Shown: in pieces, positions 1-64,000 of the stretch | Numbering within the stretch: the stretch's first letter is position 1 | How the letters are laid out: the number at the start of each line of letters is the position of its first letter | NCBI GenBank assembly: GCA_965248055.1 | Contig: CBDFIJ010000004.1 | Location: 2,688,001 to 2,752,000, forward strand | Length of the DNA: 64,000 nt | DNA from: Candidatus Multivoradales bacterium | GTDB lineage: Bacteria > Acidobacteriota > Thermoanaerobaculia > Multivoradales > JAHEKO01 | Reading direction: 5' to 3' | The notes under the pieces: generated by a model | What the model was told of the DNA's origin: nothing | What the model saw: the letters and a program-made list of their open reading frames with translations, nothing else | The model's database searches: none | Position numbers and translations under genes: made by a program

Positions 1-308
1 GTGCCACCTAAGCGAAGGAGTGGGACGAACGCAGCGTCGAATCGTCCAGCCGCGTGCAGGCAGGAAAGCAATGTGTGGATCGGAGTGTCCTAATGCTTAG
101 TTCGGATTGTCGGCAGGACTACCAATTTGACTCCTGTGAATGAGTCCGTGCCCTTGGGCGTAAAGTGAGATCGACAGTAGACGGTAACGTCAAATCCTTT
201 GTCCACCAACTGTGGAGCGACTTGCTCCATCATTGTTTCAAAGCCACCGTATCGAGCTGGAATGCCGCGGCTGCCGATGAGAGCGATGCGTATACGGTGG
301 CCAGTCAT
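1..308 (-). pseudogene. GT4/DUF1972-type glycosyltransferase N-terminus with an in-frame TAG; runs off the window edge
   Basis: MTGHRIRIALIGSRGIPARYGGFET is a typical GT4 N-terminus. The frame reads ...RTKH*DTPIHTLLSCLHA, with TAG at 90-92 where Leu is expected. Confidence 0.8.
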
Positions 309-1289
309 AGGGCAACGACTTGCGAAGGAACCACATCGCTGTCGAAAGAGCGGACACGGTACGTCGTGCTTGAATCGCTCTGCGTCGCGCGAGATTGAAT
401 TTGCGATGGCGCCATAGCCAAGAAAAAGCGGAGAGCGAACGCCTTTCCCGCGATAAGACCCAAAAAACAATGCCCAAATCGCATACCAGAGATGGAACCA
501 AGGTGACGATCAGAGATCCTCAGCTCTCGTGGTAAGCGCGCAGCAAATAGTGGTTTTTCAGGGAATGGTAGTTGACGGATGGTGTCATCTCGGTGCGTCT
601 TGAGGGTATGTTGGTGCGAAAATGGATGCATCGGGCGCTTGGGCAGTACACTGTATTCCAGCCACGCTCTTGCAAACGGAAGGCGAGTTCCGCATCTTCT
701 CGGTAGGTATGGAACTCCTCGAGAAATATTTGTCCGTCAATATTTGCATCGTCCAAGGCTTGGCGCACGAACAGGGTCCCCGCAGCGGTACCACCAAACA
801 CGTACTACCGCTGGTGGTACTGGCCGGAATCGACCACCCCGGACCCTCGGTCCAAGTGACGCCATGAGGTTTTGAGATGTATGCCCGTGGCATCGAGGAT
901 GGTGTCGGGAGATCTTCGTTTGCGCGTGAGGCGTGCAGTCGCGCCAACCCTTTTTGAACTCTCAGAATCAAGGCAGGCGATGAGCTGAAGCAAGAAACCT
1001 GAAGATGGTTGGGTACCTGGATTCAGACATAGAATGAACTCTGCTGAGGTTTCTGCGATTGCCCGATTTATGCCACCTGAGAACCCGGAGTTCACATCGA
1101 GTTTGACCGGACGCACCGAGAAAGCCGATTTTGTTTCTTCGACCAACCTACAAGAATTGTCCTCGCTTGCCGTATCGATTGATCACTTCCTGAAGTCGCG
1201 CGGGAGAGAGTATAACTTGGTGATCGCCAGTCGATGTGTGCATGATCCGAGCGACCTTTTCTTTGAGTCTCGGTTGTCCATTCGGAACC
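238..1289 (-). pseudogene. GT2 family glycosyltransferase, degraded and 5'-truncated at the IS
   Basis: ORFs 805-1146, 520-801 and 238-501 are one frame separated by TAG (805-807) and TGA (520-522). GT2 motifs present: IDTASEDNS, NSGFSGGINRAI, ILCLNP, YREDAELAFRLQERGW. Probable extra frameshift near 1180. Confidence 0.8.
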
Positions 1290-1322
1290 TGTCAACAACT
1301 TTGAGACAGTTGGCAGAATTAA

Positions 1323-2336
1323 TTAGTGAATCGGGACAACCTCCTTGGTGCGCTGATGTTTGGGTGGGTTGATCCAGACGGCCCTCGGTAATAGCTGAAC
1401 GGTCGGTCTTCCACGGACAAATCGCTGTGGGTTGTTTCGCCAAGCTTGGTCAAGGGCCAGTTGACGGATCTTGAGCTTGTGGTCGGCCTTGCCGTAGTGG
1501 ACATCTTCGGGTGTCAGCATGGCGATGCCGGCGTGACGGTGCTGGGTGTTGTACCAGCGGAAAAACGAGCGGCAGAAGGCGATAGCGTCCTCGATCGAGC
1601 CGAACCGATCGGGAAAGCTCGGGTGATACTTGAGGGTCTTGAATTGGGCTTCGGAGAAGGGATTATCGTTGGAGATGCGAGGCCGCGAGAACGACTGAGA
1701 GATACCAAGCCGTACGAGGAGTCGTCCGGTGTCCTTGGCGGTCATCGGCGAGCCCCGATCACTGTGTAGGGTTAGCTGATTCTTGGGAATGCCTTGCTTG
1801 GTTGAGGTCTCCTTGAGAAGCCTTTGGGCTAAGGCCTCGCGTTCGTGCTCGGCGAGCATCCAGCCGACCACATAGCGGCTGAAGATATCGAGGACAACGT
1901 AGAGATAGAACCACCATCCCGGCTGAGGACCTCGCAGCCGGGTGATATCCCAGCTCCAGTCTTGGTTTGCCGCTGTGGCGAGTAGCTCTGGCTTGGTATA
2001 GACCGGATGGCGGCGTTGGCGCCGTCTCTCCTGCAGCGTCTTCTCAGCTGCCAGGAGTCGGTACATGGTGCGCTCCGAGCACAGATAGCGTTCTTCGTCG
2101 AGAAGGGTGGCCACCACGGCCGCCGGTGCAGCGTCGACAAAGCGCGGCCCGTTGAGTAGGTCAAGGACCTGTTGTTTTTCGCTGACTGTCAGTGCCCGAG
2201 CTGGAGTCGGTCGAGGCTGCTGAGGCTCGGTTGATCTCGGCCGAAGCCGACGATAGAACGTTGCACGACTGACGCTCAGGCTCCGGCAGGCCGGTGCGAT
2301 ACCGACCCACGGAGCCAGCGTCCTGGCCGCTTTCAC
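1323..2336 (-). CDS. IS3-family transposase OrfB (rve/DDE integrase core)
   Basis: WSWDIT, VVLDIFSRYVVGW, LHSDRGS and NDNPFSEAQFKTLKY DDE motifs; WYNTQHRH. Confidence 0.95.
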   Translation of the reverse strand: MKAARTLAPWVGIAPACRSLSVSRATFYRRLRPRSTEPQQPRPTPARALTVSEKQQVLDLLNGPRFVDAAPAAVVATLLDEERYLCSERTMYRLLAAEKTLQERRRQRRHPVYTKPELLATAANQDWSWDITRLRGPQPGWWFYLYVVLDIFSRYVVGWMLAEHEREALAQRLLKETSTKQGIPKNQLTLHSDRGSPMTAKDTGRLLVRLGISQSFSRPRISNDNPFSEAQFKTLKYHPSFPDRFGSIEDAIAFCRSFFRWYNTQHRHAGIAMLTPEDVHYGKADHKLKIRQLALDQAWRNNPQRFVRGRPTVQLLPRAVWINPPKHQRTKEVVPIH

Positions 2337-2812
2337 GAGTTCTTCTCGCCCTCTGAGGGGATACCCAGCAGCCCGGCTACTTTTCTTTGCACATCGATGA
2401 TCAGCTGTGCCCTGTGCAATTCGTTCTCAAGCCGAGTCTTCTCCCGCTCTAGTCGAGCAACCTTGCTTTCCAACGGGTGCCTTTTGGGTTTGCGTCCGCG
2501 CCTCTTGCCGAGCGCGGCAAGCGATCCCCGTCGCCGAGCTAGGCGCCAGTTAGATAGATGAGATGAGTAGAGACCCTCCCGGCGCAACAGGGACCCGACC
2601 TCCTCTCGGCTGGAGCAAGCGTCGGCCTGCTCCAAGATCGCCAGTTTGTACTTTGCCGTAAACCGCCGTCTGGCGGGTCGAGCCTCGATCTCAGGGTCGG
2701 GTACCGATTCGGGGGTCGAGGGCAACTGCGCCGTCTCCCCTCCGGATCCCTCGTCGCTACGCTCCTCGGTCGCCTTCGGCGAGACGGGCAATATGGGCTG
2801 ATTCTGAAACAT
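2333..2812 (-). CDS. IS3-family transposase OrfA (HTH)
   Basis: RRRFTAKYKLAIL...LLRREGLYSSHLSNWR, coiled-coil C-terminus, 4-bp GTGA overlap with orfB. Confidence 0.92.
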   Translation of the reverse strand: MFQNQPILPVSPKATEERSDEGSGGETAQLPSTPESVPDPEIEARPARRRFTAKYKLAILEQADACSSREEVGSLLRREGLYSSHLSNWRLARRRGSLAALGKRRGRKPKRHPLESKVARLEREKTRLENELHRAQLIIDVQRKVAGLLGIPSEGEKNS

Positions 2813-2872
2813 ACTGAAACCTCCTTCCGCCCTCTAATTATCAGGGGGCCAAGTGTCTCAGCTACGTTGGCA

Positions 2873-3200
2873 GATAGGGATTGCGCCGATACGCTTTGGA
2901 GCTGGGATCAAAGGGAAGGTAAATCACAGCCTTGCTTGGGGTTTGCCCTGCGTGGCCACTTCAGTTGCTTGTGAAGGAATGAAATTGGTCCACGATCGAC
3001 ATATTTTGATTGCCGACCAAGCTGAGAAATTTGCTCGCGAGGTGGTCTGTGCTCATCGCGACGACGCCCTGTGGCAAAGTCTCTCGACGGCCGGTCGCGA
3101 ATTCATGGAAACGCACTATTCGCTGCGCGCTGGTCGCGCAGCGGTTATTGAAGCGCTGGGTCGCCTGGTACCGGGTGTGCCGAGGACTACCGAACAGTGA
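2873..3200 (+). pseudogene. C-terminal remnant of a GT4 glycosyltransferase
   Basis: IAPIRFGAGIKGKV...GLPCVATSVACEG...HILIAD is the GT-B C-terminal domain. It begins exactly at the IS end and the N-terminus is missing. Confidence 0.82.
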
Positions 3201-3217
3201 ATTGCGGACGGTGGCGG

Positions 3218-3838
3218 CTATGAACTGGGGGACATCCCTAGCAGTTCCCTCACGGTCAACTCCAATCGAGTTAGGCCGCCGTTGAGTCCTATCTCTAGCG
3301 CTTCCTCGGGTTCGACGTGGTCAACCCAAGCGGACTTAAGAGCGAGCAAAGCTCCGACGCGATTGCCACTGCGGCAGTGAATGGCAACTGGACCCTGCGC
3401 TGATTCCATCGCCTCAGACAGCCAAAGCACGTTCTCCATGGTCAGGTCTTCGGCGCTACCGATCGGAATCTGGACGTAGGTGAGTCCCAGGGCGGCGGCC
3501 TCGGCGATCTCTGCTGAGAAATCTTCTTCGTCGGGGCGTCGAGTATTGATGATGGTGGTGTATCCGCTTTCGGCCAATGCGCGCAGTTGCTGGCTGGTCG
3601 GTTGGCCGCCGGTGAGCACGCCGGGTAGAGGCGCCATGGCGTTGGGTAACAAGTCCGGTGGGTGGGCGGGGTTAACCGGGGCCTGGACGGTTTGTTCAAC
3701 CACCACCTGTGGAGCCACAGATTCCTTAATCGGAGCCTCGACTCCAATGCAACCAAAAAGTAGAACCAAAGCGAAAAGCAAATTGCCGAGCGATGTTCCC
3801 GGGCGGGCGAAGCTTATTCTCTTACGCATTTTGGACAT
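3218..3838 (-). CDS. DUF442/protein-tyrosine-phosphatase-fold (sulfur transferase-like) protein, probable lipoprotein
   Basis: GGQPT...GYTTIINTR...HCRSGNR (CX5R). Hydrophobic signal ending LFGC. Start placed at ATG 3838. Confidence 0.75.
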   Translation of the reverse strand: MSKMRKRISFARPGTSLGNLLFALVLLFGCIGVEAPIKESVAPQVVVEQTVQAPVNPAHPPDLLPNAMAPLPGVLTGGQPTSQQLRALAESGYTTIINTRRPDEEDFSAEIAEAAALGLTYVQIPIGSAEDLTMENVLWLSEAMESAQGPVAIHCRSGNRVGALLALKSAWVDHVEPEEALEIGLNGGLTRLELTVRELLGMSPSS

Positions 3839-3943
3839 GGAGTTTCCCCTGGGTGCTGTCGAGGTGACGTTCAGTAAGTTCCGGTCGCATTTCGTTGGTC
3901 TTGAGTCTCGGCCCGGCCGAAAAATCTCCCAAGACACGTGGAG

Positions 3944-4852
3944 CTAGTTCTCGGTCAGGCCACGATGGAGCAAACTCAGGTACGCCTCAGCGTTGATGAA
4001 GGTGCTCCAAGCCTCATCATAGGCGGCGGTTGGCTGAGCCGCGACGATTTCTTGCAACGAGTTACCTGCGGCGACTAAGGCGGCGACCGCATCCCGCGTG
4101 GTGGTGAGCATTTCCACATAGCCTTCCATTTCCGCTTTGCCAATCAATGGTCCGTGGCCAGGGATGATCTGCGTCTCCTCGTTACACATAGCCAAGAGGC
4201 GCTGGTTTGCGGCAACAAAACCGTCCACCGAGCCGCCGTTATCGAGGTCGATAAACGGGTAGGTGCCATAGAAAACTAAGTCTCCGCCGTGAATGACGTT
4301 GGCATTTTCAAAGTGAACGATGGCGTCTCCGTCGGTGTGCGAAACGCCGACGTAGGAGACGTCGATGTCTTCACCGTTGAGATGCAGGGCAACATCGTTG
4401 GAGAAAGTGACCACCGGCAGACCTTCTGGTTCCAAGGCCGGGCTGCGCATGTTGAAAAAAGGCACGACCTGTTCAACAGTGAGTCGTTGGCGCACGTTCT
4501 CGTGGGCGACGATGATTGAACCGGTTTCGCCAAACAGTTCATTGCCACCCGTGTGGTCTCCGTGAAAGTGGGTGTTCAGCAGAAATACCCGGTCTGATGC
4601 GCCTTCTGGGACCAAAGAGGCGATCTCGGCGGCGATAGATTCATGCACTGGTGCCATTTGATCATCGATCAGCACGGTCGCGTCTGGGCCCACCAAGACA
4701 CCGATGTTCCCGCCCTGGCCACTGATCATGTAGAGGTTGTCGGCAACTTGCTGGGTTTGCAGCGCTGGTATCTCGGCGGGCTCCTGCGCACCCACTGGCA
4801 TATTGAAGGCGGTGATTGCGACAGCAATCGTTGAAAGGTGAGTCAATCGCAT
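3944..4852 (-). CDS. Secreted MBL-fold metallo-hydrolase (cyclase-like)
   Basis: NTHFHGDHTGGN (HxHxDH), HTDGD, GGDL and PGHG motifs; N-terminal signal peptide. Confidence 0.88.
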   Translation of the reverse strand: MRLTHLSTIAVAITAFNMPVGAQEPAEIPALQTQQVADNLYMISGQGGNIGVLVGPDATVLIDDQMAPVHESIAAEIASLVPEGASDRVFLLNTHFHGDHTGGNELFGETGSIIVAHENVRQRLTVEQVVPFFNMRSPALEPEGLPVVTFSNDVALHLNGEDIDVSYVGVSHTDGDAIVHFENANVIHGGDLVFYGTYPFIDLDNGGSVDGFVAANQRLLAMCNEETQIIPGHGPLIGKAEMEGYVEMLTTTRDAVAALVAAGNSLQEIVAAQPTAAYDEAWSTFINAEAYLSLLHRGLTEN

Positions 4853-4972
4853 AAGTCCTCCGAGAGCTTGGGTGAAGATCCGTCGTCCGGTCCGCGGTGA
4901 AAACCTAGCACACAGAGATTGATGATTTGTGAGGGGCTTGTGTCCCGGCGCAGCTATTGATCGCGCACTTCA

Positions 4973-7900
4973 CTAAACCGAGAGCAGTATTGAGCGCACC
5001 GGCGACTGGGTGATGGTTCCGACTGCAATCTCGTACCAAGCCATCTGCACCCGATAGCGATCAGGAATTTCTCCGGTTGACAGGTCAGTTTTGAAATCGA
5101 CCAAAGTGGCAGTGCCTTCGGTGACAAAGAACATATCGACCACTCCGTCGAGAATAGTGCCGTCTTGGCAACGATGGAGAAATGGATACTCGCGTTCGAG
5201 CCGCTCGGCTGTGCGGGCGGAAGCGATCAGCGGGTGTTGCAGTGCGTTCGTACAAGCCCTGATTGCAGCCTCCGCTTCGGCGTCGGTTGCTTGGTGAATT
5301 CGCCGGTAGTAGTCGGCCAAGATGGTGAGTTGATCCGGACCGGCGTCGAGCGGCGTATCGCGCAGAATGGAATGAACCAGCGTGCCAAAGCGAGCACCAT
5401 GAGGCCGCTTCTCTGGCCCTCGCGAAGTCATCACTTCAATCTGGTTTTTTCGGCGATTCCTCGGTAGCTCGGAAAGATTATCGAGATCTGAAATCGCCAC
5501 CACCCGCCTAGATGGCACTGAACCTTGCTGCACCTGCTTACGGCGATTTTTTCGCCACGCTTGGTAGTCGAGTAAACCACCGTCTCCGGTTTCCGGAGGG
5601 GAAAGAAGGCTCGCTTGCGCGACGCCGAAGTGACTCTCTACCTCCAAGTCCAACACGGCTGGGTCCCACCACAGAACTTTGTGAGAGCCTAGTTGCGGCT
5701 GATGGATTCCGGGATGAACCGAACCGTCTTGCTCGCCGTCTTGAGAACTAGGACGCTTTGGAACACTGGTTGAGCCGAAGGGCGGGCACGCGTTGGCGAC
5801 CACTGACAGAGAAAACCGTTCGCGATTCGGGTAGAGCGCTGGTGCCAGCGGCGCCAGCCAACTGGTGGCCGGATAGACGTTGCCGCGAGCGTCCAGATCG
5901 CCGACAACCGGAACCACCATCAGGTCTCGTGCCCGGGTGGCGGCGACGTAGGTGACTCGCACCGCCTCCGCTTGATCGCGAGCCAACTCGTCTTTCTGCC
6001 TATCCAAGAGATCCGGTGGCGCTAGGTCGAGAATCCTCTGAGCGCAGAGTTTGTGTTCGGGGTCGACCGTGATCGAGGCCGGTCTGGTGGCGTTGGTGGT
6101 GGGATCAGCGAGGATGACGATCGGGAACTCCAAGCCTTTGGCGGCATGCACCGTCATCAAGCGCACGCCTTCATCAGTTTCCTCAAAGACTGCCGGCTGG
6201 CGTGTCGCCAGACTTTCCGATTCATGCACCAAGTACTCGACGAACGCCCTGAATGAACTCCCGCCTCGGCGTTCCCAGGCGCGGGAGAGGCTGCGCAGAT
6301 GGTCGAGGTTGGCAAGTGCTTGGCGCCCTGCCGGTCGCAGTAGAAAACCGGCGTGCGCGCGGGTGGCGCTGAGGAGGCGTTCGAGCGTCGAGGCAATCGC
6401 CACTTGGTTGCGTTGATGATGAAATCCAGCCAGCATGTCGAGGGCTTGTCGAACTTCATTATGGCCGTCACCCGCAATGCGTTTTGCCAGAGGATCGAGT
6501 TTTCCGCCCTCCATACGATAGAGAAATAACTTCTCGTCCAAGATGGAAAACAACGATCCTTTGAGGGTTGCGTAAACCGCCAGTTCGTCTTCTGGCCACT
6601 CAATGGCGGTCAGGGCGACGCGCAGCGTATCGACCTCTTCTCGATGATGCAGAGAGCGCCCCCCGACCAGTACGTGGGGCAGTCCCCGCACCTCGAGGGC
6701 ACGGACATAGCCGTTGGTGACGTCGGTCTTCCAGCCAAGAAACCTACGAAACAGCAGACAGATGTGATGCGGTTGAATGGCTATTTTTTGCTGGTTCTCT
6801 GGATTTTCGATTTGCCAACCTGAATCCTCCACTAACCATTGGATGAAGGCTCCGGTGGCATTGGGCAAGGACGCCTCGACCGCTGCCTTGGATAGCGAGT
6901 AGACACCATACGGACTGGGCACTGGTAGAGCGATCAGCGAGGGATGCTCCGCGTCACTGTCGCGCACCGGGAGCAAAGGTACGTAGGCGGCTTGCCCGGC
7001 ATCCCGATCTTCGGTCATGGGAGCCGCGAAGGCAGCGTTGACCGCTTCTTGCAGAGGAGCGACGGCGCGAAAGCTGCGGGCTAGATAAAGCAACTCGACC
7101 CCAGAGCTGATCAGATGGTCCTGGACTCTTTGGTAGAAGCGCACGTCGGCACGGCGAAATCGGTAGATGGATTGCTTAGGGTCGCCAACCAAGAATAGTT
7201 TTCCCGGTCGAGGTCGTACTTGGTTCCAACGGGTGGCTTGCGGATTTTCGGCAGCCAGTAGGAGCAGGATCTCAGCTTGAATTGGGTCGGTATCCTGAAA
7301 TTCATCGACAAAAAGGTGGGTGTACCGGTTTTGAAAATAGGCGCGAATCTCGCCTTCGTTGACCAACAGATCGCGGGTCAATAACAGCAGGTCCAGAAAG
7401 TCGAGGGCCCCTCGGTCGCGTTTGGCTTGATCATAGGCCGAGGTCACCGGTTGTAGTTCCTGGTACAGCGCCACTGCGAGGTCCCCATCTGCTCCTTTGA
7501 CGAACTCCTCAACCAGGTCCAGTAGGTCGATTTTTGCCGTCAGCATGTCGGCGCGGGTCAAATCGGTCGCGTAGTTGGCTCCACGACCTCGTCCTTTGGC
7601 GTCACCCAACTGGTGAGCCAAGGAATGGATCCGCGCTTCAAGGGTTGGATAGTCCCGGGGGCCCTCGCTCTCACTCCGCTCGATCCACTCGGCCAGGTCG
7701 CGCACCGACTGCAGAGAACGAAAGAGTGGATCGGATGGCCCCCCTCCGAGTGACAGGGTTGCGACCTCGTCGACACGGATTGCGATTTGGTTGATCTGCG
7801 TCATCAGATCGATCGGTCTTGCGGTCCACGGGTGGTCGAAGTCTCGCCAGTCGAGCAAGGAAAGGGCTGCACGCCGCAAGCGCTCCAGCGGTGGTTCGGT

Positions 7901-8428
7901 AATCCATGTACGAGGATGGGCCAAGCGCGCGAGTGCCCTCTGGAGAGTGGTGGTGGGGCTATCCAAGCGGCGTTGAATCCACGAACGAAAGGCTTGCTGG
8001 TGCAAGGATTCCGCTTGTTCGGCGTCGTACTCGGAAAAGCCAGGGTCGATGCCGGCTGCAATCGGACGCTCGTGGAGGATCTCAGCGCAAAACGAGTGAA
8101 TCGTGCCGATGGTCGCTTCTTCCAGCCTGGAAAGTGCCTCTTCGATGCGGCCACGACGTAGGTCATCGAGGTCCGGCTGCACTCGCGCCTGTTCCAATTC
8201 GATGCGCAACCGTAGCTTGAGTTCGCCAGCGGCTTTGCGGGTGAAAGTGACCGCCACGACCTGATCGATATTGGTGACGCCTTCGGCCAGAACGGCGACC
8301 AGCCTGCCGACCAGGGCCGTAGTCTTGCCAGTACCCGCAGCCGCCTCAACCAAGAACGAGGTATTCAGGTCGGAGGCAATGCGCTCTCTCGCCTCGATGT
8401 CCATCGCTAGCAGATCGCTCGACTTCAC
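4973..8428 (-). CDS. addA: AddA/UvrD-type helicase-nuclease
   Basis: Walker A AAAGTGKT, VTFTRKAA, VDEFQDT, VGDPKQSIYRFR, TVHAAKGLEF, YVAATRA and C-terminal nuclease GVVD...VDFKTD. Start placed at GTG 8428. Confidence 0.9.
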   Translation of the reverse strand: MKSSDLLAMDIEARERIASDLNTSFLVEAAAGTGKTTALVGRLVAVLAEGVTNIDQVVAVTFTRKAAGELKLRLRIELEQARVQPDLDDLRRGRIEEALSRLEEATIGTIHSFCAEILHERPIAAGIDPGFSEYDAEQAESLHQQAFRSWIQRRLDSPTTTLQRALARLAHPRTWITEPPLERLRRAALSLLDWRDFDHPWTARPIDLMTQINQIAIRVDEVATLSLGGGPSDPLFRSLQSVRDLAEWIERSESEGPRDYPTLEARIHSLAHQLGDAKGRGRGANYATDLTRADMLTAKIDLLDLVEEFVKGADGDLAVALYQELQPVTSAYDQAKRDRGALDFLDLLLLTRDLLVNEGEIRAYFQNRYTHLFVDEFQDTDPIQAEILLLLAAENPQATRWNQVRPRPGKLFLVGDPKQSIYRFRRADVRFYQRVQDHLISSGVELLYLARSFRAVAPLQEAVNAAFAAPMTEDRDAGQAAYVPLLPVRDSDAEHPSLIALPVPSPYGVYSLSKAAVEASLPNATGAFIQWLVEDSGWQIENPENQQKIAIQPHHICLLFRRFLGWKTDVTNGYVRALEVRGLPHVLVGGRSLHHREEVDTLRVALTAIEWPEDELAVYATLKGSLFSILDEKLFLYRMEGGKLDPLAKRIAGDGHNEVRQALDMLAGFHHQRNQVAIASTLERLLSATRAHAGFLLRPAGRQALANLDHLRSLSRAWERRGGSSFRAFVEYLVHESESLATRQPAVFEETDEGVRLMTVHAAKGLEFPIVILADPTTNATRPASITVDPEHKLCAQRILDLAPPDLLDRQKDELARDQAEAVRVTYVAATRARDLMVVPVVGDLDARGNVYPATSWLAPLAPALYPNRERFSLSVVANACPPFGSTSVPKRPSSQDGEQDGSVHPGIHQPQLGSHKVLWWDPAVLDLEVESHFGVAQASLLSPPETGDGGLLDYQAWRKNRRKQVQQGSVPSRRVVAISDLDNLSELPRNRRKNQIEVMTSRGPEKRPHGARFGTLVHSILRDTPLDAGPDQLTILADYYRRIHQATDAEAEAAIRACTNALQHPLIASARTAERLEREYPFLHRCQDGTILDGVVDMFFVTEGTATLVDFKTDLSTGEIPDRYRVQMAWYEIAVGTITQSPVRSILLSV

Positions 8429-8432
8429 CGAA

Positions 8433-11400
8433 TCACTCCATTTTCCTGACGTGGGTGAGATCGGACAACTGCTCGCGAGTGGCTTTGGTGCGCATCTTGA
8501 TCGCGATGCGGAGTTCCTCATGCGGACCACATACCGACCGATAGTCGCAATACTGGCAAGCTCGCTCCCGTGGTGCGGCTGGAAAAAATCCAGTAGCCAT
8601 CGACTGATCGATGGTCTGGAAGACTGTAGTGAGGGACTGTTGCTGGTACTGCCCGGTGGCAACCGTGAGGCTTTGGAATCGCCCTTTCCGGGTCGCGTAC
8701 CACAGGCGGCCCTCACCGACTTCTGCGTCCAGGAGTTGCTCTGCGGCGTAGGCGTAGATCAGCGGTTGTAGCGCCTCACCTCCACCCACCACCAGGGAGC
8801 GGGTGTCGCGGGGTTTGCCGGTCTTGTGGTCGGTCACCCGATAGACGCCATCGACGGCTTTCTCCACCATGTCGATCGAGCCCTTGACTTGGAACCCGTC
8901 CAAGATCTCGGCCGGGTCTTTGGAGCTGGCTGGGTCGTGTTCCAAGTCTCTGGGGAGGCCAAAGGAAAGTTCAAAATAGGCGGGAGCGAACTCGGGGTGG
9001 GCGAGTAATTGCCGCAGCCAACCTCTGAGGTCGGTGCGGATGGACTCGACCTCACCTTGGAACACCACCGGGAGGGCTGGCCTTAGACGATCGGCGTACT
9101 CCGCTGCTACCTCTTCAATCACTTGATCCAACTGTGTGAGTAGGTTGTCCTCGTCCCGCTCCCCTAGCTCCAGCGACCCTTGCTCCTGCAGCTGGTGCAG
9201 GAAGCGAAACTGAATCGCGTGATAGAGGCTGCCGCGAGTCAAAGGGTCGATTTGCTCTAACGCGTGTGCATCATCGCGCGGTCGCAAACGCAGGATGCCT
9301 TGAAGGTAAAAACGATATGGACAGGCGGCGAAGTGCTGTAGGGCAGTTGGCGAATAAGCACGTTCTCGCAAGCTGTAGGAGGCTAGCTTCTCGAGTACTT
9401 GTTCACTCTCTGAGGTCTCACTATCCAGGGTCACCAGCCCATCGACCGCTGAGAGGAAATTGAGCCACCGTCGGCCGCGAACGCGCAGCGAGCGAGCGAG
9501 GTGAGGATTGGTCCTCAACAGATAGTTGGCCTGTCCGGGAGATCGATTGGCCCGCGAGCGAAGCAGCGGCAACAGTCGGACGATGTCGTACTCAGCGTCG
9601 TCCAGCGCAAGGTTGGGATTTTCTTGCAGTGGAGAAGTAGAACTGATCCCAGTCAAAACGCTGATGTCTCCGTAGGCAGCGGCGACCGCGTCGAAGGCGT
9701 AGAACGAGGGCACTCTGGCGCGTCCGGTTAGACCATCCCAACTGGGGTAGGAGATGATCAGTTTTGCCTCGGCTGAAGCTGCGGACACTTGGAGTCGCAA
9801 TCGCTCTTCAGAGATGCGGTCTTCGTTGGTGACCAGATAGGAGTCTAGATCGTGTCTGGTTGTATCGAGAAGAAGTGGGTCTTCGCGAACTTTGCTGGGA
9901 AAGATTCCTTCAGCCATTCCGGGGACCAGGACGGTGTCGAAGGTCAGGCCACGAAAGTCCTCGGCAGTGCCCAGGTAGACCTTTCCAAATGAAGTGCCGT
10001 CAGGTTCGACTCGGAGCAATCCCAGTCGTTCCTCCAGCAGATGGCGAAGTTCCGAAAAGCGAATCGCCCCGACACCAGCCATCGGTCGCAGGTCCGCGAG
10101 CAGCGTTAGTACTCTGCGGGGCTGGCGCAGCGACGCCCTGGCAAGTTGCTCTAGATCGGGAACCCAGTCACCGACGTCGGCCTCCTGGGGGAGGTCGTCG
10201 AGCTTCTTGATCAAGGGGAGTGCAAACGCCTTGAGGTTCTCTACTTGATCCAGTGCCGCACGAATCGCACGATGTTGAGCTTCTTGATCGAAAGCGAGCC
10301 GTTGCAGCCGGTAGCCAAGCTCGTGTTCCAAGCCCTCCAAACGTCGCTGCCAACGATCTGAACCACCAATGACCGACGCCTCGACCAGTAAGTCTTCCCA
10401 CCTACGGGGGAAGCGTGCCGATCGTGGGGAGCCGTTGTTTGCCGACTCTTGAATGGAGGTTGTGGCGTCCTCAAGGGAAAATAGACTGAGCTGCATCTCT
10501 TGTTCATCGTTGGCAATGGCGCGAGCGGCATCGTCTTGTGAAGCCACCCAAGGCAGAGCTGTCGGTGGTGATGCTTCTGAGTCTGGTTTCTGAGAGGGGG
10601 CTTGCGGAACCAAGGCTGGGACTTGGCCCAGCGAAAGATATTCTGCGAATCGATTCGCTGACAAACCCTCGGCCTTGCAAGAGAGCAATGCCAAGAATGC
10701 GCGGCCAGAGGGGTCAGGGCGCAACACCCCACGGCTGAAATACGCCGGAATTTCAGCACGCACGAAGGCTTCTTCCAGAACCGGCTGGTAGCCCTCAGGG
10801 CTTCGTAGCATGATGCCGATGCGATCGTAGGGGACGCCTTGCTTTGCTCGCGCTTGGATCGCTCGCGCCATTTCCAACGCCTCTCGCTCTTCGCCGGCAG
10901 CGGCGACAATCTGCACGGTTTGATCGTTTGCTTGGGGTTCGCCGTTTGGTTTCAAAGAGAACAGTCGTTGGCGCAGTCGACCGAGCCCGGTGCTTGGGTC
11001 GTTGTGGCTGATTGGTTCGACCCCTTGGCAATCCGGCCAGGCCTGCAAGTATCGATTGATGCTCTTTTGATCCCTGGCCTGGATAGCCGCGACGCAAATG
11101 ATTCCAGCCGCCGCCAGCGCACAGGCAAACTCGACCTCGGCCCTAGAGCGCAGCGGGTGATCGAGGGCCAGCAGGCCGTCCAGCGGCGGGTTCTGTGCTT
11201 CCTTCAAGGCCTTAATAGCGTGTTGATAGACCGAAGCGGTATCGGCGATCTTGGCTTGGTCCAGAGCCTCCCTGTAGCAGACGATGATCTGATTCAAATC
11301 CTTGCCGATGCGTGGAGGTGTCTGTAGCAGGTCAGGGTCGACACCCGCTTCTCGAAGCTCTCGAATCGTGGCTGAAAGGCGTCCTGGCAGGCCCGGCGAA

Positions 11401-11768
11401 TCAGCTACTTCTTGCAGCGCGGTCAGTGGTCGGGCCAAGCTGCGCAGAGCGCGAAATATTGCGGCTTCGAGGCCCAGCTTGGTTGCCGGAACCAGTCCCT
11501 GAGCAGACAGGGAGGGGGTCGCTAGGCGTACTGCCAGTTGCCACAGGGACCCCCGCTCAGTGCCGTCCAACAGGTTCGTCTCACCTGATTGGCTGGTTGC
11601 GCTGAGTACAAAATGTAATAGCTGGTTTGCCGACTGCCGCTGGGGCGCGGCGACCCACACTCTACGATTCCCCAGAGCTTGGATCGACTGTGCTGCGACT
11701 CGCAGCAGCTCAGCGTTGGTCACGGCTGTGAGCAAACGTGGTGGTGAGGCGGGGTTCGATGAGGGCAT
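8433..11768 (-). CDS. addB: AddB-like PD-(D/E)XK nuclease subunit with Fe-S cysteines
   Basis: SPTALQHFAACPYRF, GSIDMVE...DHKTG and CQYCDYRSVC; directly upstream of addA. Confidence 0.85.
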   Translation of the reverse strand: MPSSNPASPPRLLTAVTNAELLRVAAQSIQALGNRRVWVAAPQRQSANQLLHFVLSATSQSGETNLLDGTERGSLWQLAVRLATPSLSAQGLVPATKLGLEAAIFRALRSLARPLTALQEVADSPGLPGRLSATIRELREAGVDPDLLQTPPRIGKDLNQIIVCYREALDQAKIADTASVYQHAIKALKEAQNPPLDGLLALDHPLRSRAEVEFACALAAAGIICVAAIQARDQKSINRYLQAWPDCQGVEPISHNDPSTGLGRLRQRLFSLKPNGEPQANDQTVQIVAAAGEEREALEMARAIQARAKQGVPYDRIGIMLRSPEGYQPVLEEAFVRAEIPAYFSRGVLRPDPSGRAFLALLSCKAEGLSANRFAEYLSLGQVPALVPQAPSQKPDSEASPPTALPWVASQDDAARAIANDEQEMQLSLFSLEDATTSIQESANNGSPRSARFPRRWEDLLVEASVIGGSDRWQRRLEGLEHELGYRLQRLAFDQEAQHRAIRAALDQVENLKAFALPLIKKLDDLPQEADVGDWVPDLEQLARASLRQPRRVLTLLADLRPMAGVGAIRFSELRHLLEERLGLLRVEPDGTSFGKVYLGTAEDFRGLTFDTVLVPGMAEGIFPSKVREDPLLLDTTRHDLDSYLVTNEDRISEERLRLQVSAASAEAKLIISYPSWDGLTGRARVPSFYAFDAVAAAYGDISVLTGISSTSPLQENPNLALDDAEYDIVRLLPLLRSRANRSPGQANYLLRTNPHLARSLRVRGRRWLNFLSAVDGLVTLDSETSESEQVLEKLASYSLRERAYSPTALQHFAACPYRFYLQGILRLRPRDDAHALEQIDPLTRGSLYHAIQFRFLHQLQEQGSLELGERDEDNLLTQLDQVIEEVAAEYADRLRPALPVVFQGEVESIRTDLRGWLRQLLAHPEFAPAYFELSFGLPRDLEHDPASSKDPAEILDGFQVKGSIDMVEKAVDGVYRVTDHKTGKPRDTRSLVVGGGEALQPLIYAYAAEQLLDAEVGEGRLWYATRKGRFQSLTVATGQYQQQSLTTVFQTIDQSMATGFFPAAPRERACQYCDYRSVCGPHEELRIAIKMRTKATREQLSDLTHVRKME

Positions 11769-11846
11769 CGGCGGCTAGAATAGCGCTAGGGGGCCACAGA
11801 GTCGGTCAATTCCGGTTATTCGCCCCGGACGATCTACTCGGCCGCT

Positions 11847-13328
11847 TTGTCTATGACGATCAGGATTCACCACCGCCCCGAGGACCTAGAGGGTCTACAC
11901 CGGCTGGCTTTGCGGTTGATCAACGCCGATAGTCACGAGGACCTTCTCAACGCGGTTGCTGAAGAAGCGATGCGGATCCTGGTTGCCGATCGGGGTCTGC
12001 TACTGCTATCGCGCTCGGAGGGCGAAGATCCCCAGGTCGTTCGTTCGTGGGGGAAGCAATCCGGCAACCACGATGTCAGTAAAGCGGTCTTGGACCGGGT
12101 GATGAGTCACGGTGAACCGTTGTTGATCGAAGACGCGCTGGCGGACGAAAAACTTGCGATCCGCGAGAGTGTGCAGCGTTTGGAGATTCGTTCCGTTCTG
12201 GCGGCTCCGCTGCGTTTTGGTGGCGAGATCTGCGGTGCACTGTATCTGGAAACCACCCCTGATCTACGCATCTACGCTGATGAAGAGTTCGACATCTTTA
12301 ACCGCATTCTTGAACTGTCTTCCCGTGCTTTGGAGGCCAACACCAAGAAGTTATTGTTGGAACAAAGGAGCTCTCTTCTGGAGCGAGATCTTCGAGCCCG
12401 CTACCGGTTCCCCGGGATTGTCACCTCGCATGGCGCCATGCTCGCGGTATTGGAGACGCTGGGTAGCGTCGCAGCCACCAATCTGGCGATCCTGATTCAG
12501 GGCGAGAGCGGCACCGGCAAAGAACTGTTGGCGCGAGCGGTGTACGTCAACAGCCGCCGCAACGAATTGCCTTTCCAGGTCATCAACTGCGCTGCGATCG
12601 CCCCGACATTGATTGAGAGTGAGCTGTTCGGCCATGTCAAAGGGGCTTTTACCGGCGCCACCCAAGACAAGAAAGGTCTAATTGCCGAGGTCGACGGGGG
12701 AACTGTGTTTCTGGATGAGGTCGGCGAATTGCCGATCGAGTTGCAAAGCAAATTGTTGCGGACGTTACAGTTTGGCGAAGTGCAGAGGGTGGGCTCGGCG
12801 CGCGCAGAAACGGTAGACATTCGTTTCGTCGCGGCGACCAACAAGCGTCTAGATCAAGAGGTCGAGGCAAAACGTTTTCGCGAAGATTTGTATTTTCGCC
12901 TGAATGCCGTGGTGTTAGAAATCCCCCCTTTGCGTGATCGCCGCGAGGATATCTTGCTGTTATTCCAACATTTCCTGCGGCGCGAGTGCGAGGTGCAGGA
13001 GCGCGAGTTGCCCGAAGTGGCTGAACAAGTAAGAGTTGCATTGGCGGAGTTTTCTTGGCCGGGGAATGTCCGGCAATTGGAGAATGAGACTTTTCGCGCC
13101 TTGGCAATGGCCGGGCAAGAACGTCGGATCGAATTTCGCCATCTGTCGCGGCAACTCAGAGGTCATCGGGTTGAAGTAACTGCGCTGGAACCATTAGCCG
13201 AAGTCGAGCGCAAAGTGGTGCGAGAACATCTGCGTCGCGCGAACGGAAACAAATCACTGGCGGCCAGAACACTGGGTTTAAGTCGTGAAGGGTTGAGAAA
13301 GAAGCTAAACCGTTGGGAAAAGGTTTAG
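11847..13328 (+). CDS. GAF-domain sigma54-dependent Fis-family transcriptional activator
   Basis: N-terminal GAF (IRSVLAAPL...GALYL), GESGTGKE, ESELFGHVKGAFTGA, FREDLYFRL, WPGNVRQL and C-terminal HTH. Confidence 0.93.
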   Translation: MSMTIRIHHRPEDLEGLHRLALRLINADSHEDLLNAVAEEAMRILVADRGLLLLSRSEGEDPQVVRSWGKQSGNHDVSKAVLDRVMSHGEPLLIEDALADEKLAIRESVQRLEIRSVLAAPLRFGGEICGALYLETTPDLRIYADEEFDIFNRILELSSRALEANTKKLLLEQRSSLLERDLRARYRFPGIVTSHGAMLAVLETLGSVAATNLAILIQGESGTGKELLARAVYVNSRRNELPFQVINCAAIAPTLIESELFGHVKGAFTGATQDKKGLIAEVDGGTVFLDEVGELPIELQSKLLRTLQFGEVQRVGSARAETVDIRFVAATNKRLDQEVEAKRFREDLYFRLNAVVLEIPPLRDRREDILLLFQHFLRRECEVQERELPEVAEQVRVALAEFSWPGNVRQLENETFRALAMAGQERRIEFRHLSRQLRGHRVEVTALEPLAEVERKVVREHLRRANGNKSLAARTLGLSREGLRKKLNRWEKV

Positions 13329-13339
13329 GAGCGCCCAAT

Positions 13340-13442
13340 GTGCCTCTAAAGTGGGCGAGTCAGGGTGCCAACAATACGGACACTGCAGCTGAGAAGGGAT
13401 TCTTTGGTGACCACTTAGTTGGCATCCACGGTCTGTTGGCAA
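13340..13442. promoter_or_regulatory. Candidate enhancer (UAS) array of imperfect GTGCCAAC-N3-GTTGGCAC palindromes
   Basis: GTGCCTCT-aaa-GTGGGCGA (13340), GTGCCAAC-aat-ACGGACAC (13365), GTGACCAC-tta-GTTGGCAT (13407) and half-site GTTGGCAA (13435). They lie 115-215 bp upstream of the predicted +1 of a sigma54 promoter. Confidence 0.45.
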
Positions 13443-13528
13443 CTGCGGATTGGATCATTTGAGGTTGCAGTTCGTGTTTAAGTGCTTGTTGTACAGCGGT
13501 TTACCAATAGTCCAGGTTCGACTAGAAG

Positions 13529-13545
13529 TTGGCACAGCTAGTGCT
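13529..13545 (+). promoter_or_regulatory. sigma54 (-24/-12) promoter
   Basis: TTGGCACAGCTAGTGCT: GG-N10-GC, close to the YTGGCACG-N4-TTGCW consensus; intergenic. Confidence 0.75.
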
Positions 13546-13555
13546 CTTACAGAAG

Positions 13556-13688
13556 GGTGAAGATAACCGTCCTCGTGTTCGGCTGAGACGGTAGGAACTT
13601 CACGGTTAGTCTGGTTCCCCCCGCAATACAACTAGATTTTCCGTCCACTCCCCAAGAGACCCGGCTCCACGCCGGGTCTCTTTCTTTT
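13556..13688 (+). ncRNA. Putative sigma54-dependent small RNA, three stem-loops with C-rich single-stranded segments
   Basis: Bounded by the sigma54 promoter and an intrinsic terminator. Stems GTGAAG/CTTCAC plus ACCGT/ACGGT; AGTCTGGTT/AACTAGATT with loop CCCCCCGCAATAC; linker CCACTCCCC. No ORF in the track. Confidence 0.62.
13654..13688 (+). terminator. Rho-independent terminator
   Basis: Perfect 10-bp GC stem GAGACCCGGC-TCCAC-GCCGGGTCTC followed by TTTCTTTT. Confidence 0.88.
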
Positions 13689-13759
13689 ATGGCTTTCGCG
13701 AAGGGGTGTTTTCTTTCCCTGAGCAAGCCGCTACCGTTGATTTCAGGATCTAGCCCCAG

Positions 13760-14977
13760 TCAGCAAGATAATCCCAGGATCCGGATGGATGACACCGAAG
13801 TGCCTATGTCCATGGCTGTCTCACCTGGGGGGATTTCTAGCAAGCACGGAGCACTAGCGAACGCGGCCAAGTGATGCGAGCCGATCGGCACAGTGACACG
13901 GCTGCGTCCTCGATCATCGCTATGGGCTGGCAAGTAGCGGGTTTTCTCGCGGTGCGGGTAGATCGGGCTAGAGAGTTGCTGTTGTATGCGTACCTGGTCC
14001 CAGACGTCGTTATCGCCCTCCAGAGCTTTCAGCAGCGGCAGGACAAACACATGAAAACCGACGAGGACCGCTGCCGGGTTGCCAGGTAGGCCGATGGCCC
14101 ATTGCCGCTGACGCCGGGCAATCAAGATCGGTTTGCCGGGCTGCATCGCTACTTTGTGGTGGCTGATTGTGAAGCCGACTGAGGTCAACGCTTCCGGAAT
14201 CAGGTCGTAGCGACCCGCGGAGACGCCGCCGGTCGTGATCACTAAGTCCAAATCAGCGGTCTGGTCCAGCGAGCTGCGCAGAGTTTTCATTTGATCACCA
14301 ACCACGCCGAGGGCGACGGGTTCGATTCCCAGGCCATCAAGCATGCCGTGGAGCAGGGGAGTGTGGGAGTCAGCGATGGTGCCGGCTGTAAGTTCGATCG
14401 GAGCTGAACCGCTGGCTGTTACAACTTCGTTTCCGGTAATCAGTGTTCCGACTTTGGGTTTGGAAAATGCGCGAACTGTGGTCCGCCCTTCGCCGGCAGC
14501 CATGCTCAGATGAATCGGGTTCAGTCGGGTAGGTGAAGCAACCAGTGATTGCCCAGCGCTGTGGACTTCGGCTTGGCGACGAATGTGAGCGCCGCGAACG
14601 GTTGGCACTTGGATTGTCACTGTGGAATCATTGAGGAGAGTGGTCTGCTCTACGGGTACCACACGATCCGTGCCTTCGGGGAGCCAAGCTCCGGTCATGA
14701 TCGCCACCGCGCAACCGGACTCAACCACTTCTGCAAACGGAGCTCCGGCGGCAACTTCCCCGATGACCTTCAATTGCGCCCCTGGTTGGTGATCGCCGCG
14801 ATAGGCGTATCCATCCATTGCCGACACATCGGCTCTCGGGTAGTCCCAGTGCGCCTCAATTGGCGCCGCTAGGACCCTACCCAGGGCATCTTGAAGGGCA
14901 ACCTGATGGCATTCGGTTGCTGCAATATGCGGTTGGATTTGCGACCACACAAGGTGCGGTGTTGGAAGAGGTTCCAT
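13760..14977 (-). CDS. moeA: Molybdopterin molybdotransferase
   Basis: ALGRVLA, SAMDGYA, IMTGA, TGNEV, TTGGVSAG, QPGKP and GLPGNP motifs. Confidence 0.93.
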   Translation of the reverse strand: MEPLPTPHLVWSQIQPHIAATECHQVALQDALGRVLAAPIEAHWDYPRADVSAMDGYAYRGDHQPGAQLKVIGEVAAGAPFAEVVESGCAVAIMTGAWLPEGTDRVVPVEQTTLLNDSTVTIQVPTVRGAHIRRQAEVHSAGQSLVASPTRLNPIHLSMAAGEGRTTVRAFSKPKVGTLITGNEVVTASGSAPIELTAGTIADSHTPLLHGMLDGLGIEPVALGVVGDQMKTLRSSLDQTADLDLVITTGGVSAGRYDLIPEALTSVGFTISHHKVAMQPGKPILIARRQRQWAIGLPGNPAAVLVGFHVFVLPLLKALEGDNDVWDQVRIQQQLSSPIYPHREKTRYLPAHSDDRGRSRVTVPIGSHHLAAFASAPCLLEIPPGETAMDIGTSVSSIRILGLSC

Positions 14978-15027
14978 TGAGCACAGTCTGGTTTATTGCG
15001 ATGGTAGGATCAACCACTTTTTTCGCT

Positions 15028-15855
15028 ATGACTGCAGACCCCAATCGAAGTTCAACCGCCCATGCGATTCGTTTTGAATCGGAGCCAGAATTCAGGGTGT
15101 CTCTCGGACAAAGTGGACCACCTGAGATCCTCAGCGCGATCGAACGCATGGGCTTGACCGGAGTCCTGTCGGTGAGTCGTGGTGTGACGGTGAAAGAACT
15201 GACGGTCGAGGGCGGTGAATTGCTAAATGCTGCCTCGACCGATCTCCGTGACAGTTTGGGTTCTCACCTTGAAGACTCAGGGATTCTTGATGTTGAGACG
15301 TTGGAGAGTTTTGCCGACCCGGGCAAGGCAAGGTTGAAGCTCGGTGAGAGGTTGGTTGCGGCCGACGTACTGACCCCAAGCCAGATGCGGCGCGCGATTT
15401 GTGGCCAAATGGAATCGATCGTTCTCAGTCTATTTTCGTGGCCTGATGGAGAGGCCAGTTTTCGACCTGGGCCAGTCGAGAGCCGTTCGGGAGTCGGAGA
15501 TTTGGAGTTACGGCCCTTGATCTACCAAGGGATTCTCTCGATGACAGATCCAGGGCGGATCTTGGCCATTCTGGGTGGTCCCGAACGAATCCTACGACCG
15601 GTCCATCGACCGGAGGATTCGATTCGACTCAAACTGGAGACTGACGACTGGGAGTTCTTACGTTCGGTCAACGGCGATTTAACCATTGAAGAATTGGCTG
15701 CCTCGGGACCTTACATGTACCCCGACAACTTACGTCGGTTGTATGCTTTCGCGCTTTTGGGACTGTTGGAGGTGGGCGACAAGCCTGCGGCCAGCGGTGG
15801 TGGCTCCTTCAAGGTCAAAATTAGCCGTCCGGCTTCAGAGTCCTCGGTTGACTAG
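15028..15855 (+). CDS. DUF4388 (PatA-N-like) domain protein
   Basis: PEILSAI...LTGVLSV...GELLNAAS...LGxxL repeats...LFSWPDGEASF pattern. Start placed at ATG 15028. Confidence 0.7.
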   Translation: MTADPNRSSTAHAIRFESEPEFRVSLGQSGPPEILSAIERMGLTGVLSVSRGVTVKELTVEGGELLNAASTDLRDSLGSHLEDSGILDVETLESFADPGKARLKLGERLVAADVLTPSQMRRAICGQMESIVLSLFSWPDGEASFRPGPVESRSGVGDLELRPLIYQGILSMTDPGRILAILGGPERILRPVHRPEDSIRLKLETDDWEFLRSVNGDLTIEELAASGPYMYPDNLRRLYAFALLGLLEVGDKPAASGGGSFKVKISRPASESSVD

Positions 15856-15881
15856 GCCGCGAAAAGACATCTAGGAAAACA

Positions 15882-16214
15882 ATGCCAATTTACGAATACC
15901 GGTGTACCAAGTGTGCGCAAACGACAGAACTCATTCAGGGAATCAACGACCCTGCCGCCAGCAAATGTCCAGAATGCGGTGGAACCCTAGCAAAACTATT
16001 CTCGGCTCCTTCCTTTCAATTCAAGGGCAGTGGCTGGTATGTCACGGACTATGCTGACAAAGGCCAAGGAAATAAGGTGCAAGGAAGCCAAGAGCAAGGG
16101 ACCGAGTCGGGCGAGGGAAAGGGCGACAATTCGACCGATTCTGAGAGTTCGGCGAAATCGGAGAAAGTAGAGAAGAAAGAAAAACCCAAGACAGTGACCA
16201 CTGCCTCCGAGTGA
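15882..16214 (+). CDS. FmdB-family zinc-ribbon protein
   Basis: MPIYEYRCTKC...CPECGG...FKGSGWYVTDY plus a low-complexity tail. Confidence 0.92.
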   Translation: MPIYEYRCTKCAQTTELIQGINDPAASKCPECGGTLAKLFSAPSFQFKGSGWYVTDYADKGQGNKVQGSQEQGTESGEGKGDNSTDSESSAKSEKVEKKEKPKTVTTASE

Positions 16215-16295
16215 GACGCAGCAAGCTAGCCTCGACTCAAGCCAAAAAATTTTCGCACGCCACCCCGGTAGCTGTGCCTGAGGGGCGAAGCGAGC

Positions 16296-17159
16296 GTGGG
16301 TAAGACGACCGTCGAAGCACGCGGTAGTGGGACACGCGGTAGCGATGCGACCGAGGTACTGCACCAAGCTCTGCACCAAATCGAGGCTGGGCGTAAGGTA
16401 GCGATTTGCCATATTCTGGAGATTCAAGGGTCGGTTCCCTGCCGACCTGGGTGGAAGAAGCTGATCACTGATGACGAAACGACATTCGGCAATTTGGGGG
16501 GCGGAGCTTTCGAAGCCCAAGTTATCGCTGATGCCCTGCAACAGCTGCAGGGCACTTCGACCGGGATTCGCGATCGTTACTACTTCACCGAGAAGGCGAA
16601 ACAGGGTTTGGCGACTGGAATGTCCTGTGGCGGTTACGCTGAGGTTTGGATCGAAGTAATGTGCGCTAGCCCGGTTTTGGTGGTCTGCGGCGGTGGCCCG
16701 GTTGGTCAGGCGCTGGCGGTGCATGGATCCTTGTGTGGGTTTGAGGTGTTGGTGGCCGACGACCGAGCTGAGTTTGCCGATCCTGAGCTTCACCCCAATG
16801 CTCAGGTTGTCGTTGTTCAGTCGGATTACCAGAATCTAAAGCTAGATCGTTTCGAGTCGCGAGATCTTTACGTTTGCGTGGTCAGTCGCGCTTGGGATGT
16901 GGATGCTGCGGCACTTCGCAGCGTGCTGGAACAAGAACGAAAGAACTTGAGATACCTGGGGCTGATGGGCAGCCGCCGAAAGATTGCCAAAGTCAAAGAA
17001 CACCTAGCTGACCTGGGGCCCGGGGTGGAGTCGATTCGAGCTCCCATCGGTCTCGCCATCGGCGGTCAGACTCCGGCAGAGATAGCAGTATCGATTGTCG
17101 CTGAGTTGATCCAGGTTCGTTATCAACCGACAGATTCTGAACCGCAGCCGTCGCCTTAG
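16296..17159 (+). CDS. xdhC: XdhC/CoxI family molybdenum-cofactor chaperone
   Basis: GNLGGGAFE, GMSCGG, VCGGGPVG, YLGLMGSRRK and APIGLAIGGQTPAEIAVSIVAE. Confidence 0.9.
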   Translation: MGKTTVEARGSGTRGSDATEVLHQALHQIEAGRKVAICHILEIQGSVPCRPGWKKLITDDETTFGNLGGGAFEAQVIADALQQLQGTSTGIRDRYYFTEKAKQGLATGMSCGGYAEVWIEVMCASPVLVVCGGGPVGQALAVHGSLCGFEVLVADDRAEFADPELHPNAQVVVVQSDYQNLKLDRFESRDLYVCVVSRAWDVDAAALRSVLEQERKNLRYLGLMGSRRKIAKVKEHLADLGPGVESIRAPIGLAIGGQTPAEIAVSIVAELIQVRYQPTDSEPQPSP

Positions 17160-18502
17160 GAGGCGAGACCGAGTTTCTTCGCGTAGTAGCGGAAGGATCT
17201 GAAAGACACCCCCAGCAGTTCCGCAGCCTTGGTCTGCACACCGCCGGAGTTCTCTAGCGCTTGGCGCATCAGTTCTCGTCGCACGGAGTCGACGTAATTT
17301 TCAAGATCTAGTCCGTCTACGGGTAGTGTCAGATCACCGGAGAAAAAGGTCTCCTCGGGAGCGCGAATCTCTGTTGGCAGGTCCTCAAGAGTGATTACTT
17401 TGGTCTTCGCCATGGTAGCCGCGCGTTCGATGGCATTTTCGAGTTCGCGGACATTGCCCGGCCAGTCGTATTGCTTGAGCCTATCGAGGGCCTGGATGTT
17501 GATCTCTGCTGCGCCCCCGGAGGCCGCCAGCTTGGCCAGAAAGTGTCGGGACAGCACCTCGATGTCGTCTCGACGCTGGCGCAACGGAGGTACTTGGATG
17601 GGGAGAACGTTGACCCGGTAGTAGAGGTCTTCGCGAAAAGAACTGTCGGCGACTTTGCCCGCGAGGTCCTGGTTAGTGGCGGTGATAATGCGGGCATGAA
17701 ATGGCTCCTCGCGGTTCCCCCCCACCCGTCTTACTGTTCGCTCCTGGAGTGCGCGCAGTAGCTTGACCTGCATCGCTTGGGTCATGTCCCCGATTTCGTC
17801 CAAGAATAGAGTGCCGCGACCGGCTTCACGAAATAGACCCCGTCTTTCCTGTACCGCGCCGGTAAAGGCACCGCGGACGTGGCCGAACATCTCACTTTCT
17901 AGAAGCCCTTCCGGTAGCGCACCACAATTGATCGACAAGAAGGGTCCCTCAGAATTGGCACTCAGACGGTGGACTTCCCTTGCCACCAATTCTTTGCCGG
18001 TACCGCTTTCGCCTTGGATCAACACCGTAGAAGACGATTTCGCCACCCGGGTGATCAAGTCAAAAACGGTTGCCATGGCTGGGCTTTGGCCCACGATCGA
18101 GGACCGAGTGTCCACTCGGCGACCGACTAGAGAGATCTGTCGATCCAACACGTTGCGGACCACCGATCGAAATTCATCAATATCAAACGGCTTTGAGACA
18201 TAGTCTTCGGCGCCTAGCTTCATCGCTTCGATTGCTGAGTCGGTCGAGGTGTAGGCGGTCATCACGATCACTGGAACTTTTCGCTGGTCTTCGCGCAGTT
18301 GCCGCAATAGATCGAAGCCGTGCCCGTCACCAAGCTGCAGATCACAGATCACCAGCTGAAAGGTGTCGTTCTCCAAGAATTCCTGCGCCGCGCTGAGCGA
18401 GTCCGCAGCAGCAGTGGAGTAGCCGTCTTGCTCAAGCAGGACACCAACCATGTCCAGCAAGCTGGCTTCGTCGTCAACGATCAGAATTTTCGGTGCTGCC
18501 AT
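17156..18502 (-). CDS. pilR: sigma54-dependent response regulator (PilR-like)
   Basis: REC (ILIVDDE, D, KPF) plus AAA+ (GAFTGA) plus HTH; follows pilT-pilC-pilS. Confidence 0.85.
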   Translation of the reverse strand: MAAPKILIVDDEASLLDMVGVLLEQDGYSTAAADSLSAAQEFLENDTFQLVICDLQLGDGHGFDLLRQLREDQRKVPVIVMTAYTSTDSAIEAMKLGAEDYVSKPFDIDEFRSVVRNVLDRQISLVGRRVDTRSSIVGQSPAMATVFDLITRVAKSSSTVLIQGESGTGKELVAREVHRLSANSEGPFLSINCGALPEGLLESEMFGHVRGAFTGAVQERRGLFREAGRGTLFLDEIGDMTQAMQVKLLRALQERTVRRVGGNREEPFHARIITATNQDLAGKVADSSFREDLYYRVNVLPIQVPPLRQRRDDIEVLSRHFLAKLAASGGAAEINIQALDRLKQYDWPGNVRELENAIERAATMAKTKVITLEDLPTEIRAPEETFFSGDLTLPVDGLDLENYVDSVRRELMRQALENSGGVQTKAAELLGVSFRSFRYYAKKLGLAS

Positions 18503-18504
18503 GT

Positions 18505-20154
18505 CTAGGTCTGGGATTCTCTGGGACTAGCTTCCTCGGGACCAGTTTCTTCAAGATTAGGGAACTCTACTGTAGCCAGGGTGCCGCCGCCTTTGGCGGG
18601 GCCGATTCGCAGATGCCCTCGGTGTGCTTCGGCGATTCGATAAACGATTGCCAACCCGATTCCGGCACCCGCACGGAATTGAGATTGAAAAGGACTCACC
18701 AGGTTCGCCAGTTGTTTCGAGTCGATGCCCACTCCGTGATCTCGGACGGCAAGGGTCACCCAGGAATCATTGGCTTCGACCGAAATTTCCATTGTGCCGC
18801 CGTCGGGCATGGCGCGCAGAGCATTTTGCGTGAGGTTCCAAAAGATTTGCGTGACTTGATCGCAATCGGCAGCCAATATCTGTGGTTGGTCCAGGTTGTT
18901 CAGCTGGACTTGATGCTGGGTGCCGAAGTCAACACTATGGGTCAATAGCTCGGAGCACTCGCGTACCAGGGCGGTGAGATCAAAAGTAGTTCTGTCTACT
19001 TCTGGTCTGCGGGCGAACGACAGGAAATCCTTGACTGTGCGATCCAGACGCTGACTTTCTCGCCCAATAACTTGGAGCAGCCGTAGTTCTGACGGACTGG
19101 ATTCTGTTTCGCGCAGCAATTGCGCCGAACCGGCGATCGCGGCCAACGGGTTACCGATCTCGTGGGCTAGGCCAGCAGCCAATTCGCCGGCGGTCGCCAT
19201 ACGTTCCTGCAGCTGCAGTTCAGAAGCCAGGCGACGCTCCTCGGTGACATCGACAATCGTCATGCAACGGCCGATCTCTTGGTTTTGTGAAGTCAAAGGT
19301 CGGATGATGATGTCTAAAGCAAAGTGTCGGCCGCCTATCTCGACCTCGATTTCCTCACGCTCGCTGTTTCGACTAGCGAGCAGAGCGCTTACTTGCGATG
19401 GAAAACGATCACTGAAGGAGCGGCTGGGAGCGGCTACCGGATTGGGTATTGCAAACAGAGCACAGGCCGCCCGGTTGACGCTGGTCACGCCACCTTGCAG
19501 GTCGGTAGTGATGACCCCAGAATCGATCGATTCGAACACATTACGATAGAGGTTTTCCAGCCGCTGATAGCGTCTTTCAGAGTGTGCTAATTGACTGGCA
19601 ACGGCCTCGGTTCGGCCGATCAGATTGGACGCCAGAAGCGCGACCGCGTAAAGACCCAAGCAATGGGTCAAGATTTTGTAGACGACCAGAAAAACTAGGC
19701 TGTCCGGGTTGCTGTCAGGGGTCTGTGAAATCCACCAACCCTTGTACAAACCGGTAACGGCAACCGCGTAGCTGGCCCAGGCAAAGGTCGCGAGGTGGAA
19801 AGCAGCCCGCCGAGAGACCATCCAAGCAGCGGCGACCACGATCGGGAAATACAGCACGGAGAACGCCGTCCGCACTCCGTAATGGACCACCAACATGGTG
19901 ACTAGCCCCGTGTCGAACGCCAGTTGTACGTACGCCTGATTGCCCAGTCGATCGCTATTTCGAGCCCACCACCAGTAGAAGAAGGAGAGTAGATAACCCG
20001 CGGCGAGCATTCCCCAGAGGAACCATCCTGCGCTTGGGACGAACGGTTGTTGTTGATCGGAAAGAGCGCCTACGAGAACAATCGATGCGGCGCCGGTTGC
20101 GGCGACCAACCGAACCCAGATCAGGCGCTGGAGATTCGCTCTGATATTTTCCAT
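18505..20154 (-). CDS. pilS: Membrane sensor histidine kinase with PAS domain (PilS-like)
   Basis: About 6 TM helices, PAS (SGVITTD...SVNRAA), H-box AHEIGNPL, N-box NLTQNA and GAGIGL. Confidence 0.85.
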   Translation of the reverse strand: MENIRANLQRLIWVRLVAATGAASIVLVGALSDQQQPFVPSAGWFLWGMLAAGYLLSFFYWWWARNSDRLGNQAYVQLAFDTGLVTMLVVHYGVRTAFSVLYFPIVVAAAWMVSRRAAFHLATFAWASYAVAVTGLYKGWWISQTPDSNPDSLVFLVVYKILTHCLGLYAVALLASNLIGRTEAVASQLAHSERRYQRLENLYRNVFESIDSGVITTDLQGGVTSVNRAACALFAIPNPVAAPSRSFSDRFPSQVSALLASRNSEREEIEVEIGGRHFALDIIIRPLTSQNQEIGRCMTIVDVTEERRLASELQLQERMATAGELAAGLAHEIGNPLAAIAGSAQLLRETESSPSELRLLQVIGRESQRLDRTVKDFLSFARRPEVDRTTFDLTALVRECSELLTHSVDFGTQHQVQLNNLDQPQILAADCDQVTQIFWNLTQNALRAMPDGGTMEISVEANDSWVTLAVRDHGVGIDSKQLANLVSPFQSQFRAGAGIGLAIVYRIAEAHRGHLRIGPAKGGGTLATVEFPNLEETGPEEASPRESQT

Positions 20155-20196
20155 CCGTTGCTGATCCTACGACGGACGATCGCTGTTTACAGATGC

Positions 20197-21402
20197 CTAG
20201 TTGATCTGGGACAGCATCGAATACAGAGGCAGATACATCGCTGTAACGATAAACCCAATGACAATACCCAGAAAAACGATTAGCAGGGGCTCGATCAGTT
20301 TCATCAATCCTTCGACTGCAATGTCAACTTCTTCTTCGTAGAAATCGGCGACTTTGGAGAGCAACTGGTCGATGGCGCCGGTTTGCTCACCAACCGCAAC
20401 CATCTGCACCGCCATCGCCGGAAAGCGCTTGGTTTCCGCCAACGGTCCAGCCAAGGAGCGACCCTGTTCGACGTCCGCACGCACTTGGTAGACCGCATCT
20501 TCAATGACGGCATTACCCGCGGTGCGAGCAGTAATGTCGAGCGCCTCCAGAATTGGAACACCAGAGACGGTTAAGGTGGCCAAGGTTCTGCCGAACCGCG
20601 CCACCGCGATCTTGAGCAGCAGATCGCCGAGCACCGGAATCTTTAGCAACAACCGGTCAACCATCCTTCGACCGGAGTCGGTCCGGTAGTAGACACGAAT
20701 CCCGAGTACCAGCACGATCAAACCAGCGAAAATCCACGGTGACCAGCGACCCAGGAAATTGGAAATACCAACGATGACCTGGGTTAGGTATGGCAGCTCG
20801 CCGCCGAGCCCAGAGTAGAGTTGTTGGAAGACCGGGATGACTTTCCACAGAATGACGTAGACCACGGCGATGGCGACAAAGGTCACGGTTGCCGGGTAGA
20901 GCATTGCTGCTCGAACTTGCGCTGTGAGTCGGACGATTTTGTCTAGGTACTCCGCCAGCCTGCGCAGGACAACGTCCAAGACACCGCCGCTTTCGCCCGC
21001 CTCAATCATCGCGGTCATCAGGTCGTCAAAGGCTTTGGGCTGCTTGTGCATCGAGTCGGCCAACGACGAACCGCCCTCGATGTCCGCACGCACCTCTTCA
21101 ACGATTTCTCTGAACTTCTTCTTCTCGTGCTGACTGCCCAAGATTTCGAGACATTGCACTAGGGGTAGCCCGGCTTCCAGCATCACCGAAAACTGGCGCA
21201 TGAAAACCGCCAGAATCTTTTTTGGGATCGAGAAATCGAGGCCGAGGCGAGACCGCCAACCGGTCTGCCGCTCGCGAATACTGGCAACCGTGATCTGTTG
21301 CCGTCGCAACATGACCATTGCTGCAGCTCGATTGTCCGCCGCAATCACTCCACTCTGAGATTCTCCGTTGCGACTCCGTCCCCGCCACTGATAGTTCGGC
21401 AT
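20197..21402 (-). CDS. pilC: Type IV pilus platform protein (T2SSF family)
   Basis: RQFSVMLEAGLPLVQCL, AGESGGVLD, AAMLYP, VGEQTG and LIEP motifs. Confidence 0.95.
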   Translation of the reverse strand: MPNYQWRGRSRNGESQSGVIAADNRAAAMVMLRRQQITVASIRERQTGWRSRLGLDFSIPKKILAVFMRQFSVMLEAGLPLVQCLEILGSQHEKKKFREIVEEVRADIEGGSSLADSMHKQPKAFDDLMTAMIEAGESGGVLDVVLRRLAEYLDKIVRLTAQVRAAMLYPATVTFVAIAVVYVILWKVIPVFQQLYSGLGGELPYLTQVIVGISNFLGRWSPWIFAGLIVLVLGIRVYYRTDSGRRMVDRLLLKIPVLGDLLLKIAVARFGRTLATLTVSGVPILEALDITARTAGNAVIEDAVYQVRADVEQGRSLAGPLAETKRFPAMAVQMVAVGEQTGAIDQLLSKVADFYEEEVDIAVEGLMKLIEPLLIVFLGIVIGFIVTAMYLPLYSMLSQIN

Positions 21403-21435
21403 TCAGTATTACCCTGCTTGATTACCTTCTGTTGG

Positions 21436-22542
21436 CTATCTTGTGTTCACCATGACCTGGGTCAGAGCTTCTGGACCCCGATCCAAGATTTCTTCCAACT
21501 CTTCGACTCGAGAGGAACGAGAAAGCGCGAGCTGCTTGGTAATCGATCTCTTGAAGTAGAGGGCTGCCAAGGATTGGTTGAAAGTCTGCATTTCGTGTTT
21601 TGCTTGTCCAGCTTGCATCATGCCGTAGACCTGATGCACTTTGTCTTCGCGGATTAGATTTCGGATCGCAGAAGTTGGCACCAGTACCTCCATCGCCAGG
21701 GCGCGGCCCTCCCCAGAGGCCTTCGGAAGAAGTGCTTGGCACAGGATCCCCTCCAGAACCAGGGAAAGCTGGGCACGAATCTGGCCCTGCTGGTGAGCAG
21801 GGAAGATATCAACGATTCGGTTGATTGTCTGAGCTGCAGAATTGGTGTGCAGCGTGGCAAAGGTGAGATGTCCCGTTTCGGCGACGCGCAATGCCGCTTC
21901 AACCGTGGTGTGGTCGCGCATTTCGCCGATCAGCGCGACATCTGGGTCCTGGCGCAAGATGGAACGCATCGCGGCTTCCCAAGACAAGGTGTCTTGATCG
22001 AGTTCCCGTTGATTGATGATGCAACTTTTGTGATTGTGGAGATACTCGATGGGGTCCTCGATGGTGACAATGTGTGCGGTGCGTTCGGCATTGATCTTGT
22101 CGATCATCGCTGCCAAGGTTGTGCTCTTTCCCGAACCGGTGGGGCCGGTGACCAACACCAGTCCACGAGGTTTGTCACATAGCGACTCGACGATCCCAGG
22201 GAGGCCTAGCTCCCGGAAGGAACGAATTTCAAAAGGGATCTGGCGAAATGCCGCCGCTAACGATCCGCGTTGATGAAATACATTGGCGCGAAATCGAGCC
22301 AAACCGCGAATACCAAAGGAAAAGTCGATCTCAAGATCTTCTTCCAATCGATGCTTTTGATTGTCGGTAAGAATTGAGTAGATCAAACGCTTGGTTTCAG
22401 ACGGCTGAAGGTCATCGTGGTTGAGCCTGACAAGTTCTCCGTCGATACGGATTTGCGGCGCTGAGTAAACCGTGATGTGAAGATCCGAAGCCCCCCGCTC
22501 CACAGCTTCGGTGAGAAAGTCCTTGAGCGTTTTTGTCAGCAC
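21436..22542 (-). CDS. pilT: Type IV pilus retraction ATPase
   Basis: GPTGSGKSTT, TIEDPIE, LRQDPD, AETGH and the PilT-specific AIRNLIRE. Start placed at GTG 22542. Confidence 0.96.
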   Translation of the reverse strand: MLTKTLKDFLTEAVERGASDLHITVYSAPQIRIDGELVRLNHDDLQPSETKRLIYSILTDNQKHRLEEDLEIDFSFGIRGLARFRANVFHQRGSLAAAFRQIPFEIRSFRELGLPGIVESLCDKPRGLVLVTGPTGSGKSTTLAAMIDKINAERTAHIVTIEDPIEYLHNHKSCIINQRELDQDTLSWEAAMRSILRQDPDVALIGEMRDHTTVEAALRVAETGHLTFATLHTNSAAQTINRIVDIFPAHQQGQIRAQLSLVLEGILCQALLPKASGEGRALAMEVLVPTSAIRNLIREDKVHQVYGMMQAGQAKHEMQTFNQSLAALYFKRSITKQLALSRSSRVEELEEILDRGPEALTQVMVNTR

Positions 22543-22637
22543 ACCGATTTCCCCATTTTGGACCGTAGTCCAGAATTTTCGGCAGTGTAACCCAACCAAC
22601 GAGCTGGAGGTAGAGGTGTTGGTCACAGCCTATTGAT

Positions 22638-24521
22638 ATGGTCCCGCCCGCGATGTTTGATGACACTAATGAAGCAGCGGTTGGCAATATCTTCGACCGG
22701 GAGTTGTTTTTTCGGCTTCTGGGGTATCTCAAGCCCTACCAGGGGCGTGTGGTTTTTGCCGTCGCCCTGATTATCGGATCTTCAGTCCTGCAACTCGCCG
22801 GCCCGCTGTTGACCGCCACCGCGCTCGACGCGTTGGTGCGTTCGGATGCTGCTCCCACCGCCACCGGCGCGTGGCTGAGAGAGCAAATTAGCTCGGGCCA
22901 GTGGACCGCCGATGGTGCCCTGGCGGTGATTGGCCTCCTTTACGTGGTTTCGCTGGTGCTGTCGTTTGTCGTGCTGTTTGGTCAGGGTTGGCTGATGCAG
23001 AACCTGGGACAGCGAGTTTTGGCCGACTTGCGGGGCCAGATCTTTGCGCACCTGCAGCGGCTGGAAATCGCCTTCTTTGACCGCAATCCGGTGGGCCGCC
23101 TGGTGACTCGAGTGACCAATGATGTCGACGCCCTGAACGAGTTGTTCACCTCTGGTGTGGTGGCGATCTTTGGAGATTTGGCTCTGCTGACCGGAATCAT
23201 CGCCGTACTGGCATGGATGGATTGGCGTCTTGCCCTGACGACGTTGGCGGTTTTGCCAGCCCTGGCGGTATTGACGGTGTGGTTTCGTCTTCGAGCGCGC
23301 CAAAGCTATCGGGATGTGCGCACGCGACTGGCGAAGATCAATGCCTTTCTTCAGGAGCACATTACCGGCATTTCTGTCATCCAGTTGTTCACCGCTGAGC
23401 GTTCAACCATAGACCAGTTTTCCGCGATCAACGATCAGCACCGCAGCGCCAACGTCAAGGCGATCTTCTACTACGCGGTCTACTACCCGGCAGTGGAACT
23501 TCTCACCGCGATCGGCGTGGGATTGATTTTGTGGTTTGGAGGTCGACTCTCCACCAGCGGGGCGATCTCAATCGGTGCCTTGGTGGCCTTTCTGCAATAT
23601 GCTCAGCGCTTCTATCGTCCGCTCTCCGACTTGGCGGAGAAATACAACATTTTGCAGGCGGCGATGGCTGCTTCGGAAAGGATTTTTGCGCTTCTCGATC
23701 GCAATCCCGAGATCGAGTCGCCGGTCGAAGGCAGAGTCGACGCAGTGCGTGGCACGATCGAGTTTCGAGATGTCAACTTTTCTTACCTGGTAGGGGAGCC
23801 GGTACTTGAGGGCATCTCGTTTCGTGTCGAGGCGGGTGAGACGGTGGCGATTGTTGGCCACACCGGCGCGGGCAAGACCACTCTGTCCAATCTCATATTG
23901 CGTTTCTACGATGTCGACTCGGGGTCAGTCGAGATCGATGGCGTCGATGTCCGTCAATGGAACTTGGATGCGTTGCGGGGCGGCTGCGGCATGGTCCTAC
24001 AAGACGTCTTCTTGTTCTCCCGTTCGGTCGCGGAGAACATTCTGTTGGGGCGGGGCAGTGATCCCAATATCGATGCCCTGCAGTTGCTCCGTAGCGCCGC
24101 TTCGGACGCTCAGATTCTGGACACCATCAACGAGTTGCCGCAGGGGTTTGAGGATCCTGTGCGGGAACGGGGTGCCGGGTTCTCGGTCGGTCAAAAGCAA
24201 CTCTTGAGTTTTGCCCGGGCACTGTCTGCTGATCCTCGCATCTTAATTCTGGACGAAGCCACGTCTTCGGTGGATCCAACCACCGAAGAGGCGATTCAAG
24301 TTGCCTTAGATCGTCTGCTGGCCGGCCGCACCAGCTTGGTGATCGCTCATCGGCTGTCGACCATTCAGCGCGCGGATCGGGTTCTGGTGTTTCACCACGG
24401 TCGTTTGCGCGAGCAGGGCACCCACCAAGAATTGTTGGCTCAAGATGGGATCTACGCCCGGCTCTATCAGCTTCAATACGCTGATGGCAGTCGGATTTCC
24501 AGCGCAGTAGACAACCTGTAG
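22638..24521 (+). CDS. ABC exporter half-transporter (MdlB-like; TMD+NBD)
   Basis: TMD, GHTGAGKT, degenerate signature FSVGQ, Walker B ILDEATS and H-loop IAHRL. Confidence 0.92.
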   Translation: MVPPAMFDDTNEAAVGNIFDRELFFRLLGYLKPYQGRVVFAVALIIGSSVLQLAGPLLTATALDALVRSDAAPTATGAWLREQISSGQWTADGALAVIGLLYVVSLVLSFVVLFGQGWLMQNLGQRVLADLRGQIFAHLQRLEIAFFDRNPVGRLVTRVTNDVDALNELFTSGVVAIFGDLALLTGIIAVLAWMDWRLALTTLAVLPALAVLTVWFRLRARQSYRDVRTRLAKINAFLQEHITGISVIQLFTAERSTIDQFSAINDQHRSANVKAIFYYAVYYPAVELLTAIGVGLILWFGGRLSTSGAISIGALVAFLQYAQRFYRPLSDLAEKYNILQAAMAASERIFALLDRNPEIESPVEGRVDAVRGTIEFRDVNFSYLVGEPVLEGISFRVEAGETVAIVGHTGAGKTTLSNLILRFYDVDSGSVEIDGVDVRQWNLDALRGGCGMVLQDVFLFSRSVAENILLGRGSDPNIDALQLLRSAASDAQILDTINELPQGFEDPVRERGAGFSVGQKQLLSFARALSADPRILILDEATSSVDPTTEEAIQVALDRLLAGRTSLVIAHRLSTIQRADRVLVFHHGRLREQGTHQELLAQDGIYARLYQLQYADGSRISSAVDNL

Positions 24522-24673
24522 GTATGCGAGCCTGAGATCTCTCGGAATCTGTTTCGAGTCTTGCAACGGTGTGTGGTCTTTTTTCTCCAAGTTGTCAGGA
24601 ACTCGGCCCGTCAGTCAGAGTATGCCGATAGTGGGTTTCAACAACCTCAGGGCCTGCAGGAGAGGTGCGGCAA

Positions 24674-25324
24674 TTACCAACTCACCGAGTCTAACTTCCA
24701 CCCATCATCGTAGAGCGCGAATGTTGCGATGCCACTATTATCCCTGTCGTCAACTAGCCTCTTTGAGCAGACGTTCGCAAGAAGGGTGAAGTCTTCATAT
24801 CCCCAGACAAAGTTCACGTGGGAAACAGTCAGCCCAAGTGCTGGTGTTGGCTCTGAAATACTTGCTATTCTTCGGATTCTTCGTTTGCCAGCAAGTACCT
24901 CGACGCCTTCTCTCACCTCATTGAAGTGTCTGGAAATGGTTTTTCTTCTTACCAGCAGTAGCGCTTCGTCCGTCAGGTCTACTCTCCAATCCGATGTGTA
25001 TTTGTTATGCGGATTAGCCCGAGTAAATGTCCTCAAGTCGGTGGCCAAACCCAGCTCTAGCAGTTTCACGAAACACGTGTTGTCTTCGAGGAGCCTAGCT
25101 TTGTGCTTTTCGAGCCCGCCCTCCTCAAACACATAGTCCTCGATCATAATTGTGTGAGTGAGCTCTTCGCCAGCAGAGTTGTGAATTTCTAGTAACCCCA
25201 AAGCGCGAGAGCGAGAGAGATTCTTGTTGCTACAGGCACCACTGTTCGCGATGGTAACCAAGGAAATAGCAAGACCAATAGCCAAGCGGATAGGTCGCTG
25301 GATAGGGAGGTTGTGTTTCAACAT
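24674..25324 (-). CDS. Hypothetical protein, possible lipoprotein
   Basis: Roughly 216-aa ORF filling the gap. Basic-hydrophobic N-terminus ending SGAC; more AT-rich than its neighbours. Confidence 0.6.
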   Translation of the reverse strand: MLKHNLPIQRPIRLAIGLAISLVTIANSGACSNKNLSRSRALGLLEIHNSAGEELTHTIMIEDYVFEEGGLEKHKARLLEDNTCFVKLLELGLATDLRTFTRANPHNKYTSDWRVDLTDEALLLVRRKTISRHFNEVREGVEVLAGKRRIRRIASISEPTPALGLTVSHVNFVWGYEDFTLLANVCSKRLVDDRDNSGIATFALYDDGWKLDSVSW

Positions 25325-25451
25325 GCAGCATTTCCTTGTGGCCTGACGGCACAGCATTGGGCCGATGCCAACATTATATTCCTACCCTTTCTGCTACAAA
25401 ACGCAAGAAGAACTCTTGCGTGAGTATGGCCCTAGGCTTGGAGTCTCGGAG

Positions 25452-25988
25452 CTATGAGGGCTCTGTCGCCAGTTCCAGAGATTCCAAAAGTGTGAGCAAA
25501 TTGTGCCCGCGTAGGTTTGCGTCACTGTTGCCAGGATAGGCATAACGAATAACCAATAGTCTGCCACCTTTGGGATGGACAGTATAGCCCCAAAGTTCGC
25601 CCACGCTATTCCGTTCAGTATCTGGATAGCGACCCCGGGCGGTGTAGATTAAACCAATTGGCGCTTTCAACTGGCGATTGCCGAAACTCTCTCCTCCATC
25701 GAGGGCGTCGAACTCTGCGAGTTTATTGCGCGCGGCCTGCTCGATATTGATGACGTCGTCTTCGCCGTTGACCAGAGTCAGAGTTCCCTGCGAGCCATCA
25801 CTCAGAATCCATTGGTCAGAGTCCTGAGCGACCACGGACCAGGGATCGCTGAGATCCACGACACGAATCCCCAGCGATTGGTGGTCGATGGTTGTCGATT
25901 CGTGAGTCGGCCGAGCAGATGGAGTACAGTTGAGCGCTAGCGTTAGCAACAAAACCGTTGGCAGAGAAGAGTGATATTGGCAGTACAT
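25452..25988 (-). CDS. Hypothetical exported protein
   Basis: 178-aa ORF co-directional with pntB; hydrophobic N-terminal stretch followed by Cys. Confidence 0.6.
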   Translation of the reverse strand: MYCQYHSSLPTVLLLTLALNCTPSARPTHESTTIDHQSLGIRVVDLSDPWSVVAQDSDQWILSDGSQGTLTLVNGEDDVINIEQAARNKLAEFDALDGGESFGNRQLKAPIGLIYTARGRYPDTERNSVGELWGYTVHPKGGRLLVIRYAYPGNSDANLRGHNLLTLLESLELATEPS

Positions 25989-26075
25989 TTGAAGTTGACT
26001 CCTTACTCTTGATTTGAACCGAGTTGGACTGTTGATTCCATCATCCGTAATCCTGCTGTCCGGAGCTTAAAGAGA

Positions 26076-27488
26076 TCAACCCGTCAGGTCTTTGAATTCG
26101 GTGATCATTTCCTGCACCGCCGCTTTGGCATCGGCGAACACCATCATGGTGTTGTCGCGTTCAAACAGCGGATTCTTGATCCCGGCGAAGCCAGGGCTAA
26201 GGCTGCGTTTGATCACCACCACCAAGCGGGCGTGAGACACCTCGAGGATCGGCATGCCGTAAATCGGGCTTCCTGGGTCTTCCGCGGTTGGGTTGACGAC
26301 ATCGTTGGCGCCGACGACGATCGCGACATCGGTCTGAGGGAATTCCGGGTTGATATGCGCCATCTCGATCAGCTGCTCGTAGGGTACGTCGGCTTCAGCC
26401 AACAGCACGTTCATATGTCCCGGCATGCGACCGGCGACCGGGTGAATCGCATAGGAAACCTTAGTGCCGCGCGCTTCCAGCAAGGCGGCCAGTTCATGCA
26501 CCGCGTGTTGGGCCTGGGCCACCGCTAGGCCGTAGCCCGGCACGAACACCACGCTCTCAGCATTCTCCAGCACTAGAGCGACGTCTTCCGCGCCATAGGA
26601 GCGAACATTTTCGTACTCTTGATCCCCCGCCGACGAGTCGACCGCGCCGAAGCCACCGACCAGGACACTGAGCAAAGATCGATTCATCGCTTTGCACATG
26701 ATCTGAGTCAGGATCAGTCCCGACGCTCCGACCAGTGCTCCAGCGATCACCAACAGCAGGTTATTGACCACGAAGCCGGTGGCCGCAGCGGCGACTCCAG
26801 ACAGCGAGTTGAGCAGCGAGATCACCACCGGCATATCGGCGCCACCGATCGGTAGCACTAGGAGAGCGCCGAGCACTAGGCCGATTGCCACCAATCCCCA
26901 AATCCATAGCGACGCCGCTTCGGCACCGACTTGGTTTGCCAGCACTAGGCCAATTCCAATCGCACTTAGTGCGAGCAACCCATGCAGCACATGGCGGCCC
27001 GGAAGCAAGGTCGGTTTGCCGGATATTTTGCCCGAGAGCTTGCCAAACGCCACCGCGCTGCCGCCCATGGTCAAGGTGCCGATGATCATCGATGCCATGC
27101 CACTGACGACCGCTGCAGCACCCAAGTGATCCACCATCAACTGTTGGGAGCCGGGTTCAATCCAGTTGAGAAAAAAGAAAGAGGCGGCAACCAGTGCCGA
27201 AGCCAATCCACCGAATCCGTTCAAAATGGCAACCATCTCCGGCATCGCCGTCATCTCGACCTTGAGAGCCAAGATCGCACCCACGGCTGCGCCCAGCACC
27301 AGCCCTAGGACGATCCAAGTCGGATGGATGGCTTCTAGCTCTAAGACGGTAGTGGCAATTGCCAGCAGCATGGCGAATGCTGCCAGCGCATTCCCGCGCC
27401 GCGCCGTGCGCACTCGTGTCAGGTTTTTGATTCCGACAACGAACAGAATTGCCGAGACCAAATAGAGAAGAGGAATCAAGAAAGTCAT
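26076..27488 (-). CDS. pntB: NAD(P) transhydrogenase beta subunit
   Basis: MTAMPEMVA, IGGADMPVVISLLNS, PGYGLAVAQAQ, HPVAGRMPGHMNVLLAEA and GANDVVNP. Confidence 0.97.
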   Translation of the reverse strand: MTFLIPLLYLVSAILFVVGIKNLTRVRTARRGNALAAFAMLLAIATTVLELEAIHPTWIVLGLVLGAAVGAILALKVEMTAMPEMVAILNGFGGLASALVAASFFFLNWIEPGSQQLMVDHLGAAAVVSGMASMIIGTLTMGGSAVAFGKLSGKISGKPTLLPGRHVLHGLLALSAIGIGLVLANQVGAEAASLWIWGLVAIGLVLGALLVLPIGGADMPVVISLLNSLSGVAAAATGFVVNNLLLVIAGALVGASGLILTQIMCKAMNRSLLSVLVGGFGAVDSSAGDQEYENVRSYGAEDVALVLENAESVVFVPGYGLAVAQAQHAVHELAALLEARGTKVSYAIHPVAGRMPGHMNVLLAEADVPYEQLIEMAHINPEFPQTDVAIVVGANDVVNPTAEDPGSPIYGMPILEVSHARLVVVIKRSLSPGFAGIKNPLFERDNTMMVFADAKAAVQEMITEFKDLTG

Positions 27489-27796
27489 TGGGCGGTCTTT
27501 TTTCGTGATTTCTTGTCTTTGCCGCGAAACATTCCGAGCATTCGGTCGGTCACTAGAAAGCCGCCAACCACATTGAGGGTGGCCAACGCAACGGCAGCGG
27601 TTCCCAGCCAGGTGCTCAGTTGCGGGTCGCCGTTGTTGGCGCTATACAAGGCTCCAAGCACGGTAATTCCTGAGATCGCGTTGGCGCCAGACATCAAAGG
27701 TGTATGCAGGGTTGGTGGCACCTTGGTGATCAATTCAAAACCGAGGAAGGAGGACAGCACCAGGACGTAGACGGCGATCAATACCGGGCCGATCAT
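27485..27796 (-). CDS. pntAb: NAD(P) transhydrogenase alpha subunit part 2
   Basis: VPPTLHTPLMSGANAISGI and NVVGGFLVTDRML. Confidence 0.95.
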   Translation of the reverse strand: MIGPVLIAVYVLVLSSFLGFELITKVPPTLHTPLMSGANAISGITVLGALYSANNGDPQLSTWLGTAAVALATLNVVGGFLVTDRMLGMFRGKDKKSRKKTAQ

Positions 27797-28962
27797 TGAG
27801 AGTCTCCTTGGCTCGAATCCGGTTGGACAATGTCGGGACGCACGATGGCCCCGGCGTGGGTCACCAGAACCTGGCTGGTGATTTCATCGTCTAGGTCCAT
27901 GGCAAGTGGCTGTACCGTGTTTTCTTGAGTCAAGTGGAGGACGAGCGCCTCCAAGTTGCGCGCATAAAGGCGGCTGGCGTCATGGCCGACATCGGCGGCC
28001 AGATTGGAGGGCCCGATAATCGTCACTCCGTTGTGGACTGTGGTCTGTCCGGACACCGTAAGCTCGCAGTTGCCGCCTTGGGCTGCAGCGAGGTCGACAA
28101 TGACCCCACCAGGGCGCATCGACTCGACCATCTCACGGGTAATCAACAACGGGGCCCGCTTGCCCGGGACTTGTGCGGTGGCGATCACGACATCGGCCTG
28201 CGCCACCCGTTGGGCGACGATCTTGCGTTGCTCGGCGAGAAACTCAGGGGTCATTTCTTTTGCATAGCCCCCTGCGCCTTCGCCGCTTGATTCCAACTCG
28301 GGTAGATCGATAAAGCGACCGCCTAAGGATTCGACTTGCTCGCGCACCGCTTCGCGAATATCCGACACTTCAACCACTGAGCCCAACCGTTTCGCCGTAG
28401 CCAGTGCTTGCAACCCAGCAACCCCACCGCCCATAACCACAACCCGGGCAGGGGAAACTGTCCCGGCGGCGGTCATCATCAAGGGGAAGTATTGGGCCAA
28501 GGTGTTCGCTGCCAAGACTGCAGCTTTGTATCCAGCGACGCTCGCCTGGGACGAAAGAGCGTCCATAGTCTGAGCGCGGGTAATCCGTGGCACCAACTCA
28601 ACGGAAGCTGTGCTCACTCCGTCTGCGGCGAGTTGCACCAATTCTTGTTGGTGCAGGTAAGGATCCAAGAAGCCGACTAGAAGAGCACCTTGTGAAATTT
28701 TTGGCAGTACCCCATCTTTGGACCACGGCGATACCGTCAAGATGACGTCGTAGTCGAGCCACGACCCTGGGGTGACGATCTCGGCGCCAGCAGAGCGATA
28801 TTCCTGGTCTGGGTAGAAAGAGCGTTCGCCCGCCCCGGCCTCGACGTTGAGGAGGAATCCCTTCTTACGGAAACCAGCAACCGTATCCGGGGTCGCTGCG
28901 ACCCGGTTTTCGCCGTCGGTCGGAGTGGCAACTAGGATGGAGAGTGGCGATTCCGACGTCAT
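27793..28962 (-). CDS. pntAa: NAD(P) transhydrogenase alpha subunit part 1
   Basis: ENRVAATP, PRITRAQTMDALSSQA, GGGVAGL, GGYAKE and GGNCE. Confidence 0.96.
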   Translation of the reverse strand: MTSESPLSILVATPTDGENRVAATPDTVAGFRKKGFLLNVEAGAGERSFYPDQEYRSAGAEIVTPGSWLDYDVILTVSPWSKDGVLPKISQGALLVGFLDPYLHQQELVQLAADGVSTASVELVPRITRAQTMDALSSQASVAGYKAAVLAANTLAQYFPLMMTAAGTVSPARVVVMGGGVAGLQALATAKRLGSVVEVSDIREAVREQVESLGGRFIDLPELESSGEGAGGYAKEMTPEFLAEQRKIVAQRVAQADVVIATAQVPGKRAPLLITREMVESMRPGGVIVDLAAAQGGNCELTVSGQTTVHNGVTIIGPSNLAADVGHDASRLYARNLEALVLHLTQENTVQPLAMDLDDEITSQVLVTHAGAIVRPDIVQPDSSQGDSQ

Positions 28963-29076
28963 ATGCTTCTTTCGTCAAGGTCATCCTGCTTTGCTCGGGA
29001 GCTAGTGTCAAGTTTGCAGATTCGGGATTGTTTTGGCGGCTGATTGGCGCCGTTGGCGCGTGCTAAGTTGGGGGCC

Positions 29077-29811
29077 ATGACGGAAAAGGTCATCACCGCA
29101 GGCCCGGGAGTATTTGTCACCCTTGAGGGAACCGACGGCAGTGGCAAGTCGACCCAAATCAAGAGACTGCGGGAGTGGTTGGAGCAGGCGGGGATCGCTC
29201 ATACGACAACCCATGAGCCCGGTGGGACTGCGCTCGGTGAGCGCATTCGGCAGTGCTTTCTGGATGTGCCGATGGATGCGGTGGATGGCAAGTTGGAAGC
29301 GATGTTGGTATTTGCCGCCCGTCGTCATCATTTGCGACAAGTGATCCAACCGGCAGTTGCAGCAGGCCATTTGGTGCTGTGTGATCGGTTTACCGACTCG
29401 ACATTCGCCTACCAAGGATTTGGTCGAGGGGTGGTGCTCGACGAATTAATGAGCCTCGATCGGTGGGCGACCGGAAACGCCCGCCCCGACCTGACGTTGT
29501 TGTTTGACATTGGTCCAGAGGACGCTGCTGCTCGCACCCAACGGGCGGGGGCCGAACGCTCCAATAATCGCCTCGACCGAGAACACGGGGAGTTCTATCG
29601 CCGCGTTCGCGACGGCTATCGACACTTGGTGGAGGAGGATCCAGAGCGGTTTCGGGTGATTGACGCATCGGGCTCAGTTGACGAAACCAGTGAGGTGGCG
29701 ATCACGGTGTTGTCCGATTGGTTGATCGAGCGTGAATGGTCGGGGATCGACGACGTCTCGGCAGAGAGCTGGGCAAGTAGCCCCAGGGCCGATCAATCTC
29801 TCGTGGATTGA
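29077..29811 (+). CDS. tmk: Thymidylate kinase
   Basis: LEGTDGSGKSTQ, HEPGGT and CDRFTDSTFAYQG. Confidence 0.96.
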   Translation: MTEKVITAGPGVFVTLEGTDGSGKSTQIKRLREWLEQAGIAHTTTHEPGGTALGERIRQCFLDVPMDAVDGKLEAMLVFAARRHHLRQVIQPAVAAGHLVLCDRFTDSTFAYQGFGRGVVLDELMSLDRWATGNARPDLTLLFDIGPEDAAARTQRAGAERSNNRLDREHGEFYRRVRDGYRHLVEEDPERFRVIDASGSVDETSEVAITVLSDWLIEREWSGIDDVSAESWASSPRADQSLVD

Positions 29812-29830
29812 CAGAACCGAGTACCGGACA

Positions 29831-30649
29831 GTGGAGAATCTGAAGAACACCTTGGTTCCGCTCGAAAGCCTGATCGCTAGCGGCAAGCTCTATCCTTCGG
29901 TGGTCCTGCACGGCAGTACTTTGGCCGGGAGGATCGAGGCCGCGGTTCATTTGTCGCGGATGATCTTGTGCGAACATCCGAGCGAACAACGGCCCTGTGG
30001 GCTTTGCAATACCTGTACGCGGATCGCGATTGATGACAGTGAATCTTTCCACCCGGACTTTCGACCCTTAGCCCGGGATCGCCCTACGGTGACCTCAACC
30101 GCTGCGGTTCGCACTTGGATCCAAGAGGCACACCTGACGCCGTTTGAGGCTCGGGCGAAAGTGTTCGTACTGATGGAAGCGGAAACTTTGGGGGCGGATG
30201 GCGCCGACGCCTTGCTCAAAGTCCTAGAAGAGCCTCCCGGGCGAGCAGCGCGTCAATTCTTCTTACTCAGCGGCAACGACCGTGAATTGTCGGCGACGGT
30301 GCGCAGTCGTTCGATGTCGTTCTATCTGGGTGCAGACCATGGCGAGAACGACCTTGGTGAAATCAGCGAGCGGATCGAATCGGCGCTGCTTGCTTCAGGC
30401 CCAGACCTGTCAGCGAGGCTAAGCGCTGCAATACTTGCCAGCGACGATTGGAAAGATGCCCGTTCCGGGGTCGCTTGGGGCAAAGTTGCCGACGCACTGG
30501 TGCGGGTAGGTACCCAGCACGACCGCCGATGGTTGTTCGACTTGGCGGCTGATTTAGTGGAAGCTCCGCGGCTACGCATCCGCGGCATTCCCGCCCACCG
30601 TATTGTCGAGGGCAGGGTGATCGAACACATCCAAAAATGTAGTAGATGA
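29831..30649 (+). CDS. holB: DNA polymerase III delta-prime-like subunit (start uncertain)
   Basis: Zn motif C...PCGLCNTC, HPD, ALLKVLEEPP, ATVRSRS; conserved position after tmk. Confidence 0.8.
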   Translation: MENLKNTLVPLESLIASGKLYPSVVLHGSTLAGRIEAAVHLSRMILCEHPSEQRPCGLCNTCTRIAIDDSESFHPDFRPLARDRPTVTSTAAVRTWIQEAHLTPFEARAKVFVLMEAETLGADGADALLKVLEEPPGRAARQFFLLSGNDRELSATVRSRSMSFYLGADHGENDLGEISERIESALLASGPDLSARLSAAILASDDWKDARSGVAWGKVADALVRVGTQHDRRWLFDLAADLVEAPRLRIRGIPAHRIVEGRVIEHIQKCSR

Positions 30650-30732
30650 CGTAAGCTATGTGACCTGCGTGCCTGACTTTGGTTGGAGCAGAAACCATCT
30701 ACGTGTTGTTGTGGAAAAAGGGAGATAGAAGA

Positions 30733-31761
30733 ATGACCAAGAAATATGCCTGGGCAATCGCCCCGCTGATATTTTTGACTGCGATCGTGGCCTGTGCGGC
30801 TGAGGCGGCTCAGGAGGGTTCTGATAGCAACTTGGAGGTCTTGGCCAGCGTTGCAGGCACCGACATTTTGCGCTCCGAAGTTGAAGAGTCCGTCAAGGGT
30901 CAACTGATGGACCTGGATCGTCAACGCCATCAACTCCTTGAGGGTGCGCTCAAGGGCCGCATTGATCAAGCACTGATCGATGCCGAGGCCGCCGCCCGAG
31001 AAGTTTCGGTGGCGGAACTGTTGAAAGCTGAGGTCACCGACAATGTCGTGGCGGCCACGGATGAAGAAATCGACGCCTTCTACGAGCAGCGCAAGCAGCA
31101 GATGAACCAACCCAAAGAGGCGATGGTCGGTCGCATTCGCCAGCACATAGATGGCCAGAAAGCACAGCAATTGCGTGGCACTTTCTTGCGCACACTGCGC
31201 GCCAATCACTCGGTGGAGTCGTTCTTGGGCCCAATGCGTGTCGAGGTGGCTGATGCGCCCGCTCCTTCCTTTGGACCAGCCGACGCCCTGGTTACTCTGA
31301 TCGAGTTTTCTGACTTCCAGTGCCCCTACTGCAATCGTCTGGTTCCGACCATTGATCAGGTCAAGGCAGAGTACGGCGACAAAGTTCGTGTGATCTTTCG
31401 TCAGTTCCCCTTGGAGGCAATTCACGCCAACGCGCGCGGTGCCGCCGAGGCCTCTTTGTGCGCCGACGATGAAGGCAAGTTTTGGGAGTTGCATGACGCG
31501 ATGTTCGAAGACTTTCGCAACTTGTCACGAGACCGCATTATTGAGATGGGCGCAGAGTTTGGCCTCGGTGAAGCCTTCGTCGCTTGTCTCGACGACAGTC
31601 GCCATGCCGAGCGCGTAACCGCGGATATTGCGGCAGGTCGAGAAGCCGGCGTGTCCGGAACTCCGGCGATATTTGTCAACGGTCGCTTTGTTTCGGGTGC
31701 AGTGCCTTTCGAGCGTCTGGCGGCGATGATCGACGAAGAGCTCGACGCCGCCGGTGGTTGA
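30733..31761 (+). CDS. DsbA-family thioredoxin-fold lipoprotein with SurA-like N-terminus
   Basis: EFSDFQCPYC, RQFPL and GVSGTP; lipobox-like IVAC; SD GGAG upstream. Confidence 0.9.
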   Translation: MTKKYAWAIAPLIFLTAIVACAAEAAQEGSDSNLEVLASVAGTDILRSEVEESVKGQLMDLDRQRHQLLEGALKGRIDQALIDAEAAAREVSVAELLKAEVTDNVVAATDEEIDAFYEQRKQQMNQPKEAMVGRIRQHIDGQKAQQLRGTFLRTLRANHSVESFLGPMRVEVADAPAPSFGPADALVTLIEFSDFQCPYCNRLVPTIDQVKAEYGDKVRVIFRQFPLEAIHANARGAAEASLCADDEGKFWELHDAMFEDFRNLSRDRIIEMGAEFGLGEAFVACLDDSRHAERVTADIAAGREAGVSGTPAIFVNGRFVSGAVPFERLAAMIDEELDAAGG

Positions 31762-33199
31762 TCGGCCTTCGACAAGGTGTTCTGAAGGCAGCTGGCAATC
31801 AGACGCTTGGGATGCGGAAGAGTATCGACGAATACTCCACGAAGCTGCAGACCTAGTCGCTGACTATCATCAGCAAGTAGCGCAACGACCGGTTCTCTCG
31901 GAGTCGGTTCCGGGAGAGGTGTCTGCTTTGCTGACAGAGGAAGCGCCCGAACTGCCGGTTGCTTGGGATCAACTGCGCGAGCAAATCCCTGAATTGGTCT
32001 TTGCCCACAACACGCACTGGAACCATCCAGGATTCATGGCCTACTTCGGGATCACCGGGTCAGCTCCTGGGGTGGTGGGTGAGTTGCTCACCGCTGCTCT
32101 CAATGTCAACGCGATGCTTTGGCGAACTTCGCCAGTAGCGACCGAGATGGAGTTACGGGTGGTCGATTGGGTCCGGTCCTTGGTTGGACTCCCGGGCGAC
32201 TTTCGCGGCCACATCAATGACACCGCCTCGACCTCGACCTTGGTTGCTCTGGTTGCCGCGCGCCACCAAAGTGATTCTGGGGGTCGCCAACGCGGAGCTT
32301 CCTCAGGCGCAACCGTGTACTGCAGCGCTGAAGCCCATTCGTCGGTCGATAAGGCCGTGCTGGTAGCCGGGATCGGACTCGACAATCTGCGCCGGATCGA
32401 CACTGATAATCGGCGCCGCATGCGTCCAGAGGTGTTGGCCGCGGCGATCGAAAGTGATCTGGAAGCAGGGCGAGTGCCGACCATGGTGGTGGCTACCGTG
32501 GGCACCACTTCAACCACCAGCGTTGATCCGATTGACCAGATTGCCGATCTCTGCGCCCAGCACGGCGTGTGGTTGCACGTGGACGCAGCGTACGCGGGTC
32601 CGGCGGCGATTTGCCCGGAGTTTCGATTCCACTTCGAAGGCTGGCAGCGCTCCGACTCCGTGGTCCTCAATCCGCACAAGTGGATGTTTACGCCGTTAGA
32701 TTGTTCCCTGCTCTTCGTGCGCCAGGAAGAGCGTTTGTTGGAAGCGATGTCGCTCACTCCAGAGTACCTAAAAACCAGCGAGGTTGGGGTATCCCATTTG
32801 ATGGATCGAGGGTTCCAACTGGGCCGACGCTTCCGTGCCCTCAAACTGTGGATGGTGCTGCAGTCGTTTGGTGCCTCCGGAATTCGTGCGGTGATTCGTC
32901 AACATGTCAAACTTGCAACCCAGTTTGCTGCCTGGATCGAACAGGATCCACGTTTTGAGCTGACCGTTCCGGTGCCTTTTTCTACCGTTTGTTTTCGCTT
33001 GCGCGGATCGGACCAGGACAACCAAGAACTGGTCGATCAGATCAACGCCGAAGGCCGAGTGTTCTTGTCGATCACGCGGGTTGGCGGCAAGTTGGTATTG
33101 CGGGCGGCGATCAGTCAGTTGCGTACGGATCGAGCACGGGTTGAGGAGTTGCAAGAGGCGCTGGGACGGCTCTGCCAGGCGAATGGGGAAGCGGAATGA
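31754..33199 (+). CDS. Group II PLP-dependent decarboxylase (aromatic-L-amino-acid decarboxylase-like)
   Basis: THWNHPGFMAYF, AHSSVDKA, WLHVDAAYAG, NPHKW (PLP lysine) and GRRFRALKLW. Confidence 0.92.
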   Translation: MVDRPSTRCSEGSWQSDAWDAEEYRRILHEAADLVADYHQQVAQRPVLSESVPGEVSALLTEEAPELPVAWDQLREQIPELVFAHNTHWNHPGFMAYFGITGSAPGVVGELLTAALNVNAMLWRTSPVATEMELRVVDWVRSLVGLPGDFRGHINDTASTSTLVALVAARHQSDSGGRQRGASSGATVYCSAEAHSSVDKAVLVAGIGLDNLRRIDTDNRRRMRPEVLAAAIESDLEAGRVPTMVVATVGTTSTTSVDPIDQIADLCAQHGVWLHVDAAYAGPAAICPEFRFHFEGWQRSDSVVLNPHKWMFTPLDCSLLFVRQEERLLEAMSLTPEYLKTSEVGVSHLMDRGFQLGRRFRALKLWMVLQSFGASGIRAVIRQHVKLATQFAAWIEQDPRFELTVPVPFSTVCFRLRGSDQDNQELVDQINAEGRVFLSITRVGGKLVLRAAISQLRTDRARVEELQEALGRLCQANGEAE

Positions 33200-33342
33200 C
33201 CCAGCCGACAACGTCGAATAGCGGCAGGGTGAGGCGAAATGCAACTCGGCGTTGTGGATCCCATCTTTGAGCTTGCTTGCAGGCCTCGCCAGCGATACCG
33301 TCGGCTGGCGGTATATGAAATACCAAAATCGGAGCGCCGTCA

Positions 33343-33780
33343 TTGCGTAGTATTACTGTAGTTAGCGGGTACTTTAATCCCATTCATATTGGTCACGTTC
33401 GGCTGTTAGAAGCAGCCGACGCGCTGGGTGACGAGGTGATCGTCATCGTCAACAATGATCGTCAGCAGCTGCTGAAGAAGGGCAAGGTGATCATGGCGGA
33501 GGAGGAGCGTCTGGAAGTGGTGCGGGCGATCCGTTATGTGGACCAAGCGGTGCTGGCGATCGACGATGATCCCACCATCGTTCGAACGCTCGATCAGATC
33601 GCCCGAGACAACCCCGACGCACAGATCACCTTTGCCAACGGCGGCGACCGGCAGTCGGCCGACGATGTGCCCGAAACCGCAGTCTGTCAGCGCTATGGCA
33701 TTGAGATGAAGTTTGCTGTCGGTGGCAATGAGAAACTGAATTCGAGTTCCAACATCAACAAGATCCGCGGCCAGGAATAG
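33343..33780 (+). CDS. HIGH-motif cytidylyltransferase family protein
   Basis: VSGYFNPIHIGH, ERLEVV, FANGGDR and NSSS motifs. Confidence 0.88.
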   Translation: MRSITVVSGYFNPIHIGHVRLLEAADALGDEVIVIVNNDRQQLLKKGKVIMAEEERLEVVRAIRYVDQAVLAIDDDPTIVRTLDQIARDNPDAQITFANGGDRQSADDVPETAVCQRYGIEMKFAVGGNEKLNSSSNINKIRGQE

Positions 33781-33847
33781 GGTCTCACCCCAGTGGGGGT
33801 GGGTCCATGGGGTCTGCGAGCACAAACACGAAGGAGCATAGATCGCG

Positions 33848-34504
33848 GTGCGTCCGGTATTGATCACCGATTCACAGGGGGAACGGCCGATTTCCGTGAA
33901 TCGGCTCCGTTCCCTGCACCATCAGCTTGACTGGGGTAGATGGGAAGTTGAAATCGGCTTCGGTAAAGGCAGGTTCTTGGTCGATGAAGCGCAGCGCCGG
34001 GCGGACGGTCATTTTCTGGGTATTGAGATGGCGGCAAAGTACTACCGACTGGTGTGCGATCGCGCTCAACGTCGAGGGCTCGATAATGTGTGCTTACTGT
34101 GTGGTGAGGCGACCTATGTCTTGGCGAGCTTGTTGCCGCAGGGCTTTGCGGATCGGGTGCATGTCTACTTTCCCGATCCTTGGCCCAAAGATCGCCACAG
34201 CAAGCGTCGACTGATGGACGCGGATGCCGTCGATTTGGTGCTGTCCTTGCTCAAGCCCCAAGGCGAGTTGTTGTTTGCCAGTGATCACCCGGCATATGGA
34301 GAACAAGTAGACGCTCTCTTGCGAAGCCATCCGTCGTTGGAAGTAGAGTCGGTGGATGGCTGGCCGGGCGGTCCGCGCACCAACTACGAGGCGAAATTCG
34401 TCGATCAGGGAAAACCGATCGTGCGCTTGATCTGCAAGCTAGTCTCGCCAGTCGTGCAGCATCCGTGGGGCGCGCCTTTGGCAGCCGCGTCGGGGGCCGT
34501 GTGA
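33848..34504 (+). CDS. trmB: tRNA (guanine-N7)-methyltransferase
   Basis: EIGFGKG, GIE, FPDPWPKDRHSKRR, ASDH and TNYEAK. Confidence 0.93.
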   Translation: MRPVLITDSQGERPISVNRLRSLHHQLDWGRWEVEIGFGKGRFLVDEAQRRADGHFLGIEMAAKYYRLVCDRAQRRGLDNVCLLCGEATYVLASLLPQGFADRVHVYFPDPWPKDRHSKRRLMDADAVDLVLSLLKPQGELLFASDHPAYGEQVDALLRSHPSLEVESVDGWPGGPRTNYEAKFVDQGKPIVRLICKLVSPVVQHPWGAPLAAASGAV

Positions 34505-34513
34505 GACATACAA

Positions 34514-36247
34514 TTGCTTAGACCACTCTTTGGTTACCTGCTCAGACACCCGCTTAAGTTGGCAGTGGGGATCACCGCGATCGTGTTCTCGGTTGGCGTG
34601 GGACTGCTGTCGCCCAGGGTGATCGGCAAAGCTGTGGACAGCTTGACCGGGGGTTTCGATTCGCAGGTGATCTTGCGCTACGTTGTGGCGCTGGTCGTCA
34701 TTACGCTGGTGCAAGGGTTGTTCAACTTTTCTCAGAGATGGGTCTTAGTCGGACTCAGCCGTGACGTTGAGTACGAGATTCGCGAAGATTACTTTGCGGC
34801 GCTGATTCGCCAGCCACAGAGTTTCTACCATCGGTCATATACCGGGGATCTGATGGCGCGGGCGACCAATGACCTAGCTGCGGTGCGGATGGTCTGTGGT
34901 CCGGCGATCATGTACAGCACCAGCACCTTGCTAACCGCGATCGGGGCCGGAACCTTGATGTTCAATATTCATCCTGGGTTGACTTTGTGGGCCCTCTCTC
35001 CATTGCCTTTTGTCGCGTTGGTGACCCGGCTGGTAGGGCGACGAATTCACGACTTGTTCGCCCGAGTCCAAGAGCAGTTTTCTGCTATGTCCACTTTGGT
35101 GCAAGAAAACCTCGGTGGGGTTCGTGTGCTGCGCGCTTATGCTCGCGAGCAATCGGAAATCGTGGCCTTCGAAAAGAGCAACACCGAGTATTTGGGTCGT
35201 CAACGCCAACTGATTCGCTGGAACGCTGCCTTTCACCCGGTTCTTCAATTGTTAGTCGGCCTTGGCTTTGCCTTAGTTCTATGGCGGGGCGTCGATTTGG
35301 TCCGAGCCGGCGAAATGACCGTTGGTCAATTGGTCAGTTTCCATTTCTTCTTCGCTCTGCTGGTGTGGCCGATGATCGCAATCGGCTGGGTGATCAATAT
35401 GGTTGAGCGTGGGCGGGCGTCGATGCGCCGAATTCAAGAAATCATAGAAACCAAGGCTGAGATTTTCGATCGAGCTAGGGCAAAGAATTGGGGGCTGGTA
35501 CAAGGGGAGCTGGAGTTTCGTTCGCTCAGGTTTGCCTATCAAGATGAGACCCCGATGCTGAAAGACATTTCGCTCTCGATCTCGACCGGCTCAACAGTGG
35601 CGGTGGTTGGTGCGACTGGAAGTGGCAAGAGCACCTTGCTCAATCTGATTTCTCGCACCTTTGAGCCGGCCGAAGGAATGGTCTTTCTCGACGGCCACGA
35701 CGTCCTGGATTGGCAACTGGAAGCACTCCGCCGTAGCGTGGCGGTGGTGCCGCAAGAGAGCTTTTTATTTTCCTCTTCGGTTCGCGCAAACATTCTCTGG
35801 GGCGCCCCAGACGCTCCATCTTCTGCTCTTGATGAGGCGGTCGAAATCGCTGGATTGCTCCCCGACCTGGAGCGGCTTCCTCAAGGCTTGGAGACCCGAA
35901 TCGGAGAGCGTGGTGTCACCTTATCCGGTGGCCAGCGGCAGCGGGTTGCGATTGCCCGGGCAGTGCTACGTCAGGGGCGAATTCTGTTGTTAGACGACTG
36001 CTTGTCGGCGGTGGATAGCGAGACCGAGTCGAGAATCCTGCGTCGGTTGACGCAACACTTCGAGGGCCGCACCGTGCTGATCGTTTCGCATCGAGTGACC
36101 GCGGCTCAGACCGCCGATCTGGTGGTGGTTCTCGACCAAGGCAGGATTGTGGAACGCGGAACTCCAGACGACCTAATGCACTCTGGCGGTTTGTACTCGG
36201 ACTTGTATCGGCGACAACAGTTGGAGCGCGAGCTACGGGCTGTTTAA
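34514..36247 (+). CDS. ABC exporter half-transporter (MdlA-like; TMD+NBD)
   Basis: TGDLMARATND, GATGSGKS, LSGGQRQR and degenerate Walker B LLDDCLSAVD. Confidence 0.93.
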   Translation: MLRPLFGYLLRHPLKLAVGITAIVFSVGVGLLSPRVIGKAVDSLTGGFDSQVILRYVVALVVITLVQGLFNFSQRWVLVGLSRDVEYEIREDYFAALIRQPQSFYHRSYTGDLMARATNDLAAVRMVCGPAIMYSTSTLLTAIGAGTLMFNIHPGLTLWALSPLPFVALVTRLVGRRIHDLFARVQEQFSAMSTLVQENLGGVRVLRAYAREQSEIVAFEKSNTEYLGRQRQLIRWNAAFHPVLQLLVGLGFALVLWRGVDLVRAGEMTVGQLVSFHFFFALLVWPMIAIGWVINMVERGRASMRRIQEIIETKAEIFDRARAKNWGLVQGELEFRSLRFAYQDETPMLKDISLSISTGSTVAVVGATGSGKSTLLNLISRTFEPAEGMVFLDGHDVLDWQLEALRRSVAVVPQESFLFSSSVRANILWGAPDAPSSALDEAVEIAGLLPDLERLPQGLETRIGERGVTLSGGQRQRVAIARAVLRQGRILLLDDCLSAVDSETESRILRRLTQHFEGRTVLIVSHRVTAAQTADLVVVLDQGRIVERGTPDDLMHSGGLYSDLYRRQQLERELRAV

Positions 36248-36249
36248 TC

Positions 36250-36277
36250 GGGGACACAATACTTGGATTGTGTCCCC
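36250..36277. terminator. Hairpin between convergent genes (probable terminator, no U-tract)
   Basis: Perfect 11-bp stem GGGGACACAAT-ACTTGG-ATTGTGTCCCC. Confidence 0.6.
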
Positions 36278-36287
36278 TCCATTGCCT

Positions 36288-37490
36288 CTAAGAGACCGCG
36301 GCGACGTCTAGCTCGACTTGGGCTTGCACCGCATCTATGCTCGCGCGATCGGCGTAGACACGGACCCGATCAATCCTCTCTAAATGGCGAATGAAGTGAC
36401 TCGCTTCACCCATCGAACGAAGCTCTCCGTTGGGCTGGCGTACCCAAATCGGCTGCTCGTCGAGTCGGTGTGGGTCTTTGGAGGCGTAAGAGACCATTAC
36501 CCGATTGGAACCAAATTGAGCTTCCCAGGAACTACCCAAGGCACGGAGTTGTTTTGCTGCGGTCGAGGTTAGATGTTCTTTCGACTCCCAGACTAAGGGA
36601 AATTGCTGGCGTTGAATGATTGTGGCTGCGTGCGGATGATCGCTTTGGCGCATTCGGTGCAGAGTCGAGACATCGTCGTGGTTCAAGAATTGATCTGGCT
36701 GAGTGGGCCAGCGTCGCTCTGGGTTGGCGCTCAACCAACGGTGGAAATGAAGTTCCAGGGCTTTGCCAACTAGGTTGAAATAGACCTGAGTGAACATGTA
36801 GTAGCGGGCCATCACCAGAGCTTCCAGCGCGTGGACCCCACCTTCTTCAACCCCGATTCCCCAACCACCGGTGGTTGGATCTTCAATTGCTTCGACGGTC
36901 TCCAACAGGCGATCCAGATCGTAGCTGCCGTAGCGAACCCCGCAATACAAACTGTCTCGGAGCAGATAGTCCATCTTGTCGACGTCAAGCTCGCCAGCGA
37001 CAATTTTGGAGAGCAGTTGGTCCAGGGGGTCGCTGGGGCCGGAGAGAATTAGCGCCACCTCTTGAGCGGTGATTCCGTCGCCAAAGCGGTCGAAGATCTC
37101 AACGATTTCGTCGCTGGCGATCAGCCTCTGAGTCATTTGCTCGTGATCAATCGGCTCACTAAAAAGATCCTCCGCCGAGTGACTGAACGGTGCGTGTCCG
37201 ATATCGTGCAGCAGCGCTGCTGCGCGCAGAACTCGGCGATGCCGAGATTCAATGCCGCTCTCCAGCAAATGAGGATGTTTGAGAGCTAGGCGGTCATAGA
37301 CCCGACCCGCGAGATGCATAGTGCCGAGAACGTGACTAAATCGACTGTGCTCAGCGCCGGGAAAGACCAAGAACGCGAAGCCGAGCTGATGAACAAAACG
37401 CAGCCGCTGCACTGGGCGACTGTTGATCAGTGCGGTCTCCAGGGGGTCGGCGTGGATAAAGCCGTGGAGTGGATCTCGAAAGGAGCGCAC
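36288..37490 (-). CDS. HD-domain phosphohydrolase (SAMHD1/dNTPase-like family)
   Basis: DPLHGFI, QRLRFVHQLG, HSRFSHVLG, LLHDIGHAPFSH and DVDKMDYLLRD. Confidence 0.9.
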   Translation of the reverse strand: MRSFRDPLHGFIHADPLETALINSRPVQRLRFVHQLGFAFLVFPGAEHSRFSHVLGTMHLAGRVYDRLALKHPHLLESGIESRHRRVLRAAALLHDIGHAPFSHSAEDLFSEPIDHEQMTQRLIASDEIVEIFDRFGDGITAQEVALILSGPSDPLDQLLSKIVAGELDVDKMDYLLRDSLYCGVRYGSYDLDRLLETVEAIEDPTTGGWGIGVEEGGVHALEALVMARYYMFTQVYFNLVGKALELHFHRWLSANPERRWPTQPDQFLNHDDVSTLHRMRQSDHPHAATIIQRQQFPLVWESKEHLTSTAAKQLRALGSSWEAQFGSNRVMVSYASKDPHRLDEQPIWVRQPNGELRSMGEASHFIRHLERIDRVRVYADRASIDAVQAQVELDVAAVS

Positions 37491-37502
37491 GAACCGGTGA
37501 TG

Positions 37503-38090
37503 TTAGCAATCCAAGTCGAGGTCTGACACCACCTCGATTTCTGCTTCGGCCAAGATCTCCAAGGATTGTGGACTCCAGCACTGCCAGCGAGGAAGTTGTT
37601 GTGTTGGTGGCGCGGGGATTTCGGTGATCTTTGCCAAGCTCGAAAGCTCGATGTTCTGGGACAAGCTGCGCAAGGGAAGCAACCAAAACCAGCGTTGATC
37701 CAACTGAGGATGGGGAAGAGCTAACTCTGGCCGATCAGAAGTGACGCAGCCGTAGAGCAACAAATCGCAGTCGATTGCTCTTGGCGCATTGCGCAGCGCT
37801 TGGCGTCGGCCGGTCGCTTTTTCGATCGCTTTGAACGCCGCGAGCAAGTCCTCGGGAGGAAGTCGACTCAGGCCGACCATCACCGCGTTGAGAAAATTGT
37901 TGGATCCTGGGGGACAATCTACTGGCTCACTGTCCACCGGTTGTGAAATTTTCGGCAGCAACAGATGCCGGGCAATATTTTTGGCGGCTCGCGCCAAGTG
38001 CTGCTCGGTATTTCCGATATTGCTGCCAAGTCCAATGGCGACGCGCTGCCAACGGTGGCCAAATTCGCCGACAATTTTCGACCGATCCAT
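37503..38090 (-). CDS. folK: 2-amino-4-hydroxy-6-hydroxymethyldihydropteridine diphosphokinase
   Basis: IGLGSNIG, FLNAV, PRAIDCDLL and LPHP..QRWF. Confidence 0.92.
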   Translation of the reverse strand: MDRSKIVGEFGHRWQRVAIGLGSNIGNTEQHLARAAKNIARHLLLPKISQPVDSEPVDCPPGSNNFLNAVMVGLSRLPPEDLLAAFKAIEKATGRRQALRNAPRAIDCDLLLYGCVTSDRPELALPHPQLDQRWFWLLPLRSLSQNIELSSLAKITEIPAPPTQQLPRWQCWSPQSLEILAEAEIEVVSDLDLDC

Positions 38091-38227
38091 CGATCCAAGC
38101 TAGCATGAATCGGGCACCCGTCTGACGACCAAAGAGGGGAGCGTTGGAAGATCGCATGGTAAAGTTAACGTTTGGCGACCGACTCGCTCGTCGGGCGTCG
38201 AACGACTTCGACGCATCTCAATTCGTA

Positions 38228-38244
38228 CTGGCACAGTTCCTGCT
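38228..38244 (+). promoter_or_regulatory. Candidate sigma54 promoter upstream of lolA
   Basis: CTGGCACAGTTCCTGCT: TGGCAC with GG-N10-GC spacing; predicted +1 about 9 nt before ATG 38264. Confidence 0.5.
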
Positions 38245-38263
38245 CACAGCTCCTTTTGTGGTT

Positions 38264-39001
38264 ATGAAATTTGTTCAGAGAAAACTATCTGTTTGTGCGT
38301 TTGCCGCGTTGCTTATCGCAGGAATGCCTTTGGCGGCTGCCGAGCCCTTGGCTGACCCCGGTGATCCAACCTTGATCCCAAGGGAGCGGCTACAGGCGTT
38401 AGTTGAGAGAATGCGCTTGGCGGCGCAGGAACGAGAAACCATGTCAGCGGCGTTCGTTCAGACCAAGGAAAGTTCCTTGTTGCTTGCGCCCAGCGTTTCC
38501 AAGGGGACATTTTCCTACCTTGCTCCCGATCGCGTCCGCTGGGAGTACGAACGTCCGGAAGCGATGACGCTGGTGATCGACCAGGGCGAGGCGTTGACTT
38601 GGTATCGAGACCTGGGCAAGGCAGAGCGCTATCAAGTCGGCCGCCAAAGCGAGCGAGTGTTGGAGTATTTGGGTGCCAGTTCTTCTATGGAACAACTGAT
38701 CGAGTTCTTTCGAATCTCCATGCAGGCACAACCAGCCCCGGGCGATCCCTACTGGCTTCGATTGGAGCCGCGCTACAGTCGCATCGCCAAACGCTTGAAA
38801 GAACTTGAATTGTGGATTGACGCTGAGCGCTTCGTTCCGGTGCGGTTGCGCTATGTCGAACCGGACGGTGACGTCACCGAGTACGTATTCACAGATCTCG
38901 AGATTAATCAGGAAATCTCCCCCTCTCTGTTTGAAGTTGAGCTGCCAGTTGGAGTCGCCGTTCGCGACGTTGATCTGCCCCGACGGACAGGGTCGCGTTG
39001 A
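38264..39001 (+). CDS. lolA: Outer-membrane lipoprotein carrier LolA family protein
   Basis: Signal peptide; AAFVQ...SKGTFSYLAPDRVRWEYERPE...DGDVTEYVF...FEVELPVGV. Confidence 0.82.
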   Translation: MKFVQRKLSVCAFAALLIAGMPLAAAEPLADPGDPTLIPRERLQALVERMRLAAQERETMSAAFVQTKESSLLLAPSVSKGTFSYLAPDRVRWEYERPEAMTLVIDQGEALTWYRDLGKAERYQVGRQSERVLEYLGASSSMEQLIEFFRISMQAQPAPGDPYWLRLEPRYSRIAKRLKELELWIDAERFVPVRLRYVEPDGDVTEYVFTDLEINQEISPSLFEVELPVGVAVRDVDLPRRTGSR

Positions 39002-40113
39002 GCGGCGTAGCTCCTTTTATCGTTAAGAGTAAGAGTGGTCGAGCCCGTCGTGGCGTGATCATCACGCCGCACGGGATCATCGAGACTCCGGCATTCGCGC
39101 CGGTGGGAACCCTTGGCGCGGTCAAAGGGGTCACCCCACAATCGTTGGAGGACACAGGTGCCAGCCTGATGTTGTCTAACCTCTACCATTTGGCGTTGCG
39201 TCCTGGGGTTGATGCGATCCGATCGATGGGCGGCTTGCATCAATTCACCGGTTGGAAGAAGCCGATCCTTACGGACAGTGGCGGTTTCCAGGTGTTCAGT
39301 CTCGCTTCCTTGCGGACTGTGGACGATCAAGGTGTTCGTTTTCGCAACCATCTTGACGGTGGAGAAATCAATCTGACTCCGGAATGGGTGGCACAAGCAC
39401 AGGTTGATCTGGGGGTCGATATCGCGATGATGCTCGATGAGTGTCCTCCGTGGCCGGTTGAGGAGGCGGAGGCTTCTGCGTCTCTGGAGCGAACCCTCAA
39501 GTGGGCGCAGCGTGGTCGAGAGGTGTGGCTGGAGACGGCGGAGTCTGACCAACAGTTTTTCGGCATCGTACAAGGAAGTACCTACCGTGGTTTGCGCGAA
39601 CGCGCGGTGGAAGGTTTGCTCGAAATCGGTTTCGACGGCTACGCGATTGGTGGCGTCAGTGTTGGAGAACCGACTCAGGACAAGATGGCAGTGGTCGATT
39701 GGACCACGCTCTTGTTGCCGGAGAACCGAGCTCGTTACCTGATGGGAGTTGGGACTCCCAGTGATATCTATCGAGCGGTTCGCTGTGGTGTCGACTTGTT
39801 TGACTGTGTGCTCCCGACTCGCAACGCTCGTCATGGTTTGCTCTACACCAGCGAAGGGGAAATCCGCATTAAGAACGCTCAATACGCGGCCGACGAGAGA
39901 CCGGTTGATGCACGTTGTTCTTGCCCAGCCTGTCGTAGCGTCAGCCGAGCCTTTCTGCATCATCTTATGCGGCACAAGGAATTGACCGGAATCGTCCTCG
40001 CGACGCTGCACAACGTCCGCTTCTTTCTTGACTTTATGAAGGCCCTCAGAGAAGCTATTAAGTCCGGGAGCTTGGCAGGAATTGGCCCACCGGTTGGCAA
40101 GTACGTGACCTAG
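38998..40113 (+). CDS. tgt: Queuine tRNA-ribosyltransferase
   Basis: TDSGGFQVFSL, DECP, GIVQG, YLMGVG, DLFDCVLPTRNAR and Zn CxCxxC...HN. Confidence 0.97.
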   Translation: MSGVAPFIVKSKSGRARRGVIITPHGIIETPAFAPVGTLGAVKGVTPQSLEDTGASLMLSNLYHLALRPGVDAIRSMGGLHQFTGWKKPILTDSGGFQVFSLASLRTVDDQGVRFRNHLDGGEINLTPEWVAQAQVDLGVDIAMMLDECPPWPVEEAEASASLERTLKWAQRGREVWLETAESDQQFFGIVQGSTYRGLRERAVEGLLEIGFDGYAIGGVSVGEPTQDKMAVVDWTTLLLPENRARYLMGVGTPSDIYRAVRCGVDLFDCVLPTRNARHGLLYTSEGEIRIKNAQYAADERPVDARCSCPACRSVSRAFLHHLMRHKELTGIVLATLHNVRFFLDFMKALREAIKSGSLAGIGPPVGKYVT

Positions 40114-40203
40114 GGGCAAGCCCGGAACCACCAAGAAAACTTTCCATCCCTCCAAGAGCATCGCCGTCTTGCGACCGTTGGATTGGGCTGGAATTGAGTT
40201 GGG

Positions 40204-40527
40204 ATGATCGAAATTATGCTCGAAATATTCACACCACTTGTCTTCGCACAAGCCACCGGTTCCGCGTGGATGCAGTTCATTCCGATGGCGTTGGTCTTTG
40301 CGATTTTCTATTTCCTGCTTTTGGCTCCGATGCGCCGTCGCCAGAAGGCGCTGGCATCGACCCTCGCCGATCTCAAGAAGGGCGACAAGATAATAACAAC
40401 CGGGGGTTTCTACGGTGAGGTCACACGGATCGAGGGCAACGATCTCTACCTAAAGCTGGGTGACGATGTTCGAGTTCGGGTTGCCAAGTCGGCGATCGCT
40501 GGTCTCGACGGGGAGTCCCAGTCATGA
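40204..40527 (+). CDS. yajC: Preprotein translocase subunit YajC
   Basis: IFYFLLLAPMRRRQK and LKKGDKIITTGG; between tgt and secD. Confidence 0.96.
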   Translation: MIEIMLEIFTPLVFAQATGSAWMQFIPMALVFAIFYFLLLAPMRRRQKALASTLADLKKGDKIITTGGFYGEVTRIEGNDLYLKLGDDVRVRVAKSAIAGLDGESQS

Positions 40528-42077
40528 ACAGAAGCCTGATGTGGAGGGGGTTGTTTATCAGTGGCCTGGTGGTGCTTGGGCTGATTGCCGCCTATCCGCC
40601 CAAGGAAAAGGTTCGGCTGGGCTTGGACTTGCGCGGTGGCACTTATTTGGACCTGGACGTCCAAGTCGACGACGCGCTCAACGCCGAGACCTCGCGCGAG
40701 TCGGGAATTTTGGTACGAGAGTTAGAGGATCGCGGTGCTTCCGGAGTTCAGGTTAATCGTCTGAGTCCGAATTCTTTTGAACTCACCGGCGCGGCAGGTA
40801 ACGATGCTGCTGTCCAAGAAGTCCAACGGTCGGTCCTCGCCAATTGGAATACGCGCAAAGAGGGTGATCGCTGGGTGTGGACTATGGTTGCGCGAAGCGA
40901 ATCGGAAGTGAAGAACTTGGCGGTTGAGCAGGCAGTGCAGACGGTGCGCAACCGCATCGACCAGTATGGCGTCGCTGAACCTGTAATCCAGCGGGTTGGC
41001 GGGGAATCACGGATTGCAGTGCAGCTGCCGGGCGTCGATGATCCGGAGCGGGTCAAGGAACTGATTAAGAACACTGCTTTCTTGGAATTTCGATTGGTTC
41101 GTTTCCCGGGCTCGGGACAGTCGGCGAGCCGCGAGCAGATTCTCGCCAACTTCGGCGGCAGCCTGCCGCCCAACTTGGAGATCTTGCCGTCGAAATCGGA
41201 AGGCACTCTTCCAGTGACCCACTATGCGGTCGAACGGCAGCCGGTGGTTACCGGTCGCGATCTGCGTACCGCAAGTCCGGGTCTGGGACAGTTCAACACT
41301 CCGATCGTCAACTTCGGATTGACCTTTGAGGGTGGGCGTAGATTCGGCGAGGCAACCGGAGCCAACCTTGGAACACCGCTAGCGATCGTATTGGATGGAG
41401 CGGTGGTAAGTGCTCCCAACATCAACGGTCGGATCACCGATTCGGGATATATCGAGGGTCAGTTTGACCAGACTGAAGCCCAAGATTTGGCGATCACCTT
41501 GCGCTCTGGTGCTCTGCCGGCCGGGATCGAGTTCTTGGAAGAGCGAACTGTCGGGCCGTCTTTGGGACTCGATTCGATTCGCAAGGGGTTTCGAGCTTCC
41601 TGGATTGCTGGTGTGTTGGTCATCCTGGCGATGCTGGTGGTTTATCGCTTGACCGGGATCAATGCGGTGGTGGCGTTGGCGATCAACATCGTCTTAATCT
41701 TCGGCGCTTTGTCCTATCTCGGTTTTACCCTGACCCTACCGGGAATCGCCGGAATTGTACTGACTATTGGTATGGCGGTGGACGCCAACGTCTTGGTCTT
41801 TGAGCGTATTCGAGAAGAGCTGCGCAATGGTCGTGCGGCTAAGTCGGCGGTGGACTCTGGGTTTGCCAAGGCGTTGTCTTCCATCTTTGACGCCAATTTC
41901 ACTACCCTGATTGCCGCGGTTTTCCTGTTCCAATTCGGAACCGGGCCGGTACGGGGCTTTGCGGTGACGCTGTCGATCGGCATTTTGGCGTCTTTGTTTA
42001 CCGCGATATTCGTCAGTCGTTGGCTGTTTGACCTGTGGCTCAGTCGCCACAGTGATAGCGCACAACTATCTATCTAG
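40524..42077 (+). CDS. secD: Protein translocase subunit SecD
   Basis: LGLDLRGG, RNRIDQYGVAEP, LRSGALP, VGPSLG and GMAVDANVLVFERIREE. Confidence 0.97.
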   Translation: MNRSLMWRGLFISGLVVLGLIAAYPPKEKVRLGLDLRGGTYLDLDVQVDDALNAETSRESGILVRELEDRGASGVQVNRLSPNSFELTGAAGNDAAVQEVQRSVLANWNTRKEGDRWVWTMVARSESEVKNLAVEQAVQTVRNRIDQYGVAEPVIQRVGGESRIAVQLPGVDDPERVKELIKNTAFLEFRLVRFPGSGQSASREQILANFGGSLPPNLEILPSKSEGTLPVTHYAVERQPVVTGRDLRTASPGLGQFNTPIVNFGLTFEGGRRFGEATGANLGTPLAIVLDGAVVSAPNINGRITDSGYIEGQFDQTEAQDLAITLRSGALPAGIEFLEERTVGPSLGLDSIRKGFRASWIAGVLVILAMLVVYRLTGINAVVALAINIVLIFGALSYLGFTLTLPGIAGIVLTIGMAVDANVLVFERIREELRNGRAAKSAVDSGFAKALSSIFDANFTTLIAAVFLFQFGTGPVRGFAVTLSIGILASLFTAIFVSRWLFDLWLSRHSDSAQLSI

Positions 42078-42141
42078 ACGAGGCCGTCCGAGCATTATCA
42101 CGCCATTTGAACTCGATTAGTAAGTAGAGGAAACGAGAGCA

Positions 42142-43320
42142 ATGAGAATCTTGCAAGACACCAATATCGATTTCATGAAATACCGACGGCCTTGGATCAT
42201 TGTGTCCTTGGTCTTGATCCTGTTCGGCGCATACGTGATTTTTTTCGGCGGGCACCTCAATCTAGGGATTGACTTCGCCGGTGGCACCCAGATGAACTTG
42301 AAGTTCGCTGAGGAGCCGGATCTGGCCGATTTGCGCCAGACCCTACAGGCTGCCGGCATCCCAGATCCCCAGATTCAAAGATTTGGGGACGTGGGTGGAA
42401 ACGAGGTCCTGATCCGAACTCCGGTGGCTGCGGCAGGTGAGGAAGAGCGTAAACAGCAGATTGAGGTAGCGTTGGATAGCTGGTTGGGCCAGTCGAATAA
42501 TGGCTTTGACATCAACCGCAACGGTGCCGACGCAGTCGCAGCGTGGCTGACTACGCGAAATCCAGACGCTTTAACGGGTGATCCTGGGTCCATTCGGGCG
42601 CACTACGACACAGTTGCTGCGGCTATTGCGGCATCGCGTCGGGAGCTCGGCCATTTGTCCGATGTCGACGCGCTGCGCTCAGTGGTCAGTGAACCTACCG
42701 CCGCGGTTTTGGCGAGCGACGCTAAGTTCGGCGATCTGGCGATCTTAGGTGCCGGACGGGTCAGCGCCCAGGTGGGGTCGGAGCTGCGCAAGCGTGGCAT
42801 CTTGGCGGTATCGCTGGCACTGCTTGGCATGCTGGCATATATCTGGTTGCGCTTTGAGCTACGTTTTGGCGTTGGTGCGTTGATGGCAGTAATCCATGAC
42901 GTGTTCATCACCCTTAGTTTGTTTGCTTTGGCAGGCTTCGAGTTCAACTTGACCACCATCGCCGGTTTCTTGACCCTGGTGGGCTACTCGGTGAACGACA
43001 GTGTGGTGGTGTTTGATCGAGTGCGCGAGAACCTGAATCAGCTTCGTTCGCGGCCTTTGGTTGACGTGATGAATTGGAGTTTGAACCAAACGCTGTCGCG
43101 TACCATCTTGACTTCCGGTACCACCTTGCTGGCAGTGGGGGCTTTGTTATTTCTTGGCGGAGATGTGCTCAAGGGGTTTGCCTTCATTTTGATGATCGGG
43201 GTTGTTGCCGGCACCTATTCGTCGATTTACATCGCCAGTCCTTTTGCTCTCCTTTGGGAGAAACACTTTGGTGGCAAGGGCGAATCAGCTAGCGCCAAGT
43301 CAAAGACCGCCCCTGCTTGA
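42142..43320 (+). CDS. secF: Protein translocase subunit SecF (with periplasmic insert)
   Basis: LGIDFAGG, HDV, GYSVNDSVVVFDRVRE, TLSRTILTS and GTYSSIYIASP. Confidence 0.96.
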   Translation: MRILQDTNIDFMKYRRPWIIVSLVLILFGAYVIFFGGHLNLGIDFAGGTQMNLKFAEEPDLADLRQTLQAAGIPDPQIQRFGDVGGNEVLIRTPVAAAGEEERKQQIEVALDSWLGQSNNGFDINRNGADAVAAWLTTRNPDALTGDPGSIRAHYDTVAAAIAASRRELGHLSDVDALRSVVSEPTAAVLASDAKFGDLAILGAGRVSAQVGSELRKRGILAVSLALLGMLAYIWLRFELRFGVGALMAVIHDVFITLSLFALAGFEFNLTTIAGFLTLVGYSVNDSVVVFDRVRENLNQLRSRPLVDVMNWSLNQTLSRTILTSGTTLLAVGALLFLGGDVLKGFAFILMIGVVAGTYSSIYIASPFALLWEKHFGGKGESASAKSKTAPA

Positions 43321-43416
43321 GGGGTTCGATAGCCAGAATCGTCAATCGACGACCGTTGATCCCTATAATTGGACGACCTGAGATCGTGGGTTTTGATCCT
43401 GTGATCCTTGGTCGGC

Positions 43417-45636
43417 ATGCCTTCACTACCGCGCCTTACTAACAACAGTCGAATTTCCGTTCCGGTGGTGCCGCGCTCAGAGGTCGATGTCGACCTTGTC
43501 ATTGGGTGTTTAGACAAGAGCGGTCGAGAATTCGATCCGGCGCGCATTCGAGCGGTATACCAATTCGCTGCAGCGAAACATGCGCAGCAGAAGAGAGCGT
43601 CGGGAAAGCCCTACACCAGCCATCTGGTCTATGTCGCTTATCTTCTCGCCGACCAGCGATTCGATGCGGCGACGGTGGAGGCTGGGCTGCTGCATGACAC
43701 CCTGGAAGACACCGAGACAACACTTGAGGAGCTGAGCCAAGAGTTTGGCAAGGAGGTCGCCGATCTGGTCGACAGTGTGACCAAGATCGGTCGTCACGCC
43801 TATGTACGACGGGATCAAGCCCAAGCGGAGACCTTCCGCAAACTGATTCTGGCTTCGGTGCGCGATGTTCGCGCTATTGCCGTCAAGCTGGCCGATCGCT
43901 TGCACAACATGCTGACGCTTGAGCATTTGGACGACGAGCGGCGTCGGAGGATCGCACGAGAGACGTTGGAGATCTATGCCCCGATCGCCCATCGACTAGG
44001 TATGGCGAGAGTGCAAGGAGACCTCGAAGATCTTTCTTTCTACCACCTGTTTCCGCATCAATACAAAAGGCTGCACAACAGTCTCGAAGCTCGAGTGAGG
44101 GTCGCCAAGAGTGCCAACAAAGCGATCCACCAGCAACTGCAAAAATCCTTGACCGATGCTGCCATTGAAGCACAGATCGGGCATCGGGTGAAGCGCTACT
44201 ATTCGATCTATCTCAAGTTGCGCCGACGCGGAATCAGCCTGGATCGTCTCTATGACTATCTGGCGTATCGAGTCATTGCCGGCGATGTCAAGGATTGCTA
44301 CGCCACGCTCGGCGTAGTCCACCAACGTTGGCGACCGGTCCCTGGGAGATTCAAAGACTATATTGCGATGCCCAAGCCCAATCTCTATCAAAGTCTTCAT
44401 ACGACTGTCGTTTCGGACCAGGGCACACCGTTTGAGATCCAGATTCGCACCATCGAAATGGATCGTATTGCGGAAGAGGGGATCGCCGCCCATTGGCGCT
44501 ACAAGGAGTCATCGACTGCAGGAAGTGATGAAGGACGCGCGATCGGTTGGCTGCGCCAATTATTGGAATGGCAGCAGGGCTTGGAAGACCCTCAAAGTTT
44601 CCTGGCGTCCTTAAAGATCGACCTGTTCCCGGATGAAGTGTATGTGTTCACCCCCAAAGGAGACGTCATGGCGTTTCCTCGAGGTGCGACCCCGCTTGAT
44701 TTCGCATACCAAGTTCATTCTGACGTCGGGCATCACTGCTCGGGTACTCGGGTCAACGGCAAACTGGTGCCCCTTCGGACTCAACTGGTCAACGGCGATC
44801 AGGTCGAGGTGTTGACCGACCCAGGCCGTAGTCCCAGCAGCGATTGGTTGGAGTTCGCAGTGACCACCCGAGCACGGGCCAAGATTCGACAATGGCTCAA
44901 CGCGCAGCAAAAAGAGCGTGCGACGGACGTTGGCCGTCGGATGATCGAAAAGGAGCTGCGCAAGCATTCGACCACCCTAAAGAAGTTTTTGGCCCACGCC
45001 GATCTACCTGCGTATCTCGCGGCTAACGGGATATCGAAGCCTGAGGACCTCTTGAGCGAAATTGGTTTCGGGAAAATTATGCCCCGGGTTACGGTTGAGA
45101 AAGTACTGAGATCCGCGCCGCCGGAAACCGAACCTGACGCCGGCATTGGCCAAGCAATTCGCCGCTGGCTACCAGGAGCTAGCCAAGCGGTGGTGGTCGA
45201 AGGCCATGGAGACCTTCTCGTCTACTTAGCCAAATGCTGTAACCCGCTGCCCGGCGATGCAATCGTCGGCTACGTGACGCGTGGCCGAGGAGTTTCGGTT
45301 CATCGAACCGATTGCCCCAACGTCGCCAAGCTGCTGTACCACCCAGAACGAGAGATTGAAGTCGCATGGGGGAAAAGCGACAATGCGTACGCGGTGGTTG
45401 TCGACATAGAAACTGTCGATGAGACCGGAGTCTTAGCGCGGCTTACCGAGGCGATGGCCAAAGACAAACGCAATATTCGTCAGATAACTGCCGACACCAA
45501 GGTGGAAGGTCGCGGCCGAATTGCTGTAGTTATCGAGGTTACGGGTCGGAGCGACCTCGACCGGCTGTGCAATGGACTGTTGGCGATTCCGGGCGTCCTG
45601 GGGGTTGAGCGCCGCATGGATATGCCGGGAGAGTAA
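43417..45636 (+). CDS. rel: Bifunctional (p)ppGpp synthetase/hydrolase (long RSH)
   Basis: HD motif LLHDTLED, KLADRLHNM, RFKDYIAMPKPNLYQSLHT, TGS, CC (AKCCNP) and ACT domains. Confidence 0.96.
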   Translation: MPSLPRLTNNSRISVPVVPRSEVDVDLVIGCLDKSGREFDPARIRAVYQFAAAKHAQQKRASGKPYTSHLVYVAYLLADQRFDAATVEAGLLHDTLEDTETTLEELSQEFGKEVADLVDSVTKIGRHAYVRRDQAQAETFRKLILASVRDVRAIAVKLADRLHNMLTLEHLDDERRRRIARETLEIYAPIAHRLGMARVQGDLEDLSFYHLFPHQYKRLHNSLEARVRVAKSANKAIHQQLQKSLTDAAIEAQIGHRVKRYYSIYLKLRRRGISLDRLYDYLAYRVIAGDVKDCYATLGVVHQRWRPVPGRFKDYIAMPKPNLYQSLHTTVVSDQGTPFEIQIRTIEMDRIAEEGIAAHWRYKESSTAGSDEGRAIGWLRQLLEWQQGLEDPQSFLASLKIDLFPDEVYVFTPKGDVMAFPRGATPLDFAYQVHSDVGHHCSGTRVNGKLVPLRTQLVNGDQVEVLTDPGRSPSSDWLEFAVTTRARAKIRQWLNAQQKERATDVGRRMIEKELRKHSTTLKKFLAHADLPAYLAANGISKPEDLLSEIGFGKIMPRVTVEKVLRSAPPETEPDAGIGQAIRRWLPGASQAVVVEGHGDLLVYLAKCCNPLPGDAIVGYVTRGRGVSVHRTDCPNVAKLLYHPEREIEVAWGKSDNAYAVVVDIETVDETGVLARLTEAMAKDKRNIRQITADTKVEGRGRIAVVIEVTGRSDLDRLCNGLLAIPGVLGVERRMDMPGE

Positions 45637-45679
45637 TCCCGGCAGAAGCAACGCCCTCTCCCAGGCCGGGGCAGAGAAC

Positions 45680-45898
45680 TTACGACTGCTCTGCGTCGAA
45701 CGAGCGGCTGACCGGCTTGGTGACTTTTCCGCTTCTCAGGCAGCGAGTACAAACCCAAACGCGGCGAACGGCACCGTCAATTTGCGCTCGGACTTTCTGT
45801 AGGTTGGGGCGCATGGGACGGTTGGAAACATTGTGGGCGTGACTGATGCTGCGACCGGCAACCGTTCGTTTCTCGCAGATATAGCATTGCTTAGACAT
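45680..45898 (-). CDS. rpmB: 50S ribosomal protein L28
   Basis: MSKQCYIC...SISHAHN...PNLQ...VCTRCLRS. Confidence 0.96.
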   Translation of the reverse strand: MSKQCYICEKRTVAGRSISHAHNVSNRPMRPNLQKVRAQIDGAVRRVWVCTRCLRSGKVTKPVSRSFDAEQS

Positions 45899-46190
45899 CG
45901 GATTCCTCGTTTTTGATCTAGGGCTTCTCGACCGCCTACGAACAAGATGGCGGGTTCAAAGATCGCAAATTATAGCTTCTTTTTGCGAAATTGTTGGTCT
46001 GTGACAAGAGGCCGCGTGTTCGGTGTGCGCTGCGGACTGGACTTGGCGTCCAACTTGTGGCAAAAACTCCTAACGAAATTGGGGAAACTCAATAATTGGC
46101 AGAGAGCGACTTGGAGGATCGGACGAATTAATGCATTGGTACAACCAATCTCTTAGCTTCCTTACAGCTAACCGAAGGGGAGCATAACGG

Positions 46191-47243
46191 GTGATCTTCT
46201 CTAGATCTAAGAATGTTGTCGGCCTTGATATTGGCAGTTCGGCACTTAAGCTTGTCGAGTTGAAAAAGCAAGGCGACCGGTACGCGCTGGAACGTGTCGG
46301 ATTTGAACTCCTACCCCCGGAAGCGATTGTTGACGGAACGATCATGGATTCGGGTTTGGTAGTCGATGCCGCACGTCGCCTGTGTGACGCCTCCGGTGTT
46401 CGAAGTTCCTCCTTCGCCACTTCGGTGTCAGGTCATTCGGTGATCCTTAAGAAAATCGAGATTTCTGCCACCAACGAAGAAGAGTTGGCGGAGTCACTGC
46501 GTTGGGAAGCGGAGCAGTACATCCCCTTTGAGATTGACGATGTGAGACTGGACTACGTAGTTCTGGATAGCCGTGGTTCGACCAATGAAGTTCTTCTCGT
46601 CGCCGTCAAGCGAGACAAAATAAACGATTACGTTTCTGTTGTCACCCAGTCGGGGCGCACTCCAGAGATTGTTGATATCGATACCTTTGCGGTACAAAAC
46701 GCCTATCAAGAAACGTCTGGGCGTAATACCTCTGGAATCGCGGCTGTGCTCAATATTGGCGCGTCGGTCACCAACGTCAACATCATTGATGGCGGCAAAA
46801 CGTCGTTATGGCGGGATTTGACTTTTGGCGGGGCGCAGTTCACTGAAGCGTTGCAGCGACAGTTCGGCCTATCTCACCAAGACGCGGAGCTAGCCAAACG
46901 CGGTGAACTCGACGACGGTCGTGATCCCGAGGCTATCCGCGAGGTCCTTGCCTCAGTTTCAGATCAGTTCGCGACCGAAGTTGCCAAAACGTTTGCCTTT
47001 TTTTCCAACAACTTGGGCGGCCGAAAGATCGACAGTGTGGTGGTGACGGGGGGCGGATCAATGACTCCTGGACTGATCGATAGCTTGCGAGCTGAATTGG
47101 GGATTTCAGTCGCGCGCTTTGACCCATTGGATGGCATCGAGACCGATGGCAAAGGCTTTGATCCGAGTTGGCTCGCTTCGATCGGCCCTAGTTTGGCTGT
47201 CGCGGTTGGCCTGGCAATGCGCACGGTAGGAGATGAGTCGTGA
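46191..47243 (+). CDS. pilM: Type IV pilus assembly protein PilM
   Basis: VGLDIGSSALKLVEL, EAEQYIPF, NIGASVT, TGGGS and AVAVGLA. Confidence 0.96.
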   Translation: MIFSRSKNVVGLDIGSSALKLVELKKQGDRYALERVGFELLPPEAIVDGTIMDSGLVVDAARRLCDASGVRSSSFATSVSGHSVILKKIEISATNEEELAESLRWEAEQYIPFEIDDVRLDYVVLDSRGSTNEVLLVAVKRDKINDYVSVVTQSGRTPEIVDIDTFAVQNAYQETSGRNTSGIAAVLNIGASVTNVNIIDGGKTSLWRDLTFGGAQFTEALQRQFGLSHQDAELAKRGELDDGRDPEAIREVLASVSDQFATEVAKTFAFFSNNLGGRKIDSVVVTGGGSMTPGLIDSLRAELGISVARFDPLDGIETDGKGFDPSWLASIGPSLAVAVGLAMRTVGDES

Positions 47244-47860
47244 TTCGCATTAATCTACTTTCTGAGGAACGTAAACCGAAAGTTGCCCGGCTGGGGAAAC
47301 AGACCCAAGAAGCGTTGGCTGCTGACACCGCAACTCTCTGGTTGCTCGGAATTTTGGCGGTGTCTCTGATCTCCGGCGGCGTCTGGTACTGGCGTTTGCA
47401 CAGTACTACGGAAAGTTTGGACACTGAGATCGCTGAAGTCCAGGTGGAAGTGAATCGATTGCTGCCGATTATTGAGGAAGTTCAAGCGTTTGAGAAAAAG
47501 CGTGCTGAACTGCAGAACAAAGTCACCGTGATCAATGACCTCAAAGCTCGGCAACAGGTTCCGGTCAAAATCATGGATGTGGTCTCGCGGGCGCTCCCTG
47601 AACGACTGTGGTTGACCCAGGTCGCCCAACGAGGGACCACGATCACGGTTGCCGGGCAGGCTTTCAACACCAACGCGATCGCGTCGTTTCTCGACAATCT
47701 CGATCAAGTTCCAGGCATGACCGAACCGGTACTCCGTGAGACCCGACGCAGCCGTAGGTCTGCAGGGAGCAACGCGATTTATGAGTTCTCGGTGGTGTTT
47801 GGTCTCCGGACCCAGCAAGCGGAAGACTCCGAAGGAGCGGCGCAGGCCGCATTGAGGTAG
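47240..47860 (+). CDS. pilN: Type IV pilus assembly protein PilN
   Basis: MIRINLL N-terminus, TM helix, coiled coil and LPERLWLT. Confidence 0.94.
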   Translation: MIRINLLSEERKPKVARLGKQTQEALAADTATLWLLGILAVSLISGGVWYWRLHSTTESLDTEIAEVQVEVNRLLPIIEEVQAFEKKRAELQNKVTVINDLKARQQVPVKIMDVVSRALPERLWLTQVAQRGTTITVAGQAFNTNAIASFLDNLDQVPGMTEPVLRETRRSRRSAGSNAIYEFSVVFGLRTQQAEDSEGAAQAALR

Positions 47861-47868
47861 GAGAGGGA

Positions 47869-48489
47869 ATGGCATTTCAGACCGGACTTGAAGGCAAGCC
47901 TTACTATAGGGGTATTGCTGCTGGCTTGGTTATTAGTGCCCTATTGTTCTATGGGGCTCACAGGATGTTCTTTTCCAAAATGGAGGCGGGTATCGGGCAA
48001 CGAAAAGCCCGGATTATCGAGCTAAATGAGCAGTTAGAAAAGGGTCGACAGGCGGAAAGAAAGCTGCCGGAGTTTCGCGCTGAGGTGGCTGAGCTTGAGG
48101 CCAACCTAGAGCGATTGCTGCGTATTCTTCCCTCCCGGCGTAACACGCCAGAATTGCTTCGGCAGATTCGCAGCCTGACAGAGCAAGGTGATTTTCAGAC
48201 CTTGCGCATTGCACCGGGGCAGTTCGTGGACCGCGGCTTCTACACCGAGTGGCCGATCGCCATCAGCTTAGAAGGCGGGTATCACAACCTGGCCATCTTT
48301 TTTGACGACGTTAGTAAGCTTTCGCGGATTATCAATATCGGCAATTTGCAATTGCGTTCGCTGGGCAGGCGAGGCAACACGGCTACTAGGCCGGGACACA
48401 CCGTGTCTGCGGACTTTCAAGCTCTGACCTTTATTTATGAAGATCCCCCGCCACCGAGCGCTGATGGTGAGCAAGGAGCGGCGCGATGA
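47869..48489 (+). CDS. pilO: Type IV pilus assembly protein PilO
   Basis: ILPSRRNTPELL, FYTEWPI and GGYHNLAIFFDDVSKLSRIINI. Confidence 0.94.
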   Translation: MAFQTGLEGKPYYRGIAAGLVISALLFYGAHRMFFSKMEAGIGQRKARIIELNEQLEKGRQAERKLPEFRAEVAELEANLERLLRILPSRRNTPELLRQIRSLTEQGDFQTLRIAPGQFVDRGFYTEWPIAISLEGGYHNLAIFFDDVSKLSRIINIGNLQLRSLGRRGNTATRPGHTVSADFQALTFIYEDPPPPSADGEQGAAR

Positions 48490-49031
48490 AAATGAAATGG
48501 CCGCTAGTAGTGAGTATTTTTGGGTTGGTCTTTGGTGTCGGGGCTGTGAAGTCGCAGGACACCGCTGGGAGCGACGACGGGGTGGTCCAGGAAGAGGAGT
48601 TCGAGGAGCCAGAATTCTTTGAGTTCGACGCCCCGTCTGAGATCGAAGAGTTGTTGTCCGAGGAGTGGAGAGTGCTTGCCGGGGAGTCCCAGCCGTCCTA
48701 CGATCCGGGAACCCGGCGTGATCCTTTTCAGTCGCTGATTGTGGAACGAACTAGCGTGGTTTCGACTGGACAGCGCCCTGAAGGTCTTCCGGGGCTGTTA
48801 ATCGGCGATTTGGAAGTGACTGGAATCATGGCGTTTGGTGCCGAGAGAGTCGCGCAGGTGCGTGCCGCCGATCGCTCGGTTAGCTATTTGGTTCACGAAG
48901 GGGATCGACTGTTCGACGGCGATGTGATCAGTATTTCTTCGGAAGAAGTGGTTTTTCAGCAAGTGGTAGACGACCCCGCGGCACTCCGGCCTTTTAGAAC
49001 GGTTGTCAAGAAGCTAAGGCCCGAGAATTGA
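48486..49031 (+). CDS. pilP: PilP-like protein
   Basis: YDPGTRRDPF motif and C-terminal beta domain; between pilO and pilQ. No lipobox Cys seen. Confidence 0.8.
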   Translation: MKMKWPLVVSIFGLVFGVGAVKSQDTAGSDDGVVQEEEFEEPEFFEFDAPSEIEELLSEEWRVLAGESQPSYDPGTRRDPFQSLIVERTSVVSTGQRPEGLPGLLIGDLEVTGIMAFGAERVAQVRAADRSVSYLVHEGDRLFDGDVISISSEEVVFQQVVDDPAALRPFRTVVKKLRPEN

Positions 49032-49042
49032 GGAGAGCAGGC

Positions 49043-51829
49043 ATGGGTACTCGACAATTCAGTATGTTGCGCAACGCGGTACTGATCGCATTTGTTGTCG
49101 GCTGCGCCGTTGGCGCTCCGATGTTCTCCGAGGGGATTTCCCAGTTGGCCGAGATCTCGGTGGACGAGAGTGCGTCAGACGTTACCAAGATACGATTTGA
49201 CCTCGATCAGGTAACTAGCTGGTCTAGCTATCGCGCTGACGGCGGGGATTTGGTTATCGAACTTGCAGAGACCGTGGTCGGCTCATTCGTGGAGGTTCCG
49301 CCGATTAGCGGGGGCATCATTCGCGGGATTGAAATCGAAAGCGATCCAGACGGCCCGGTGACGCGCATCCGAGTTCTCGACGGCGACACCGAACATGAAA
49401 TCGTCCCGCACGGCAATTCATTAGAAATGCTGGTGCGCCCGCTTGGGGCCATAGCTGAACTGGCGACCGAGCCGATGGGAGAGGCTCTGGTTGCGGAAAG
49501 CGAGGCTACCGACGTGGCCGCAGATCCAGATTTGGCTGAGGTAGAGACAGCCATCGAAGCCGCCGAAGCCGTTCGACCGAGCGGCACTTCAGACGAGCCA
49601 TTCCTTGCCGCAGCGTTGACACAATTCGCCGGTACCCGAGTGGTTGCAGTTGAGACCGCTTCCCATGGTGGTGAAGTCAGCGTCTACATTCGCGGTGACG
49701 GTTCATTCGCCTATTCCGCATTTTCGTTGGACGGGCCGGATCGTTTCGTCATAGATCTTCTTGGCATTGTGGTTGGTGTTGAAGGTCGGGCGATTGGGAT
49801 TGATGAGGCGTTGGTTAGACAAGTCAGGCTGGCGCAGTACAGAGAGGATCCGCAGCCGGTAACTCGTGTGGTCTTCGACTTGTGGAGCCCCTATGTGCCA
49901 TGGGTCGAGTCGGTCGCGGACGGTGTCGTGGTGCGTTTCGGCTTTACGCACGCAGCCGAAGTCGCTCAAGTTGACCTTCCAGGGACCCCGGAGACCACAT
50001 TCCTGGAATCAGCGGAAGCGGAAACTCTAGAGCCCGCGATGGTCGTCATCGAGGAAACTATGGCAACCGAAACCGGCGAACTGGCCGACGCTGTCGTTGA
50101 AAAGTACGATGAAGTAACCGATCTAGTTGAGAATTTTGCAGATTCGATCGAAACTGACTACACGACGCTTGAGGAGGCAGAACCAGAAGTGGCCACTGAC
50201 CCCGGCCCGGTAGACGAAATCGAAGGCCAAGTAGCGAAGGTGGTCGACGAATTGGACCAGATTGCTGAGGATCTCGAATCCGTCGGTGAGTCCGAATATC
50301 AATCTGCGGATGACATTGCTGCAACGGTTGCTGAAGATGTGGCTGTCCAGAACGGTGTCGCTGAAGATGTGGCCGAAGATGCCGCCTCCGACATTGCCGA
50401 GACCGAATACCAATATCAGCAAAGTGAGCCAGAATCGACCCAAGAAATCATTGCTCAGGCAGTACCAGACGTGAGCTATGAGCCGGTTGCCGCAGCGTCC
50501 GAATCTGCTTACCACAACCAGCAGGATCTGACGGTTACCACGGGCGAGGCCACCAGCGACCCGAACCCCGCCACTGGCTTTGAAAGACAGCAGCTTGCTA
50601 GCGGCCAGCGCCAGTACACCGGAGAACCCATCGACTTGAGTTTGCAGGACTCCGACGTGCGCGACGTATTGCGGTCGCTGGCGCAATTATCGGGACTCAA
50701 CTTGGTGGTGCAGCCTGGCGTTACCGGTCGGGTTACCGTGGAGTTTGTTCAGGTACCCTGGGACCAAGCGCTTGAGCAGATCCTCAAGATCAACAGTTTG
50801 GGCTACGAAGTCGAAGGAACGATCATGCGTGTGGCGCCGCTGAATCAGCTCCGCCAGGAGGCTGAGGAACGGCAGCGGCTGGCTCAGGTACGGGCCGCGG
50901 CAGTGCCATTAACAACAGTGATCCAGCGTGTTAGCTACGCCAAAGCAAACGTGGTGGCGAGGATCTTGTCGGCGCGTGGCGGCATCATGAGTCAGCGTGG
51001 GTCGGTGGTTGTCGACGAGCGCACCAACACCTTGATCATCAAGGAGTTGCCGGCCTATGTCGACACTGTGCTGTCAGTGATTGAAAATCTCGACATCGCT
51101 GAGCCTCAGGTGATGATCGAGGCGCGCATTATTGAAACCACCAAGCGCTTTAGTCGTACCCTGGGGATCAACTGGGGATTCGGCGGTATCGCGGACAACG
51201 AGCACGGCAACACCACCGGTTTGGTGTTTCCCAACAACGCCCAGGTCGACGGGGGAGTTTCCTTGTTGACTGGAGCGCGCAACGGTTTTGTCGATCTGTC
51301 GCTGGGTAACGTACTTAATACCTTTAACTTGGATATCGCGTTGCAGGCTGCTGAGAACGAAGGGTTGATCAATGTGCTTTCGGAACCACGGATTTCGACA
51401 CTCAACAACGAACGTGCGACGATCCAGAGCGGCTTACAGATTCCCATCCAGACGGTGGCAAACAACACCGTCAGCGTGCAGTTTGTCAATGCAACGCTTC
51501 GGTTAGACGTCACTCCACAGGTGACCGCTGATGGCACGGTATTGATGGATGTGCGGATCCAGAAGCGCGAACCGCAGCCTGCTTTTGCAGTAGCCGGAGC
51601 GGCCAACGCTCCGATTGCCACCAAGGAAGCGAGCACCCGTGTGATTGTGCGCGATGGTGGTACCACGGTTATTGGCGGAATCTACGAGGTTTCCAGTGAC
51701 CAAGGCGAAGATCGAGTGCCCGGCCTGGGTAAGGTCAAAGGCATTGGCAACCTATTTAAGAATCGTCGCCGCAACGACGAAAATCAAGAACTGCTCATTT
51801 TCATCACCCCTAGGGTGATCCGGCTATAG
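49043..51829 (+). CDS. pilQ: Type IV pilus secretin with AMIN domains and long acidic linker
   Basis: YTGEPIDLSLQD, VPWDQAL, DERTNTLII, PQVMIEARIIE, LDVTPQVT and ELLIFITPRVI; SD AGGAG before ATG 49043. Confidence 0.96.
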   Translation: MGTRQFSMLRNAVLIAFVVGCAVGAPMFSEGISQLAEISVDESASDVTKIRFDLDQVTSWSSYRADGGDLVIELAETVVGSFVEVPPISGGIIRGIEIESDPDGPVTRIRVLDGDTEHEIVPHGNSLEMLVRPLGAIAELATEPMGEALVAESEATDVAADPDLAEVETAIEAAEAVRPSGTSDEPFLAAALTQFAGTRVVAVETASHGGEVSVYIRGDGSFAYSAFSLDGPDRFVIDLLGIVVGVEGRAIGIDEALVRQVRLAQYREDPQPVTRVVFDLWSPYVPWVESVADGVVVRFGFTHAAEVAQVDLPGTPETTFLESAEAETLEPAMVVIEETMATETGELADAVVEKYDEVTDLVENFADSIETDYTTLEEAEPEVATDPGPVDEIEGQVAKVVDELDQIAEDLESVGESEYQSADDIAATVAEDVAVQNGVAEDVAEDAASDIAETEYQYQQSEPESTQEIIAQAVPDVSYEPVAAASESAYHNQQDLTVTTGEATSDPNPATGFERQQLASGQRQYTGEPIDLSLQDSDVRDVLRSLAQLSGLNLVVQPGVTGRVTVEFVQVPWDQALEQILKINSLGYEVEGTIMRVAPLNQLRQEAEERQRLAQVRAAAVPLTTVIQRVSYAKANVVARILSARGGIMSQRGSVVVDERTNTLIIKELPAYVDTVLSVIENLDIAEPQVMIEARIIETTKRFSRTLGINWGFGGIADNEHGNTTGLVFPNNAQVDGGVSLLTGARNGFVDLSLGNVLNTFNLDIALQAAENEGLINVLSEPRISTLNNERATIQSGLQIPIQTVANNTVSVQFVNATLRLDVTPQVTADGTVLMDVRIQKREPQPAFAVAGAANAPIATKEASTRVIVRDGGTTVIGGIYEVSSDQGEDRVPGLGKVKGIGNLFKNRRRNDENQELLIFITPRVIRL

Positions 51830-51846
51830 GGAAGGGACAGGAGGAA

Positions 51847-52446
51847 GTGATGAGAAACAAACTTGTTCTAGCTCTGGTAGCGATCACTCTAGTTGGGGTC
51901 GCGGGATGCAAGACTCGCACAGATGGAACTGAGTCCGGTGGAGTACTGCTGGTAGTTTCAGATTTTGACGGATTGCCCTCTGGTGTAAGTATCAACTGTA
52001 GTCTCGGGGAGGTCGCAATTGAATTCTGTGATCCTGATACCTACCGCTCGGCGCGATTGTCAGTGGGTGAGCTAACTTTGGAGAATATTGTTGCTGATCC
52101 AACTGGGACGTCTAGCCGTCTAATGGATATTCAGATCACGCGGTATCAGATCGGTTTTCGGCGCATTGATACCGGATCCAGGCTGCCACCGACGCAATTT
52201 CGTAACGTTGGCGTACTTGTCCCGGCCAACGGGACCGCTGCGATTACCAATCTTCCGATTTTGACTTCGGAGGCATTTACCAATCAGCCACTAACTGACC
52301 TGCGTTTACGCAATGGCGGCGTAGACAGTGAGACGGGGAGTGAGACGATGTTGATCGAGTTCGAGATGATTTTTCACGGGCGCACTTTGTCCGGGGATGA
52401 GGTGCAGAGCAATGCTTTCACCTTTACTGTTGAGTTCAGGGCCTAG
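51847..52446 (+). CDS. Hypothetical lipoprotein (beta-rich)
   Basis: Lipobox VAGC; SD GGAGG; immediately after pilQ. Confidence 0.8.
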   Translation: MMRNKLVLALVAITLVGVAGCKTRTDGTESGGVLLVVSDFDGLPSGVSINCSLGEVAIEFCDPDTYRSARLSVGELTLENIVADPTGTSSRLMDIQITRYQIGFRRIDTGSRLPPTQFRNVGVLVPANGTAAITNLPILTSEAFTNQPLTDLRLRNGGVDSETGSETMLIEFEMIFHGRTLSGDEVQSNAFTFTVEFRA

Positions 52447-52458
52447 GACGGGAGGCAG

Positions 52459-53238
52459 ATGAAAATGAAAGTGAATCGACTACTACTAGTGACCGCGATA
52501 CTGGTCACCGTCGTTCCAGCTTTGATTGGTGGTTGCAAGGCTGACAAACAACAGTCGCCAACCCAACCGAGTCTGCCAGGAGCGGATTTTCCTGTTGCAG
52601 CTGCTTTTGCCTGCTTTGTATTTGTTGACCAACCTCGGGTTATTGGCTTTGAAGATAGATCCTCTGGGGCACCCAATCAATTCGCGTGGGATTTTGGCGA
52701 TGGGGGCCGAAGTACCGAGAAAGACCCGCGGCATAGTTATGGGAAAGGAGGAAAATATCTGGTCACTCTGACAGCCCGTGACAACCAAAGCTCGGATACG
52801 GTCAGCCAGTTCGCGGTTACTGATGTTGGTTGCACGACAGCAACCTGTGGGGATGGCAACGTGGACTTTGACGAGCAGTGCGATGATGGAAACGCGATGA
52901 GTGGCGATGGCTGCAGTTCTAGTTGTCGCACGGAGTTCTGCGGTGACGGAATTGTTCAGGTACAGGCGGGGGAACAGTGTGACGATGGCAATGTCATCCC
53001 CAACGACGGTTGCAGTAGCGATTGTAAGCGCGAGAGCTGTGGTGACGGCGTCGTTCAGTCTCGTGAGGAGTGTGATGACGGCAATAGGGTGAGTGGTGAT
53101 GGATGTACCCAATCTTGCGATGCTGAGTTTTGCGGCGACGGCGTTATTCAGACTGCGCTTGGAGAAGCATGCGACGATGGCAATGTCGTTTCTGGTGACG
53201 GCTGCGAAGCCGATTGCACCGTGACAACTGCCCCATAG
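52459..53238 (+). CDS. Lipoprotein with PKD domain and four Myxococcus-type cysteine-rich (DUF4215-like) repeats
   Basis: Signal ending IGGC; PKD motif FEDRSSG...WDFGDG...PRHSY...GKYLVTLT; four CGDG..EqCDDGN..GDGC..C units. Confidence 0.88.
   Translation: MKMKVNRLLLVTAILVTVVPALIGGCKADKQQSPTQPSLPGADFPVAAAFACFVFVDQPRVIGFEDRSSGAPNQFAWDFGDGGRSTEKDPRHSYGKGGKYLVTLTARDNQSSDTVSQFAVTDVGCTTATCGDGNVDFDEQCDDGNAMSGDGCSSSCRTEFCGDGIVQVQAGEQCDDGNVIPNDGCSSDCKRESCGDGVVQSREECDDGNRVSGDGCTQSCDAEFCGDGVIQTALGEACDDGNVVSGDGCEADCTVTTAP
52843..53220 (+). repeat. Four tandem ~31-33-aa Cys-rich coding repeats
   Basis: CGDG...CDDGN...DGC...C repeated four times and diverged at DNA level. Confidence 0.9.
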
Positions 53239-53252
53239 TTGGTGCCCTTCAA

Positions 53253-53295
53253 AGAACAAAAAAAGGCCGCGGGTAGCCGCGGTTTTTTTTGTTCT
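53253..53295. terminator. Bidirectional Rho-independent terminator
   Basis: AGAACAAAAAAAGGCCGCGG-GTAG-CCGCGGTTTTTTTTGTTCT. Confidence 0.92.
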
Positions 53296-53370
53296 CAGGC
53301 CGGGTTGTTGCTTTGGGCTCCTGACCGCAGCTAGGGTAGCGAAGGGGATGTCAATATACTGGAGGTCACG

Positions 53371-55155
53371 ATGAATTGTTTCTCTGCGTTGCGAAAGAGC
53401 AACGTTACCCGAAATTACTGTATTGCCGGAGTTCTGTCGGCTTGTTCGGTGCCCTTGTTTGGTGCTGACCTTTCCCAGTTACTGAGCGTTGAACTGGAGC
53501 AGGAGAGTGCAGGCATTGTGACCCTCACGCTAGAAATGGATCGTGATTCCAGCTGGTCGACGGTGCGAAATAGTGAGGGAGAGTTGGTGATCGAATTATG
53601 GGAGACGGTTACGGCATCCTTTGTCGAAGTGCCGACCGAGGCGGTGCATGGGGTACGGGTGATCTCGATTGAAACCAAGCCGGACGGACCGGTTACCCGG
53701 TTGACCGTTGCCGATGGTGGCGCCGAGTACGAGTTGACCCCGTCTGGCTTGACCTTGCACGCCAGGTTTCACGGGGTCAACACAGGTGCAGAGGCTACCT
53801 TCGTAGCGCCCGAACCAGTAGAAGAGGTTGAGCCGACGGTGGAGCTATCGGATGCGGACGTCGAGCCCATGTCGGACAGGGAGAATGATCCCCGAGACCT
53901 CGAGTCGGAGAGTTCCGAGGTAGACGGTGGGATGGACCCGCCTCCAGGAAATCTGGATACAGTAGAAGCCCGGGCAGATATCCAGCCTGACAGCCAGCCG
54001 GTTGTTATCCAGTTCCCTGTGGAGGAGTCGGTTTCTGAACCTGTCTTGGAGCGCAATGATGGACAACCAACCCCAGTACTGGATACTCCTGAACTGCGCA
54101 CCCCTGAATTGCGCACTGCTGAATTGCCTACTTTTGAAATGGCTAGCCCTGAGCCGGCCACGGATGTGCCCAGCGCTGAGGTTCCGGTAACGGTGGAAGA
54201 GTCAGATCTTCCGGTGTTGGATCACGCGGGAATCGACGAAGCTGGTACTGGCCAGTCGTCACGGCCGGTTGCGTTTGAGACGCCTGACACTTCGTCGGCA
54301 GTGCGGCCGATCGGGACACCGGGGAATCCTTATCTTGCTGCGGTGACCGGGAGTTCAGCGGCCAAGTTGTTGCTGACGGTGGAACCTCTGGATGTGGTCG
54401 GGTCTTATCGACTTCTGGCCGATGGCGATATCGGCTATCGGGCGTTCGCGCTCAGCGAACCTCACCGATTTGTCATCGACCTGCTCGGACTAGAACTGGT
54501 CGCGGATAACAGAGAACTCAGCGGCCCCAGTGCCGGGCCGGTAGAAAGAGTGCGGCTGGGGCAGTTTGCCGATTCGCCGGATCCGGTGGCAAGAATTGTC
54601 TTCGATTTGTCGCAAGCTGGGATCCCCTGGGTCGAATCAGGGGAAAACCAACTCGTTGTTCGGTTTGACCAGGAAACTGGAGCCGCCATCGCTCAAAATA
54701 TGGGCAGTTCGCCCGCTCCGATTGTCGAGACCGTCGAGGTCGCGGAAGAAATTGGTTCGGCGCCATCCAGCGTGGTGGAAACAATACCGGAGGCGCTTCC
54801 CGGGAGATTCCAATCGATGCCGGCCGGACCTTTGGCAACGCAACTGCTGAGTGCTTCGTGGACCACGGAGCAAGGGGTCAGCGAACTCCGTCTCGTCGGT
54901 GATGGAGGATTCCACTACGGAACCTTTACCTTGGCCGCCCCAGATCGGTTGGTGATCGACCTGCTCGGGGTGGCCAAGAGCACAGAAACTCAGGGTTTCC
55001 CCGGCTCAGGCAACGTTGCCGGGGTGAGAATTGGTTTGTTTGAGAGTGAACCTAAGCCGATCACGCGTGTGGTCTTTGACCTCAACCGAACTGTTGCCCC
55101 CTCCTTCGAGCGCGGCGATGGCCTACTCATTGTGCGATTTCCTGAGGACCCTTGA
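53371..55155 (+). CDS. Secreted multi-AMIN-domain protein, paralog of the PilQ N-terminal region without secretin
   Basis: Two clear AMIN motifs (PHRFVIDLLG...VRLGQF...ARIVFDL; PDRLVIDLLG...VRIG...TRVVFDL) plus an N-terminal AMIN-like domain alignable to PilQ; SD GGAGG. Confidence 0.85.
   Translation: MNCFSALRKSNVTRNYCIAGVLSACSVPLFGADLSQLLSVELEQESAGIVTLTLEMDRDSSWSTVRNSEGELVIELWETVTASFVEVPTEAVHGVRVISIETKPDGPVTRLTVADGGAEYELTPSGLTLHARFHGVNTGAEATFVAPEPVEEVEPTVELSDADVEPMSDRENDPRDLESESSEVDGGMDPPPGNLDTVEARADIQPDSQPVVIQFPVEESVSEPVLERNDGQPTPVLDTPELRTPELRTAELPTFEMASPEPATDVPSAEVPVTVEESDLPVLDHAGIDEAGTGQSSRPVAFETPDTSSAVRPIGTPGNPYLAAVTGSSAAKLLLTVEPLDVVGSYRLLADGDIGYRAFALSEPHRFVIDLLGLELVADNRELSGPSAGPVERVRLGQFADSPDPVARIVFDLSQAGIPWVESGENQLVVRFDQETGAAIAQNMGSSPAPIVETVEVAEEIGSAPSSVVETIPEALPGRFQSMPAGPLATQLLSASWTTEQGVSELRLVGDGGFHYGTFTLAAPDRLVIDLLGVAKSTETQGFPGSGNVAGVRIGLFESEPKPITRVVFDLNRTVAPSFERGDGLLIVRFPEDP
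54085..54129 (+). repeat. Three 15-bp tandem repeats (TPELR-TPELR-TAELP)
   Basis: ACTCCTGAACTGCGC / ACCCCTGAATTGCGC / ACTGCTGAATTGCCT. Confidence 0.85.
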
Positions 55156-55172
55156 TTGGCACGGTGCGTGCG
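55156..55172 (+). promoter_or_regulatory. Candidate sigma54 promoter
   Basis: TTGGCACGGTGCGTGCG: perfect -24 TTGGCACG and GG-N10-GC; intergenic. Confidence 0.62.
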
Positions 55173-55253
55173 TTGCACAACTCCAAATGAAGTGCTTCAG
55201 TTGTGACTATCGTTTCTAGACCGCAAGGTAGCAGCCTACGTATACTGCAAACG

Positions 55254-56195
55254 ATGCGACAAAGACGTATTTTTGCCACTGCCCTTTTGACCCTTAGCGT
55301 TCTTGCCGGGTGCGACAAAGTGACCCCGGTGGCGCCTGGCGGGTCGACACTTACGGTCAGCGCCAATCCGACTTTTATTGATGTCGACGGCGAGAGCGTG
55401 ATTACCGTCATTGCTCGCAACGAAGATGGCTCGCAGGTCAATCCGGGAACCGAGATTCTTTTGTCGACCACGTTGGGAACAATTGACGAATCGATCTTCA
55501 CAGACGCGCGTGGGGTCGCTATTTCTACTCTTCGTGGCGACGGTCGCGCGGGCCTAGCGACGGTGGTGGTTTCGTCGGGTGCAGCCGCGGTGGTGACTTT
55601 GGACCCGCCGATTCAAATCGGCGCCTTCGCCGCTTTTGTCAGCATCCAAGCCACTCCGACTACGGTAGAGGAAACGGGAGGCGAAATTCAACTCTTGGCG
55701 TTGGTGCGAGGGGACACCGGAGCGCCATTGCCCAATGCGGTGGTTAATTTTTCGACACCCTTTGGCATCCTGACTTCAGGAGGTGGCGCACTCGTAACCG
55801 ACAGCACTGGGCAGGTGATCGATACTCTGACGCTCACTGATCGCGATGTCGCCGCGATTACGGCCGACACTTTCACCGTTAGGGCTCAAACCGCGGGCGG
55901 CTCTGAAGCACTCCTTGAAGGCACTTCCGTCATTACTATCGCGCGACTGACGCCTACTGCACAGTTCACGGTGGCTGGTGGTGAAGGGAATACTGTTATC
56001 TTTACCAGTACCAGTACTGGAGGTCAGCCGTTGCTTCACGCATGGGATTTCAGAACCGATGGGTCAACCGATAGTACTTCACTGAACCCCACGTTTACCT
56101 ATCCTGCGGCGGATGAATATAGCGTTACCTTGACCGTGACTAATGATTTCGGCAGCAACTCAATCACACAAGACATAACAGTTCCGGTTCCATAG
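55254..56195 (+). CDS. Lipoprotein with two Ig-like (Big_1/invasin-type) domains and a PKD domain
   Basis: Lipobox LAGC; TVSANPT...TDARGVA and QATPT...TDSTGQV Ig repeats; C-terminal PKD (WDF...NPTFTY...YSVTLTVTN). Confidence 0.85.
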   Translation: MRQRRIFATALLTLSVLAGCDKVTPVAPGGSTLTVSANPTFIDVDGESVITVIARNEDGSQVNPGTEILLSTTLGTIDESIFTDARGVAISTLRGDGRAGLATVVVSSGAAAVVTLDPPIQIGAFAAFVSIQATPTTVEETGGEIQLLALVRGDTGAPLPNAVVNFSTPFGILTSGGGALVTDSTGQVIDTLTLTDRDVAAITADTFTVRAQTAGGSEALLEGTSVITIARLTPTAQFTVAGGEGNTVIFTSTSTGGQPLLHAWDFRTDGSTDSTSLNPTFTYPAADEYSVTLTVTNDFGSNSITQDITVPVP

Positions 56196-56199
56196 AGCC

Positions 56200-56841
56200 T
56201 TGTCGGCCCAGAACAGAGGAAGTCGGTCGGACGAGAAATTGCGCGAGGCGCGGCGATTACAGGAGGCCGGCCACCTGGATCAGGCTGCCGATTCTTATCG
56301 CCAAGCTTTGCAGGAACGGTCCGAGCACGTTGCTGCCCGAATCGCACTCGGGAAGATTTTGGTTACTTTGGAGCAGCCCGCAGCGGCCAGAAAACAACTA
56401 TTCCTAGCGCTACAACATGATCCTGACCAAATGGTTGCCCGACGACTCTTGGCTGACGCCAACTTGATGCTCGGCAACCACCTGGAAGCGCATCGCTGGC
56501 TGTCGGAGTACTTGCGGGTGCTGCCAGAGGATAGAGAGGCGCAGGAGTTGTTTAAGACCGTGGAGTCTCAGCTCGAGTTTCCTCCCTCATCGGCCGCAGT
56601 CGGTCCTGCGACAAGAACCCTAGGACGCTTGTACCTCGAACAGGGGCACCCAGAGCGCGCCGCGGAAGTCCTAGGTGACTTGACCCGAGGTTCGGCTGAT
56701 GATCGAGAACTTGACGCTCTGGTGGATGCGGCGCTGCGGCGTCACTCAGAGCAGACTTTGCGGTCCAAACGACTCTTGCTAAAGCGGTTGGGCGCGTGGC
56801 GACGCGCCTTGGGTCAAATGGAACCCATTGGCACGGGTTGA
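56200..56841 (+). CDS. Tetratricopeptide repeat protein
   Basis: TPR-like helices (AADSYRQAL, ARIALGKIL, ALQHDPD); TRTLGRLYLEQGH. Confidence 0.8.
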   Translation: MSAQNRGSRSDEKLREARRLQEAGHLDQAADSYRQALQERSEHVAARIALGKILVTLEQPAAARKQLFLALQHDPDQMVARRLLADANLMLGNHLEAHRWLSEYLRVLPEDREAQELFKTVESQLEFPPSSAAVGPATRTLGRLYLEQGHPERAAEVLGDLTRGSADDRELDALVDAALRRHSEQTLRSKRLLLKRLGAWRRALGQMEPIGTG

Positions 56842-56918
56842 CCCCACCTCATAGACTCGCCATGATGGGTTGAGGCGTCACCTGATGCCTAGATGGCCAC
56901 AACGAATACGGAGTAGGC

Positions 56919-57389
56919 ATGCTCAATTTTGAAGAAATCAAAGAGCTGTTGCGATTGGTAGCCGACAAACGACTCGACGGAATCGAGATTGAGCGGGCTG
57001 GTTTTCGCCTGGTAATCAATGGAAAGTCTCAAACCACTGTCGAATCGGTTTCGCGTCCGACATCGACCTCGGAGCCTGAATCGATTGTTGTCGCTGAGGA
57101 GCCGGTTGCACAAGAGGTGGTAGAGGAAAAACCATCACCTGGCCAAGGAGCTCACGTGGTTTCCTCGCCGATTGTTGGCACCTTCTACACCGCGCCAGCG
57201 CCGGATGCCGATCCTTACGCTCGAGTGGGCGATCGGGTACGAAAGGGCCAGGTTCTGTGCATCATTGAAGCGATGAAATTGATGAACGAGATCGAATCGG
57301 ACGCGGACGGTGTGGTGGTCGAGATTTTCCCCAAGAATGCTCAGCCTGTGGAGTTTGGTGAACCGCTGTTTGCCATTCAGTCTGCCTAG
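56919..57389 (+). CDS. accB: Acetyl-CoA carboxylase biotin carboxyl carrier protein
   Basis: SPIVGTFY and [10 protein letters not shown] (biotin lysine). Confidence 0.97.
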
Positions 57390-57417
57390 GCTCGACGGCG
57401 AGCTTCGAGAAAGACGA

Positions 57418-58758
57418 TTGCGCAAGATTTTGATTGCTAACCGGGGTGAGATCGCTCTGCGAATCCTCCACGCCTGTCGCGAGTTGGGAATTCCAACGGT
57501 GGCGGTCTACAGCACCGCAGACGCCGATAGTTTGCACGTAACCTATGCCGACGAGGAAGTGTGCATCGGTCCTCCTGCGGCCACTGACAGTTATCTCAAT
57601 AAGTCGGCAATCATTTCAGCAGCAGAGATTACTGGGGCCGACGCGGTGCATCCTGGGTACGGTTTCTTGGCCGAGAACGCTGAGTTCGCTGAGATGCTCG
57701 CTGAGTGTGGCATCGCCTGGATCGGCCCCAACGCGAGCGCGATCCGTTCCTTGGGTGACAAAGCCAAGGCGCGGGAGATGGCGCGAGCAGCAGGGGTCCC
57801 GGTGCTGCCGGGCAGTAGCGAGCCACTATCGGGTCCAGAGGAAGCGTTGCGGGTCGCCGAGGGCGTAGGCTACCCGGTGATCTTGAAGGCGTCCGCCGGG
57901 GGTGGTGGTCGGGGAATGCGGATTGTTCGGGAGCCGGATGCGTTGGCGACCCAGTTTGCCACTGCCAGTGAGGAAGCCGCGGGAGCCTTCGGCAACGCTG
58001 ATCTCTACCTAGAGAAGTATCTCGACGAGCCACGCCACATCGAATTTCAGATTTTTGCCGACGGTCATGGTAACTGTGTTCATTTGGGCGAACGCGAGTG
58101 TTCGATTCAGCGGCGCCACCAGAAGCTGATTGAAGAGTCGCCGTCGCCGATCGTGAACCAATCGCTAAGGCAAGAGATGGGCGATGCTGCGGTCCGTTTG
58201 GCGCTTGCGGCCGGGTACGAGAACGCCGGAACCGTGGAGTTTCTGCTCGATCAAGATGGTTCGTTCTACTTCATGGAGATGAACACCAGGATTCAGGTGG
58301 AGCATCCGGTGACCGAGTTGGTGACCGCAACGGACTTGGTCAAGGCACAGATCCGCGTAGCCCGCGGTGAGGAGCTTCCGTTTGGCACCATCGAAACCAA
58401 AGGCCATGCGATCGAGTGTCGAATCAACGCCGAGGATCCAGTTCATTTCCGACCTTCTCCAGGCAAGATCACGACCTATCACCCTCCCGGAGGCCCCGGC
58501 ATCCGCATAGACACCCACGTCTATGAAGACTACGTGGTGCCACCCTACTACGACTCGTTGATTGCCAAAGTGATCGCTCACGGAGAAACACGCGACGAAG
58601 CGCGCCGTCGCATGCTGCGCGCTCTAGATTTCTTCGTCGTTGAGGGGATAGAGACGTCGATCGATCTTCATCGTCGGGTCTTAGTCGATCCCAAGTTTGT
58701 TGCAGGGCAGCTTTCCACTCGATTTATGGAGCGGTTTCTGGAGTCCAACGCAAGCTAG
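57418..58758 (+). CDS. accC: Acetyl-CoA carboxylase biotin carboxylase
   Basis: [40 protein letters not shown] and [10 protein letters not shown]. Start placed at TTG 57418. Confidence 0.97.
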
Positions 58759-58781
58759 GGATTTGCGGGGGGGAGATTTGG

Positions 58782-59915
58782 GTGACGGTTCCTCGGATTT
58801 ACGCGATTGCCGACGCTGCTTGTTGGGCTCCTCGGGAACTTCCGAGCGTCGTTGAGGAGCTTGCCTACGCTGGCTGGCCGTGGGTTCAAGTGCGAGACAA
58901 GAGCGCCTCAGATCGTCAGTTACTCCGGATAGCCGAGGCGTGCATGGAAGCGGTAGCCGGGACAGATACCCGGCTGTGGATCAATGATCGCGCCGACATC
59001 GCTGCGATGGTCGGTGCCTATGGGGTGCATTTGGGCAATGACGACCCGCCTCCCGGCGTGATTCGGCAGGGGTTTCCGAATCTACGTATCGGTCGCTCCA
59101 CGGACCACGCCTTGACGGTCGGTGAAGCGGACCAGGACCCAAACGTCGACCTGGTAGCTTTCGGTCCGGTGTTCTCGACTGAGACCAAGAAGGGTGCCCC
59201 TAAAGCTCGGGGTATTGAAGCATTGGACCAGGCTCGTGATTGGACCGACAAACCGATGGTTGCGATCGGCGGTATCGAAGAGTTTTCGATTCCGGATTTG
59301 CGTTGGGCGGGAGCCAATGTGGTTGCGGTGGCGGCGGCCATCGCAGTGAGCCCTAAGGTGGTGCAAGATTGGGTTTCGCGGTACGCTGAGCCAGAAAGCA
59401 CAACCGAGCCAAGGGTGTACTTGACCGGATTCATGGCCGCTGGCAAGAGTTGCATCGGTCGCCGAATAGCAGCGGTGTTGGGTTGGGGCTTTTGCGATCT
59501 AGATACGGTAGTGCGGCTGAGAGCCAAGATGACGGTTGAAGAGATTTTCTCCCAAGAAGGTGAAATCGGGTTTCGAACTCGAGAGAGTGAAGCTTTGCTG
59601 CAAGTATCCTCCATCAGCAATCGCGTGGTTGCCTGCGGCGGCGGCGTGATCGACTCTTCGGATAATCGCCGAACTCTACGCGACGATGACGGTGTGGTGG
59701 TTTGGTTGGATGTTGACGAGAAGCAGATTGAGAAACGATTGCAAGACAGTTCGACATCCGAACGGCCTTTAGCCACTGAAAATTGGCGGCATCTATTACG
59801 TGACCGACGGCGCCGGTACGCTGAAACAGCCAACGTGGTGGTGCCCGTTCGTCAAGCGGAGCCCGTCCAACAGACCTGTCGCCGGGTATTGGATTCCCTG
59901 GAGCTAGCGTCGTGA
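58782..59915 (+). CDS. thiE-aroK: Thiamine-phosphate synthase / shikimate kinase fusion protein
   Basis: N-terminal ThiE (QVRDK, INDR, GVHLGNDD, GRST, GPVFSTETK, AIGGI) and C-terminal AroK (LTGFMAAGKS, DLD, GEIGFR..E, CGGG, RPL) in one open frame. Confidence 0.88.
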   Translation: MTVPRIYAIADAACWAPRELPSVVEELAYAGWPWVQVRDKSASDRQLLRIAEACMEAVAGTDTRLWINDRADIAAMVGAYGVHLGNDDPPPGVIRQGFPNLRIGRSTDHALTVGEADQDPNVDLVAFGPVFSTETKKGAPKARGIEALDQARDWTDKPMVAIGGIEEFSIPDLRWAGANVVAVAAAIAVSPKVVQDWVSRYAEPESTTEPRVYLTGFMAAGKSCIGRRIAAVLGWGFCDLDTVVRLRAKMTVEEIFSQEGEIGFRTRESEALLQVSSISNRVVACGGGVIDSSDNRRTLRDDDGVVVWLDVDEKQIEKRLQDSSTSERPLATENWRHLLRDRRRRYAETANVVVPVRQAEPVQQTCRRVLDSLELAS

Positions 59916-60661
59916 AGTTTTTGGTGATTTCAGACCTACACGCCAACCTTGAGGCGCTCAACGCGGTGATGGCCGATTGCGAGACCGAATCCTTTGACCA
60001 AATATTGCTGCTGGGCGACCTCATTGGCTACGGCGCCGATCCCAACCCGGTCGTCGATCTGGTGCGTAGCCGGGGTGATTCGGTAACCGTGGTGCGAGGT
60101 AATCACGACAAAGCGGCCATCGGGTTGGAATCGTTGGAATCGTTCAACGTGATGGCTCGGACCGCGGCGGAGTGGACCGGCAAGCAACTGACCACTGCCA
60201 ACGCCGAATTTATTCGGCGCCTGCCACAAGGGCCGGTGGCAGTGACTCCCGAATTCGGAATCTGTCATGGATCACCGTTGGACGAGGATATGTATGTTCT
60301 TGACAGCCGCTCGGCTGGCTTGTCGTTTCGTGCCTCGCAGGCGATGGTGACGCTGTTTGGTCACACCCACGTGCCTTCTTGTTTTGTCGAGACTCGTGAT
60401 CAGCCGTTTCGCTCCAACATCACCTTCCTCAGCATTGAACAATTGCGCATTGAGGCGAGTCGTCGCTACCTGATTAATCCTGGGTCGGTGGGGCAGCCGC
60501 GTGACGGAGATCCTCGGGCCGCCTACATGGTGATCCATTGGGGGGTTGAGCGAGAGGTCGAGTGGCGTCGCGTGGAGTACGATGTTGAAGGTGCTTGTAA
60601 CAAGATCTTTGCCGCGGGCCTGCCGAGAGTTCTAGGTGAGCGCCTACTCAGTGGCCGCTAG
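59912..60661 (+). CDS. Metallophosphoesterase family protein
   Basis: ISDLHAN, GDLIGYG, RGNHD, HGSP, GHTH and NPGSVGQPRDGDPRA. Confidence 0.93.
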   Translation: MKFLVISDLHANLEALNAVMADCETESFDQILLLGDLIGYGADPNPVVDLVRSRGDSVTVVRGNHDKAAIGLESLESFNVMARTAAEWTGKQLTTANAEFIRRLPQGPVAVTPEFGICHGSPLDEDMYVLDSRSAGLSFRASQAMVTLFGHTHVPSCFVETRDQPFRSNITFLSIEQLRIEASRRYLINPGSVGQPRDGDPRAAYMVIHWGVEREVEWRRVEYDVEGACNKIFAAGLPRVLGERLLSGR

Positions 60662-60664
60662 TCG

Positions 60665-60823
60665 ATGAAGACATTCGGTTGGTTTCTTCAGGTCTGTGGG
60701 CTGATCCTGGCTGGCTCCGCACTCGGAGTCGGAATGATTTACGAAGCAGTTCGCTTGGAATTGGCGATGTTAGCCATTGGCGGAGTGTGTTTCTTGACGG
60801 GTCGCTGGTTGTTCGTTCGATGA
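60665..60823 (+). CDS. Small (52 aa) two-TM membrane protein, below the ORF-track cutoff
   Basis: MKTFGWFLQVCGLILAGSALGVGMIYEAVRLELAMLAIGGVCFLTGRWLFVR starts 3 nt after the upstream stop and fills the gap. Confidence 0.65.
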   Translation: MKTFGWFLQVCGLILAGSALGVGMIYEAVRLELAMLAIGGVCFLTGRWLFVR

Positions 60824-60826
60824 GAT

Positions 60827-60852
60827 CGAAACCTTCTGCAGGATAGTGCGTA
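60827..60852 (+). promoter_or_regulatory. ECF (SigW-like) promoter, probably autoregulatory
   Basis: CGAAAC-N16-CGTA, matching the B. subtilis SigW consensus TGAAAC-N16-CGTA; 7 nt before the sigma ATG. Confidence 0.65.
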
Positions 60853-60859
60853 ACTTGAG

Positions 60860-61441
60860 ATGGTGACGGCGCCAAACCTATCGGATGAGGCGCTAGTCGC
60901 CGCGGCAGCAGATGGAGATGAATGGGCCTTTGAACAATTGGTACTTCGGTATCAGGGCCGACTGGTCAACTTCCTCTACCGCAAGGTTGGCAATAGAGAA
61001 ACTGCTCATGACTTGGCTCAAGAAGTATTCGTCAAAGTTTTCGGTGCCTTGGACCGCTTCGATCATCAATATAGGTTCTCGACTTGGTTATTTCGTATTG
61101 GCCAAAACGCGGCGATCGATCGACTACGACGCAAGCGAATTAAGACAGTTGCCCCAGTTTGGCAAGATGATTCAGGCGAGTCCCGTGAGCATGATTTTGA
61201 GTCTGATGGGCCAGATCCCTATGACACCAGTCGCAATTTGGAACGTCGACGCGCGATACGGGAGGCCATATCTACGCTCCCAGAGGAGTATCGGGAGTTG
61301 GTGGAGATGAGACACTACGCCGAACTTTCCTATGGAGAGATTGCCGAGCTGTGCAAAATGCCGCTGGGCACGGTCAAGAACAAGCTGTTTCGTGGTCGAA
61401 ATCTCTTGAAGTCAGCGCTGGCAGATTACTTGGAAGGCTAG
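60860..61441 (+). CDS. ECF RNA polymerase sigma factor (SigW/RpoE-like)
   Basis: AFEQLV..YQ, DLAQEVFVK, FSTWLFRI, LSYGEIAE and GTVKNKLFRGR. Confidence 0.95.
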   Translation: MVTAPNLSDEALVAAAADGDEWAFEQLVLRYQGRLVNFLYRKVGNRETAHDLAQEVFVKVFGALDRFDHQYRFSTWLFRIGQNAAIDRLRRKRIKTVAPVWQDDSGESREHDFESDGPDPYDTSRNLERRRAIREAISTLPEEYRELVEMRHYAELSYGEIAELCKMPLGTVKNKLFRGRNLLKSALADYLEG

Positions 61442-61939
61442 ATGATGAATCGTCCTTGCACAAAATGGTTGGATAGAGACTCGGGATCGAGCACAAGGAG
61501 CTCATCTTGGGATGTTCACATGACCGAGTGTGTCGGTTGTCGCCGCGAGTACGCGTTGGATCAACTTCTTGCTCAGGAGAAAATCGCTACCGCGCCGGGC
61601 TTTTCCGCAGGCGTGATGCGATCGATCGCCGCCAATAACCGTCGATTTGGAATCGCGGCGATCGCGGCAAGTTTGCTGCTCATGATCTCGGCCGGATGGT
61701 TTCTCGCCTCCGCCCCGGCGGCTGGAGTGGGAGGGACCTTAGTAAGTCTGTTTGCAGACGCTCTGACCGTCGGTTGGGGCTGGCTGGGTGCTTCGTGGGT
61801 CGGGCTGCGAACCGCGGTGCGTCCGAACCTTTCGCCACAAACCGTGATCGGACTGGCGTTGATGATGACTGCCTTCAGCATCCTGACTTGGCGTGTCGTT
61901 AGGCGGCGACCCGCGACCTCCAAGCACCGATCAAGATAG
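61442..61939 (+). CDS. Putative zinc-binding (HxxxCxxC) membrane anti-sigma factor
   Basis: HMTECVGC motif and about 3 TM helices; abuts the sigma gene. Confidence 0.75.
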   Translation: MMNRPCTKWLDRDSGSSTRSSSWDVHMTECVGCRREYALDQLLAQEKIATAPGFSAGVMRSIAANNRRFGIAAIAASLLLMISAGWFLASAPAAGVGGTLVSLFADALTVGWGWLGASWVGLRTAVRPNLSPQTVIGLALMMTAFSILTWRVVRRRPATSKHRSR

Positions 61940-61949
61940 TCTCCGCACA

Positions 61950-62840
61950 GTGAGGTTTTTGTTTGCCTGTGCCGTTTTGGTAGCTGGTAGCGCTGGCGCT
62001 GCCGAAGCCCCTGCTTTGGTGCTTCAAGAGGGCAGTGTCGCGCGCAGCGAACTGGTCGCAGTCGGTCGGGATCTGGTCGTTGAGGGCCACGCTCGGGCTG
62101 ATGTTGCGGTGGTTCGAGGCTCGGTCACCGTGCGCGGCCGTGTAGAGGGAGATGTCATCGCTCTGGGCGGTGATGTTTTGTTGTTGTCGACCGCATCGGT
62201 CGGAGGTAACGTTCAGGCTTTGGGTGGGGTGGTGAAATTGGAGCCAGGAGCCAAAGCTTGGGGCCGTGTCGCCGCCTATCCGGGTGCCAATCCGACTCTG
62301 TTGGGATTGATCGATGGCCCTATCATGGCGGATTCGTGGTGGAGTCCTGAGGTGATCGCCCTGAAGCTGGGTTTAATTGCAGCATGGCTCTTGTGGGCAT
62401 CACTGTGCGGCCTATTCCTGCCACGTGCTTTGCGCCGAACAGCACTTGCGTTTACCCGTGGACCGGTTCGCCTGTTCGGAATTGGTGTGGGATTAGTCGC
62501 AACCTCATTTCTACTGATCCTTCTGGCCGTTGCAGTCTTACCGATTGCCGCCTCGTTGCCGCTGGTGTTACTGGCGGTTTTCTTGATCTTTGCACTCAAG
62601 TTGTGGGGCGTCGCCGCCTTGTCTTTGGTGGTGGGAAGGACGTTGGCGAAGAGAATCAAGCGACCCTTGCCGCTCATCTTAGGGCCGCTGTTGGTGGGCG
62701 CCTTGGCGATCAATCTTCTGCGCTTGGTTCCGGTGGTCGGATTTGTTGCTTGGATACTTTTTTCCTTGGTCGCGGTCGGTGCAGCGGCGCTAGATCTCCT
62801 CAGCCAACATCGGCAGTCATGGTCGCCCGAGAGCGGATAG
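61950..62840 (+). CDS. Bactofilin-like beta-helix (polymer-forming) domain plus multi-TM membrane protein
   Basis: Signal peptide; repeats V.G.V..DV....G.V; 4-5 C-terminal TM helices. Confidence 0.72.
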   Translation: MRFLFACAVLVAGSAGAAEAPALVLQEGSVARSELVAVGRDLVVEGHARADVAVVRGSVTVRGRVEGDVIALGGDVLLLSTASVGGNVQALGGVVKLEPGAKAWGRVAAYPGANPTLLGLIDGPIMADSWWSPEVIALKLGLIAAWLLWASLCGLFLPRALRRTALAFTRGPVRLFGIGVGLVATSFLLILLAVAVLPIAASLPLVLLAVFLIFALKLWGVAALSLVVGRTLAKRIKRPLPLILGPLLVGALAINLLRLVPVVGFVAWILFSLVAVGAAALDLLSQHRQSWSPESG

Positions 62841-62922
62841 GATCGAAGTCCTAGGAACGGCAGGTCGGCCTTACAGTCTGCTCGCGGGGCCTGCACAGCC
62901 TGGGTGATAAGGAACAGCGACC

Positions 62923-63780
62923 ATGAGCTATAAGATTAAACAAATTGGAGTCGTCGGGGCAGGAACCATGGGGGCCGGCATCGCACAAGTGGCGTTAACG
63001 GGTGGCTACCAAGCTACTCTGGTGGATGTTGACGCTGAAGCTTTGGATCGCGGTCGATCGAGGATCCTGGCAGGGCTGGGGAAGTCGCTTGAGAAAGAAA
63101 AGCTCACCTCCGATCAAGCCGATCAAGCAACCGACCGGCTAACGACAGCGACCTCTTTGGAAGCGCTGGCCGAGGTTGATTTGGTGATCGAAGCGATCGT
63201 CGAGAAACTGGAAGTCAAGCAGACGGTGTTTCGCGATCTGGATCGAATCGTCAAAGACGGCGGCATCCTGGCCAGCAATACCAGCTCGATCTCGATCACC
63301 AAGCTGGCGGCGTCTACCAACCGGCCACATCAAGTCATTGGTATGCACTTTATGAATCCGGTGCCGTTGATGAAATTGGTTGAGATTATCCGCGGATTGG
63401 CCACTGATCAACAAACCTACGATCAGATTGAACAGGCGACCCGGGCGATGGGGAAGACGCCGGTCGAGGTCAACGATTCGCCTGGGTTTGTTTCCAACCG
63501 AGTCTTGATGCCGATGATCAACGAGGCGGCTTTCTGCCTCTTTGAGGGAGTCGGAGAGCCGGAGGCGATTGACGAGGTGATGCGACTGGGGATGAATCAC
63601 CCACTGGGCCCTCTTGCACTCGCCGACTTGATCGGCCTCGACGTGTGTGTCGATATTCTTCGGGTTCTGCACCGTGAGTTTGCTGATTCAAAGTATCGTC
63701 CCTGTCCACTGTTGGTGAAGTTGGTTGACGCTGGCCGCTTGGGGCGAAAGAGTGGTCACGGTTTTTATCAATACGGCTAG
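62923..63780 (+). CDS. hbd: 3-hydroxybutyryl-CoA dehydrogenase
   Basis: [34 protein letters not shown] and DLIGLD. Confidence 0.93.
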
Positions 63781-63784
63781 CTCG

Positions 63785-64000
63785 GTGATCTTCTGTCAAC
63801 ACTGCAGTGCGGAGAACGCGATCGACGAGTCGTCGTGTTCGCGCTGTGGCAAGAAACTATTGGTGATCTCAACCCAGGGTAGGGAAGGCCGGACCGTCAG
63901 TCAGAACCGAGAGGGAGGCACGCTCGAAGAGCACTTAGTGGAGAGGGTCTCTTTGCTAGAAGAAGCCCTGCGAGCGACCGTGGGCGGATTGCAACGGAGC
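63785..64000 (+). CDS. Zinc-ribbon domain protein, partial (runs off the window)
   Basis: MIFCQHCSAEN...CSRCGKKL; the frame stays open to the end of the window. Confidence 0.7.
   Translation, partial: MIFCQHCSAENAIDESSCSRCGKKLLVISTQGREGRTVSQNREGGTLEEHLVERVSLLEEALRATVGGLQRS

Follow-up and report, generated by a model that had tools for sequence, protein, structure and literature searches.

A predicted sigma-54-dependent small RNA gene downstream of a GAF-domain activator gene in a Multivoradales bacterium and its sister species

The intergenic region analyzed here (positions 13329-13759 of the window, as we term the whole 64,000-nt stretch of DNA under study) is 431 nt long and lies between the gene for a single-component enhancer-binding protein on the + strand and a convergent moeA gene on the - strand (Table 1). 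The Pfam matches of the activator comprise Sigma54_activat (2.6e-64), GAF (3.7e-13) and HTH_8 (1.8e-11), and no receiver domain is found among them. The protein falls below every NCBIfam equivalog cut-off, its best match being nifA (316.7 bits vs a cut-off of 528.85), and its best full-length matches come from Myxococcota MAGs, at 36-38% identity. The genome studied here (G000) carries rpoN on its main contig (C4:103700) and also possesses hfq, while csrA (PF02599) was not found in this genome, which is 97.7% complete. No ORF of at least 40 aa is present on the + strand from the promoter to the terminator described below. For comparison we used G001, the sole other species of the same genus compared, here called the sister species.

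Some further observations concern the neighborhood and the assembly. Divergently from moeA, a DUF4388 gene on the + strand probably starts at ATGGTAGGATCAACC, around positions 15010-15030 of the window (MVGST.FF, kept in the sister species), far later than the TTG at 14818 of the longest ORF, and its first codons overlap the 5' region of moeA on the opposite strand. A conserved block upstream of moeA proved to be the start of this DUF4388 gene. Contigs C1-C3 of the assembly (14.8-28.4 kb) have a G+C content of 39-43%, vs 57% for the main contig, and may represent contamination or a separate replicon; C2 contains a second match to the sigma-54 DNA-binding domain.

Table 1. Features of the candidate module and its flanking genes, with positions in the window.
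Feature	Position	Strand	Basis
GAF / sigma-54 AAA+ / HTH_8 enhancer-binding protein gene, 493 aa, single-component activator	11847-13328	+	Pfam
Candidate activator (UAS) sites TGCCAACA (13366-73), AGTTGGCA (13417-24) and TGTTGGCA (13434-41)	13366-13441		Repeats
Putative sigma-54 -24/-12 promoter, TTGGCAC-N5-GTGCT = TTGGCACAGCTAGTGCT; predicted +1 near 13556	13529-13545	+	Sequence
Predicted sRNA, ~130 nt	13556-13688	+	Folds; covariance-model match in G001
Hairpin 1, ACCGTC (13566-71) / GACGGT (13587-92), loop CUCGUGUUCGGCUGA	13566-13592	+	Fold, RNAalifold
Conserved core CGTGTTCGGCTGAGACGGTAGGAACTTC, 24/28 identical in G001	13574-13601	+	Local alignment
Hairpin 2, ACGG..AGTCTGGTT (13608-16) / AACTAGATT (13630-38)..CCGT	13602-13644	+	Fold
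C-rich linker CCACTCCCCAA (including CCACUCCCCAA), predicted single-stranded	13645-13655	+	Base-pair probability profile
Intrinsic terminator, 12-bp stem with 8 G-C pairs, U tail	13654-13688	+	Terminator scan
moeA (molybdopterin molybdotransferase), convergent neighbor	13760-14977	-	Pfam MoeA_N, MoCF_biosynth, MoeA_C

The GG (13531-32) and GC (13543-44) of the promoter motif show canonical spacing, confirming the claim of an earlier note on this DNA that a sigma-54 motif lies here on the + strand with no + strand gene after it. Both the core and the spacing are also kept in the sister species, where the motif (TTGGCACCACTCATGCA) has 12 of 17 bases identical, as counted by eye, and the cores read TGGCAC-N5-GTGC and TGGCAC-N5-ATGC, respectively. 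The promoter is located 202 nt from the activator stop codon in G000 and 252 nt in the sister species, with 43 and 44 nt, respectively, separating it from the conserved core, in spite of the divergence of the intervening sequence. The motif is not rare in itself, since TGGCACN5NTGC is found in 37 copies in G000, vs some 26 expected from a rough hand estimate based on uniform bases. Nonetheless, matches to TGGCA[CT]N5NTGC are enriched in intergenic DNA, with 20 of 55 falling in the 13.8% of the genome that a crude home-made gene caller (2786 genes, 86% coding) leaves as intergenic. Most of these 20 lie at most 150 nt from a same-strand gene start. Six without a called same-strand gene within 300 nt were examined, and only the one reported here leads into a strong terminator (-23.6 kcal/mol). 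In addition, a promoter and terminator scan of positions 13000-14100 detected no sigma-70-like promoter.

Elsewhere in the window, an intergenic sigma-54-type motif (TGGCACGGTGCGTGC) is found on the + strand at positions 55157-55171 (G000:C4:2743157), 149 nt upstream of a ~292-aa gene according to the crude gene calls. Outside the window, sigma-54-like motifs at C4:3103547 and C4:3211102 are each located 310-470 nt upstream of a 346-aa gene, and each is then followed by a common ~50-nt repeat (CTAGATCAAACACCTGTGAGACAG...), possibly reflecting a duplicated or mobile unit.

The candidate activator sites upstream of the promoter are copies of GTTGGC or its complement GCCAAC, three copies of which are likewise present in the sister species, 146-233 nt upstream of its predicted start. 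These hexamers occur in G000 at a genome-wide rate of 1.27 per kb and form 35 clusters of at least three copies within 100 nt, of which only the cluster at this locus has a sigma-54 motif at 400 nt or less. The spacer between repeats and promoter is AT-rich in both species, with a G+C fraction of 0.44 in G000 and 0.34 in the sister species, vs 0.57 for the genome. Repeats and AT-rich spacer are thus compatible with an enhancer architecture. Because the GTTGGC motif was picked after inspecting the sequences of both species, and because the arrangement of the sites differs between them, we only infer that these repeats are binding sites of the activator.

Folding of the + strand between positions 13556 and 13690, a check that the earlier note had put forward for 13556-13688, yields -51 kcal/mol (z = -4.57), with none of 200 shuffles performing as well, vs a z of -2.51 for the - strand of the same region. 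The sister species gives a z of -3.37 for the + strand vs -2.22 for the - strand. The structural elements proposed in the earlier note were all recovered exactly where it had placed them, including hairpin 2, with two G-U pairs that work on the + strand only, its C-rich loop, the linker and the U-tailed terminator. The loop of hairpin 2 is CCCCCCGCAATAC (13617-13629), the C-rich tract of which is also given as CCCCCCGCAAUAC, and it displays the motif CCCCCGCA. The terminator stem (13654-13682) is followed by TCTTTT and is reported on the + strand only. Hairpin 1 presents a more complex case. Its proposed stems are indeed present in G000, including an outer stem formed by GTGAAG (13557-62) and CTTCAC (13598-603), but this outer stem is not conserved in the sister species and competes with the conserved ACGG/CCGT extension of hairpin 2. 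The 3' arm ACGG of hairpin 1 is conserved, but it has a choice of two 5' partners, and the register of the hairpin, which differs between the two species, is accordingly uncertain.

The comparison with the sister species carries most of the weight of the present analysis. Around 17 kb surrounding the locus are syntenic between the two genomes, with the activator orthologue at 70% identity and MoeA at 47% identity in the same position, the convergent layout being kept. Given that MoeA is only 47% identical, neutral DNA would be expected to be scrambled between both species. The module is found in the same syntenic gap of the sister species, comprising promoter, core, a hairpin showing CCCCCGCA, linker and terminator. 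Its core block (CGTGTTTGGCTGGCACGGTAGGAACTCC) is the longest stretch of conservation (24 of 28 bases identical), and the long hairpin corresponding to hairpin 2 has a different stem sequence in which compensatory changes preserve all 13 pairs, four of which differ on both sides. G-U pairs compatible with the + strand only are found in this hairpin in both species, and the loop motif is again displayed. In a similar vein, the linker counterpart (CCACTGTCCCCCAA) again contains CCCCAA, and the terminator stem has been rebuilt through four two-sided changes while keeping its T run. When the two intergenic regions are aligned locally, the score is 43, vs 19.3 +/- 2.5 for shuffles (maximum 30, n = 300) and 17 for the reverse-complement control. 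The earlier note had counted a lack of conservation of promoter and stems in relatives as a refutation; in the sister species, the promoter, hairpin 2 and the terminator are conserved, with the outer stem of hairpin 1 as the exception.

A covariance model built from G000 alone retrieves the copy of the sister species at 39.3 bits. In the resulting alignment of the two sequences, which is fitted to the structure and model, 98.1% of the cells pair and 9 of 29 pairs are changed on both sides, a value that 2 of 500 shuffles reach. When the 3' partners are shifted by 1 to 3 columns, pairing falls to 34-47%. On the same alignment, RNAalifold recovers hairpin 1, hairpin 2 and the terminator, with both sides changed in 11 of 32 pairs. 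These covariation statistics are weak because only two sequences exist.

No Rfam 15 family matches the window at gathering scores over its 64,000 nt, in agreement with the earlier note, which had recognized no known family in the RNA. A search of positions 13250-13800 at E up to 10 returns six sub-threshold matches, with 11-21 bits vs cut-offs of 40-55, and the three for which alignments are displayed (AgrB, suhB and rnk_pseudo) owe most of their alignment to the terminator hairpin. A single copy of the element exists in the genome studied here, and no match to positions 13500-13700 is obtained by blastn in any of 40 relatives. The covariance model was also run on overlapping samples of 45 genomes from the family, 151 from the order and 151 from the class, where it matches only G000 and the sister species, with G002 among the family genomes that lack a match. 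Other hits to the model were rejected as homologues because they align on the terminator alone or nearly so, and the six outgroup hits obtained in the order and class searches lack both the sigma-54 motif (0/6) and the core motif (0/6). Scanning public genome contigs for the core pattern produced no match, and the two matches obtained in public metagenome contigs were dismissed, both lying within apparent coding sequence and having no model match. Homologues of the activator with ~50% identity are present in three genomes of other families (G036, G029 and G039), where neither synteny nor the RNA is found in the 10-15 kb around each and the covariance model scores at most 8.5 bits with filters off. 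In the genomes and contigs searched, the module hence appears to be restricted to the genus. A separate sigma-54-like motif (TGGCATGCATCCTGC) was noted on the - strand of G029 (C14, ~6057), some 790 nt upstream of the activator homologue and directed away from it; the sequence downstream of this motif is unrelated to the RNA of G000.

Taken as a whole, these results lead us to regard as reasonably probable that the locus encodes a genus-restricted, sigma-54-dependent and trans-acting sRNA of ~130 nt, the transcription of which is driven by the adjacent GAF-domain activator. We favor an sRNA gene over the other readings because all parts of the module recur, with compensatory changes, in a sister species that has diverged deeply. 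According to this proposal, RNA polymerase with sigma-54 would bind the -24/-12 element, and the enhancer-binding protein, probably bound to the GTTGGC repeats 115-190 nt upstream and probably sensing a small ligand through its GAF domain, would open the promoter. Transcription would then start near the predicted +1 and stop at the terminator, generating an RNA composed, in this order, of hairpin 1, the 28-nt core, hairpin 2 displaying CCCCCGCA, the UCCCCAA linker and a terminator with a U tail, a type to which Hfq binds. Such an RNA would act in trans by base pairing with the help of Hfq, via its C-rich tracts and/or the conserved core. Transcription, start site, Hfq dependence and mode of action are all put forward here from sequence, and the dependence on the adjacent activator is suggested by adjacency and by the repeated GTTGGC sites.

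Targets of the putative sRNA were predicted using duplex energies and motif counts on 2786 home-called translation-initiation regions of G000, and complementarity in the sister species was checked at the six candidates that were followed. Several long complementarities to the RNA are predicted in initiation regions of G000. For none of the six candidates, however, is the site retained in the sister species, or else no orthologue was found there. The ThiE/AroK-like gene has an orthologue without the site, the 181-aa and 216-aa genes do not retain theirs, and the motif does not lie at the start of the DEAD-box helicase in the sister species. No homologous 5' region was found there for the 732-aa exported protein, nor an orthologue of the CoA-transferase-like gene with the query used. 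The translational-repressor role advanced in the earlier note is therefore left without support from these predicted targets (0/6). Feedback on the starts of the activator or moeA was also rejected, both initiation regions being at the median predicted pairing energy.

The complement of the conserved loop motif (TGCGGGGG) occurs in 4 initiation regions, vs roughly 3 expected by our own estimate. Ribosome-binding sites in G000 are of the canonical AGGAG/GGAGG type, an enrichment that is partly circular because the choice of starts favored such sites. G-rich variants able to pair with the C-rich tracts are confined to a minority of genes, GGGGA being present in 79 of the 2786 start regions, and the C-rich tracts, if they are seeds, would address a subset of genes. 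Two false target matches to the C-rich loop were traced to a region outside the window (C4:3285300-3286220) where a gene 3' end (...CPKGI.LE.IARMNRDWVRG and stop) is duplicated, with ~100 nt nearly identical, and precedes two different ORFs. Also outside the window, a 29-nt stretch within a 231-aa ORF (C4:2654938-2654966) presents an antisense match to the core region of the RNA (24/28, 13 contiguous); it was not retained as a target and is probably due to chance, given its E of 0.17 within the genome.

Several other explanations can be envisaged for the conservation of the element. An unlikely one is that the structured region just belongs to the activator mRNA, as its long 3' UTR and its terminator, the sigma-54 motif being silent or fortuitous and any sRNA arising by processing. 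Since no terminator is detected by the scan from the activator stop codon (13328) up to position 13654, activator transcripts should indeed read into the element; the promoter motif, moreover, belongs to a class with many matches in the genome (37 to 55, depending on the pattern), and the available text on the cbrB-crcZ co-transcript describes its processing into a CrcZ-like RNA (PMC5113210). Yet a silent motif sits poorly with a GG/GC core, a spacing and a distance to the conserved core that are all kept in the sister species when the surrounding intergenic sequence has diverged, and with the presence of GTTGGC repeats and an AT-rich spacer upstream of it in both species. We consider very unlikely that the RNA acts in cis on moeA, be it by convergent sigma-54 transcription or by pairing with a read-through moeA 3' UTR. 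Pure antisense action needs neither conserved loops nor compensatory changes in + strand stems, the strong + strand terminator should halt most transcription short of moeA, and the 9 nt that match the 5' region of moeA in G000 are not retained in the sister species (longest match 7 nt). In favor of such action stand a convergent layout that is kept in both species, a terminator that lies ~18 nt from the moeA stop codon in the sister species, and the absence of a T run after the terminator hairpin on the - strand, owing to which transcripts from moeA may read across the RNA gene.

A comparably low probability is assigned to a sponge or decoy that would titrate a protein through the 28-nt conserved core instead of pairing with mRNAs. 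The longest conserved stretch is in fact the core, with its AGGAAC, rather than the C-rich tracts, and no conserved mRNA target was found among the candidates followed. Such a sponge is, however, left without any candidate partner protein, and the RNA contains only one to three GGA-type motifs, whereas known sponges carry many such repeats. With CsrA not found at a genome completeness of 97.7%, the sponge suggested in the earlier note, understood as a CsrA sponge, receives no support. An Hfq-type pairing RNA fits better than a CsrA sponge because hfq is present and csrA was not found, and the locus combines with the hfq gene a U-tailed terminator and conserved tracts predicted to be single-stranded. 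Finally, it is extremely improbable that the transcript encodes a very small protein. The sister species does have a 20-codon GTG-initiated frame after AGGAAC, and a frame through TCCACT..CCCCAA is readable in both species, but in G000 the shared frame has no ATG, GTG or TTG start and crosses the terminator, no ORF is conserved, and the changes in the stems are compensatory at the RNA level.

Returning to the reading favored here, that of a trans-acting sRNA under the control of the adjacent activator, a broader version of it may be outlined. The activator would then be a GAF one-component sensor having a riboregulator as its only direct output, and the RNA, with two C-rich seeds and the 28-nt core, would found a new lineage-specific family. 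Since its convergent arrangement with moeA is conserved, the RNA might link a metabolic signal to the synthesis of the molybdenum cofactor. As a whole, we hold this broader version to be decidedly unlikely.

The closest parallels to the locus are provided by systems in which an RNA gene follows the gene of a sigma-54 activator. The earlier note regarded this type of module as undescribed, a view that is overturned by Pxr, CrcZ and the ncRNAs of Desulfovibrio, which present the same layout in the available portions of the respective reports (PMC5568312, PMC5113210, PMC4641369). The locus analyzed here displays the features expected of such an arrangement: a conserved promoter motif, rpoN together with an adjacent enhancer-binding protein gene, a predicted non-coding RNA and a terminator before the next gene. 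A text search of the literature on sigma-54 sRNAs in Acidobacteria brought up no relevant paper. In more general terms, sigma-54 and an activator also drive a short, terminator-ended regulatory RNA in the case of Qrr and GlmY/GlmZ, as far as the consulted sections of the sources report (PMC10162802, PMC3045617). These RNAs differ from the one proposed here in belonging to Rfam families without a match to it, and in their activators and gene contexts. Qrr, for its part, is Hfq-dependent.

According to the accessible text of the sigma-54 regulome study of Desulfovibrio vulgaris Hildenborough, the regulome includes an "ncRNA downstream of DVU0653" and an "ncRNA downstream of DVU0679", and the single-component activator DVU2359 controls an ncRNA (PMC4641369). 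The likeness here resides in a neighboring ncRNA being, in that text, the only regulon member assigned to these activators, a single-component one among them; the lineage is a different one, and the likeness is one of layout. In Pseudomonas, crcZ is found downstream of cbrB in all the genomes analyzed in the part of the study available, where it is described as having its own CbrB- and RpoN-dependent promoter, as being also co-transcribed with cbrB, and as giving rise to an Hfq-associated RNA (PMC5113210). The shared trait, on that account, is an sRNA gene directly downstream of the gene of its own sigma-54 activator. CbrB, however, is a two-component response regulator, in contrast to the single-component activator of G000, and CrcZ has no sequence or Rfam similarity to the G000 RNA. 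CrcZ is also a considerably longer RNA, whose A-rich motifs serve to titrate Hfq/Crc.

Pxr of Myxococcus xanthus has a similar organization. In the available text its gene follows nla19/pxrR, which encodes a sigma-54 activator, at a distance of ~260 nt; a sigma-54 promoter is predicted for it, and the RNA forms three stem-loops (PMC5568312, PMC5684412). Pxr is described there as exclusive to the myxobacteria, which lack hfq (PMC5684412, PMC5568312). As far as these descriptions go, both loci consist of an activator gene, a gap of ~200-260 nt with a predicted sigma-54 promoter and an RNA of ~110-130 nt that ends before the next gene. Both RNAs have three stem-loops, counting the terminator hairpin in the case of G000, and Pxr is C-rich too, judging from its published probe sequence. 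On the other hand, the activator of G000 has a GAF input, whereas nla19 is described as being of the response-regulator type, and hfq is present in G000 and absent from the myxobacteria. Judged by these traits, the G000 RNA is probably not Pxr, and no Pxr-named Rfam match appears at E up to 10, with the inclusion of a Pxr model in Rfam 15 being unconfirmed.

In the light of these comparisons, the element shared by G000 and its sister species is a new sequence family of a design already known from other bacteria, and no principle is changed by it, because that design has been published in three other groups. If transcribed, the RNA would give initial access to riboregulation in an uncultured lineage of which little is known and would provide a natural reporter for the signal sensed by the GAF domain. 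It would also add to Pxr, CrcZ and the Desulfovibrio ncRNAs a further instance in which an activator gene directly precedes the gene of its own sigma-54-driven RNA, here with a single-component GAF sensor in place of a two-component regulator.
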